Positions 1 to 64,000 of a stretch of 64,000 bases of DNA are shown piece by piece. The first letter of the stretch is position 1, and each line of letters begins with the position of its first letter. Below the pieces are notes generated by a model. The model saw nothing but the letters and a program-made list of their open reading frames with translations, was not told where the DNA came from and searched no databases. The stretch comes from Iphione sp. A-MEVVRFRX5 (taxonomy: Eukaryota): the NCBI GenBank assembly GCA_976226885.1, contig OZ320316.1, positions 85,994,001 through 86,058,000 on the forward strand, in the 5' to 3' direction. The translations under genes and the position numbers were made by a program.

Positions 1-660
1 TGTTGGTCTGTGTGCCCGTCTCGTCCCGCTGAACCACTTCACTCTCGGTGGATGACTCTCCCTCAGTCTTGGGCGCAGCCAGCTCGAACTTACCAGATGC
101 TTTCTTCATAGTGTACATTGTATACAATCAATGCATTAGGAACTCACTTTAAATGAAATTAAGCCTGTTTCAGTGCAGAGGATGACTCGTCTCTCCGACC
201 AGAACTTATCTGTGAAGCAACCTTTGCTATTTCGTGTATTATCAAATGAAATGCGTGTTATGCCGGGCAGAAAATGACTACGCAGAAGCCGTTGAACTGG
301 CCTACATCTGCCATTCACTGTGTGCCTACAGTGTACCTGCTGCCACCGTCTGCAATCATGAACCGGGTCCCTGTGACATTGTTGACAAACCTGAGGGTGG
401 CGCTCACACTACCACCCTCCACGCTTCTGCATGCACAGATGGTTCGGCCCTGTTTACACAGACCATGCTCCGATGGACGCCATCATAAGGAATGGTTCGG
501 AATGCAAATGAAGGCACTCCATTTCTCGCATGGTCTTACAGTAAACAAATTGCAGGTTCATGGTCAGAGCCGGTGTTCATCATTGGTGAGGTGTTGCCTG
601 ACGTATCTATACATTTCTCTGGATTTCCGATGCTAAGTCACAATTTTAAATTCAAAATAA
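1..660 (+). mobile_element. Possible degraded 3' end (ORF2 C-terminus plus 3'UTR) of an L2/CR1-type LINE
   Basis: Positions ~85-140 resemble the R-x-F...IQWNAL end of LINE ORF2 and the nucleotide stretch atacaatggaatgcattagga at ~48768. The downstream 500 bp contains perfect hairpins (e.g. GAGGGTGG/CCACCCTC at ~393-419). No clear tail. Confidence 0.3.
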
Positions 661-909
661 AATGTATGTAGAGAGAAACGATCACTTGACGAGTATCGCA
701 AAAGGATGCAGTAAAGTAATGCTACCAACCGCTCATATTATGAGCAAGTTATCCCAAAATATTTCTGAACAAATACCTTAAAAGTAATTGATAAGCTCTT
801 AACCGATATCTACATCTATATTCTCTATGTGCCCCTTAGTACTCATTTTACACAAACGCCTCCGGCACTGGCATACACACTTACTCTCTGTCTCTGTCTC
901 TCTCTCTGT

Positions 910-961
910 GGGTTTATACCATGAATCAGAGGGTTTATACCGCGAATCGGTGGGTTTATAC
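910..961. repeat. 21-bp tandem repeat, about 2.5 copies
   Basis: GGGTTTATAC recurs at 910, 931 and 952. Confidence 0.8.
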
Positions 962-1265
962 TTTATAAAATTTTCCCCTGATTATTAAACTACATGCACC
1001 TATGTAAAACATTGCCTGAAATATATTCTCTGGGTGTGAGAAAGAGAGAGAGAGAGGGAGAGAGAGCGCTCATAACACTTTCTGCTTACTCATAGATCTG
1101 TGCTACGGGACATAATTATGGACTTAGGGGCAGGACATATAGATTTAGTCGTGGGAAATACGGACTAAGCAGCAGGACAGATGGACTTAGCGACAGGACA
1201 CCCAATGGCAGAGCAGCTTGGCGTGGCATCATCTGGGTCACCATGTCCGGAACTGACAAATTAGA

Positions 1266-1266
<1 letters not shown>

Positions 1267-1316
<50 letters not shown>

Positions 1317-1319
1317 AGA
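1267..1319. repeat. (GA)n microsatellite
   Basis: Direct reading. Smaller GA/CT runs occur at ~885-907, ~1040-1066 and 12821-12836. Confidence 0.95.
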
Positions 1320-2114
1320 CCGATAGATATTACTACACCCAGCTGAATAAAAAATAGTACACATGAATTCAATGATAGTCCTTTTAAATTGACAAAATAT
1401 GTGTTGATCTTCATCTTTCTGAATAATATTCACTAATATGTGAAGGAATTCAATAAATAAATATCTTTCTAAAGTGACATCACTATGAGATCAGACTTCG
1501 CTGGGCACGGACTACTTTCAGGAGACGTTTTAATAGGTAGTGTGATAATCATAGGCCAAATTCTAATTATAGGCCAATTTGCCTTCTGCCCGTTGTGTCC
1601 GAGATTTTCGAAAAGATAGTCTATAGGTAGTTGAATAGTTATTTGGTCGACAGTAAGTTGATGTCTGATTGTCAACATGGATATAGGCCAGCTAAAAGCA
1701 CTGTTAGTGCCATGACAACCTTAGTAAATGATATTTACCTGGCAAATAATCAGAGAAAAATACTTGGAGCAATATTTGTTGATGCACGGAAGGTTCAACT
1801 ACATTTTAATTCAAAATTAACTATTTTAAAAAGGAGTAAGGAAGAACCTAGAGTGGTTCCGAGGCTACTTAACAAAGAGGACTGTGAGAACATTTGCTAA
1901 TGGCATTATGAGTATGAGTCCAGGTTACTTAGTTCAATGTGGGGTACCGCAAGGTCAACCTTGGGGCCCCTTTTGTTCAGTACTTTTATTGATGACCTCC
2001 CTGATGAAATAGATGCTGAGAAAGGGGTATTATACGCTGATGATACCTGTTGTGTATGAAGAGGGCAAGGATACAAAAAGTACAGAAGATCGCCTTCAAA
2101 AGGCTGCGAATAAG

Positions 2115-2204
2115 TTTGAATTTGAATTTGAATTTACCTTTATTCAACAGTCTCCGTACATGGAAAGGACAGAGTTATCAGTAGTTGAATGTTGTTGAGT
2201 TACT
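2115..2204 (-). mobile_element. ~90-bp extreme 3' end of another L2-type LINE inserted antisense into the RT of LINE A
   Basis: The minus strand reads ...AATAAAGGT AAATTC AAATTC AAATTC. Removing it restores RLQKAANKFE/CWCYKNNLTI in the host RT. Confidence 0.75.
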
Positions 2205-2941
2205 GTGCTGGTGTTATAAAAATAATTTGACCATTTTCAAATCAAAGACAGAAGTAGTGCTATTCGATGTGAGGCAGAAGGCAAAGGACAAGGATATTGT
2301 ATGTATGGTTGATGGTACACAGTTGAGGCAGTCTGGAGGGTTATAGATATCTGGGCGTTTATTTAGATTGGAAGCAGACTCTTGAGAATCTTTTAATGTC
2401 ACAATACAAATCAGTGTATATGAAATTATGGTACCTAAACAAAATTAAAAATGAAATTACCAAATCAATAATGACACTAATCATTAAGCCATTTGTTGTA
2501 CCATTGATCAAATACAAGATGCAGATATGTTATGTTAACAATAGGGTATTGAGCAGAATTATGAAAGTTTTTGAATACAGGACAAGCCAACTGCTGAATA
2601 TCAGAAAACATAAGTATTACATATGAATGGTATAGAGGAGCGGCGTGACCAGTACAATATTGTAATGATGTGGGATATCATTAACAGTGCGAGAGAACTG
2701 GCCTCAATATATGAAAACTGAGTGAAAGACAAATACAACAGGAATAAAAAAACAATTATTAATAAATATCAAAAATAATTATTGAGGGTTTTCGAAAATC
2801 TCCAGTACATAACAGTACAATAATTTGGAATAAGCTGTCAGCGGCATTATTACGTGTCAAGGTAAACAAGGTTTAAAAAGTGGGTTAAAACTGTATTATG
2901 ACAAGCTGCGCCAGGAGAATTTCAAGATAAGATAAGGTGGT

Positions 2942-3591
2942 TTGAAACATGTTGAGAAGACTGCCCACAGTTGAGGACATGTGGTTCGAGAGAGAGAAAA
3001 TATGGTATGACCATGGTTAAGGCCATAACATAGTTATATACTCAGGGCTTTGTACATGAGCCTACCATACCATTGGAGGAATGTGGTAGTATGTTTGCAG
3101 CTTCATGTGGGAGATATGATAACTATGTATAGTCTGATACATAAAAGTCTTGTGTGCTTATGAAAATGTCGCCACATGACCACGGTTGAGGATAGTGGAA
3201 TGTAAAGACTACACAAGACATGACATTTTTTTCTTTCTAAAGCACCGTCTGACCACGGCTGAGGGCCGAGGTGCATATGGGGTTGTACATATGAATATAT
3301 ATTGAGGATTTTTCATTATTTGATCAAAATTGAGCATATATGTATACGAATCTATAAGGTATCCAACTCAAGTTTAAATCTACGTTTAAAATTCATGTCT
3401 CAATCATCACTCGACCACGGTTGAGGACAGTGATGTAAATTATTAGAGTTAAATGTGTTTATAGTAACGAATCGTCCTTGTAATACCATCTGTCTACAGT
3501 TGAGTAAGATGGCGCAACAGAAAGAAATAATTTCTAATAGTTTGAAAACCCACAAATGTTAAATCTGAGTCAACCTACATGTTGAAGTGAC
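2942..3591 (+). other. Array of ~10 NTGA-N6-(T/C)TGAG(G)A motifs, most in stem-loops, in the LINE A 3'UTR (putative structured RNA elements)
   Basis: See findings. The core is conserved and the closing stems differ in sequence but remain complementary. Confidence 0.7.
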
Positions 3592-3860
3592 GAAAATACG
3601 ATTATCTGTAGTAGTTGTAACGAAGTAAGAATTCCATTACATTAAACTCATATCGTTTTGTCAACCTGCACCAAGATCTGAAGTCCATATGGTGTATAGT
3701 CACCTTCAGTAATAAAGAATACCAATACCAATACCAATAATCTGTTGAATCTGTTTTTCTGGTCTCCCTTGATGGGGACACAAACCAGCCCCTGTCTCTT
3801 ATCTTCGCTACTTGTCATTTCCAATGGAATCAAATGGACGCAACCTTAAGGTAATACTTA

Positions 3861-4190
3861 GGCCTAAAAAAAGTTCTGTGTTTCCGGGTAACATGTTAAA
3901 AAAATAAAGGGTAAGTAGGTCGGTGTTTTTTAATTTTTTTTTCATTTTTTTCAATGTTAATTATTCCTTAAAGTTACATATGTATATAGTAATATAGGTT
4001 CTACTGCTCAGAAAAAACTTATAATAAATAAAAGCTAATGATCCGAGAAACAAAATGGTGTATAGCACATGTCTCTATGATTATTGATTTCAAAGGTATT
4101 AACAAAAACACAATAAAATAAAATGTTCTAGTAGGACAAAAACCAGGGTCAGTCGGGTTACCGGAAACACAGATATTTTTTGTTTAGGCC
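3861..4190. mobile_element. PIF/Harbinger (Tourist-like) MITE
   Basis: TIRs GGCCTAAAAAAA..CTGTGTTTCCGG / CCGGAAACACAG..TTTAGGCC, with a TTA duplication on both sides. Confidence 0.8.
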
Positions 4191-4808
4191 TTACATCGTG
4201 AATTCTTCTCGACAGATTTGTGATAGAAACAAACGATGTCACCATTTTGAGGGTTAATCAGAATCCGATCATTTAAGACCCTCACATAATCTGGACACTC
4301 CGGAAGGGTCAAGGTAAATGAAAAATGAGCAGTAAGAGGTTTCTAGACCAGACAGGTGCGAGGATACAGGAGTGCCAACCTAAGAGAAAATGCACAAAGC
4401 ATGGCAAATAATCCATGAAAACTGTAGACCATAGCAAAATAATGAAAGTAGAACGACATGGCAAATGATGCATGGAAAGCCGCATAACGCAGAAAATAAC
4501 TCATGAAAAACAGTCTGTGTGGACACACATATATACAGGCGCTGCCCAGCGAGTGCAAACCAAGTTGAGCACTGATCAAAGGCTCTTGTAGAAATTGGTT
4601 GTTCTAGATATCTCACTATGCGGATACATTAACATCAGACCGGTTCGTCACTGGATTAGTGAGGTTCAACTGTACAGTGAGAATCCTGACAATATCGGCA
4701 CGTTAGTTTCAAAGATAAATCAACCGCGATGGACCTTGGACTGCCTAGATGATACCATTCGACTGCTAACCAACACATTAGCCTTCTATTCTTTTGTGTA
4801 ATGGCTTA

Positions 4809-5408
4809 TGCCCAGTTTCTAAGACGTTTTTTTAATCCGGATTAACCTATATCTGCATTAGCAGGGGGTTAAACCTGGTACCAGGACATACTTTTTTAGA
4901 TTTAGATCAACTTAACTCACCAAATTTGTGGGGTTAACCCTCTTTTTTGCCATTTTCAGTGTGTCAACCCAGTTACAACAAAGACAAATGGTAAAAGTTG
5001 TGTCATCCCTACCCATTCTTTCGGTTGTTTCCTAGATATAAGCAAAATGACACATTTACTAGCATTCTTTCTCTCAAAAAAGCATCACAACAATTGTTTA
5101 CTTGATGTTGTTTATGTAGACTGGTACCCTATCCACAGGCCCATCCCTCATAAATAACAATTTGATTTACCTCCAGTAAACAATATCATGTTTATTTCTT
5201 TTGGTAGAGAAAAATGATAATATATTCCAAATGACACAGATGTGTGTTTCTGTGCATATTTTGTTAATTATCATGTAGTTTTAGTAAACATTTGATATGA
5301 AAAAGTCTGATTAAAATTTTCAAGAAGCAATATCCACCAAACTGGAGTTAACTCCAGACTTAACCCCGACCTTAACTCCAGTAAGTAAAACGTCATAGAA
5401 ACTGGGCA
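4809..5408. mobile_element. PIF/Harbinger-type MITE (600 bp)
   Basis: TIRs TGCCCAGTTTCTAAGACGTTTT / AAAACGTCATAGAAACTGGGCA, with TTA at 4806-4808 and 5409-5411. Confidence 0.8.
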
Positions 5409-7556
5409 TTAGTCATATATTTTTGTCGGTAAAGATCAATTGTACACGTCTTTTGGCGTTTTCCCAGAGTGTAGGGTCTCAGCTCAAGGTACATGCTTGG
5501 TCAACAATTTCAATACCACGCCAGGAAAGTTGACATTTCTGATGGATATTGTCTGTCTATTTAGTAGCCGCAATTAAGTGATTAAAGACGGATTGTATTG
5601 TTGATGTAATCATCATCCTACTATCCAAGCGAATTCATAATTAATGGAGGAAAACATTTACAAGTTAAGTTAACTGTGAGTCTTTCACCAACCTGATATG
5701 ACCGCAACATGAGACTCTACGGTAATTCGTTATATTCTGTCGTTGTCTTTCACTCTGGTGCTATGTAGTTTCGATATCTTGAGTTTGAGACACTCCTAAG
5801 TCGTCTTTCCTTTGGTGCCCAAGGCTATTATTATTACAAATGTGGCCGGAGGCTGTACTGGCACTGACTGGGAACCGGGCGGAGCCTGTACTGGCTCTAC
5901 CCTGAGCTCGGGTGAGCTACCCAGTTCTGGGATGGGAGAGTAAAATGTACATAAGCAAACACTGATGGAGTTGAGTTGTAGGTGACTTTTATTCGTTCAG
6001 CCATAAACATCTTAAACTGACCTCAGCTATGGCTCTTCCACAGGGGCAAACACTATTCTGTTTTTTTCAGCTGGTAATAGGGATAAAAATAATTTTCAGA
6101 ATCAGCATGTCCTGGTATATTGGATAGAGAAACTCGTCTTCATGTATATTCCCAAAATACAAGTTAGGGGATGACATATGTGATGATATTAACGACTTTA
6201 CTATACAATCAAGTGACCTTGCCTAGGCATGTATATCCACAATGTTCTTGTTGAATATGACATAATACAATTTTATTCTAGGACTACGTCCTGCTCATCG
6301 TCATATTACTTGATGGTAATGTAGATATTCTCGATGCATTATCTAATAATAGGACCACTCCCTGATATATGGTATAACTACACATAATTGTCCTTTTTGC
6401 GTTATGCTACCGGCAACAGTCTTCATTATAGCCGTGTCAGGCAATACACACTATCAGGAACAGGCCCAATATAAGAATCTGCTATTATTGATGCGTCTGT
6501 CCATTTTCAGATAACACAGTTAGGACCACGGCCTAGATCATAAAATTGACCCATTAAATTGATATCAAATCAGTGACAATAGGCAAGTTATTTCGGTAAC
6601 AAATCGCAGTAAATTTAATATGGGAAATTCTGAAACATACTTTACAACCAATGTCTCGATTTATTTAAGGAATGTAGTGCTTTGCAGCGACTTTTATTTG
6701 TTTTAACAGAGTAATGTGTTTCAGTTACAGATAGCTCCCTCCATAGTATTTGGGATCTTTAGTTTGGAGAATTTCAAAAGGTTTCTTCTTAAGCCACGTC
6801 ATCTTAATCTCTTTTCCCTATGTCTGGTTATTGAACTACCAATGATTGCTGAACGGCCCATATCATGCATAGGAGTCCCCTTTTCCTTTTCATTGCATCA
6901 AGAACTTCCTGTCTAGTTGGAAGGAGCGCGGGATAGAAGGCAGTTCTGTACCATACGCATGTTCTTCTAAGGGCAATCTCTTTGTCCATATTTCATAGGA
7001 TATAGATTACATAGAATATACTAAAGTATTAGCCTCTGTTCATACTCTTTAAAGAATGGAATCGGCTACATGCAAAACATTTTCACCAAATCAACATAAT
7101 TATAATCAGCTAGACTTCAGTCTCATGTGCCACATTACCACATTTCAAATGACAGGAGTCCACTATAATAGACTTCTAAGGTAGACGGGTCCTGTTGTAT
7201 TTCAAATGTTACTTCACAATTTTATTCATTACTGTTACCAAGCAGCAATAGTTTGTTCTCCCCTCCATCCTGAGTTCCCACTCAACTGTCACAAGATTCT
7301 CTCAAATCAATAGTCCTTTACTGGGAGTGCGATGATAAATGATACTTTGGTACTGCTTCAGGGTTAATTAGCTTCTGATGTGGTCTTTGAGCTGGGATAA
7401 TAATGAATGTTGGGTAATTTTATTTAAGTAATGGCCCCGTACTGTTGATCGTGTGGAGTGAACTATCAATAAACGTAGATTATTCCACTGAAAGTTGGTA
7501 ATTGCAAATATCAAAATATTCCATTTGGGTTTATTGGTCATGCTGTTGACGTGTTG

Positions 7557-7874
7557 TGTAGAGTATGGACATCTTCCCCTGGTGCAGATGGCAGATGATG
7601 TGCGGCAGATGGCATGCTGAGCATGTGCGGCAGGCAGAGTGCAGAGTGCTGCAGGCAGCATGTGGCAGATAGGGGGCAGCACCAGGGGAGGGGCAGGGTG
7701 TGTCAGGACCCCCCAGGGAGTAGGCTGGGCTATATAAGAGCTGCTTCTGGAGGGGCCCAGTCTGTCTGAGATTTGGATGGGTTACGGTACAGTTGTTCTC
7801 TCTGTGTTACTTCAGCAATAAAGTTTTATCATTACATTGCAGTTATGTCTTTCTTTCGTAGCAGCGTTGCTACA
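7557..7874 (+). mobile_element. Solo LTR (Gypsy-like, 318 bp)
   Basis: TGTAG...CTACA termini, a 4-bp GTTG duplication (7553-7556 and 7875-7878), an internal TATATAA box (~7731) and AATAAA (~7817). Confidence 0.8.
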
Positions 7875-9467
7875 GTTGATTTTTTAATCTTCTTAAATGT
7901 GAGATAATGACATGCTTGACCACATATTCAATGTATGCTTCATCATACCTTCCGGCAACTTTGCCTGAATGCTATACTTGTCGGAAAATGTATTATGGAG
8001 GGAGAAATGTTCATATTTCCCGTTAGCAGTTGCTTTTAATATCTCATATCTCTGGTAAATACAGATGTTTAACAGAACACTTAAAGTTTATGCAGCTTTA
8101 ATTAACTCTACATTATTACATTAACAAATCATTGTCTTTGATAATGCCATACATCACTTTCAGTTTTATTATATATACAATTGAAGCCCTATTACTGAAT
8201 ACATCGATTTCCGACCAAATTGGCGAATGCAACCATTTGTGCTTGGAACAGAAGTGCTGCCTAGACTTAATCAATGTGTCTAGTCATAGATTTCCCACCA
8301 TATCAATTTCTAACCGATTTCAGCCTCCTCCTATAGGGCCAGTTCTATTTTGTTTTAATATAGATTTCTGACTGTTTACAGAGGTGTTAGCATGACCACT
8401 CCTCCCTAAACAGAATGTTTCAAGGGTTATTCATAGTCTAAGGTGCAACCGGAGGTGTGAGGGTGGCCAGTCATCCCTCAACAGAATATTTCAAGAGACA
8501 TTTTAAGGTGCGACTAAAATTGTGAACTGAGGTGTGAATCTATTTCAAACCATTCTTGCTCTTCCAACCATTTGAGCTTCGGTTGGGGTGGTGGTCGCAA
8601 ATAGAGTTTCAACTGTACATATGTAAACGTAGAAGAGAACATTGCCTGATGATCATCCCGCTTGCAAATAAATGCTTTCCTTACTTGTTTTTCTACTCAT
8701 AGATTACGGCTTCAATCTTTAGTTCAAGCCTGAATCAGGTTTAATTTTATGACGTTTTGACACGTTTTCTAGCCGACACAGACATCTTTGAAATGGTTAA
8801 CAGAGCCATTGTTTTCAGTCAAAAGAAAAGATTTGGTATGGGATTCGGAGGTTAACGTATAAGGACAAATAGAATCATACATCTATTCACTATATCCTGT
8901 TTATATACCTCCCTAGGGGCATCGACCGTTTCAATCTCATTAACTTAATAGTTAAGTAAGTAAAATCCAATGATTAATAGTGAACCCAGATTATTACCAC
9001 TCTCTTGTATATAAAACGTACTAAAATTGTCTTAACATATGATAGTATTCTCTCAAGATCTAATCGGATTCATGATGCCATCAGTTCAATCATAAATATA
9101 TACCCTCATGCTGCGATGGGTTTGCAAAAGTACACAAATTTGCCCCACAGTGGGAATGCATTAGTTCACTGTGTTGTCAATAAAAGGGCAAGACAATAAA
9201 TGCTTATAAAATGTAGCGCACGAGAAAATCACAATGAAAGTTAGCTTATGATTTACTTTGCGACATACAAATGTCTCAGAACGGTAGGTGTCGTCACTTT
9301 ATAATTATATTCGATAGATATTCATGTGTTTTCGAAACTCCCTAGAACTCATTTAAGCCCAAAGTATGGAAACCGTGATACATTTTGGATGAAGCATATA
9401 CGGTCAACTCTCGCTTAGGAGACAACCTGTGTGACTAGGGAAATCAATACATGTACTTTAATGGTAA

Positions 9468-9790
9468 GGCAAAAAATAGGTGTGTTTCTGGAAACCCACC
9501 CCTACCTAGTCAAACCTCACCCTACCTAAAGATATTTTTGCCCCAAAGAGTTTTCAAGGCTGAAGACATGTTTTCATAGCACATGTTTTTGGTAAATTCA
9601 ATTGAAAAACAACAAAACCCATTGAAATTCACCAAAAACCTGTAAAACACATACTGATTGGTCAAACTCTTCATACTGTCTTTATTATTATTGAAAACCA
9701 GAGGAAGAAAGTGGTAAAAATAGAAAAAAGATTACCCCCCTACCTACGTTTTTGGCTGGTCATTACCAGAAACACACCTATTTTTTTGCC
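9468..9790. mobile_element. PIF/Harbinger (Tourist-like) MITE, related to 3861-4190
   Basis: TIRs GGCAAAAAATAGGTGTGTTTCTGG / CCAGAAACACACCTATTTTTTTGCC, with a TAA duplication. Confidence 0.85.
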
Positions 9791-9900
9791 TAACAAGAAG
9801 AAATGTTAGCTCTTTATACTTGTTCGAAGAAATTCGTTATTATGATGGATTATTATTCGCTATTAATTGTTCATTACGATGGGTTACAGATGATAGATTT

Positions 9901-12900
9901 TTACAGAAGTTTCCCACACTTTCCCGGGTCCTTATATAATATTTTCCCCATGGGCTCCATGCGGTACGCTTCTATCCAAATATCAGATAGACAAACTGCA
10001 CAATGGAACCTAAAATAGATTGCCAGTGGACCGGTTACGCTGACAATGACGGACCAACCAAGTTGGCCATAGTAGCTGTAAAAGATGCTGAAACGATGCA
10101 CCATCTTCATTTCAAATGTACTGATCAGCCACAGGGCTATATTAAGCAGCAACAAGAACGTAACAAAGGACCGACCCGGCTTTTTGGCAATGTGGTCCTT
10201 GGAAACGCTGCGACGGTGAAGACCATCGATAATGAAGGCCGTCAGGAGGGTAACTTGAAGAAAATTAAGGAAGCAGGAAGCGGACACCATTCGGCTCGAT
10301 CGGGTAATATAGGTGTCATCAGCGCTTATCTTCGCTATAGCCGCGACAACACTGAATCCATCAAGCAGGTAAGTGCCAAACAACGCCAGGATCAATAGGT
10401 TCTGATCCAGCAGGTCATGTGAGATATCACTGAAATGGAGCTTCATGATCTGCCAATAGGTGGGTACCAGGGTAACAAGCGTGAGCGTTTTCACGACAAG
10501 GTCGCTGCTGACATAAATGGCACCTACGGTGTGATCCATGCCTTGCTGGGTGGATAAATACAAGTAGAAACAAACGCCTATGGCCACAGCAATAAGCACG
10601 GATAACCCCATAAACAGACCCGTGTTTGCTTTGGAACACTCAATAGCCCGCGATTGCTTATCCTCCTGAGCAGGGTCGCCTTCACGATCTGATGCACGTC
10701 TTGCAGTCTTGACACGAGCTTCGTAATATTTAACCGGACCAACAGAGAAATGCATACGATACAGGATGGCGGCAGACAGCAGTGAATATTCTATGATGAA
10801 GGGAAACAAATACGGCGAGGCCACTGTGGACAACGTATTGGGGAACGCAATGCAGACGGCCGCGCTGTAGGCGCTATCGTTGTCTAGTCAAAAGAAAAGA
10901 AAGTGGAATTAAGGGAAGCATTAATAATGTGTGAATCTGGCGCTTAGATGTTCTAATGATCTGCTGCAAGACTAGACATACGAAGAGGTTCTCCTGTATG
11001 CATTTCTTCCCTAAATATTGCAGAGTGATTTGAGAATTGTGAAGGTGTAAATGTCATATGGTGGAAGATTGGTAACGAACCTGTTCTGTTTGAGTTTGAA
11101 TCCGTGCCATTTGTAGCCACGTCTCTTTTCTCTTGGTGATGTATACTGTGATTGTACGCCTCGACAGCTTCAATAACCACCATTGTCGCCCATGTCGCCA
11201 AATTCGTGGCAACATTGTGGAGAAGACCAAATTTGACCAGCGCTTTATGAACATTAACACCAGCCTAGAAGAGAAACTTAAAATAATATGTAACAAGAGG
11301 ACGACCGAAGGTTCAGATAATGAAGATAAGCATGCACACACAGTCTTACATATCATTATTTCAATATTCATGCAATGTACGCCCATGTATATGCATTGAA
11401 AAGTTTAACGAGAGATCCTGGCCATAATATTCTTGTATGGAAGATAATACATGCATACATTTGACCTATCTTATATAGGTACGATCTTTTTATCATAATT
11501 AATAGCATTTCAAACTGTGACATTAATGTAGGGTGAAATTTTATTTACACAATACATGTCAAGGTTAAACCCCTTTTACTCTCCCCGACTATTTACAGTA
11601 GAGACTCAGTTAACAACCAATCCACAGTGGAGACCAAACGGGAGGAGTGAGCAAGAATTCTAAAACTAAATGATTCATTTTCCTATAATGAGACTAGGTC
11701 AAATGGGACCACATGGTAAGAGACACCAAACTTGGCCAGTCCAAGCTTGGTCTTCTATGTGAGTCTCAACTGTAAATGTGTATGTGCAATTTATATTGTC
11801 TAGGAACTTGCTACGGACCTAACGAAATAACGGACAAAGGTTGAGTTGGAAAACAAAGCGCTTTACATACCGAGTGATACTTGAAGAGGGAAAAGGTCTG
11901 CACCATTACAAACACAAGCCTGAAGGCAACGGCTGCTAAATGAGCTGAGCCATAGCACTCCCACATGGCATGCATCTGAACGAACTCTACCAGGCGCACT
12001 CCGTCTAGCAGCACACCTCCCAGACCGAACGCTGGCCAGTCGCAACACACAAGTCAAGCTTAACTAAATGTGAGATGCCCTCGGGTCACAAAGTTTTATG
12101 TCTTCATTTAATTAGTCATAAAGTCGACCCACTAGACACAATGACGCCGAAGCAGTTATCCGTTTTCGGGAAAAATGACTACAAACTGCTTAGATAATTA
12201 ATACGAAAGACGATATTGTAAAATCTGTGACATACCAATAAGCCCCATGCGTAGAAAGAAGTTCACCCCGTCAAGAGTTTCGTATATTGCAGGTAATTTT
12301 ATTGTAGACAATCGCTCCTCATGTTCATTAGTTTTATTTCCACTTGAAAAATCGTCATCCGTTGCTTTCTGACTTTCATTTAATATTTGATTATTTCCGT
12401 TGACGCCTTCATCTCGATCACAAATGGCTTCCGGTGATTCGTTTTCTATTTCTTCTTTCTTCCGAAATAACAGGATGAAGTATACGAAGAAAACAGTCCC
12501 ACCAATGTATATATAGAAGTGAAATATCTGTGAAGAAAAGATAGATGTGACGATAAAAACTATATTTGAATCGGGTAACAGATTGAAATAAAAGATGTTT
12601 TATGGAATACGATTTTTCGTAAATTGATGTCACGTAGGCCTATCAATCAAAAACTTCAAATAAAATTGTTCAATATTGACAATAACTTACGGCTAAGTGT
12701 ACGCCGTGTTTCCTGAAGTTTCCACCAGACAGAAATATGGCAATTGGCAGGACAATTCCCAGTGCGACAAGTAGGAGAGCATATAAATGAGAGAACACCT
12801 CGATCATAAATCTCCTGGAAAGAGAGAGAGAGAGAGTCTACCGCAGTATTTCAGCTGTTCAATTAATAGTAAAAAAATACTCAATTGCCGCCTAGGCTAG

Positions 12901-13309
12901 ATTACAGCCCCCTACTTTGTGTTAGTATGTTCAAAAAGCAAAGTTGTCAACACACGAACAGTGTCTTCCAATTATCAAGCATAAGGTATCTGTACCTTTC
13001 CCACCCGCTGTATCATTGTTGCCTATAGGACTAGTCAAGAACAGGATATACATGTATTATTTTGAACTCACCATGCGGTCTCTGTAAATGAAAAACTGAT
13101 GCATGTTCGCTGATTCTAATCATGTTAAAAGGTAAAACTCACCGCATCACTAAGACACTTGCTTCAGTCTCTGTGCTCTCCTCGTCTGGTGAGTTGGGTT
13201 TTTCAGGTGTGTTCTTTATTTCCTCCGTGTCGCCATTCGTATCTCCAGGGTCATTATCTATATCTGCAGACACTCCTTCAGTGCTACCAGAATCCGTCTT
13301 TTCTGACAT
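9901..13309 (-). CDS. OTOP: Otopetrin-family proton channel (paralogue A), 636 aa. Exons 13309-13143, 12814-12691, 12527-12236, 12031-11871, 11264-11081, 10883-9901
   Basis: All introns are GT-AG with consistent phases (2,0,1,0,1); the 1911-nt CDS is open. Otopetrin motifs: LYALLLVALG, NFFLRMGLIAFGLG, FRLVFVMVQT, KFGLLHNVATN, YLFPFIIEYSL, KKPGRSFVTFLLLLNIALW, PLAIYFRFH. The start ATG is inferred, since the frame is also open to the acceptor at 13364. Confidence 0.93.
11596..11772. mobile_element. Tc1/mariner-type MITE in intron 4 of OTOP A
   Basis: TA|CAGTAGAGACTCA ... TGAGTCTCAACTG|TA inverted termini. Confidence 0.75.
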
Positions 13310-13999
13310 CTCTCTGTGTTCCTCTCTTGTCCACTCACACGTCCTATTATGTTCATAGACTTGTCTAAATTGGTAGGATGATGCGATAGCTTTGACCTCC
13401 GTCGTTCAGTGAACAATAATTGCTTCTGCGTTCAGTGATGACTGGTGAAGACAGGTTGCCAGTGAGCATGCATATAATTTCACTGTCCTGTTTAGTATTT
13501 TAACCAATCATAAATTTTAAGCACAGCATTTCTGTTGTTATGGATCTGCCTCAGGCATACCCTACTCTTTATTCACGTGACCTCAATATCAGTGATACGT
13601 CCTCGTGGAAGTCATACAACAAAACTGTTCTGGTAGGCAAGTCGTGTGCCGCCAGTAGCCCATACGTCGTTGAAATTATTTGATGCTGGCGGTGCTGTGT
13701 TGAAAGAATATTTGCAATGTTTGCCTAAAGAAACGGTCTTATGTGAGCAAATAGTGGCAAGCAAAGACTAGAGGAATATCAATGGAACCAAGAGCGACAT
13801 TTTTTACAGGGAACCATCGGCTTCTAAATGATTCTGTCTGGGAATGTATGCTCAATCAATAGAAAATACGTGGAACTATGACACACTAAGCAAACTTGAA
13901 TAAGTGGTTTGGGGAATCTTATCAGGAATTATTCTACGTCTCACCAAACGTCATTCCTATATATGCAGAATTACCGATGTTGCCAGTCTTTGACAAATA

Positions 14000-14700
14000 T
14001 ATTTTCACTTCAAAAGATGTGAATTGGTCATGGCACAAAGTGGTGATGGTGCGAGTTCACCAAGGTGGAAGGTGGTTCTGATGTGAGCTGTGTGGGACCA
14101 TTCCGATTCTACCTCACATCCTTCAGGGCAGTAATTGACCACTACATCACAAAAAGGAAGTTCAAAGTAAAAACTTGTTACTTTCAAGGTATTCATAGTT
14201 CTGTAAGGACAGTGGAGATCTCGAGATTTATGAATAAAGGTGATGCCATTTAGTTGGGAGATCTCCCCTTACCAACTAGTTGTATAACCGGTACCAATGC
14301 AAATTGTAGGACCAGATTAGTGTGCAGATAATTAGCAAGAGTGTTGGATTGTATTCTCTTAGAGGTTAGCATGTTGTTGTCAAATATCTGAAGATAATTC
14401 ATTCTCTAAGCAGATTTTGCCTGGGAAAGGATAGTTTACAAGATAGCCTTGAATTAGAAAAGAGTGTTAGTTTCTTGAAGAGAAAGTTTTGTTGAAGTAG
14501 TAAATCAGGCATGTGACATTTTGTTAGAAAGCTCTTTTCAAGTCCTAATGATGAAATAGTTATATTTGTAGAAGTGATATGGTTCACAGGATACATGAAT
14601 TTGGTAAAGTAGTTCTAGTTCACTGTAATGCTTAAAATATCTCAACAAGCAGCAAACTGGTGAATCTTATCCTCCAAAGTAGAATTGATTGTCAGAATGT
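14000..14700 (-). mobile_element. Possible highly degraded Penelope-like RT fragment
   Basis: The ORF 14005-14196 contains ELPFCDVVV, resembling the LPFLDV motif of PLE RTs. Other motifs are barely recognisable. Confidence 0.3.
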
Positions 14701-15087
14701 TTGCTTCTGAATTGAACCTTCATAGGGTGAAAGCATAAGTAATGGATAAAATGAATAAAGTGTACTTAGATGAGAGTGACCCCAAGGGATTGGGTTGGAA
14801 TGAAAGATGGACACACAATTGTTTATTACAAGCAGGCTTTTGTTGAGCCTGTACACTTTTGTTTGATTTGTTAAGGAAGTTTTTGGTGTGTCAGTGCAGA
14901 GAGTGAGGCAAACATAAGTCAGCTACTCATAGTTGTCAGTAGTATAGTGAGGTACAAGGTCATGAAACATTTTAGTGCAAACCACTTGTCCCACTTAGAT
15001 ATGGTCATGTGATAAGGTCACGTAACTTGGAGGCACAGGCTTTAGTGCAAGCCACCTGACCTAAAAGTCATGTGGTATATTGTGCAA

Positions 15088-18000
15088 TAAGATTCAAGAT
15101 TCAAAGCAGTTTATCATCGCTCAGAGTTGTCCAGATATTATATTGAAATGAAGTAAAGATAGTGAATTGAAAAAATGAGGAATGTGTGCATAGTTGTATA
15201 ACATATATACATGTATAAAGACAGGTTACTGAAGATAAGACAATCAGTCCCTGACATAATTGTCACCTTTGGAGATCACAGTCTAGTTTAACAATCACAC
15301 ATAATGATAGCAATGGCATAAATCTCTGCGTCCCTAGTCGTATAGGTTCAGGAGATTAATTGGCTCATCATTATTTATATTTCCACATAACCATACCTTT
15401 TGCCTAATATCACGGCTGACAGAATAAAGCATACAACGTGATCAATCTCATCAATGGGTAGTACAATAAGGATATCAGTGGAATATAGTGTATGGCACAA
15501 CAGGAGTAAAAAAGGTATTGTCAGAATATTTTACATTGAGGAACCTGCTGGCACACAACAACAGCAGATGGAGCACTGTCTCCGTTAAACACAAGTACAC
15601 ATCAAGTATGTAACCGATAGTGCTTGTCAGCGATGTGTTTTGTATACCAGGATGTGCAGACTGCAGAGACCACAAGTAACAATGAGACCTATCTCATCAG
15701 ATTAATATATCATCGCATGATACAGGAATCTTGGAGATTTCACCATTCAACACATGCATCAAGACTGTCACTTACACTCAGAGTACACCATTGTGGTTAT
15801 GTCTTTCATCATTTCAATCTTTGAGCTTACACACACAATTACCACGATGTGCGCATTTACACTAGCACCAGGTAGTGATTAGCTGTGTGATAAGTAGATT
15901 TGGCTTGGCACTGTCTAGCAGCCATGGTAACCAAATAACCAAACAATCACCTCCTGCCCAAAGACCCCATCGCCTCCCTAACTCCCTATAATGAGTGGTG
16001 CCCCTACCGAACATCTACCCACGAATTCAGTTTGGCACTTGAAGTCTCGGTTTAAGTGCTGCCCACCACACATATTTTGCCCATGGCACTGTCAGTACAT
16101 TTGCAAGTGACCAACGCATATTGTCTCTCCATGTTTATTGAATAGTTTCCTTTGTGTGTCCTAGGCATCATGTAAGTCATCACGTAAGGCAAGACCCAAT
16201 CCAGTATCATTTTACATGCCACTTGCATGCGTAGCCAGGGGCAGGCTATTCCAGAGTTTCGAGCCCCTGTAACGCAACCCTCTTTAGAAAGAGGCACTTT
16301 TTTGGATCGAAATTTGAATCCTGCTGAAGGCTCCTCTCTAAGCCCTAGTTCCTTTTGCTTCTGGCAGAAGACATAGGTGAAACAACCTGTGGACTGCCCA
16401 AACACCAGCCTCCCAGATCAAACAGGATACCCGTGGTATGCCTAACCTCTCCTGAAGCCTCTGTGCCAATATATACTCTGCAGTTTGGATAGTGACAGGG
16501 GCGCACTGGTTCAGGGAAATCTGCAGCCTAACTATGTCGGATGCACAGAGACCAGGTGGGGAAGTACCATAGTCCGAAACAACGTCAGCCGTGAGTCACG
16601 TGGCAGCAGACTCTTCACTATCCCCAGTCACACAGCAGCTGGGCATAGTTTTCTCTGTATTGAGTGCATCCCTCTCCTAAATTTCAACCTGCCATCCAGT
16701 GCGAAGCCCAAGAAGTTACACTCCTTACACATGGCTAAGGGCTCCCCTTGGAGCTTCAAATCAAGTGGGATGCCTGAGGCCTTTCCGGCCTGCATATACG
16801 AACACTTTGTTGTACTCAAAACGAAGCCTTCCTTCTGTGTCTATCTAATTGCCCTCTCAGTCTTCCAACGGAGCCTCAGCAGGTCTTCAGCATGGGTAAT
16901 TATCGTCACATCATCAGCATATAGTACGGGGATGACCGAAGTGGGCAAGTTGTCGACCAGAGTGTTCATCACCAGCGAAAATGCTGTAGGACCAAATGCT
17001 GATCCTTGCAGCGCGCCGTGGATGAGTGACTTGGTCATAGAATCTTCGCCACCACACCTCACGAATTGTTTCTGTCCTGAGAGATAATCCGCCACCATCC
17101 TATGCGGTTTGGGGCCAGCCCCCGCCCTTGCAACCTCCCTAGTGACACTCACAGTTGGCACCAAGTCAAAGGCTTCAGGTCGAACAGGGTAACACAGACA
17201 TATTGGCCACGATTCATTATCTCCTGTATTTCACAGAGTAGCTTGGCACAGCCCTTTCAGTCCCCCTGCCCGACTTGAAACCATGCTGATGGCAGGTGAG
17301 GAAGTTTTTTCTTTCAAGTTCAGTCATCAATTCATGATTGAACCATTTCTCCATTATTTTCCCTGGAAGGGGCATGATTGACACCGGCCAGTAGTTCCCC
17401 TTTTGTAGACCGGTGTCACCCTTGCCACCTTCCAGTGATCTGGATAGACCCCTATGCGGTATGTCTCACTGTACAGCCACGAGAAGTAGTCGGACAGGCC
17501 GATCATAACGGGCTTTAGTATAAATGTTGGAATATCATCTATCCCAGACGACTTGTCACAGCGTATCTTAGAGCACAATTTGGCAGCTTCCAGTGGACAG
17601 GGCATCTTGATTTCAAAGGCATCTTGCGTGTTAGATGGCACACACGTATTTAAGACACACCACATCTCCTTCCCATTGTTGTTTTATTGTCTGATTCTAC
17701 AAGTCCGGAAACCTCTCCTCTTTGCCCTGATCGCTTTGGTAACTTCTTTATTCAAGTACTTGACGATTCATTTATGGTCCTCATTTCCAGTTAGCTTCCA
17801 ACTCTTATAAAAATATTTCCGGTCTTCAGTCAACTCGACAAGTGACTCACTCATACGGTATCCATCCTCAGCAACTCTGACAGTTACTTCCTTAATGGGG
17901 CAGATATCATGAAGTTTGTGGCGTAGTGAATCCTAAAAGCAAATCCAAGAGAGTTCATGATCCAAATCTCTATCTACAGCATGTTCCCGTAATACATCAC

Positions 18001-18300
18001 AGAGTGCAGCTGTATCCACCTTGCCCCAGCTTCTCTTGACCGACGTACAACGCTCGAGTCTCAGTGCACCTTTCTCGAGGACCACCATCTGTGGTATGTG
18101 GTCACTCATGAACCAATCTAGGGGATGTGATTCACATGTTTCCGCCAGATGTGATCAAGGCGGTGTGCCCCATTGACCATGGTGGGTGAGTCCACGACCT
18201 GCGTGAAGCCTTTACTGGAGGGCAGGTCAACTACACTGACAATAACATAATATCATTAAAAAATCCCCCAACATAGCAAATAGCTATGATGAGGTGGAAA
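15088..18300 (-). mobile_element. 5'-truncated degenerate CR1/L2-group LINE (LINE B): endonuclease C-terminus, RT, long 3'UTR and (TTGAATC)n tail
   Basis: GDFN-like (~18260), LDHIW and SDH (~18105-18165), KSSGIDDIP, WKVARVTPVYK, HQHGFK, LQGSAFGP, LYADD (~16910-16925), RGLRYRGSKLWNSLP (~16235-16280). The tail GATAAACTGCT TTGAATC TTGAATC lies at 15088-15115; its link to the ORF across ~1.1 kb is inferred. Confidence 0.85.
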
Positions 18301-18569
18301 ATTTCCTTTATGTAATTCATTTTTTAATTCAATTAAGTTGTAAGTTCAAGTAACCACTGCAAATGACAGTACAAAATTTATTCGACATCCAGTGCCTGAT
18401 GAGACATAGTCAAAACCATGTGATATGTAGTGGTAAACCATAACCCAATGGCCAAAGGAACTAGTGCAGTGACACCTAAGCTCCATAGCAACCATCCCAT
18501 ACATATACCAGGGAAATCTGAATGCTGGCCACTCACTCGGTAGCACTCAAAGAGAGAGGACTGTAGTAA

Positions 18570-19270
18570 TACGTTTTACATATAATGATATCATTATGAG
18601 AGATACAAAGCCTTTGGTGGATTGGACTATTGCATAAGATGTTGCAATAACATGACGTCATTATGAAAACATTTGTGGTATAGCACAAAATGTTGCAATA
18701 ATGGGATGTCATTATGAGTGATACAAAGCATTGGGGGTTTGGGTATTGAATAAGATGTTGCAATAATGTAATGTCATTATGAAGCTTTTCTGATATTGTC
18801 CAAGATGTTGCAATACCATGATGTCATTACAAGAGATACTAAGCCTTCCGGGGGTTGGAGTATTGCATATGATATTGCAACAACGTGATGTCCTGATGAA
18901 AACTTTGGTGGTATTGCACAAAATGTTGTAATAATTAGAGTTTTGAAGCTTTTGGGGGTGAAATATTGCCCAAGATGTTGCAATAATGTGACATCATTAC
19001 TAAGCTTTTGGGGGGTTAGGGTGGGTCAGTTTGCACGTTTCTTCTTGTGATATCATGACGTCATGAAATATGTTAACTTATGTTGCAATATATTAGATGT
19101 GTAATGTCTTACATCCCATTTTTTTTTGGTTGACATCCTATTCATCATGTCGTCATGAGGTATGAAATTATGGCAACCAATGTTGTGATATATTAAACAT
19201 GTAATGTCTTATATCTGAATTTGGTGATAACTAACCCCTTTGCTGGGTTGTAACAACGTGATGTCATGAG
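18570..19270. repeat. Degenerate minisatellite with alternating ~50/~65-bp units
   Basis: The core GATGTTGCAATAAyrTGAyGTCATTATGA recurs at about 18639, 18690, 18754, 18803, 18871, 18922 and 18974. Confidence 0.85.
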
Positions 19271-19272
19271 GT

Positions 19273-21130
19273 TTGATTGAAATTGAAATTGAAATTGTTT
19301 ATTTGCCTTTCTCTGCATACAGAGCTCTCCAGGACAATTAGCAACCTTATCTCTAGGGGAAAATACAGTAGTAGTATAAGATACACCAGGTTATCATTGT
19401 AGCACCTTTACAGTAAACATTCTGATCCTTAGCCTTAATATCGGTATCACAGTTCTTTCAACATGATTACTTAAATTGGTACAACTTCAACAGAAACGTC
19501 CGGCTCTGAATGGCAAAATATATTCGGAACTTTTCTTATTGTAAGTATCACAAGTATCACATTGATGAAGAAAAGACATCAAAGCAATCATAAAAGCGGC
19601 ATCACAGCTGTCACATCATCACAGAGGAAAAGACTGCCTCTCTCAAGGCAGTTGACAACTACGTGATATCTGAGTTACATCAACCTTGCAGTGACATAAT
19701 ATAATAAGAGGCATAAGCCACCCAACTATAATGGCTAGATAGCCATGGGCGTAACTCGTTGTTATCAGTCCACAGTGTCTCAAGGAGACTCAGCGAGGAG
19801 TGTTCCGACTCATGGTACTAGATTTCCACTGCAACAAGTATCCACACCATCTTGATAAGTAAAGCTCCCTTTCAAGTTCGGGTTACAGATCCAGTGACAT
19901 TAAAACTCAGCTACTATATGAATGCACCTGCGATCATGTTCCAATAAGTGCTTACAGGCACTTTCTCACCAGAAGAACGTTCATGATACCAAACACTCCC
20001 AAGTAAATCAACTAGCACACCGCAGGAGTAGTTACAAGCACACACTTGTTATCGAGTATCTTAACTCACCAAAACAGTCAGACTCACTATCGTTTTGCCA
20101 AAACTAATCCAAGTATGCCGAGCCTCATTTGCCACACGGATACAAGTGGAGATAAATTCATTCCATAAATGTAGACAACTTCTCACCTGATCAACATACG
20201 CTCTTAGTTAGAGCCACGCGTACACCACAGGATCACTTACAGGTGCACCAGAGAAAACTGAGATCACTCCTATTCAGTGAGGAGAACACCTTGTTAAAGG
20301 TTCACCCCTTGATTGACGAACTCCTTCCATTATAGCCTTTTGACATAGGTTGCTACTCGGCTACCTGCCTCGACCCCAGAGACTCCTTAATTTAAGCCAA
20401 TGGGCACTACATTGGCAGGAAGTTTCTGGCATTTTTTGACTTCCATTGGCAGTCTGTTCCATTTGCATACTCCTCTGCATGCCAGTGACCTCGCAAAGGT
20501 AGTTGACCTCGGCCTGTCAACTTGCCCTCTGGGCTCCTTTCCCGTTTGGGTAGCTGATTCTCGGTCCAATTGGAGCAGACCCAGTTTGTGAAGCTTGTGG
20601 ATGGCAGTCAACACTTGGTATTCAATCAGGGTCTCAATGCGTTGGATGCCATATTTCCTACTGAGGCTAGATGCAGAGATGAAATTATTCCGCTGCAGCA
20701 CTGCTCTGCAGCAGTGATTCAGATGAATCTGCAGGCACACCTGGTCGGATTTTGAGATTCCGTACCACAGTGCTGCATGGTACCTGAAGTGTGGTAGTAT
20801 TAGTGCCTTTAGGAGCAGCAGGCTGGCATTGAAAGGCAGAATAACCTTCAGCCTAGAAAGTGACTTGGTAATCGACCACATCTTTCTTTGTACTGCCTTG
20901 ATGCTGTCCTTCATCTTCAGTCCACCGTCAATGTGGTACCCCAACAGTTTCATGCATTTTTCCATCCTCAGTGCCTCTGACCCTTAAGTCAGTTCCAGAG
21001 GTATCCCTGCTCTGAGTCGCTTCAAGTCCTCCCCATCGCATCGAACAAATTATTCTCTCTCTGATAGGTATGATGCGATCATTCCTCGTAGCTTTGGTCC
21101 TGCATTCAGTTCCAAGAGCCGACGCAGGAT
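19273..21130 (-). mobile_element. 5'-truncated CR1/L2-group LINE (LINE C): partial RT, C-terminus, ~1.1-kb 3'UTR and (AATTTC)n tail
   Basis: SILRRLLEL..YLSER (21000-21130) and ORF 20387-20965 (KLLGYHIDG, LLLKALILPHFRY, RGVCKWNRLP). The tail is AATAAAC AATTTC x3 at 19275-19303. Confidence 0.88.
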
Positions 21131-21132
21131 GC

Positions 21133-24130
21133 TTTTTTTGAATTTGAATATTCTTTATTCTGAATCATTGGCAGGTTACAAAGTTCTTCGTCCGAACCCG
21201 GACTGTATGGAAAGCACAAGTGACAAGGTGATAAATAAATACAGAAAAATTAGATACCAAGTGTTTGTATAGTCTATTTGCACCTCCATCACATCAAAAG
21301 TATCAACACAGTCTGTAGAGGCACCTATAAACCTACGATCTCTGTTATATCCCTATAACACAGTCTGTAGAGGCTCCTAAAAACCCTACGATCTCTGTTT
21401 TGTCCCCTATAAATCGAAACCCACTACACCTCTAAAAGGAACACCTCCCTATTAACTTCAGTCGACTATCCTAGACCTTAAATTAACTGCCAGCGTTTCA
21501 TGCACAGGGCAAGCAAAACTCACTTGTCTGGTGGCTACCGACCCATTCAGTAATATATCCAATATCACACCCCAGTCAGGCACACATCTAAGAGAAAAAT
21601 CTTATACACCAGGATCAACATCTGTCACACACACTAGCGTTATACACAGTGGTGACAAAACCCTTCATATTACTGACATGACATCAGCATCGTGATAAGC
21701 CATTTCCACCACTTGGAGGTTACACTTGTCACTCACAACATCCTGAGGCTTCACATTCATGCAAACAGGTAAAGCATCCATGGCACCTATTTATTCTTCA
21801 GATGTTCCCACAGCACATTCAAGGGGGGCTTCTTTTGTCCCTTTAGGCCAGGTGGCAATTTACTCCACTGCAGGAGTCCCCTGTAGCGCAGAGACCTAGC
21901 AAACTTTGTTGACCTAGGCCTCGACACCCTTCCTAGTCGCCTACTACCTGCCCTGGAGACCGTGGCTTCTCATTCGGGCAGAAGACCTAGTCACATCAAC
22001 TTATGCATGATACCAACCCCCTTGCACTCAACTAGCTCCTTCACCCTGGGAATCCCTACTCTTGCAAGGAAGCTATTGGGGCTCTGCCTAGGGTTTGACA
22101 TAACAGCCATCCTTGCACATTGGTTGACTGCCAGCTGTAGCCTGACAATATCAGATGCACTCACTCCATAAAGTGCAAATGCTCCATACCATAGGTGAGC
22201 TAGTACTAAGCATTTAAATAACATAACTCTCATGAACAATGGAAGCTTTAGTTTCACTCTGGCCAGTTTGAGGGATGATGCCCACATTTTTGCACATATT
22301 GACCTGATAGCTAATTTAAAATTTAGCTTGGCATCCACTACGAAACCCAGCAGTGTTGTGTTTGTGACCATAACCAGCCTCTCACCACTCACTTGGAGGT
22401 CTAAGTCAAACCCAGTCGACTTTCCCACTGGCATGTAATGGCACTTATTAATGCTGAGCAGTAAGCCTTGCTGATCACACCACTGAGCCACACATTCCAG
22501 AGCTTGGAGGCACCTCCTGCACAACTGAAGCAGATCAGGAGCATTGACTATCAAAGTCATGTCATCGTTGATGTGGCACTATGTCAAATGCCTTGGCGAA
22601 GTCGAAACTCAGGTTGCATGCGTAGGTTCTCGCATTCAGCAGGCATCTCGCTTTATTGACAAGGCTTATTATTGCCGTCTCCGTTCCCCTGCCTGCTCTG
22701 AAACCATGCTGGCAGTTATGCAGATGTCCCAGGCCTTGAAGCTTCTTCATCAAGGCCGGTACGAACCAGCCTTCACAGATCTTCCCTTGCATTGGAAGTA
22801 TTGAGATTGGTCTGTAGTTCGAGAGATCATTGTGGTCACCCTGTTTCAGTAGCGGGGTGACTCGGGCCACTTTCCATGATCTGGGGTAGTTTCCAGTCTG
22901 ATAGATATTGTTGTGACAGGAAGTCTGGAACCAGGCAAAGCAAGGGCTTCAGTACCTTTATAGGTATGCCTTCCAGTCCTGAAGACTTAGCGACCTTTTG
23001 CTTTTGTGTCAAACATAGGATCTCTGTCAGGGTTGGAGGATCCTGCTCAAACCCTTGATCCACCAAGCCGCACCAAACTTCTAGCCTATGGGTGGGGGAA
23101 CACATAGTTCCTTGACACCATTGACAAAGAAGTGGTTCATCGCATCAGGAACTGATGTTCCTAGCCTTTTCCTGACCACGTCTTTCTCAGGCAGCTTGGT
23201 GATCTTCACATCAGTACCCATTGCTTCACGTAGGACAGTCCAGACTTTCCTGGTATCCTTACCCATCGACCTAACCTTGAATTCCCACCATCTTCTGTGG
23301 CATGTCTGCATGGCTAGCTTAGCTCTGGTGTTGAGGAATTGGAAGATTTGTTGACTGTCTTCACATTTCCACTTTCTCCATTTTTTGAGGTAGTATGCTC
23401 TGTTAGAATTGGACCAAGGGACCCGAGAGTTACTTGCGGACAGAGCATACTCTTGGTTCCCTGCCCCTCTCCGAATCTGTGTTGTGCTTTTATCAGATGT
23501 CCACCTTTCTCCAATTTGATGCTGAGCTCCTTAATTGGTGAACCAGGGTTCACACCATTTACCTTGGATAGGTAATATGGACACTGGCCTACCTCCTCAA
23601 CAGAGCCACGCTTGTGTACCGGGGTTATACAGGTGACTTTCCAGCTCACGGGGTAGCGTCCTGTCCTGTATATCTCTCCAAATTGCCATGATATGAAATC
23701 CAGCCACAGCTGAAATCGCGGCTTAATGATTCTAGTTGGCACAGCCATGAGACCGGATGACTTGGAGGTCTTAATCCTTTTCACCAGTACCCTCACCTCC
23801 TCCGGTGTCGGAGGGGTCAATTCAAAGCCCATGACCTGCAGGAGCTCTTTCTTTTTTTCCATATCTCTCGAAAAGTCATCATCGGTGACTCCTGAAATTT
23901 CCTCAACCTCATGAACAAAGAAGCGGTTCAGGGAGGAAGCAAAACAGGTCAGGCAGTTTTTCCATTCTTGATTTTCTATGCAGCGCCTCATTTAGACATG
24001 ACATGCTTGTTTACTGTTGCCTCGTGGAGATGGTGAATGTCCACTTTGACCTTGAGAAAGATAATGAACCATAGTATGGCTTGCTAGGGTCATTGTGATG
24101 GATTATATGGCCATGTAAAGGGAGCCATGG
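21133..24130 (-). mobile_element. 5'-truncated CR1/L2-group LINE (LINE D) with an internal RT deletion
   Basis: ORF fragments 23314-23991, 23081-23311, 22836-23105, 22562-22870 (NYRPISILP, CQHGFRAG, DFAKAFDIVPH) and 21991-22560. The GVPQG/YA block is deleted between PH and DD. The tail is AATAAAGAATATTCAAATTCAAAAAAA at 21133-21159. Confidence 0.9.
21305..21411. repeat. 52-bp tandem duplication inside the LINE D 3'UTR
   Basis: AACACAGTCTGTAGAGGC..CCTACGATCTCTGTT..CCCTATA at 21305 and 21357. Confidence 0.85.
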
Positions 24131-27049
24131 CTTTAAGTGAGATACAGTCCTGTACAGCATGTACTTGATATATTACCACTGTATAATGTCCTCGGCTCTG
24201 CTACGAATATTATACAGTGGATGTATATCATGTACAGCGCTCTACTCGTGCTGTGTCTATCACGTATGCTAAATTTTGATCAAATAGTAAATATAACATG
24301 GATAGCACAGCTCATATAGTGACCACTATGCACTATGCAAGAGCGTATTGTGACTGTAGTGACCATTTATAATTAGAAAAATCTACAATTATGGACTGGG
24401 AGGAAACAGTTCACTTGTCCTTGCTATCTGAGACTGCTCAAAAAAGAATCAACATCAAAAGAACTCATATTACTGTTTCGGAATATGAGGATACCCGATT
24501 AGCCTTGGCATACGTTTGACAGACTAACTGATGTATTCTTATGGTATGTATATGTTAATGAGGGCAGTTTAAGTCAGTCAAGTACACGTTTGTTATTGCT
24601 AACAAAGGAACCTAATCCAACTGTAATAGACACTGAGATAAACAGTTTTTTTATGATGTCCGGTTTTTGTGATACCCAAGGTTTGTGTAATTTTGCCAAC
24701 TAAAGGAGCGGTGAGAAGCAAAACAACGTACGAATAGGAATAAGGGGGCGGATACTAGATAACAGGAAATATTGCCATATTTATAATTAGTAGAAAATGG
24801 TAGAGGTCGGAACAGCTAGCTGTCATATGATACGAGTAACGGGAAACAATAAAGCGAAGAGGAATTATACATATTCTAGGCATGTTGTAAGAGCGCATGT
24901 AGTTACATGTTATGATTCATTGTTAGGATTCATTGAGCGTATTTCGGTACATACAGTTAATGGTCTCGCGAATCCACCTCCTTATTATACATGCACATAC
25001 AAGTTTTTATAAGAGAGAGGGCTGTCACTCGATTCAATGATGTCTTCTAAGTCTTTGCCCGACCAATAATCAAGTAGAGGGCAAGATGAATCACAGGCAA
25101 ACAGAGCTTTATAGCAACCAATCGAAATTGATATAGATTTTTTTTTCCGAAATGAATTGATATAAAATATTTCTTTCATCTTAGATCTAGACCTAAATAA
25201 ATTTGTATGTAATGTACAAGAAAGGACATATATAAACTGTGGACTTGTTATTACATATGCATATGGTATGCGTTCTGGGGTCATTTCTACTCGTCATCTG
25301 CTTTTGTCCTGCTAAATGATGCTGCCCGGCGGCCATTCTATTCAGCCACCTGACAGACATATAAACGGCTGTCTCCTACCATGCACCACTAAAGTGTACT
25401 AAAGGACCTTCCTAAAGCAAGGGCGCGTAACTTCCCTCGAGAAGGATTTCTTGTAAACATATCGATGATATCGAAATCCATTAGCAGAGAACACATCGGC
25501 TGAACTTCTTTTGTTACTGAAGAGAGTCCTGACGGATTCGTTAAAGCCACACAGACCCACATTGTGACTGATAGAGCTCATGTTCGGAAACCATTCATTC
25601 AGTAATTGCTTGCAATGATGAGCAACTAGCTTCTGAAAACACCGAAAAATCAGTATGAAGGAAATTTGATTGGCAACTATGGAAGCATTAACTCTACACG
25701 AATATTCGTTATGAAAAATGTGTCACAAGCAGTGGTGAATGTGTCACCTGAATTTCAGGGCGTCTTACAACCTCCTGTGAGGCCTTTAAATTAGACGCGG
25801 TGATACAGTCGTACCAATGTGTTAAAGTGCACATGTGCACATGTATGTATGTTCCACATCGAAATTTCCACATACAATTGTTAGCTAGCTATTTCTTCGA
25901 GGAGATCATTGCAAACAATGGTCCCAGTGGGAGGAATACTGTATCAGGTTTCATAGCTAGTCTGGCTCTGAGGAATTCTATGGAGGACCGTCAGTACATC
26001 ATTGGGAAATTACCTAAAAGGCCAACAGAGAGATGCACACATTTTCTCTGGCGAACTTGTGTAAGATGTTAGTTAATACCTGAAGAATTTCCATGGCACT
26101 GCAAGTTATTTGGGGAGAATGCTGCTTTGGTTCCTATGGTTTGAAAGGTGACAGCTGATTGACCAGCCTATTCACGAGTAGGGATGTTAAAACCATCCCA
26201 AAATGATTCCTAAATTTATCATGGTGTTAAGAGCCAAAATATGGCCAACTCACAAGTGATACCACATTTGGGACGCTTAATTCACCAGTCTTCGCTACAG
26301 TACAAGATTACCAACGAGATACGCCTCTTACATATAATATATAGACAATAACAACTCTGACAACACAGAATGGAGCTCAAACAACATTCTCCAACCCAAG
26401 TCAAACCCAAGACTTAAATTTTGTAATGTGAGCTTGGGCTCTGACAAGGAAGGTGATGAGAAATAATGACAACAATCATAAAATATGGTTCACTCCAAAT
26501 GCAGAAATTTAGCCTGCTGAAATAGTGCTCTCTCATAGTGCAATTGAGAGAATAACTGTTTATTACAGGGAAAAGTATATCCCTATATACTCCTGTTGAC
26601 AAGTCACATGACACTGTGAATACATAAGAGTTTCCAAAATAAGTAACTGTCTAGACAACTGTCTGGACCAGCTACTAAAAATAATGATGCTCCAGACATG
26701 TTTGACTCCTGTTCTAAAAATAGACATCGTCTAGACATCCTGTCTAGACCATTGCCAAAAATGACTCCTACAACCTCCTGATTGGTTGCTCCTCTAGTTG
26801 CTCCTGTAAGATTACCAGAGTGGTTACTGGAGTAGCCATGTGATCACTCTTACACAATACCTAGACACCAGATTTTGCAATAACAATCAACCCTGATGTC
26901 TATTCTTAGCTCCTACTCCCACCATGTGGTGAGAACTAGCGGATGACGAACACATCTCCACTGTGATTTCTTCTGAAACAACTTCGCCCTACCACTTCCA
27001 GTGTCATGAAGAAGCAGGAAGAATCACCGGCACCCAAGAAGCAGTGCAG

Positions 27050-28655
27050 AGATGAAAACAATCTCAAAAGCTGAAAACCACTTTTCTAGGAAATCTACAA
27101 TCTACCGAATCTGTCATAGACCTTCTCACGCTGACTTCTATACCCCAATCATATCTGGACACCTCAGATCCCTTAAAACCCATGTCTGAAGTGTATTTAT
27201 TTTTCCTAAACAGGACACTGAAGCCCATTAAAATGGCCGTCCAAAAATAACATCATGGGCATCGGGGGGGTGTAAAGCCCATTTTATGACAAAAAACACT
27301 CCTAAAAAAATAGTTCTGAATTGAACTGTTGGTTGGCCTCTGGAAAAGAAGCCACCAAACAAACATAGCTGTTCCGCTGAACAGGGAAAAGACTTCAAAC
27401 CAAAGTCCTCACAGAATCTCAGTACATATCTCTCTATCTAGTCCTCGTCTTGATTATATTTGGAACAGGACCTAATTGTATCAACCTCTCTGTTCTTCTC
27501 TCCAGATGCACAGGTTTCCTACAAATAGAGTAAATAACTTCCTTACAACAGGTTCCTTCCAAAAATTTGGTATCTAACAACCTAGAGGTATAATCATGGC
27601 ATGAAAATTCTAGACAAACAATCAATAACAATTTCTTCTGTAGAGACATACTCAGAACACATGTCTATATTTAAGAAGCTGCACATCCACAACAGAAGGT
27701 AAATATCCACCACAACTCCCTTAACCAATCCATACACGTTGTGTTTAAGCTCCTACTGGTCCTAATCGTATGTAGGACCTGTTGTCAGTATACATGATCA
27801 CCCTGCTATTCGACCAAACCTCCTACCATCTATGCAATGCAGATATGACGGCTCACAATTCACAAACATTGGTATTGGTGTTAGGACCTTCAATACTTTC
27901 GCCATCAGCATCATGATGAGAAGAACTCCCTGACTCCCCCACAGGATGACGTTTCCAAGAACCTACAAACCAATCCTCTGCAAAGAAAGCTCCAAAGCCT
28001 TCCAAAAATAAATCCGTGCAACAGACAATTTACTTGACCATATCCCATCAAACTTTTTGCTCTACTAAAGAAACCGGCAAACACATTCCACCAACGTAGC
28101 TTGTCCCTAACCGTTGTTAGGGAGAGCTAGTTTAGCTCTGGCCCTTCTCAAGGACTAACAAATCATATACACATGTACATACCTGGTGTACATATGACCT
28201 CCTTTGATGACTAGGGAACGATGGGCAAGCAAACCACCAAGCGTCTCTGCCTCCTACAAGTCTAGCTTGCTTGATTCTAAAATAGATTTAATCTTAGTCC
28301 TCAACAAGACCAGGAAGCCATATCAAGAGGGGCTATTTCTACACCCAAGAAGACGCAAACTAAAGTGGGGGATACTTATTTTTTGCAGCTACTTCGAAAG
28401 CCTGTTCTTCAATGATGCCAAATAAGAGAGACGCCATAACTACAATCCTCCTTAGTCGGACCTATAGAAGTCATCCAGCCAGAAAGTCATCCAGCTAATT
28501 CACCGGACCATAACTACAAGTGGATAGAAAGATATCCCTGACTAAATTAGATATCTGAGAGTATATGTGGGGCACATACAGAAGGCCAAAAAATAGTTGC
28601 CTTTCTGGGTACAATCAGCCCAAAACGTATTTAGGGAAGGGGAATCTTTTTTTAA
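27050..28655 (-). mobile_element. DIRS-order (Ngaro-like) retrotransposon, 3' half: RT core, RNase H and the N-terminal part of the tyrosine-recombinase ORF (pseudogenised)
   Basis: FFGLLYVPHIYSQISNLVR..N*LDDFL (~28480-28600), VFLGVEI, GGLLAHRSLVIKGG, RNase H-like NVCEL*AVISALHRW..VIMYTDN..WLRELWW, and CEDFGLKSFPCSAEQLCLF (~27350-27420). Confidence 0.75.
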
Positions 28656-29989
28656 ATTTTCTTTTAGAACCTTCTTTTGGCTTTCAACAGTACTAAAGAC
28701 AATATAAAGAAGGCCTTGCATGGTGACTTTCATCCCTACATGCCTTTTACATAGAGTACACAGACTAAGGAGCCTTTTCCATGTGTGCAGATTGAAAAAC
28801 CACATATGGGACTAGACTTCAGGAAGTCTGCAACAGTGCAACAGGTGGCAGGCAGGCTTTTCCATGTATATGAGTTATTTGCACTGTCATATACATGTAT
28901 ATAGTTTATAGATTATATAAATTGGCCTAGTTATCATGTTAATTATGTATTTAATTGCTTATCATTAGCATAAAATACACAATGTCTACTGATATGCCTC
29001 ACTTTCTACCAAAAACATACACACTTTCCACCAATGTGCCTCATGTTCCACAAAATTATATTCTATTCTGTTCTACTCTGTTCTATTCTCTGCTATGGGG
29101 TCCACACAATCTCCAATCCAGAACAGGGTGGCGGTGGATCAGACCATCATCAGTTGGAAGTCTGCACCTGCATACAGGACAGGAATATCCACATGCATTG
29201 AAAGAGCTCCTAACACTTCACCAAAGAGATATACTCCTTTCTCCATTTAAGCCAGCACAATAGTAATAAATACCATATCAGCCAATGGAAAAGCCATCAC
29301 AAGGGGTTTCCATTGGACCTTGACAGGTCATCTGTCTGAAATGTGACCCGTTCTGGCGAAATGAGTCAGAAGTAAAAACAAAATCTAATTTAAGCTATTT
29401 ATTCCATCAACAAAATGCTGTTTCTTACCTTTCTAATGAGGTATAGCATGTCTTCCTACCATAATTAGGCAAAATAAAGTGATGCAACAAAGTTATGTAG
29501 TGATGCGGTAAACCGTAAATGAGAAACTGAGATATTGGCCTTTGAAGTTTTGGTAGGGGCACTCTACCACAGGTCTTCCTAACAACAGATATTTCTTATT
29601 CCTCAATCTTTCTGAAACTCAACATAGTCTATCTACGCTATCTAAACTACAAAATACCAAAAGAATCATGCATTTTGAGACATAATATTTTATTCATGCT
29701 GACCTCTGAAAATGTGACAAAATCTCGCTCTGGAATGGAAACTTAACCTAAAAAGGCAAGCACAAAGTATCACAGTACCTCCATCTAGAAGCTTAAAAAG
29801 GGCTGTAGGTTGACCCTGGTCTTGAAAAATAGTCTGTGTAAGTGTTCATGGTTGTCTTGGGTTGATTAAAAGCATAATCTTGGAGGTTGTAATAAAAAAA
29901 TAATTATAAAAATAAACTGTCTTGAACAAAGTCTTTATACAAATTATTAATAAGCATCCATTTGTAGTTTTTAAGCCATGCTTAGGTTG

Positions 29990-30250
29990 TGGCTGTGGCT
30001 GTGGCTCTGGTTCAAAGTCAGAGTCCTGGTCTGAACTAGAACTCTCCATTTGTCTTAACATCTCCTCCTCCTCCTCCTCCTCCTCCTCTGAAGTGTCTAA
30101 GGTCTGGGCACACCCACAGTGCCAACCTCTGCCTCTGCCTCTGCCCCTGCCTCTGCCTCTGTCCTGGCCTCTGCCCCAGCCTCTGCCTTGTGCAGGGCCT
30201 TCCTCGGGAGGTCCTGGAGCTGGGCCTGGAGCTGGTCCTGCCTCTGTATC
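29990..30250. repeat. Low-complexity hexamer/trimer repeats at the transposase C-terminus
   Basis: (GGCTGT)n, (CCT)n, (CCTCTG)n and (CCTGGAGCTGGG)n read as EEEE, GRGRG and PGPAPG on the minus strand. Confidence 0.85.
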
Positions 30251-32150
30251 TGACTCTGCTTCTTTCACAGTCGCCTGAGGAACAGAGGGCATTGGGCACA
30301 TGATGTCTTTGATCTCCTCTGTGCAGAAGTCTTTTATGTTCTTCAACAGATACCACTGTCTCTTGGTAGACAAACCAGGGAACCAGATGAGGGAACAGGT
30401 GTAGGAGTGTCTCTGAAGACAGCTTGGGGGTTAACACTTAGCATCTTGAGAGTGTTTGGCTGGCTGTCTACATACTGATGGAAGGAGATAACCCTGGGGT
30501 TCTGGTTTGAAAACTCAAAATGGTGAAGTTGCTTAATACATTGCAAACGTCAGACAAAAGGTGAAAGGAAAGCTTGCCAGTCATAGGATGGCACATGAAC
30601 ATTCCCAGACTCATGGCCAACAAGTTGGGGAACATTGACCTTATCCTGGGTACTCTTAAGTACTGTCTGAGACAACTGGGATAGGCTAGAGACAGATTCA
30701 CACCGAAACTTCTGTTTCAGCAAACCAAAACACCAGTCTGGGACAAACTTTGTGTGGCCAGTAATAAGAAAGTTAAGAGTAATCGTTTGGTGATGACAAG
30801 TCAGGACCCTCCACATGAGATATGCTAGTACCCAATTGTCCTTGTTCTGGCCACTGCAGTTGTCACAGTGCAGATCAACAGAGCATGACCCCAGATCAAA
30901 CATCTCAAAATAGTGGTGCAAATATGAGATTATAGCATTGGCTCCCTTACTCCCACAGTGTCCTTCATCTATAAGATAGTTGACCTGCTTTGACTAGAAA
31001 ATAAAGTGGTCCAGGCTGCATGGGGGAAGAGGGGAGGTGGACCTGCTGGGCATAGTCATAACTGTTGTGAGTAGCTACATCAACAGAACAGGGTGGGTGT
31101 GGACCAAGGGCTAGGGCATTGGCTTCCCGATATGCAGCCTTGGCATTCTTCACCGTATTCTGATAAAATGTCCTTTGCACTGTTACTACCTCCAGATGTT
31201 TCTGAAGCTTCTAAAGTTTTGCTGCTTGACTATCTCAGGGAGATTACTAGATGAGGAAATGTCCCTGTAGATATGTTGACATTCTGAACATAGGTCAGTT
31301 CTGGGGCGGGAACAAACTATACAGGGAAGAAGTTGCAGCCACAGATTCCAGAATGTAGAGTCTGCTACACACCTGTACTGAGACTCCTCATAGCCTAACG
31401 ATATAGTTTGTAGATGTCCGCCTTAGTGGCAGACAAGGAGAGGAGGAGGATATCATCATGCTTGTGGGTAGCTACACGGCCAGGTAGGACAAGGGCATTG
31501 GTCTCTGCATATGAGGTGATGAACCCTGCAACTCTCTGGATGTCGGTGAGGTGGAGGATCTTGGTTTTGGACTGTCTGCCACCAGCCCTCTTGACAATGC
31601 CATTGTCCTTATACCATTGAATGATATAGGTGCATTTGTTTTGGCTGATGCTAGAAGGTAAAATGAAACACCCTTAACATCTAACCAAAACAGAAGGCCA
31701 CCAATGCAAGTGGGTTATACCATCTAATTGGTGGGTGGTTACATACTCCAAATCCATGACTCTCTGATATACTTATTTATTAATTAGAAATACTACTATT
31801 ACTACTATAAATACATGGAAATTACATTTTATTATTGTGATATCTGGAAGGAAAAAAGTACAAAGAGGAGGGATACTCACACATACATAAACTTAAAGGT
31901 GTCCCTGCAAATGACCTTGGAACCAATCATGTTGTGGCTGTGCAGAGCACGTCTTTCATGCCTCCCCTTTCCCCCCTTCTCCCATGTTGATATCATAGCA
32001 CTTATGTCTGCAACTGTGCTTATTATGCCTTGGAGTAGCATGTTCTTTTCCCCTAGAAGAGATGGTATAATATTACGTCTCATCAAGATGAATAGGATTG
32101 ACATAGGTTTGTTTTTTCTGGTAAGGTGAAATTGACAAGATAATAGTAAT
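30250..32150 (-). pseudogene. Disrupted Sola-type transposase with a spliceosomal intron (31880-31651)
   Basis: CRDTFKFMY|VISQNK, RPRTDLCSECQ, YDYAQQVHLP..QPGPLYFL, QVNYLIDEG..KGANAIISYLHHYF, HCDNCSGQNK, GHTKFVPDWCFG, QWYLLKNIKDFC. It carries in-frame stops, frameshifts and an apparent short deletion near 30990. Confidence 0.8.
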
Positions 32151-33738
32151 AATAAATTAATAATTTTGGCAAATTTCAAATCAAAGTGATCTTTGGAAAA
32201 TGGTCACTGACAATCTCAACAAGTTTTACAACAAGTTTGGGAAGCAATAAGTACCTGAGGACAGCTGGATAACTTCCTGCTGTCTGTCTGTCAACTCGGT
32301 TGCCATGAACTGCTACATTTGTCATTATTGTAGTGTTTGCAAGAACACCTACAGGAAATGTTCACAGTCACATGGTCAGTTTCCCATAGTTTAAAAAAAT
32401 TTAGAATGACCCTAAATATAACAGTAAAAAACCAATTCTAACATGTTCACAGACCCATGCCCACTCACCGCGAAGTCAGACATTCAAACTGACCAAACAA
32501 ATGCATGCAGGAAGCTCTCTACCAATCAGCACACTGCACTCGTTACACGTGACTCCCGTGGCATTGATTGTTTATGTCATGGCTCTCTTTAAAATGCCTG
32601 GTCATTGGTCCGAAAGAATGCACTTTCAAAATCTGAAGACGTCATTGGCTAGAGAACTACATGCCCTTTCAGCAGGTACCCAGGAAGTGGGCTTAGGATG
32701 ATGGAGGACCACAAGGCAAGCTGCTGAAGTTTGAAAAAATAGCCCCGAGCAAGGGTTCTTTTCTCATTGTGCACTCAAGCGTCTACCAACTTCAGAGCCA
32801 TATTGCAGACACTTATAGTCATCATAGGAGTCTAATATTTACATACAATATATTTCAGACATGATAGATGTGAAAACAATTAAAACCCCATTTTCAATAA
32901 TTTGACTGACATCCAACTTTGGAGGCCCATGTCTTGGTTTCAGCCCCTGCGACTTCTGACTCATTTCACCAGAATGGGTCACAAAAAGGATAAAATAAAT
33001 CACTTGTACTCTATGCAGGTAATTTACATTGCTTTATTAAATTTTAAGATTTCAAGTTTATTTTATAGTGGCCTTGCATATTTCCCTCTTCCTCTGCCTC
33101 TTACCTAAATTGTGAATTCGTTTAGAGGTGTATTTTCACAGCCATGACAGTGTGTATTAGGGGGAACTCTGAATCATACTAGAACTGTTTTCTTATACAT
33201 GTACTGTGTAGTGCATACAGTACATGTAGCATGTTTTCATGTAAGTGCCACCATGTCATCGGATTAGAAAGGTTCCCATTTTTCACCTCTATGTATGCAT
33301 GTTTTACATAACAGTATAGGAAAAGTGGGATTGAAATCACCTTATTAGCTATGTTTCATGGAAAAAGAAAATTTCCCTCAAATTTTCCCACACCTGTTCA
33401 GTAGTTTTGCCATTTTTCTGTCAAATTTGCATGATTTTCACCATTTTTCATTAAAAATTTGGTGAGTTCTGTCATTTTTCAGCTAAATTGGTATGAATTT
33501 AGCTTTTCTCAGGGCAAGTTTAGATGAAACTTGCTGTTTTCTTCCTTTTTTCTGACCAATTTGATGAGTTTTGCAAGTGTTTTTTTGCTGAATTTGTATT
33601 GATTTTGTTGTTTTTCTACTGAAGCTATCAAAAATACCTAATGTAAAAACACACATCTAAGACAATATGGTCTTGGGAACTCATCGCTGCACAGAAATGT
33701 TTAGGTATGGTGGGGTTTTATTTGGTATTGGTGGGTAA

Positions 33739-33772
33739 CCAGAAACACACCTATTTTTGGGGGGGGGGCCTA
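33739..33772. mobile_element. Isolated right TIR of the 9468-9790 MITE family
   Basis: CCAGAAACACACCTATTTTT..CC|TAA. Confidence 0.55.
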
Positions 33773-33821
33773 AAACCGTAGGTAAGGGTGTTGTTTACGA
33801 AATAGGACTCCTCCCCATTAA

Positions 33822-34155
33822 CCCTATAAGGGCAGATGATGCCTGAAAGCTTTACCATGCAAAAGCCTGATAGTGCATGAAGGATAAATGATGCCTTGAG
33901 GCATCATGGATGAGGGTATGTTTTTGAAGTGTTTCTTGGATTTTTGTGACTTTTTCCATGAAGAGCACATGTAAAGTAATTACAATAAGCTCATTTTCCT
34001 TTACCAACTTTGTACAAGAAATCATTGCCATTCATAAACCTTGTATGTAGCAGGCTTGGAATTGTATTATTATAAACCCCCGCGTCCTCTGGGAGGCTGT
34101 TTAACTAGGTATCCTCACTTAATTGTGAGATTATACTGGTGCAGCCTTGAATGGG
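33822..34155. mobile_element. Possible piggyBac-type non-autonomous element
   Basis: TTAA|CCCTATAAGGGC ... GCAGCCTTGAATGGG|TTAA. The TIR match is only partial. Confidence 0.35.
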
Positions 34156-34159
34156 TTAA

Positions 34160-36040
34160 GACTCCAATGAAATCTCTAGAATGACCTGCCTTTGGCTCTA
34201 AATAGAACTGATCTGTAGGAACTTTCTATATCAACAATACCATTGTCAATAGAGTTATCGAAAAAGACCTCAAAGCACTCTTCCATCTGGTCATTGATCA
34301 ACCTACCTAAGGGCCTTGTGCAGTCAGTTATAGATCTGAGACTACCATCTGTTTTTCTGACTCCACCCATAGCATGAAAACACCTAGGTCTTTCCTCAAA
34401 CTTTTGAAATATAGTCCTTCTCTAGCTCCCTTCTCACCTTCTCGTCCATCTGTTCTCAGCGTACCTTCCGTTATTGACTTGTAATTAGAACAATCATACC
34501 ATAAATATACATTGGCATTAATGATCTTGAAGCCAAGAACCACCCCCTCTCACAGGAAGAAAGAATTGTCATTACCCAACAAACCACCAAAGCAGGGTTG
34601 GAAAAGTCTACATGGGTGCAACAAGGATTTCACACCTCCTTTGTTAAAGACAATATATGAAGGCTTTCTTACATTTTGCTTTAGATCACCTTCTACACGG
34701 CAGCTAGCAGGACCTTCATTACTTTGTTTAAATAGTCCACTACATTAGCCCATCGGAACAACTGTTACGTCATGCATAACTAATCAACCAATTAGAAAAA
34801 TTAGTAACATTCTCTTTGCAATCCAAGATGGACTCTGTTTGATGTCATTCCGTCTTACATTGGTAATAGACTCACTTTTACACAAAGAATATCAATCAAT
34901 AAGTGAAATATTTGCCTAATTTCCAGTCTGCACCCAGTCAGTCCTTCTTCGAATTTGTCTGCCTTTTACCAGATCCTACATTGTTGAAGTTCTTCAAACA
35001 TTTATACCCACGGTCACCCGCATCATTGCAAACAAGACAACCATGCTTGAAGTTACCATTCCCACCTTCACAAGATCCAATATTCCACCTATAACAAATC
35101 TTATCTGATGTGCTCCTACCATCTGAAGGTGTTTTACCTTTAACATTTTTCTTTTTGTCATTTTGGATCTGGGCATCAAACCCTAAGAGGTCCCTAACAA
35201 CATTGTCGTTACCAAAGCTGAAGAACGATATGGCTTTCTTCTCTGCTTTATATCAGATTTCTGCGTCATATTCAATCAATGGCAAAACCAAATACCTGTT
35301 CTTGAACTTCCTGCTGGTCAAAAATCTCAGGTGATATAGCTAACTATATCTTCACATTTACATGCACGTTTCCTCAACAATTCGAGAGATCCCAGCCAAT
35401 AACTTGATCGAAATTGTTTTAAAGATTTTATCCAGTCCTTTTATAGCAACCTGCGTTCTCTTTTTACCTCTCTCAGATTCAATTTCTTCTTCCCTCTTGA
35501 AGACGTTTCATCAGAATCAGACCCACTTTGACCATCAGAAGAGGACGGCAAGTCAGTGTCACTGCCTTCACCACAAATGTCAAACAATAAAGTTTTTTTG
35601 GACGATAATGAATCTGTAGCCCTGTCTTTCTGAGATCCATAACAGCTAGATGTACCTCTAACATTACCATTACTATTATCCTCGATATTCACAGGTGAAG
35701 AATCCTCCAAGTTTGATAATATTGAGCCTAGCATAGACCCATTCCTTGCTACACAACCATCACTATCATCTCCACGTGATAACTCCATCGATATATCAGC
35801 AATATCCTCTGAAACCACGTTGTGTTTCTTCCCAATACGAGGTAAGTGCATCCCATTGTATTTCATATAGTTGTTCTCCATCACCAGGATGGAAAGAAGC
35901 AAAACAGGCTGCGGCAGAGCCAAAACATCTTCACAAGCCAAAATTTAAAAGCGAAGTGCGTTTGATGGAACATAATGTCATAAAAGCAGGTAGGTGCTAT
36001 AGCTACGAAGCATTGTATATCTGGTTACTATTGGAATAGT
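34160..36040 (-). mobile_element. DIRS-order (Ngaro-like) retrotransposon, 5' half: gag-like ORF and RT N-terminus
   Basis: A gag-like region with CYRWNIGSC..FKHGCLVC (~35020-35110), then NYKSITEG..QMDEKVRRELEKDYI, PRCFHAMGGVRKTDGSLRSITDCTRP and IVDIESSYRSV, stopping at ~34160. Confidence 0.78.
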
Positions 36041-36483
36041 CCATCGTTTGCATATGAACCTATATCTATTTATATAATATATAAAGTATACAGTCAACTT
36101 TCAACTAGGAGATCTTTGTTAAAACTGCAGAAATCTGATCTCTGTTGGAGTCTGGTCTCCTTTGTGATCTTTTTCTACATAGGAAATAATATGTGTATGG
36201 TACTAAATACATTGAACCATTCTGCGTTCTGGTCTTCCCTGAAAACGGGTCTTTAAGTGAGCGTCAGCCACACATATATATATGTATTTAAATACACCAG
36301 TACTGTCTGTATATAATTGTGTTTTCTTACCTAATGATATGGTTTTATCAACTCACCCTTTTCAGCAGATACGCGTTGCGCAAGAAATTGGGGCAGTGTG
36401 TAATTCTATTCCAAATTCCCCAGAGGGAGGGGGAAAAACAATTATCTTTATTCTCTTATAAAAATACATGTATGATAGAGAAG

Positions 36484-36486
<3 letters not shown>

Positions 36487-36515
<29 letters not shown>
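36487..36515. repeat. (AT)n microsatellite
   Basis: Direct reading. Confidence 0.95.
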
Positions 36516-36516
<1 letters not shown>

Positions 36517-36985
36517 CACAGAGACAACAGACACACGACGCGTTTCTGTCTGACTTCTCCGACACACCTGTACATGTTTTTCAGAGTTTTCAGAGGTGGA
36601 ACTCTTTTTGGCTTTGCAAGGTGCCGGAAAGCCAAAGTGAGATCCAGGCTGCACCTTCCGACAGTCAATTTCTCTATTCTGGTGACGACTGTGACCCATT
36701 TACCCGCTGAAAGCAAACAGTGAACCTGCGCACATCATGACACACAAACGGAGGTGCGTTTCCTAGGCATTTCACCTGCGAATACGTTGGCGGTCAATAC
36801 CCAGTTTGTCAGGGCGGAGGGCATCCTTTACGCAACAACATTTCCAATATCCGTAGTTTTTACAGTACCACACTGCCTGTGAATCATAATTTCATAAAAA
36901 TAATCATCTGCCATAGGAGCATGGTCAGCCTACCGTAATAACATATCACTGTCATTTACTAAAGAACGAGAATTGTCGATGACTC

Positions 36986-39900
36986 ATGGAGAGGGAGGTC
37001 ACCTATGATGAAGCCTCTGTTCGCAATGTAGAAATGACAGGATCTACAAGGCAGAGGAAACGCAAAGAAGTATTACAATCTAACATATCGGAGGAAGTGG
37101 CGGAAGGGAAAAAAATTGCCATTAGGTATGTTGTCAACATATATTTCACCATATTAGTAAGTGATTACAGATCGAATCCCAATGGTATTTAATGTTAAAA
37201 TGGGCTCCAAATGTACAAAGATCATTCCAGGTAGGGGTACAGGGAGTTTTGTTTATTTAGTTTTTGAAAATTTATTTGTGCAATTATACGCAAGGACTAG
37301 TAGGTTACTCCACACATTGGTATGTTCATTGGTAAATATATGCATGTTGGCTAAAAGATAGTTTTCTTCACCATTTGCGTACATAAAAGAGATCATAAAC
37401 ATATGCGATCGTAAAAATATGTGTATGACCAGGCCGCTAGATTACAGGCGTCAAGAGGACCAGTTGGTAGATATGCCATGTAGTTGAGGTAGGTCGCAGA
37501 GGTAATTATATATCTTTGTTCGTGTAGGAGGGTTACTCCGATTCCGTCCGTATACGGTTTCTGCCTGACTCTAAGGACCTCTAGTTATGTGGAATAACTG
37601 TGCAAGAATATGAGACCAGTTATACCCATGATCAGTGGTCCAGGAAGCCTGACCTAAACCAGCATTCCATGCATAAGCCCTCGTTCAGGACTAGTCATGT
37701 GGTTTCCACCCCAGAATCGACACATGAGGGGGCATTGACACCCCCCCCCCTTCCCAAACAAGTGAATATTGTGAGAAGGCGAAAGGCGTTTTTAGTAGGG
37801 AGAAGTCAGGCAAGACTACTACTCCTTATTCACAATACAGGTTATGACAACCTGTGCATAGGGTGTAGCCTATAAGACTCAGTTTAATGGCTGACTCGAT
37901 TCTAAAACGTAAAACCTACGAAATTGGAGGCTAATTTGGCTAACTAGGTCTTTTAATCTGACCAAACTGGGCCAAAATAATGCATGATGCACCTAAGAAA
38001 ACTAATCTACAATCTACATAAAAATATATATCACGTGAATATAATAAATCTTATAAATAAACCATACGACAAAAGGCACGCACTAAACGTGACATGGATC
38101 AGTCTGGATATCGACCAATTCATCCACTCTCTATTTTTAACTACTAGAGTAATATCAAACCATTTGCCAAACCAATATATCAATAAATCATAATTGTTGC
38201 CATGTATAGTCATAGTTGTACACCGCATCGCTCATTAGTGTTCATCATTTCTTATATCGTCTTTCATATATCACTCATTACTCTTTATTTACATTCCATC
38301 TCATAGTAACATGCCAATGTAGTGGCTAAACAGACCCGTATTTAATTCTATTATATTGTAAAATCTCCTAGTTGATTCATGTACATATGGAAGATGGACA
38401 ATGTAATTTCTTGTTGTGTATTCCTGGCGATTGTAACCAGGTTAAATAAACTCTTCCAAAAAATGCCCAAATAAGCAGACATTAATTGGCCCTCTTTCCA
38501 AGCAAATTGGACCGAAATGACCATACTTTATTGGATTATCGTTTTATCTGCGAGAGAATTGGGTGCAAAACAGCCAAAATTAGCTAGACCGTCCCTTTTC
38601 TAAGAAATCCGTGAGGATATTTCGGAGTCCAAGATAGGGAAACCAGGGAGAGGGAGCAGCACACATGTACGCCTGGTCAAAGACCTCTTGGCAGTGTATA
38701 TAGCTTATAGGATGATACAATAGAGCTACATGTAGGGCGGCCAATGTTTCTTAATATGTAACAAGCACCCAATGATATCTCTATCATCTCCAGAAATATC
38801 CACCATTCTTATAGACTTAAATGCTAGACATGTTTCTTTTTCCCTCAAATCAACTCCCACTATCCAGTAGAACCTCACTATTCTGTTAATTTACTATTCC
38901 AAAACCCTCCCTATTCCAGACACAATTCCTTGGAAAATAATTGATTCGTCTGTGTTCCTATATGTGGCTCCCTCACTATTTCAAGCATAAAATCAGCTTA
39001 AAATCTTGCTCCCTCGCCCTGGGACATCCTCTCCCTTTCCTCTCTGATGTCCTCAAACCTATCCTTGTGGTCTCCCCATCCTGTCTGATGTCTTGACACC
39101 AATTTCTGCCCTCTTGCCATCCTCTCTATGCCATCCGTGGGATTATTGTGCATAAGTCATTTCATGTAAAAATCTACCTAATTTACATATCACTTGAATG
39201 AAAAATGCACGATGTCACGTTTTTTGGTACAATCTCAAGACATTGGTGCCGAAATACAGCTCCCTCAGCATTCAACCAACCTCACTATTACAGACATGTT
39301 CACTTGGAACCAATTGACACATCTGTACTGTCACTTAGCCATGCCCACCCATCACAACATGACAGTCATACTTTCACGATGATCACGTACAATGTTCAAA
39401 TTTTTTTAAAAAGTATAGTATCAGAATACTGCACTTTCTCATATACTTTAAAAATAAATATAGATGCCTCAGCATGTTCTCAATGAATATAATATCTATA
39501 CATTAACATAACCACAATAATGACATCTGACATTAATAATTATGATACTGTCACATGCAAGTGACAGTGTTACATGGTTGCATGAGTAACGTGACAAAAT
39601 AGCATGTCATTGGCTATGGAACATTTTGATTGACAGATATCATGATCATAAAAAATGTACATGTAGTCCTGTGATGCAGCGATGTGTCAATTAGTGTCAG
39701 AATAGCGAGTTTATACTGTACATGCAAGCTGCACAATCATAGGTTAGTGTGACTGTGCCATCAGAAAAAGTTATTGTCTTGAAGATCTTGATGTTTTTGC
39801 CTTAAAAATTGATGCACCCATCTCAAACTTTATACATGTTGTATGGTTTGAATGCTAAATTTTACATCCGAACAGGGTTGCATTGAATGTGATGATAAGT

Positions 39901-42900
39901 GAAATGTGTTTGCATGCTTAGTCAAAATAAACCTACAAGTGAACCAACAAGTACAATGTATAATTATGGTGTGTGAGTGATGTTGGTATTTCAAAATTTT
40001 TATATACCACTTAGAATGGACCCATTCATTCTTGCTAGAAGTCCTGTGTGAATATGGCCTGCTTAAGAGCACCATGTATATTGACTCCTATCTTAAAAGT
40101 TCCAACTTTCCACTGCTGTATTTCTGTCAATTCTTCACAGAAATCTCTGAAACCTTGACCAAATAATCCCTAATATATGCTACCTACACATATGCAAACC
40201 TTTTTTTCTTACCAACAATAGGTTTTTAGTTGTGGCCTGAGAGTCTCCCATCTCTGCCACATGTACATGTACATTGTTTCACAAGGGAGGCCTTTAGTAC
40301 CTCATGTGCTGATTAGGTGTTACTAAGGCAACAGGCCACGCCCCATCTAGAATGGTAAAACATGCATCATTGCATTAGGCCTAGTCGATAGATCTATCGG
40401 CCCCTCCACGATTTCCCAGGAGTAGGTCTTACAATACCTTATACTTCCCTGGACCATTCCCGCATGCACATATCAAAACTGGAGAAATGGAATTCCGGCC
40501 TTGACAAAGGTTATACTGTGTCAAGCACACATAATGAAAGCAGAAGCTAATGTGTTGTGCCCAACAGACTTAGACAGATACTAAGAAGTCAAAGTGTCAC
40601 ACAGAAACATACCTGTGGCTATCTTTCTTGGAGCGGGGAACCAATAATATGGGGGATAATTATACAGTGTCGGCTGCCTTTGATTATTTCTAAGTTAAGG
40701 TTAATGTTTGAATGAATCTTGTGAGGAGTTTGCCTTCCTTTGAGGGAAACTAATTTAAGACAGAACGGCAACGACATAAATGTAGCTATTTATGAAAGCT
40801 AGGAACAAATCTATTATTAGTTGTTCCTTTGAACTGCATGTCAAACTATCCACAGGGTTCTAAAAGGCTACCAAACATAAATAATGGGATCTCCCTATTC
40901 GTTGCTTGCTTTTTCGCATGTAAATCTGTTATGTGAGGCCCAGTCTTTGGAAAAATATATTTTTAAAGCAACGAAAGAATATTTTACGCTCTGTGTTTCA
41001 CCAGGATATCTGCAACTGAGACGCTGGCTGGCATTTACGCCCTCCTTCTGACATCGCTAGGGTTGGCCTTCCCAGTGGCAGAGTTCACATCACGTGGACA
41101 AGATTTACGGATGAAGAATAGCCATGATACGGTATCATAAAAATAGGGAATAGTTTTGTTCTGTATTATTTCGGATATTGTTAGTTTCAAATTCACGTGT
41201 AGATATGTGCATGTGTAATAATCAGTTACCCTTTAATTGACACATGGTATGTTGTTATACCCGAGTACATGTGGTTTTCTGTTGTAGTGTATGATCTGTT
41301 TCATTTTCTCTTTGTATAGGGATTTGAATTGTTTGTCTTCATAGTAAGTCTACTCTTCCAAATCTATATTTCGTGTTCTGTGAAGATTTATACATGGAAG
41401 AATACCGGGAAATTGGAATCTTCACAAAAAATTGAAGATCCTTCCAACACGGAAATTGAGACAGACCTTGGTGGAACGTATCAGCGAAGAATTAACAGCA
41501 AAGGCGAGATTTATGTTGTCGATACAAAAACGGAAAATGGGCAAGGAACTCCTAATAATATAATACCATGGCACGCCTGGCACAAAGTTGCTCCATGTAT
41601 TTACGAAATTAAGTATGGCTTCAACCTCTTTACACGAATTGGTGTCCTCGGTAAGATGATCACACATGTTCCTTACCTAAGATTTTGAATTGATTGGATT
41701 ATTTAAGATATAGTCATATGGAGCGCTTGAATATACTGAAATCCTTGTTACAGAAGGAATTCTTTCTGTGAAGTGCTACATATACAGACATGTCATTGTT
41801 GGCATGTCAATCGGAGGATTTTTTCATCTTTTGACCTTCTGATGCAGTGTTCGGTTTGAGTGGAGTGGCACAGGAAATCTGTCACATAGTGGAATATGAC
41901 AGGTCGAGGTACAAAGATATGCGTTGTCGTGATGGAGCAGCTCTGGCTGTCGTCATCATCCGCATGATTTTTTTCATCGTCCAAAGCATTTTTCTGATCA
42001 TTCATCATAAGGTGATGCATACTATAGCACTTATTGTATTTTGTTAGTATAGAGTTGTGTACAGTAGAATGCCGATTTGCGCCTACCCCTCCGGTCGGAG
42101 CTCAAATGGTTGGATTAGTAATATTGGTCGCAAATTGGTAATTCAGCGAATTTGTATGAATTTCACCATTTTCCAGTCGAATTTGCATGCATTTCACAAT
42201 TTGGGCCAAATATGCATGTATTTCACTGTTTTTCAGCTGAATTAGCACGAATTTACTGGGTTTTTTTTACCCAGGTTTGCATGATTTTACTATTTTTCAG
42301 CTGAATTTGCACGAACTTTGCAGTATAAACCAATTTCATGGTATGTAAGCCCCGGTCTCCATTCCTGCATTGGTGTCAAAGCATTTGGGTCCGCTTTGGG
42401 TCCGTTTGAGTCCATTATTATTGAACTGCAGGCTTTCTGTGAGAGGTCTCCTACACATCTGTGTGCATTTGGGTCTATTGGGGTCTGTCAATCATTAAAG
42501 GACCCTGCCGATAATTTCACGCACACAGACACCAAACACACGGCAATATACAGGAGATGGCCTTTGACTCAGGTGAAGTAGCATAAAAACAGTGGTAGAA
42601 TACATGAAAAACACATAATTACTGCACATTGCGACACTTTACCACACACTACCACATAATTCTGTCCTTTTTCATCATTTTCCACCTCACTTTGACCAAT
42701 TTTCACGGCTTTGAACATCATCTGTGTCCTTTTTCATAATTTTCCCCCTCATATTTGCTGATTTTCATGGCTTTTAGCATCATTTCTGTCCCTTTCCCTC
42801 ATTTCACGCGGCATCACACAACCTCAACACAACCTTAATATGCTCCCCCATCTGTGAGGTTGTATGAAAGGAAAACACATGTAAAACATGTTAACGCACA

Positions 42901-44698
42901 CGGAAGACAAACGCAGGTGAACACACCTCAGGCTCAACGAATATGTGCAGAATCGGCCCTAAACCGGCCAATTTGCATTATAAACCCGCCAATCCAGGTC
43001 ATGCTAACACCTCTGATTGCATGTTAGACAATGAATAACCCTTCAAAGATTCTATTTAGGGAAGAGTGGTCACATTTACAGCTCTGATTCCACGTTAGAC
43101 AATGAATAACCCTAACACCTATGGTCTCAGGATATCTGAATGGTCGCCACTGGTCGCAAAGAGGTCAAAGGGTGGAAGACAGTCTGCCCGGCAATAGGCA
43201 CATTGATAGAAGGCTTAACAGGGGAAAATGGTTTCCATTCTAAACTCATACGGTCGTATAAGCAGATTTGGGTACAAACTGGTCGCAAATCAGCATTCGA
43301 CTATACATACATGTATTGATAACATTTATTACATGTGACCTGCCTTATACTCATAATCTAGAATTCCCTTAAATGTGACACGGTGGATATCTGAAGGAAG
43401 CTTATTCAAACATATGCGTACACTGCTACTTCCAGTTGGTTTTCAACTTTCACCATCCGCTAATCAAGTTTGGGCTCCTCCACATGGTTGCTACAAACTT
43501 GATACTGTGGATCAAGACCGTTGCGCAGGACGGGGTCGGTTTTTATGTATTATTTCAAGAGTTGGAGGATCATCATACACTATACAAACGAGCCACGAAG
43601 AACCATACTGAAGGTATTTGTGGATGGTACTAATGCAATAAATGTCTTCATCGGATCACGAATTTTTTATTTTAAAAATTGTCATCTAGACTCATCTGTT
43701 ATAATTGACCTCTGAATAAAATTCTAAATGCTCATGATGTTTGGGGCCTTTTCTTTTTTGCAGAAGTAACAATGGCTGAATACCTGTGTCTCGATAAGGA
43801 CAGTATCAACTTCCGTAGCAGTTTCTACCTCAGTCCTTTAATTATTGGCTACTGTGTTCTCGCCGCCAGCATTCTCTACAAAAAATACTCCGAGGTCGGA
43901 CCGTCGGTTTACATGGTGCCTGCTAGGATGGAAGTGTGGGAGCGCGAGGGAACCTCCTCCTCCGAGGAGGAGAGGCCTCGCTGGGGGCGGCCAAACATAG
44001 GTCTAATCCTGGGGGCGGTTCTCCTTCTTGTGACATGTGGTCTGACCGGCTGGCTGCTCTTCCTGCAGGACTGGCGCGCAGACAACCGATACGTCGAGAC
44101 GATGGGACAAATCCACATTGGATGCGATCTCACCTTGAACATTATAACCTTGATCGCTTTGGTTCCGGCGTTCTACTACACCAGCAAGTTGCCATTCAAG
44201 GCTACGCCCAACGGGCTGCTGGAAAGAATGTTTCTAGGAACACTTGGGGGCATGTTTTTCTTACTTGGATTTATGACGCATTCAGCATTTTTTCTTATCA
44301 ATGACTCCGAGTTTGGTGGCCCCGCCAAGATGGCAGTGCCAGGTTGCATTCTAAACTTCATCCAAGCAAGCGCGATGTATGTCTATGTAATGGATGCCTG
44401 GCGACGCCGTTTAGCATCAATCAATCAGAACCATGGAAAAGACTGTGTAACATTTCTCATCTTTGCGAACGTTTCAATATGGCTGGTGACAAGTTTCCAG
44501 TGGAAACTTTCCTTCGGATCATTTTTATTTCTTAGGAGCTATGGTCTGCTTCCGTGGGTTCTGATCGTGAACTCAGCATTACCCCTGGCTATGTTCTTTC
44601 GATACATTGTGTGCCTGATGTTGATGGAAATGCTCCGAAAGACCTACGGTCTGCACTTAAGACGCTGGTTCTGCTTCTTCTCCACTGAGACCCATTGA
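36986..44698 (+). CDS. OTOP: Divergent otopetrin-family protein (paralogue B), 624 aa. Exons 36986-37125, 41005-41131, 41320-41650, 41848-42011, 43436-43613, 43764-44698
   Basis: GT-AG introns with phases 2,0,1,0,1 as in paralogue A; the 1875-nt CDS is open. Motifs: IYALLLTSLG, NLFTRIGVLVFGLSG, IRMIFFIVQS, KFGLLHMVATN, YLSPLIIGYC, HGKDCVTFLIFANVSIW, PLAMFFRY. Exon 1 is assigned by phase and analogy and is less certain. Confidence 0.88.
39190..39720 (+). repeat. Interspersed repeat; inverted copy at ~58880-59450
   Basis: For example, TATAGTATCAGAATACTGCACTTTCTCATATACTTTAAAAATAAATATAGATGCCTCAGCATGTTCTCAAT matches the reverse complement of ~59135-59205 with few mismatches. Confidence 0.8.
42062..43303. 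mobile_element. Non-autonomous Tc1/mariner(pogo)-type element in intron 4 of OTOP B
   Basis: TA|CAGTAGAATGCCGATTTGCG ... CGCAAATCAGCATTCGACTA|TA. It holds internal degenerate tandem repeats (42150-42320, 42655-42800), the former similar to 33380-33620. Confidence 0.65.
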
Positions 44699-44867
44699 AT
44701 AACATAACAATGTTAGAATGGGCTTTTATGTGTACGCTGTTGTATTGAGCACCAGTGCTTGTCTGCTGTATACGTGTATGTGTACCATCTTTGACAAGAC
44801 GCTTAGAACGCGCGCACAGACAAGATGCAAGCCTTATACAGTCGCTCTATACACCCCTGGCACGGAT

Positions 44868-45489
44868 AGGCCATTCTACAATCCGACTTTAACACGATAG
44901 ATATTCCCCATCTGTCTATGTATTGAAAGAACACAGCTTGAAATCGGGTCTAGAAAGTGACACTCGTGGTTTTTCCACTATGCTATTAGAAATGTACATG
45001 CAGCCATAGGAAACCAGAGTGATGCCAGTTAATTTTGGCCACTCAGGGTCAATTATGCTTGCTTCACATAAAGGCCATTCTACAATCCAAATTTAACATG
45101 ATAGATATCCCTCATCTGTCTATGTATTGAAAGAACACAGCTTGATCTGAAATCGGGTCTAGAAAGCAACAGTAGTGGTTTTTCCACTATGCTATTAGTG
45201 ATGTACATGCAGCCATAGGAAACCAGAGTGATGCCAGTTAATTTTGGCCACTCAGGATCAATTAGGCTTGCTTCACATAAAGGCCATTCTACAATCCAAA
45301 TTTTACATGATAGATATCACTCATCAGTCCATGTATTGAAAGAACACAGCTTGATCCGAAATTGGGTATAGAAAGTGACACTCGTGGTTTTTCCACTATG
45401 CTATTAGTGAAGTACACGCAGCCATAGGAAACCAGAGTGATGCCAGTTAATTTTGGCCACTTAGGGTCAATTATGCTTGCTTCACATAT
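44868..45489. repeat. Three tandem copies of a ~207-bp unit between the stop codons of OTOP B and the CNBD gene
   Basis: AGGCCATTCTACAATCC starts at 44868, 45072 and 45281, with high identity throughout. Confidence 0.92.
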
Positions 45490-45971
45490 ACTCACTACAT
45501 GTGGATTCTAAATAAATATGTGACTAGTGTGAGCAACATAAGTGACACAATAAGCATTTTTTCTGCTTGACACTTGAATGTACAAGACCCTTAAATATCA
45601 ATTTTAATGATATATGAATTTAAAAATAAATTACTTTTTTAAGGATATAGATTCGTTCAGCAACACCTTTATTTACTTTACAACTCGTGCATCATGTGAT
45701 CAAACACACTCTACAAAGTGGCTAGATACCTATAAGCAATATGGCACTTTACGTCAGGGCTCACCTTTGAAGCACGTCTCTCATTTAAGCAGATATTACA
45801 TTTACTGTGGATATTCATTTACGCCATTCGTGAGAAATGAACATCTCACATTACGAAGTACGACTCTAATACAGAAATGTCCGTGTGCCAGTTGGAAGTA
45901 AACTAAAAACTAACAGTTAATAATCACAGTTGCTTGACCATTAGTGAGTAACTGGGCTACGTCCATTGGCA

Positions 45972-48900
45972 TCACCTTGATGAAACCGGTGTTAGCTGCG
46001 ATGTCATTCGTTCCCACAGAGCAGCTTTGTATTGTGCCCATGTTTCCTTATTAAAGAGGACATCCTGGGCTTCTTCCTCGGAAATATATTCATTGCACTG
46101 TAAAAATGAAAAAAAAGGAAAATGAAAACAAATGTACTAAAATTGTATGAGTGACACATTTTTCGTCGAACTCCATTCTGTAAAGTTTACTCGAAAGCCG
46201 ATATTTACAATCTGTCCGCACGTTACGTTTTGTTAAAATTTGTTTAACGAGCATACAACTTTTACTTCTTATTTTACGTCATCATTTACATTCACCAAGT
46301 AAGGTTTGTACTATTCAGAGCTGCCTCATGTAAGGGGAAATCTTACCATAGTCTCAACTTTCAACATAGTGTTATTGCCAGCATTTTGCAGAAAGAACCT
46401 CTTGCTGATCTTAATGACTTCTGCGCCATCACTTAGCTAGTCATCAGAGGAAAATAGAAAAGTAATGTCTAAAATTAAACCACCATACCTACAATACATC
46501 CATGTAATACATTAATGCAAGTGAAGGAGCCAACGCCCCCCCCCCCCCCCCACATGTCCCCATGCCCCACCATGGCTTATGAGGACGCGATGCAAGGCAA
46601 AGACAATGCACAAACGTGAATATAAACTGGCTCCTTTGGAAATATATTTAATACAAGTACATAACCAATCTAATAATGAAAATACAAGATAGCAGAGGGA
46701 GAACTAAAAGGTTTATCTACTGCATCTGGTTAGCATATCGGGGGACATATAATTATATAAAAGGTTGGATTCAAAGCTTGGGGGCCAGGGGATATGATAT
46801 ACATGTACTATATCAAGTAACTGGGACTTACCAGGCTGACTCCTTGAGCCTCAGAGGCCAGAGCAGGTTGCATATGATCAAGTCCCTGACAATAAATTAA
46901 GTTTCGAAGTGATTTATTCCACACATTCGATATTTTATTTAACGTCTCTTCACAGTTTACATGTCATAGTGGCATATGTTTCCTTTCAAAAACAAACGTA
47001 AAACACTTATTTTGCTATATATTTACGTGATAACAAAGTCACAGAAGCACAACTATAGGCCTGTTAGCTACTTACAAAGACATCTCCGGGAGAAAGGACA
47101 CCAAGCTGAAGGTACGCTTGTCGATGCGCCTGTTCCTTTGTCCGTTTGTGATTTGGACCATTAAAGCCAGTGGTTTCATCCGTACGTTCTCTTGTCAACC
47201 AGAGAGGATGTGGATGGTAGTCGTCGCTCACATCTCGGATCGGAATGTTGATTATAGGTAGTGTAGCTTCTTTCCGACGGCGCTTCTGGAGTGAAGGGCA
47301 TTGTGGAACTTAAATGATTGATGTATCGAGCAGGCAAAGGTCCCAGTCATAGTTGAGACAGGTTAGAGATATTTTGGAAAAGAATAGAATAAACTGATTG
47401 AAAAGTCAGACAGGAAAAGACATATGCATTAGGTGAAAAATAATTGTTATGTGCCAGTAGCTATGGTGTTTTGATCAGGATGGCGGAAATATTGAGAGTA
47501 CTCTGCTTTTTATATATGTACCTCTGGGTCAGTTCCTCATGAAAGTACCAAACAATTATTTAGAGAAAATATCACCTCAGTGCTTAATTCTTTCTTCAAG
47601 ATGTCTAAGCAGACATCGTTCACGATAGCAGTGTAATTCCCCTTTATAATTTTTGTAAAATAATTATTAGACTTAATATAAACCAGACATCATAAAAACA
47701 CTCAGTAAGATAAAAACAATAACACAAGGAAATAGAGAAACTCATTCATATTTTCCTCTATCGTTTATGTTAGTTCAAGGTGAGCTAAATCAAATACATT
47801 CGCATTCTTCTGAATAATTCAAGGTGAGCTAAATCAAATACATTCACATTCTTCTGAAAATGTAAGCAAAGAAAATCAAGTAGTAATTGTTAAAACTAAT
47901 GAAGGTAACCTACATATACTTGTGAACAGAATGTGGCCTATGCAAAATAAATTTAATGTAAAGTTAGAACACTTGGGACCTTAGTTACTTACATCAGCCT
48001 TATGGAATTAATTCGATGACAGATATATACCGCACCAAATATAATGACAAAAAAAACAAATGTAACAAAATAGAATCTCATGATCAACAATCATTGTCTA
48101 TAAGATCTTTCAGTATATATAAATCATTGATGGTATGGAAGGAAGTGTTAAAATGTCTGTACTATTTCGGCGCTGCTAGTTCCCTTTGTAATGCACTAAC
48201 TATACTGTTTTCGTAATTTAACCAAAAGATAATTTAGATCATTTGTTTACTGGCCACTGCAGCAATACACAAAGTAATCCCTTCACCCAACAGAATCAAT
48301 CAACGGAATCTAGTCAATATGTACACAATAATATTTCATATGGTAAAAAGAACATTGTCTAGATTTTTATTAGATGAATTATTGGGTAATTACCTGAGTA
48401 GCTGATTGTCTCGCCGCGTCCACATCAGGTGGCGCCATGGCATCAGAACCCTGATCTTCTCCGGATTCCTGGGTATCGCCTTCGGCGTCCTTGGTAGACG
48501 GTTGGTTGGGAGCTGAAAGCACGGTTTCGTACAGTATATTTACTGGATCATATATGATTCCATACAGTTTATTTACCGAGACAGATCTGGGACAAATTTG
48601 GAGGCAATTTGAGCAAAAGAGCGCCACCTTCTACCATCTTCATTCTCTGACACTCAAAATTGAATGTACATATATGTACATATGTGATACCCTGCAAATT
48701 CAATTAAATCAAGCAACTAACCAACTGTATCGAAGAAGCTTCATTGTTCAGGGTATAATACAATGGAATGCATTAGGAATCAGCAAAACATTATGTAGTG
48801 AAACAGCAATTAAGAATTTTATATGTCTTTCACTAAGATAGTAAGGTATGCTTGCGCCAGCCAAAGTATTGAAATTGTCTTGTATGCTCAAAGTTGAGCA

Positions 48901-49111
48901 ATCTTTCTGTAAAACACCCACTGTGGATGAAGAAGATGTTCAATAAAAATGGTTTGATTTGATTTGATATCCTGATGTGGTTTCTCTGAATAAGACCCGG
49001 TTTCCATGCATCCGGATTTATTTCCTATATATGGGAGAGTCCGGAAAATTTAAGCTACTTTGCATGCCTCTCCGTACCTCTCCGGAGAGGCGGTTTTCAT
49101 GTGTCCAAATT

Positions 49112-49178
<67 letters not shown>

Positions 49179-52100
49179 TCATGGAGGTTGAAGCATATTG
49201 GTGGAAATTGTGTGTTTTTTTGTGGAGCTTCATTTTTCTCCGGATACACGCATCCGTGGTGCAGATACAAAGTCTGGATACATGGAAACCGGGCCTACGA
49301 GATACTTCACTGTTTTCGTCAGTCATCCACGATCTGATACTGTATGTAACCATCGTAGATACATGGTTCTCCAGACTTTATTAGCTTCCAGTGATGTTAC
49401 AAATCTATTGTAATTCTTAGCATTACTATTTATACATCAACAAATACCTTCTTCAACATGTTCCTCGTGCACAGTTGGAATATCTGTCTTTTCGATTGTT
49501 TCCGTTGATTCATTTTGTTCATCGTCTTCATCCAAATCGTTGTTCCTCTGTGACTTCTTTGACGGCCTCGACACCTATGAGTCAGATCGGTGACATAATA
49601 TTTAAGCTACGCAGACAGGTGAAGTTCACGGTAGGTCATTAGTGATTCAGTAGGCCTAAAGGTAATGTTACACCTAGTTATAATACTGTCTCGCTGACGG
49701 GTGCTAAGCCGTACGTATACTAAGGTATCCCTTTAAGCACTGACTATGAATAGTCACAAACAGAACAGAACGATATAAACGATTCAGAATCTGCATCTTG
49801 GTCCTTTCATTTCCAAAGGAGATGTGGGCGAAACATTACCAAAAGAAAAAATGTTTTGCTAATACATGTATATTAGACAACAAAGTTTAGCAACAACCAA
49901 GCCAAGGGGGTATCGGGGGTATCAGACGATACCCCCAAAGAGATTGATTACTATAGATCCTTATATAGATTAACAAAAATTAGTTCCACCTCTGTGGTAT
50001 TGGGGGTATCGTCCGATACCCCCCATAAAAATCCCTGGCTACGGGCCTGCTATGCGACAAAGAGCCATAATTATGGTTTAATTTAATAGATTGAGAACAG
50101 CTATCATCTTGTTGTTAATCAGTTGCTTATCCTATTTATATTCGAACATGTATAAAACGGATGTTTGGGGGATGTTGGCTTTGTTACGTTCTTGATATTT
50201 TCCGTCGGTTTGAATCTTTATTGAATACAAAAAAAAATTACATCCACTTCAATCCTTAAAGAAATCCATATTTCAGACATTGTGACAATCTATGTGAGGT
50301 GCAATAAAAGTACGCCAATAAATATATACATGTACTTCACAAGCTCATTGCAAAACCTACATACAGGTGAGATTCTGCTGGCCGTGTCATGTTCCGCGTC
50401 GTGAGACGGGGACGCAACGACTTCGACGCCTAGCGTTGTTCCAAATGGATTGCTCACTAGCGGCTCCTCGCGGGTTATCTGTGAAGTATAGCCATGCGCC
50501 CTTCAGTGCGAATTCGGTGAAGAATAGCAACAAATGCAGCGTGCATTGGACAAGAAGCTGCGTAGTGCTCAATAGTGAACTGCGTTAGCGTGTAAAAAAA
50601 ATCCAGAATCACAACGTACGTCACTTTGACACCCGTGAGTATTTGCTCTCTCACGGACAACCATAATTGACATGCAGATACATCAAATAAATGTACCTTC
50701 TTTTTAATTTTACCTCCTCTTGTGCTAAAAAAATTCTACATCACATCATCCCCATTAGTACATATGCAATTTTTTCGTATGGAAGCCGGTTGTAACATTC
50801 ATTCAAGCTATATAGCCAGATAAAACTCCAAAAATATATAAGCATCCGTTTTTAAATCAGCAAACTTGAGTCTAAATCAAACTAACTAATCAAATTATGT
50901 ACAGGATAAAGCATTTACCTGTGGAAGGGTTATTTGGGCTGTAGATTTCAACTTCCTCTGTTTGGCCTGAACTCCGAGCATTGCTTTGTGAAAAAAAGAA
51001 AAGGTAAAACCATCTTAGTGCCTTGTCTTGTCACTGACCAATCCAAGTCTACTCGACTTTTTTTCATACAGGGGGCTCGCATAGTGATTGAGATAAATAA
51101 AACAAAAAAATCCCTCAAGAGTAGCAAAATACCATTGATTTATAATCTGGGAAAACAGTGATTCACGTGAGGCTCGAATGACTTGTGATCCACTCTTCTG
51201 GTTCGCTGACATAGTATCTGAATTGATCACAACCTAATACGAAGAATGCAAAATGAAACGTTTCGAAAGCATTAAATATTAGTCTTGCACGTCACCTCTT
51301 TTCATTCTGTATTTTTACTCACCATCAGCATGACTGAATGGCTTGCCACATCCCAATGCTTCAATTCGTGGGGTGACGAATTTACTTTCATTTGATGCGC
51401 GTGCATCAATGACTGGCTGGGCCCTGACAACCTTGACTTGTCCCTGTTAAAATTACAAATATATACATTGGTACGTGAATTATTCGTTACTGGGTCCATA
51501 TGGTCCATAACATCAAATTTGACTGTTGTAGCGGTGCTTCCTAGTGGAAAACAAATTTATCGTTTAAATGCAATAAAATGGCTATAGGCCTACTTTTAAA
51601 CACGGGAGCAGTTAATTTTGTTGATGTCCTCATAGGAAAAAGCATTTTAATTATGCTCACCGACTTAACGATATGAAGCCATGGTGTTCTGTTGGAGTCT
51701 TTGACAATCACCTTTCCTGTTCTGTAATATAGGTAGGCATTCAACATGTACATAATTATATAGGAATATGCATATCATAAAGCAGTCATCCTTGCACATG
51801 TAGTAAAACCTCGTTTAGAGGAACAGCCATCGTCCCCAGTTAAAGTGTCCGTGTCATGAGCTTTCCTGCAAATTCTGCCCCATTACAGAGATGGCCTTTG
51901 TTCTGGCGAAGCATTTGTTTACAGGTGCTTGTGCCCACCGGAAATAAGCCATATATCTAACAGTCTGCATACAGACAAAATAACACAGGTATATGTATAA
52001 TCGTCAACAGCATTTAGTCTCCCAAGGAAAGTCTACAGCGGCACACACTGTTGAGGAGAAATAACCTTGTTTCATGATATTATGTGAGACTAAGTTTTAA

Positions 52101-55100
52101 ATTTCAGGCTATTCATGAATGACAATTCAATAGTGATCATGATATCAGAAAAAAATACGACCAAGAGCTCACCCGTAATAAGTATATTCTATCGCTTCTG
52201 GGCTGAATGTAAATCTCTCTACTGGAAACTCCTCGAAAAGATCTAAGGACCTATTAATACGAAGAAGAGAAAATTGAATCAGTTTGAAGAAGATCTTTCC
52301 AAAAAAATATTACAAACATAAACTCTACGGGAACTTTCACGTGTAATTCTGATTTTTGCAGTAGCGCAATTTCTGTATAACTTGAGAATAATTTACTTGA
52401 TATTGATCGGGTACTTACTTCAGAAAATCAATCGGTGGGCCGACAGTTGTATGTTGCAAGTACTCAAATGCCTAAGGTAAACAACATTGATATGAATTAA
52501 TGCCGTCAAAAAACAATAAAGGTTGCATTGAAGTAAATTGAATTGAATATTGGCTATATTCACCTCTTATCGTATAATATATTATACATCGAGGTCTTCC
52601 GGTGAACACAGGGCATATTAATTGACATAATAAAAAAACGAAATGAGTTACAAAATGAGATACAATAATAGAAAGGAGGAGATGAGTTACAATTAAGAGA
52701 ACAATGGTGGACACTTTACGTTTATGTTCAAAATTTCAAACTACAGGTGAGCATGTACCAGAAAAATGCCTTGCGAGTTAAATCATTGAATAATAATTTG
52801 TATACTGTAAATCGCTAAGAGGGTTCTGGGGACCAGGTGCGTATACTTACATCCTTATCGACGATTAGAACCTCAACCTGTCCTTTAGCAACTAAACTAT
52901 CCTCCCTTGGCAACTGCTTTTCCATTAACTCAGGCTGTAAAGGAACCAGTACATTCTGTATCATATTGATCTATAATTAATACATTGTCTTCTATACAAG
53001 ACAGGTCATCTAAGGTTTCGTTTTATCGTCCAACTTGAATGGATAAAATATTAGTTGTGTAAACTACACCTTTATCTACATATGCAGGGCGGGGGTGGGT
53101 GGGACGCAACTGAAGTGCCTGGGGCATGAAAGGTCGGGAACAGTATTTGGCATGGTGGCAGTGTTTGCAGATTGGTGGCCGAATGACTTACAAGAGGGCA
53201 TTGAGCAAGCACAAAAAGCACCTGAAGTGAGTTCCATACGTGGTGCTCCACTGCCAAAGCTGCGACTAATGTCACCCACTGCGTACATCCTCTAAAGGGG
53301 ACTCTTACCTCCCGCTGCCATGACACACTAAACGCAATATCTGACCATGTGCTATCCTCACGTACTCTATATCAATATACTTTATGTACCCCGTGTGTCT
53401 ATTTAATTTAAAGGGAATCTATTATGAAAACTATATGTTGTGGGGGTTTATATATGGTACATCCTTATCGGCAAAGGCGTGAATTGAGATGTCCTGATTT
53501 GGTTTATTCTTATAGTTTGAACCTTTCAAAATCATAGGAATTATCTGCAGATAATATGGACTTTGCCAAAGTTAGACCGCTCTTCGGCGCAACATTTCAC
53601 CATGGGTCCGCGACGTGCTTTGCATAATATTTGTTTGGTGTTGTCCTGAGTACGTTATGTACATAAACATATGTCACGGAAAGAACTATCTTACATCCGT
53701 GGTCATGCCTTTAGTTAGGAAGCCCATTCCTTTGGTAACTTGTCCTGTTGAGAGTTGGTACTGACGGAATAGGCCAACTGTAAATTGAAAGATTTATACG
53801 GATATTAATAACACAATATCGATTATAACAAATATACGAACTGGCTTTTCTATTCTATTCTATTTCTACATTATCAATTTTTACAACGACACCACCGTCC
53901 TGTACCCAGAATGTAGCAATGATAATGTAACTGAGGTGATTCGATCACATGCAATCTACGCTGCATGTGCGCATGCGTAGCGTTAAACGGGACCAATAAC
54001 AAGTTCATTGTACATTAGGGTTCTCTAAGGTTTAGTTACGGAAAAGGAAATCTGGATTGTACAAGGCCATAAAAGCAGGTACAGGTGTTTTTACCTTTGC
54101 CAGATATTATATAGTAGAAACGATCGGGTGCGCGTCCTTGTTTACTAATAATACGTCCGTTGTCGTATCTGCACGAACAAGAGTTAACCAATGTTACGGC
54201 CAACTTTCACTCAATGGGATTATAAAAAATGATTGAAAAGAATACACAGTCATAGCATAACATTTGGATAATTCTACATCGAGTTTCTTGGTGGTTAATA
54301 CTAGCTTTTCCATTACTGAATGTGTTCAATAGGGAACAAAACTGCAGCAAACTTTGAACAGGGCACCTTGGTCCGTTATTTAACGAACTAAATACATGTA
54401 AACGCGTATATGTATGCAAGATCAACTTTGAACGTTATTAAGATCACTATGGCGCTAATAGGAGCATATTAGATTCGACTACAATTATGAAATCTGTTTT
54501 CCTAAAGGCTCAAGGGAGGGGTTTATATGTTGATCGTTGGATTAACGGCTTTAAGCTGCCATTAATCTATGGACTGGGCAGCTAAGACGGACGTCAGTAA
54601 TCGGGCTATGCCCTTGTTGGTCATGTCGGCTCTTCGAACACCAAGACACATTACTGGATTTATCATACAACTGTGAAGGGACGTGAATATACACAACGAT
54701 TTTTTTTATATAAACCAACGTCATATATTTACGCATATATAAACGTATGCAGACTGCACGAGCTACTCTGACCTTATACGACACGTGGTGAATCAACAAA
54801 CTATATAAGCGACAGGGTCCAAACTTATCAATCTTAAATTTATTGTTAACCAGAAAGTCAGGTTTGGACGGTAAAATATGGTGATCACCTGCGTCGAATT
54901 TATATTATGACAGGCCAAAAATGTCCCTTTTCCCAAATGTTTTCTTGTGGCGAGGTGCAAGAATATTTTATTCTGAAAAATAAATTATCCCAGAAAGCAA
55001 GCACCTATCCCTCCTTGTTAATATGTTATTCTTGTGCGAGTTGGTAAATATATTTAATCCCATACCAAGACTTGTGTCAACATAGGCTTCCTACATAATA

Positions 55101-58100
55101 TCCAATTTCATTCTGATTCAATATATTTTTTGGCAAGGAAGTGCCTGCTATTAAGAACATCTGTTCCCAAGAAGAAAATCTCCTTGCAACTGGCCCTTAA
55201 TTTGATCGACCAACATCATACATATATACATGCATGTATAATTATGTGAAATGTAAAGTATCATCACAACTCCTTATAGGCCTACTAATGCGAATGTACG
55301 TCGTATACGAAGTACAAAGCTGCTAAATTCCATTGAATATAGATTCTTTCGGACTTGAGTGAGATAATATGGATGTATTTAGTTTCTACTGTCCGCAACG
55401 TTTAAACTTTATCAAATCAAACCATTTTTTCAGCGGATAGCTTATAGATACCAATATAAATATTATCAAATGCCATTTAAGGGAAGAACTATTTAGCAGA
55501 TCTGACATGAAATAAGGACGGTCTTGAATAGTACAGAATGTGATTTCTTTTAAAATGATAGGTGACCATCAAGTGGACATGTCTTGAAATTACCACGGTT
55601 TTCCTCGATACATATAGCTGTCTGCACTGTGCGAATCTACTGTGTATCAGTACAGTGATCAGGCGTAACAGTTCTGGAAGACAGGCCACGAACCGAAGAA
55701 GAAACACACAGATTGGACACTGCATGCATTTTGCAATGTTTTTTTTGCATATTGCAACATCAAAATGTTATAACTTATTCTCGAATAACATACCTCTCGT
55801 ATCCTACAACCTTTGCCAACTCCATCTCCATTTCTGCCGGGAACAAATTTTTGAATGCTTTCGTTGCTCGAAGTAACCACAGGATCTATAAAATAAAACT
55901 TGTTTTTAATTCATAGAAATGAATGACATAAAAATTTGATACATGAAAATTCACTAGATTGCTGTGAGCGTCAACGCAAATTACACTTGGTCTGTTCTTG
56001 CAACCTTTTTACTGGTGCTCCTATAGATATACAATTGCATATAAACTACGAACGTCATAAAACAGCACGGAAAAAATAAACTGAAAAGACTTATGCATAT
56101 TTTACAAAACATACAAGAAAAGGATGTATCTTTACACAGTAGACTTACCCTTCGGACTGTTTTCGTTGTTCGAAGGTGAGGTCGTGTTGTAAGGGCCAGG
56201 AGAAGGTCTAAGCCCAACTACAAAAGGGTCATTCCGAAGGTTATGTGAGCGGTGAGGACAATAGATACTGAGTAAACGAATGCAGCTTTATAGTTAATGA
56301 ACGTATATATTCTATATGTAAGCATATGCAATTCATAATATGAACCTCGTATAATTCATCATCTTCTTTGGCCCAATTACCGCCATTTTCACTATTGTTA
56401 ATTACATGTAGTGTATATTGATATGATTCAGCTCCAATACTTTGAGATATGGTGAATTCCTTCAAAACGGTTTTATGAAGACAGGAGTTCTCACACTTGG
56501 TTTATCAGGAGTTGAGGTGTCAGTGGTAGGCTCTGGTTCGGCATTGCCGTCCACACGTCTGCGCATCTGACCAGATTCAGCCGGTTGGTTCACGTACCTT
56601 CGGAAATTATTCAATATGTGAACTTTATTGAATGAAACCATTGACAGTGACATTACGACAGAAATCCAATCAACCAAAGGAATCTTCTTAAAGCATTATA
56701 ATGAACTTACTGCCGCCGATTTTGAATGCCTCTCGACATAAGGAGGATTATACTGGACGCCCATCGAAGTTTGTGGATTGGCTACAAAAATAAAGGTGTT
56801 TGAACGTAAAATACTTGTACTAATACTTCAAGCCATTTACTTGGCTAAAACGATTTTAACGTCGAGTGCCCTTTGGGATCATTATCGTACTACCCCTGGC
56901 GCCATTCCGTTTTCTTTCGATTTTTAACATTCTTCAATGAAGGGTTAAAAATGTGTGGGTTTTCTTTTTTTGCATGAATTAAGTTCAAAACGATTGATTT
57001 TTTCTCTGACTAATCCATGGAGAGAATGCTGCGTGAAGACCACTTGTGGACATTTGAGTTGTACTAAATGATCTGTCTAAATGCACGAATTTGATGTAGT
57101 TAATCACCTGTCAAACAAGTAAAATTAAAGATTTGTATACATCGCTTCGACATATCCTCATCGATCCCCTGATGCTCTTGCTTGCCTAGGGGGCACCCCT
57201 GAATAGGGAGTATATTGCGCCGTTGATGCGTGATATCCCCAAGGAGAAGGTTTAACCGAATGTCTTGCTCCGTAAGGGTCTGGAGCTGGAAGGCTTCATT
57301 TATCAAAAGTGTACACACCTATTTTAGATTAACCACCTTTATTTCCAGTGTAAATTACCACTAAATATGTGAGGCTGTTTAACAAAGTATATCCGAAAGT
57401 TTTCATTACATGTCTGGAAAACTCAGTCAAGTCAAGAAATAAATATGGTATTGTGCATAAATTGAAGCAAGAGACATTGACATAACAATGCACAGTGCGA
57501 TAGAATACGAAGAAATTCAATATATATATACATGTATTAATCAAGTCAGTTTCGAACATTATGCAGAAAGCCATTGGAAGGCGTGACAGTGTATAGAGGG
57601 TTCTTATCTGTTACAGGCAGGACGATATGTAGACATCAATATCCTCATGGGCACTGTAAATGTGATTCAACGGGTGCCACTGAGTATAATACATATATGT
57701 AGGAAAAAAACGTGTTTGAGGATTAGTCAACAAAATCTAAGGGACTTACTCTACTTATGTATTTCACAGCTCTTGCCATCAAGATAGCCTCCTGATATGC
57801 ATATTAAAATAATTATTATAAAGAAAGTTTAAAAAAAGTAGTGCATGTTGTCTCCATTGGACAGTTACTGATAGTACCAGCATTCCTACAATCTAAAACA
57901 AAGGATAAGTAAGTTCAATCAAATTATAAGAAGTATTTCTTCAAATATTCCTTTAACCATACTGCCTGTATATCTAACAGATTATTCTGCTTCAAAAATA
58001 CCTTAAATTTGGTTGTCCTGAGGTGTGAAATTTGAAATTGCATTGCGAAATGGAAAATTGTTTGCAGCCAATAATCTGTACATATACTTCTTACATTCTT

Positions 58101-61004
58101 CACTTGCCGGATAAATATTATTTTATTAGCAGCATCACACAGAGTATTGTATCGAATAATGTCAGAGCGAACAAACAGTTGTTAAATTATGGGCACTTCT
58201 GTTAAACAAATCTACATAATCAAGTCCTTTTTAGATGATATTTATATTCACTACAATAGATATAAGAAAGCGTCTTGGACTTGGTTATGCTGATGTTCTA
58301 AAGCCCCATGCTTAATAGCTCTATCGAGACTAAAATCCCACGGGAGCAGCCCAAAGAAGCCTGGATGTTGGATGCCAAGATGCAAAGTATTGACTGAGGT
58401 TGCACGGCAACAACGAACACATGGCTACTCACCTTCCATCCTTTACGCCTTGCTTTTTTCACTGTAGCTATTGGCATCTCGTTCATCCGCTGTAGGTAGC
58501 AGAGGTAAATGTATTATTCTTTATAAAAGAATATATATATGTGTTGGTGCAAAGCATCCTTCAGGACATTTTCTACATAAGATGATTAGACGAAGTGCTT
58601 TACATGTACATGTACTTTATTAGTTATTGGTTTAAGCTATATATAGACAAAGCATAATAGCAAAGGTTGCACTGAAGGAAATTAATGTTACTACAGTATA
58701 TCCCCCTTCCCACGAAGATATGTAAATAGATGTATGCGAGGGGTAGATATAGAACGAGGAAGGGCTCGTATGTGAAATACAGCAAGTTCATGATTAAAGA
58801 GGTAATGGAAAACAGGAGGAAGGTATAGCGATTGATCATACAGGAGGGTAGATGCACTAAACCTCTCGATTCTCTAATAGTTAATGCATATCAGGAAGTG
58901 GGAGCTTCAACTGACAAATTGCCATGTGACATGACGACATGTTTTATGGTCACAATATTTGTCAATCAAACTGTTCCATAGCCAATGACATTATGCTATT
59001 TTGTCATGTGACTTGTGTAACCAATCCATGAAGACGACATTTGAGCAAAACTGTTGCTCATATGTGACCGTATTAAAATTATGACTGTCACATGTCATTA
59101 TGTGTTTATGTAAATGTATAGACATTATATTGATTGAGAACATACTGAGGCATCTATATTTATTTTCAAAGTATTTGAGAAAGTGCAGTATACTGATACT
59201 ATAACTAGAAACCTTTTTTTAGAATTTTGAACATTGTACATGACAATAGTAAAAGTATGACTGTCACACTGTGATGGGTGGACGTGGCTACGTGACAGTA
59301 CAGTGATGTGTCAAATTGTAACCTCTCCTTAGTGTAAAAATTTGAAAACTGTCATACCAGGGGCATGCCTATCCCTTCAGAGAAAACATTAACATAAACA
59401 GAAATGTAACTGTCATGTTGACTCTGTCAGGGAAGTGTTAGGCATGCACATGTTCCATGTAAATGTTTATAATACGTCAGCGTCAGTGTGTTGACGGAAA
59501 TGTTTAAATTTAACTAAATAACAGCGTTTGTATAGCATAATTATGCTCCATGTGTGCGTGAGTGTCACTACGTTACTACATCAGTGTATCAATACTTCAG
59601 TCAGAGCAAATAAGGTGCACGATTTGTACCAGGCTGCTTTATTATTTAGGAAGATATTGGTAAAATATTGCTTATTTTCACATTGAAAACCCGTGAACCT
59701 GACGAGTTACTCAATACACTTACCAGAATGCGCTCGCGTTGCTCTTGGGTGAGACGGTCCAGCACGCTGCGCTCGTCTTTGCGCGGCTTGGCCATCATCC
59801 GGAGTTCCTCGAGCCGATCCTCGATGGCGTCGACCGTATCCTCATCTGAAACATGAATGGTCAGGCGGTTCTTACGACTTTCGAAGCGCTTCATACGCGA
59901 CTTGTTCTCCTCGTCGAGCAGCCAGTTGTGGCGGACCTCCTCCTCGGCCTGGCGCTCGGCCTCGCGCAGCTGGCTGTCCGGCGTACCCTCCCGGGGTACG
60001 TAGGCGCTCTCCGTCGTTGTTGTAAAGCCCGACTGCAAGAAGATGTTCGAACCCTCCTCGTCGTCTGTTTCGAACTCGTCTTCGTCGTCGTTGCCCGTCG
60101 TGGTCGCTGTTGTTGTACTCCCTTTGACGGTGTGTTTTGAACTACCGGTAGCCATCGTCGCCGTCGACGCTGTTGCGCCGTCACTGCTGGCTTTCTTGCC
60201 GCCGGGCCCTTTCACCTTTTTGCGGCGCTTGCTTTTAATATTGCCCAGGGCGTTGCTCTGCGCATCCTCTGCGATGTGGGTATCTGATATGCTCGGTAAT
60301 CTGCTGGAGGAGCTAAATAGCCCTCCAGCGGGTGCAGATCCCTCTACAATGGTGTTGATATCGCTCGGCATGGACGCACTATTAATGGTGGGTAGTTTCT
60401 CCACCGAAGCAGCGCCCGTCGGCACTTTTGATTTGTTTAACTGGGGACTACTCCGGTAAAGCCGGGTACCTCCGACCGTCGTCATTTTCAGGCGGAATCT
60501 ACCAGCACGACCGCCACTAAAACCTGCACCAAGGCTTCGCGTAGTATCCGAGCTGCTCTGACCCCCTGAGGACAGGAGTGAGAGAGAGGAGTTGAACCGC
60601 CTAAGCGGGTAGGGCAGGCTGGCATCCGGCGCGACAAGCTGCCTGTCCGTGAGGGCAAGCTGGTGGTAGTTATGGTGGTGTGAACGCGGTCCCTCGCGCT
60701 CCTCAAACAGAGGACCCAGGCTGCCAGCCCCCGGAAAGCCGGCGCGCCCACCTGAGCGGCTGAAGAAACTGTCGTTGGAGACGTACAAACCGCCACCCAG
60801 CCTTTTCTTGACGTGCCTCCTCAGCCAAGTGGTTGCCGTCCTTTTATAGACATCGTCACCTAACAGATTGGCTTCCTCACCCGACGAATCTCCGTCGACC
60901 GGGGATCGCGATCGCGGAATAAGGCGAGCGCCTACTCCTCCAGGAAGCTTGGCAATAGTCTGATCTCCTAAGAAAAACTTCTCAGCTGCTTCGAACGTGG
61001 TCAT
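45972..61004 (-). CDS. CNBD2: Cyclic nucleotide-binding domain protein (CNBD2-like), ~1041 aa. Exons 61004-59724, 58489-58433, 56781-56711, 56391-56346, 56217-56149, 55885-55794, 54168-54095, 53777-53695, 52934-52851, 52471-52419, 52250-52173, 51721-51661, 51443-51323, 50983-50919, 50478-50365, 49574-49448, 48512-48394, (47937-47910), 47308-47076, 46885-46832, 46436-46347, 46097-45972
   Basis: A phase-consistent GT-AG chain giving YERYDNGRIISKQGRAPDRFYYIISGKV (CNB beta-barrel), VEVLIVDKD, GKVIVKDSNRTPWLHIVKSGQVKV, LGVLSPGDVFGL, LSDGAEVIKISKRFF and EYISEEEAQ..WAQYK. The symbol is family-level only. The 28-nt exon and 56391-56346 are the weakest assignments. Confidence 0.82.
47775..47858. repeat. 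43-bp tandem duplication in an intron
   Basis: TTCAAGGTGAGCTAAATCAAATACATTC(G/A)CATTCTTCTGAA occurs twice. Confidence 0.85.
48690..48968 (+). mobile_element. Short 3' fragment of an L2-type LINE with a (TTTGA)n tail
   Basis: QATNQLYRRSFIVQGIIQWNAL, then AATAAA (48942) AATGG TTTGA x3. A similar tail occurs on the minus strand at ~55410-55430. Confidence 0.7.
49112..49176. repeat. Compound (CT)n(AT)n microsatellite
   Basis: Direct reading. Confidence 0.95.
58880..59450 (-). repeat. Interspersed repeat, inverted relative of 39190-39720
   Basis: See the 39190-39720 feature. Confidence 0.8.
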
Positions 61005-64000
61005 TATGTATGCTGATTAGGCCGCTGGCCCTCTGGGGTCCCTTGGGAATCGAGAAGGTAGCAAGGGATGCAATAGAACGCTCCGAAGCGCACGCGTGTT
61101 GGGAAATCTATCGCGAAGCGATCGACCTGCACGATTTAAATGTTATCGTTGGTTAGATTCGGTTGCCTATCATAATCCGCCTGTACTCATTCTGATATAT
61201 AGAGGGCAAATATTGTGCGAAATGCAAACCATGATTGCTATCTACAGGGCCACATCAGCACTTATTGATCAATGCATTAATATGTTTTGTCCCCTAGAAT
61301 TACAAGCCACACGCACTAATCCTGGCAAACATGAAAGTGAAGCAGACAACCGTCATATCTGGCATGTGTGTCGTCCCCCTTGAGCTCATTGGGATCTAGA
61401 TAGTGGTTCTTTCTGTTGATGGTCATGTACTCTTCGGAAGCTCACACGACACGAGGTAACATTTCACTATTCGGTAGATCTATGTGTTGTTAGATCGCAA
61501 TAGTTGGTGTCGAGTTGCTTGCCACTGAATAGCCCGGGTGCAAGATTGAGAAGATATCCTGGTGGCAATCCAAGGTGGAATACATCACTAACGAGACGGT
61601 CGCCTTCCCTATGCAAATGGACAATCCATTCGAGTCCGACTACATATTAATAAGTTCACGTAGTTACAGGTACTGGCCTGACAGATTGTAGTGGTTCATG
61701 CAAGGCCTGGTTATTCTACGGATAGTCGGACACGACTCGACGCGGTCCCAGGCGTTCTCAGTCGCCACACGATCCTCAATACGGTGCAGTGTCGCGCAAG
61801 CCTAAAGAGTGGTGAACAGTGGGTCTGGGTGCCTAGCAAAAAGCCACCCACCCCTACTCCCCCCTCTCCTCCCCTAACTCCACTCAGCTGCTTTCCTTTG
61901 AGCTGGCACTACTGATCTGCTTATTACTGGCTCATGGGATGTTACTCCCTGTTCACAATCTAGTTTCGCAGATTATAAACATGTTTTTTTCCAGGTAGGT
62001 ACTTTGGATATGAAGTGGATAAACGAGATACGATGTGTCCCAATAAGGATCAACGATAAATATGTACATGTGTGCTGGTATGACACGCATGTACTACTAG
62101 GCTGTATCAAAAATTGCATACTGAATTATAAACATGCAACAAGGTTTGCTTGCCCACCTCTTTATATAACTTTACTGACAGCTGTAAAGACCCCCACGGC
62201 CACCTAAATATGAAAATGAACTGGGCACGTCTGTGTGGAGAGCCCTCCCCAGGAGACCACAAATAACTCAAGTCTCGACTGGCAAACAAAATTGAACTTC
62301 ACGGGAGGGCGTCCTTGGTGGCCAAAAATTTGATAGGATGTTACAGTTTACCGCGGGGGTAGCAGGTGGGTGGTCCAGTTAGTGCTTCATACAGGATTGA
62401 TATTCACTGGTGCCGCGAAAGGATTACCTGCCCTCCCCCCTCCCCCCACCCAAAACCTGTTCCTTTTAACCTGTGAACCTAATAAACGTAAGCCCCTTAC
62501 GATATCAAGCCTGGCAAAAGCTAGCTAAGTATCATCGTTGAGGACCTACTCGACACGTATAGAAACTTTTCCTCGGCTGAGACTGGCCCAAGCTAAACGA
62601 TAGAGAAAATCATTCATTTTGGAGAGCGTTTGTATCATAAGGAAACCGTAGATACATTAACAGCAAAACTATTGCATATTGACATGTTATCATTGTAAAG
62701 AATCTGTATGGTGTAAGAGTAGTAAATAGTGAGCGAAAAATAGTATGTAGACTATGTTAATGAAGTAAATAAAAACCCCCCTCCCTCACTCCAGAAGGGA
62801 CCGAAGGCGTCTGTTTATTCAAGAACTAGATCAAACTAGTCCTAGCAAACATTCCCTTTAGGAAATTTGTTCGCTAAGGGTGAGAAGGATGTGAACGGGT
62901 GAAGAGCAACGCTGCAAATGCAAGCACACGGGGTGAGGATTTGGGTTTATTGGATGGTGGAGCAGTCTACATGAAGATAGGGGAGGTAGGACCCCGCCCA
63001 TAACCCGTGCTTCAGAGTTCCTGGAGCATGGGTTAACGTGGGGAAGTGGTTTGTTCTTTCTTTTGCTTGTCAGAGCCCCTGGGGAGCTCTTTCAAAAATT
63101 TTTCGATTTGCCAGTGATAGTTTTCCTTATCCTTATTGAATGCAAAGATCAGTCATTTCAGGGGATGTGATTTGTTTTATTATTGCTTCGAAAAGGTGTT
63201 TTAATTGGGAATTTGTTTAATCTAACTATTAGTATTATAAAAACAGTTGAAACTAATTCTAAGCTATTCTTATCTGTCACAGTGATTTTTTAGTGTTTAA
63301 TTTTCTTAAGATGTATTCTAATAGACATATCTTCAAAGTTTGTTTACTTAAACGCGTTCAATTTGAGTGACAGCGCTGGTTGGTGGTGGTGGGAATTCGT
63401 GAAATCAATGTGATCTGCTTTTACAGCGCTATGAGTTACTAGTGGTAGAAACGGGAGTTAATGCGTTACTGGTGACATCTAGTGTCTTTTCCAAACAAAA
63501 TGATTTTTACTGTAGATGTCACTAAACGCGAAAACAGGAGAGTACAAATCAATTTAATAAAGCAGTGTGTTTTCTTTCTGGAAAATCAACTTCTGAAGTT
63601 AATAAATGAATTTTATATAAATTTATCTCTTTGGAAAAGGTTAATCAATTTAAATTAGTTAGTTTTTTCCTCTCAGAATTTTACAGTAAATGACATGTTA
63701 AAACACCATTTATGTTAATCTTTTTTAAAGATAATTTTGATTAGATTTGTTCATTCGTTAACTCCAGTCAAGACTCTGAGTCATGGCTTTAAGAGTGTAT
63801 TTTAATCGAATTCGATTGAAATAAAAATCTACCCGAATTCTAACCACTAGATCTCCTGGGTAGTACGTCTAGATCTCTATTAAGAGATCGCCTTTTAAAA
63901 TCAAAAGTAATTTTCTGATCGGAGGAGCACCCCGTTAGAAAACCTGCAGGGTTCAAAAATGGGCTAGCGGGACCCCGGATTGAGTGGAATTTGTAAAAAG

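What the first reader, a model, noticed from the sequence alone, without database searches (positions are those of the whole stretch)
2942..3591. Array of kink-loop-like (box D'/C') stem-loops with covarying stems in a LINE 3'UTR
Seen in sequence: between the LINE A stop (~2900) and its tail, the motif NTGA-N6-YTGAG(G) recurs about 10 times. The copies are TTGA AACATG TTGAGAA (2942), CTGC CCACAG TTGAGGA (2961), ATGA CCATGG TTAAGG (3007), degenerate CCATTG GAGGA (3070), ATGA CCACGG TTGAGGA (3176), CTGA CCACGG CTGAGGG (3249), ATGA ATATATA TTGAGGA (3291), TTGA TCAAAA TTGAGCA (3320), TCGA CCACGG TTGAGGA (3411), CTGT CTACAG TTGAGTA (3490) and a degenerate one at 3570. The flanks are not conserved in sequence but pair: TATGG/CCATA (3001/3023), CTACCA/TGGTAG (3062/3084), CCAC/GTGG (3172/3195, itself inside a 9-bp GTCTTGTGT/ACACAAGAC stem at 3147/3211), GCACC/GGTGC (3242/3270), CATCACT/AGTGATG (3405/3429), CCATCT/AGATGG (3486/3507) and GTCA/TGAC (3569/3588). 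A simple tandem duplication would conserve the stems and spacers along with the loops; here only the loop and the pairing are kept, which points to selection on RNA structure. Established knowledge: CUGA-short loop-RUGAUGA is the D'/C' kink-turn/kink-loop of box C/D RNAs bound by L7Ae/15.5K-family proteins, and UGAGGA is a common C' variant. Inference: this LINE RNA may carry a multivalent protein-binding scaffold (host K-turn protein recruitment, localisation, stability or cis-recognition by ORF2p). I am not aware of a description of this in CR1/L2-group elements.
Basis: partly seen in the sequence, partly recalled or inferred. Interest (0 to 1): 0.82.

Follow-up and report, generated by a model that had tools for sequence, protein, structure and literature searches.

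The report
Repeated RNA hairpins in LINE tail
The untranslated tail of a decayed jumping gene (LINE) holds seven to eleven small RNA hairpins with the same 13-16-letter top on differing stems, which look like repeated protein docking sites; the proposed kink-turn identity is not established.

Summary
Window 2902-3717 is the 3'UTR of a decayed, 5'-truncated LINE. Its ORF2 stops at 2899-2901 and its (AATACC)n tail lies at 3718-3739.

- **Core motif:** CCACGGTTGAGGA occurs six times with at most 3 mismatches. There is also one indel variant and four weaker copies, all on the LINE's sense strand.
- **Conservation:** hairpin segments resemble each other about 12 sd above shuffles. Spacers sit at shuffle level.
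- **Stems:** each copy's flanks pair with each other better than with flanks of other copies (P about 1e-4). The stems therefore differ in sequence but stay complementary.

This argues for selection on a reiterated RNA hairpin in the master lineage.

The kink-loop reading is not established. All four G/A letters occur in 6 of 11 copies. Two Watson-Crick alternatives for the hairpin top fit equally well. A generic K-loop descriptor occurs 1.2 times per kb by chance, and Rfam gives only chance-level box C/D hits.

No other copy of this family could be fetched, so everything rests on paralogues within one decayed copy.

My best reading is a multivalent docking array, probably for the element's own protein, as in stringent-type LINE tail recognition. 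This scan has noted similar arrays, with different hairpin tops, in other LINE families of the same genome.

The parts
1480..2901 (+). Decayed ORF2 of LINE A. It is 5'-truncated, carries many stops and about 6 frameshifts, and ends at the stop TGA 2899-2901.
   Evidence: The three-frame translation shows NYRPI, FVDARK, GVPQG, YADD and a C-terminal IWNKL...FKKWVKTVL*. Pfam scans of four pieces gave no RT hit. The only credible HMMER relative, P0003, carries a weak RVT_1 hit.
2902..3717 (+). 3'UTR of LINE A (816 nt, 37% GC), filled by the hairpin array.
   Evidence: It lies between the ORF2 stop and the microsatellite tail.
2936..2965 (+). Hairpin c1: stem GGTGGTT(T)/(A)GACTGCC with G-U pairs, top TGA-AACATG-TTGAGAA (degenerate core).
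   Evidence: RNAfold gives an 8-bp stem at -7.3 kcal/mol, z=-1.0. This stem forms only on the + strand.
2961..2984 (+). Copy c2: CTGC-CCACAG-TTGAGGA. It pairs through its own core, CCACA/TGTGG.
   Evidence: z=-0.05.
3001..3027 (+). Hairpin c3: stem TATGG/CCATA, top TATGA-CCATGG-TTAAGG.
   Evidence: -7.9 kcal/mol, z=-1.4.
3062..3089 (+). Hairpin c4: stem CTACCA(TA)/(TG)TGGTAG, top CCATTGGAGGA (indel variant).
   Evidence: -10.5 kcal/mol, z=-2.3.
3146..3220 (+). Hairpin c5 (stem CCAC 3172-3175 / GTGG 3195-3198, top ATGA-CCACGG-TTGAGGA), nested inside a 10-bp outer stem at 3147-3156/3210-3219.
   Evidence: 77 nt, -22.9 kcal/mol, z=-3.1.
3242..3274 (+). Hairpin c6: stem GCACC/GGTGC, top GTCTGA-CCACGG-CTGAGGG.
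3291..3336 (+). Weak copies c7 (ATGA-ATATATA-TTGAGGA, with ATGAA/TTCAT) and c8 (TTGA-TCAAAA-TTGAGCA, no clear stem).
3405..3435 (+). Hairpin c9, the best copy: stem CATCACT/AGTGATG, top CGA-CCACGG-TTGAGGA.
   Evidence: RNAfold prefers an inner 6-bp helix CUCGAC/GUUGAG with a CACG loop.
3486..3512 (+). Hairpin c10: stem CCATCT/AGATGG, top GT-CTACAG-TTGAGTA.
   Evidence: -8.6 kcal/mol, z=-1.9.
3569..3591 (+). Degenerate hairpin c11: stem GTCA/TGAC, top AC-CTACATG-TTGAAG.
3678..3709 (+). Weak terminal stem-loop (CUGAA/UUCAG with inner GGUG/CACC) just upstream of the tail.
   Evidence: -6.8 kcal/mol, z=-1.2. Not significant on its own.
3718..3739 (+). (AATACC)3.7 microsatellite tail, taken as the 3' end of the LINE.
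   Evidence: TRF. No target-site duplication of 7 nt or more was found.

Best explanation
The 3'UTR of this LINE is built from a reiterated small RNA hairpin. Each copy has a 4-8-bp stem whose sequence differs between copies. The stem is capped by a conserved 13-16-nt top, (Y)GA-CCACGG-UUGAGGA.

Shown:
- the motif cluster;
- copy-specific complementary flanks;
- loss of all similarity in the spacers.

Inferred:
- The master lineage kept the top sequence and the pairing under purifying selection while everything else drifted.
- The mismatches now seen in the cores, several of CpG-to-TpG/CpA type, are mostly neutral decay after this copy inserted.
- The array acts on the sense LINE RNA as a multivalent docking site that is loop-specific and stem-generic.
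- The likeliest binder is the element's own protein (the ORF2p tail-binding region, or ORF1p). This would raise avidity for cis RNP assembly and cognate template choice. It would extend the single 3'-tail stem-loop that stringent-type L2/CR1 LINEs use.

Whether the hairpin top folds with tandem sheared G.A pairs (K-loop-like) or with Watson-Crick pairs is open.
For: - Motif cluster: (6 copies in 530 nt; 0 of 100 shuffles reached the 15-mer count).
- Copy-specific stems: cognate against swapped flanks, P about 1e-4; P about 0.001 against random positions.
- Conservation confined to the hairpins: (hairpins 8.2 against 5.0 +/- 0.27; spacers 7.5 against 7.6).
- All copies lie on the LINE sense strand and fill the space between the ORF2 stop and the tail.
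- Core changes at the CG are CA or TG in c2, c3 and c10, in a window with CpG o/e 0.58.
- Precedent: ORF2 of L2-clade LINEs binds its cognate 3'-tail stem-loop, with general recognition of the stem and specific recognition of the loop (PMC4176376).
- Unverified leads from this scan: other LINE families of this genome carry arrays with different tops. That would fit family-specific binders.
Against: - Only one decayed copy is available, so there is no covariation across family members.
- Folding energies are unremarkable: whole UTR z=-0.2, single hairpins z from -0.05 to -2.3.
- The hairpins are equally stable on either strand (-72.8 against -71.8 kcal/mol). The structure alone therefore does not say RNA sense strand.
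- The array is not adjacent to the tail, where known recognition stem-loops sit.
- The 5' part of the element, with ORF1 and the putative tail-binding region, is missing or decayed. No cognate protein can be examined.
- A distant relative (L002) has a short A-tailed UTR without any array.
Confidence: 0.45

Rival explanations
1. Each hairpin top is a K-loop (D'-like NUGA, short loop, C'-like UUGAGGA) closed by tandem sheared G.A/A.G pairs. A host L7Ae-family protein (Snu13/15.5K, SBP2, L30-type) would bind it.
For: - The letters G2n-A1n...G1b-A2b, with a pairable 3n-3b (U.G or C-G), are present in c1, c5, c6, c7, c8 and c9.
- c1 and c8 keep TGA...TTGAG although the CCACGG part is largely replaced.
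- The 8-nt loop length is in the range of K-loops.
- L7Ae-type proteins make no significant contact with the C helix, so they should bind K-loops as well as K-turns (PMC3884654).
Against: - Key letters are missing in c2 (A1n to C), c3 (G1b to A), c4, c10 (A1n to U) and c11.
- The loop CCACGG is as conserved as the GA letters in the seven good copies, which a K-loop does not require.
- RNAfold prefers Watson-Crick alternatives.
- The descriptor is low-information, occurring 1.2 times per kb by chance.
- No Rfam box C/D match was found.
- Snu13p needs a closing base pair at the bulge (PMC1874613).
- Other LINE families of this genome are reported to use quite different tops (unverified). That argues against one universal host K-turn binder.
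Confidence: 0.1
2. The array binds a host RNA-binding protein other than a K-turn binder. That protein would give the LINE mRNA nuclear export, germline or oocyte localisation, stability or translational control.
For: - It rests on the same structural evidence as the best explanation.
- The array occupies the body of the 3'UTR rather than the extreme tail, as regulatory mRNA elements usually do.
- From established knowledge, small stem-loop localisation signals are known in Drosophila LINE transcripts (I factor, G2, Jockey), and an NXF1-binding element is known in the human L1 3'UTR.
Against: - No match to any curated cis-regulatory RNA family.
- The top does not fit the Smaug SRE, IRE, Roquin CDE or histone stem-loop consensus (checked by eye, from memory).
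- Family-specific tops in other LINEs of this genome (unverified) fit a co-evolving own protein better.
Confidence: 0.15
3. There is no function. The array is the decayed remnant of an internal tandem repeat (unit about 45-110 nt, often 73-81) that happened to contain a short palindrome. The apparent conservation and pairing are leftovers.
For: - Core-to-core spacings are 46, 59, 110, 73, 43, 31, 88, 79 and 81 nt. This loosely suggests an old tandem array.
- Tandem repeats are common in LINE UTRs.
- Folding z-scores are weak.
- Stability is equal on the two strands.
Against: - Neutral decay after duplication would erode cores and spacers alike. Yet spacers are at shuffle level while the hairpin tops stay similar.
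- c5 and c9 share an identical 15-mer.
- Stems differ in sequence but each pairs with its own partner. That pattern needs compensatory change.
- TRF finds no tandem array here.
Confidence: 0.2
4. The hairpins act at the DNA or first-strand cDNA level. Examples are cruciform or snap-back structures during target-primed reverse transcription or second-strand synthesis, or repeated transcription-factor sites.
For: - The stems are almost all Watson-Crick and are equally stable on the minus strand.
- The core contains a TGACC half-site-like string.
Against: - The c1 stem needs three G-U pairs and forms only on the + strand.
- The inner helix alternative also uses G-U pairs.
- There is no precedent that I know of.
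- The stems are too short for stable cruciforms.
Confidence: 0.05

Closest known systems
3'-tail stem-loop of stringent-type LINEs (eel UnaL2, zebrafish ZfL2-1/ZfL2-2; L2 clade)
   Same: - It is a hairpin in the 3'UTR of a LINE that ends in short tandem repeats.
- Recognition is described as general for the stem and specific for the loop, by the ORF2 tail-binding region (PMC4176376).
- This matches the pattern here of a conserved top on stems of free sequence.
   Different: - The known elements are a single stem-loop next to the tail repeats.
- Here 7-11 copies are spread over about 650 nt, and the last clear copy ends 126-205 nt before the tail.
- No binding or retrotransposition data exist.
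- The LINE clade is not determined.
K-turn / K-loop motifs bound by L7Ae-family proteins (box C/D C'/D' K-loops, U4 5' stem-loop, SECIS)
   Same: - In 6 of 11 copies two GA dinucleotides face each other across a short loop, next to a pairable U.G or C-G.
- UUGAGGA differs from the C-box RUGAUGA at one position.
   Different: - The GA letters are not invariant, and the loop sequence is conserved as strongly as they are.
- The flanks pair with each other instead of serving as guides.
- There is no C/D terminal motif and no Rfam match.
- Geometry and binding are untested.
- Snu13p prefers a closed bulge (PMC1874613).
Hairpin arrays noted by this scan in other LINE families of the same genome (s1-347216, s1-349323 and first-reader notes)
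   Same: They are arrays of 5-6 small hairpins with an invariant top and covarying stems, in LINE UTRs or spacers. Follow-up agents read them as multi-copy protein docking sites.
   Different: - The top sequences differ (for example GAU-GUG-AUC, GGGUUC, UCAN).
- Some lie upstream of ORF2.
- Those notes are unverified AI notes, and I did not inspect their loci.
Retroviral packaging signals (several stem-loops with exposed G-rich loops bound by Gag/NC)
   Same: They are multivalent sets of small hairpins whose loops, not stems, carry the specificity for the element's own protein. This comparison comes from established knowledge and was not tested here.
   Different: - They sit in the 5' leader rather than the 3'UTR.
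- They are not reiterated copies of one hairpin.
- ORF1 of this element is missing, so no zinc-knuckle partner can be shown.

Membership tests
K-turn / K-loop (L7Ae-family binding motif) | Tandem sheared G.A and A.G pairs (G1b, A2b, G2n, A1n) | tested here: inconclusive
   All four letters are present in c1, c5, c6, c7, c8 and c9. They are incomplete in c2, c3, c4, c10 and c11. The losses are compatible with neutral decay of this copy. The sheared geometry cannot be read from sequence.
K-turn / K-loop (L7Ae-family binding motif) | A three-nucleotide bulge, or a terminal loop in place of the C helix, directly 5' of G1b | tested here: inconclusive
   An 8-nt loop (CCACGGYU) separates A1n from G1b in the good copies. 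RNAfold instead pairs part of this loop, either as YGAC/GUUG or as CC/GG.
K-turn / K-loop (L7Ae-family binding motif) | The pattern is specific enough to stand out from background | tested here: not met
   A descriptor of a >=4-bp stem plus GA-N7-9-GA gives 156 hits in 128 kb (1.2 per kb). In the UTR it gives 3 hits against about 1 expected.
K-turn / K-loop (L7Ae-family binding motif) | Binding by an L7Ae-family protein | not testable with these tools
   This needs EMSA or footprinting.
Box C/D RNA | C (RUGAUGA) and D (CUGA) boxes with a terminal stem and a guide, scoring above the Rfam gathering threshold | tested here: not met
   cmscan of 2900-3750 found only snoZ196, snoU30 and snoR117, at 14-19 bits against gathering scores of 42-55 and E 7.9-9.8. 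Nothing was found in the region at E<=10 when 8 kb was searched.
Stringent-type LINE 3'-tail recognition stem-loop | Lies in the 3'UTR of a LINE that ends in short tandem repeats | tested here: met
   ORF2 stops at 2899-2901, the (AATACC)n tail is at 3718-3739, and the array lies between them.
Stringent-type LINE 3'-tail recognition stem-loop | Loop sequence specific, stem sequence free but paired | tested here: met
   The top is conserved and the stems are copy-specific. This was tested only among paralogues within one copy.
Stringent-type LINE 3'-tail recognition stem-loop | A single stem-loop immediately upstream of the tail repeats | tested here: not met
   There are 7-11 copies spread over 2936-3591. 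The segment next to the tail (3678-3709) folds only weakly and has a different sequence.
Stringent-type LINE 3'-tail recognition stem-loop | Bound by the cognate ORF2 protein and required for retrotransposition | not testable with these tools
   ORF2 is decayed, and the region between EN and RT is missing from this truncated copy.
CR1/L2-group LINE | RT and C-terminal ORF2 similarity to the clade | tested here: inconclusive
   RT motifs and a CR1-like C-terminus are visible in translation, but that assignment is from memory. Pfam found nothing in four pieces. Word searches found nothing. HMMER found one credible relative at 29% identity.

The most novel reading that the evidence does not exclude
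An animal LINE carries an array of K-loop-like modules in its 3'UTR. These would load several copies of a host L7Ae-family protein (Snu13/SBP2-type) onto the LINE RNA, borrowing the snoRNP/snRNP/SECIS assembly route for RNP formation, localisation or stability.
Probability: 0.08. Interest if true: 0.8.

Novelty: new variant of a known kind. Interest (0 to 1): 0.45.

Why it matters
Stringent-type LINEs are known to be recognised through one stem-loop at their 3' tail. An array of 7-11 hairpins with one conserved top and free stems would instead point to avidity-based, multivalent recognition of LINE RNA. I found no report of that layout in the searched literature. It would also give a concrete, testable RNA-protein pair for template choice or RNP assembly in an invertebrate-type LINE.

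This scan has flagged similar arrays with other tops in further LINE families of the same genome. The phenomenon may therefore be general there, with family-specific codes.

The specific kink-turn claim would be more surprising but is currently weak.

Tried and rejected
- **Other copies in the window:** blastn of 1401-3800 against the window found only itself.
- **Relatives through protein searches:** two word searches with ORF2 pieces found nothing. The full HMMER search with the 99-aa C-terminal piece gave 3 weak hits. One is a bacterial false positive (L001). One is a 550-nt contig (L003). One is a distant LINE (L002) whose short A-tailed UTR has no array.
- **Relatives through DNA:** a metagenome scan for TGACCACGGTTGAGGA returned 120+ single chance hits in mostly GC-rich, apparently bacterial contigs. 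None was an array.
- **Consensus folding:** MAFFT plus RNAalifold on the paralogues gave no consensus structure, because the stems sit at different offsets from the core. I used a cognate-against-swapped flank test instead.
- **Minus-strand coding** (the PQPWS peptide from the reverse complement): rejected. The copies fall in different frames and the spacings are not multiples of 3.
- **Long-range partner for the loop:** only scattered 6-mers were found, no more than expected.
- **5S rRNA resemblance** (from memory): Rfam gave no 5S hit at E<=10.
- **miRNA precursor reading of 3001-3069:** only a chance-level hit on the wrong strand (E 1.8).
- **Target-site duplication:** none of 7 nt or more.

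Full report
**What is there**

The + strand from about 1480 to 3739 is a decayed, 5'-truncated LINE.
- Three-frame translation shows reverse-transcriptase remnants: NYRPI, FVDARK, GVPQG and YADD. It also shows an ORF2 C-terminus (IWNKL...FKKWVKTVL*) ending at the TGA at 2899-2901.
- The frame is broken by roughly ten stops and six frameshifts.
- Pfam did not recognise the short pieces.
- TRF finds (AATACC)3.7 at 3718-3739, which I take as the microsatellite tail.
- The 3'UTR is therefore 2902-3717 (816 nt, 37% GC).
- No target-site duplication was found. The boundaries therefore rest on the coding remnants and the tail.
- The assignment to the CR1/L2 group rests on my memory of that C-terminal pattern and on the tail type. 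It was not confirmed by any tool.

**Check of the observation**

The strict core CCACGGTTGAGGA behaves as follows.
- It occurs six times with at most three mismatches, at 2965, 3011, 3180, 3253, 3415 and 3494. All are on the + strand.
- About ten such matches occur in the remaining ~127 kb of both strands.
- The 15-mer with up to three mismatches gives 5 matches against 0.93 expected. None of 100 shuffles reached 5.
- An indel variant lies at 3070. Weaker copies lie at 2942, 3291, 3320 and 3570.

Four of those six matches nevertheless fall inside 392 nt of this UTR, where 0.02 is expected.

**Are the stems real and copy-specific?**

- The longest Watson-Crick stem between the 14-nt flanks of the six cores averages 4.8 bp. 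At random window positions it averages 3.4 bp (P about 0.001).
- In a swap test over nine copies, each 5' flank pairs better with its own 3' flank than with the 3' flanks of other copies. The mean stem is 5.0 against 3.3 bp (permutation P=1.4e-4). The duplex energy is -6.6 against -3.2 kcal/mol (P about 1e-4).
- The stems are therefore different sequences that each match their own partner. This is covariation among paralogues.
- Spacers between hairpins are no more alike than shuffled sequence (7.5 against 7.6 +/- 0.35). Hairpin segments are (8.2 against 5.0 +/- 0.27).
- TRF sees no tandem array.
- Decay after insertion hits all positions alike. The contrast between cores and spacers must therefore predate the insertion, which points to selection in the master lineage. 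This step is inference.

Several core changes are of CpG-decay type: CACGG to CACAG in c2 and c10, and to CATGG in c3. The window has CpG o/e 0.58 and TpG/CpA o/e 1.23. The master probably carried near-identical cores. The TGA of most copies, against CGA in c9, may likewise be a decay product.

**Limits of the structural evidence**

- Single hairpins fold with z-scores from -0.05 to -2.3.
- The c5 hairpin with its 10-bp outer stem reaches z=-3.1.
- The whole UTR folds no better than shuffles (z=-0.2).
- Alternative folds exist, for example one ~70-nt hairpin over 3001-3069 (z=-2.0).
- Summed hairpin stability is the same on both strands (-72.8 against -71.8 kcal/mol). Only c1 depends on G-U pairs.

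**Test of the kink-loop reading**

[quoted passage not shown] In a K-loop a terminal loop replaces the C helix. L7Ae contacts G1b and G2n specifically (PMC3884654).

Here the four letters (G2n A1n ... G1b A2b) are complete in c1, c5, c6, c7, c8 and c9. They are incomplete in c2, c3, c4, c10 and c11. The 3n-3b position is always pairable, as U.G or C-G.

In favour:
- c1 and c8 keep TGA...TTGAG although the CCACGG part is largely changed.

Against:
- In the seven good copies the loop CCACGG is as conserved as the GA letters.
- The change G1b to A in c3 breaks the key G.A pair. It keeps a U-A pair in the rival inner-helix model.
- RNAfold prefers Watson-Crick tops. One is a 6-bp helix CUCGAC/GUUGAG with a CACG loop in c9, with a 4-bp version in c3. 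The other is a CC/GG pair closing an 8-nt loop in c4 and c5, with CU/AG in c11.
- A generic descriptor (a >=4-bp stem with GA-N7-9-GA) occurs 1.2 times per kb in this window. It gives 3 hits in the UTR against about 1 expected.
- Rfam gives no significant hit. Three box C/D families appear at 14-19 bits against gathering scores of 42-55 and E 7.9-9.8.

The K-loop fold is neither shown nor excluded. Membership in box C/D RNAs is rejected.

**Search for relatives**

- No second copy lies in the window.
- Two word-based protein searches with ORF2 pieces were blank.
- The full HMMER search with the 99-aa C-terminal piece gave three weak hits.
  - P0001 is a bacterial false positive.
  - P0002 sits on a 550-nt contig.
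  - P0003 (29% identity, weak RVT_1) is a LINE on a 1.5-Mb eukaryote-like contig. Its 3'UTR is short, A-tailed and without any array.
- A metagenome scan for the 16-mer returned only single chance hits in apparently bacterial contigs.
- All inference therefore rests on paralogues within one decayed copy.

**Context from this scan (unverified AI notes)**

Many first-reader notes in the same genome describe hairpin arrays with conserved tops and covarying stems in LINE UTRs or inter-ORF spacers. Two follow-ups (s1-347216, s1-349323) read them as multi-copy protein docking sites with family-specific tops. They found no published report. I did not inspect those loci.

In my own window the second LINE (minus strand, 20387-23991) shows only a weak hint. 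CTGTAA occurs four times in its UTR, twice as a hairpin loop.

**Best explanation**

The array is a reiterated cis-acting hairpin of the sense LINE RNA, with a specific top and a free but paired stem. It serves as a multivalent docking site.

The closest documented mechanism is the stringent-type LINE tail. ORF2 of zebrafish L2-clade LINEs binds its cognate 3' stem-loop, recognising the stem generally and the loop specifically (PMC4176376). I therefore favour the element's own protein as the binder. That choice is inference, and I give the whole explanation a confidence of about 0.45.

Differences from the known case:
- There are 7-11 copies instead of one.
- They are spread over the UTR body rather than abutting the tail.
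- The segment next to the tail (3678-3709) folds weakly and is unrelated in sequence.

Rivals:
- a host RNA-binding protein for export, localisation or stability (0.15);
- a functionless decayed tandem repeat (0.20, disfavoured);
- a DNA- or cDNA-level role (0.05).

**Novelty**

Full-text searches found no description of hairpin arrays in LINE UTRs and no link between kink-turns and non-LTR retrotransposons. I rate it a new variant of a known kind, namely LINE 3'UTR recognition hairpins.

Interest is moderate. The same kind of array has already been flagged elsewhere in this genome.

I made no attempt to repair the ORF2 frame or to build a consensus of the element.

Noticed in passing
window 19400-23991 (minus strand): A second LINE (LINE B) has ORF2 pieces at 20387-23991. 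Its 3'UTR holds CTGTAA four times (about 0.4 expected). Two of these are hexaloops of small hairpins: AAGTGC/GCACTT at 19957 and CAC/GTG at 20242. About nine GGTG(A/T/C)G boxes are also present. This may be a weaker case of the same phenomenon.
   Followed up: partly
window 884-1319: Simple and 21-nt tandem repeats lie just upstream of the truncated LINE: 910-961, 1117-1200 and (AG)n at 1263-1319. They show no relation to the hairpin core.
   Followed up: no
window 3001-3069: This segment can fold as one ~70-nt imperfect hairpin (-21.5 kcal/mol, z=-2.0) that competes with the small hairpins c3 and c4. Rfam mir-458 gives a chance-level hit on the minus strand (E 1.8).
   Followed up: partly
window 3062-3074 and the cores at 3178-3190 and 3251-3263: From memory, GCCTACCATACCA and ACCACGG(C/T)TGAG recall the 5' part of 5S rRNA. 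The Rfam 5S model gave no hit at E<=10 in 2900-3750, so I treat this as chance.
   Followed up: partly
window 9901-10833 (-) and 43772-44698 (+): Two long ORFs of 308-310 aa resemble each other and look like multi-pass membrane proteins. I did not examine them.
   Followed up: no
L002:6001-7130: A distant LINE relative (29% identity to the ORF2 C-terminal piece) lies on a 1.5-Mb ENA metagenome contig that looks eukaryotic. Its short 3'UTR ends in an A-rich tail and has no hairpin array.
   Followed up: partly
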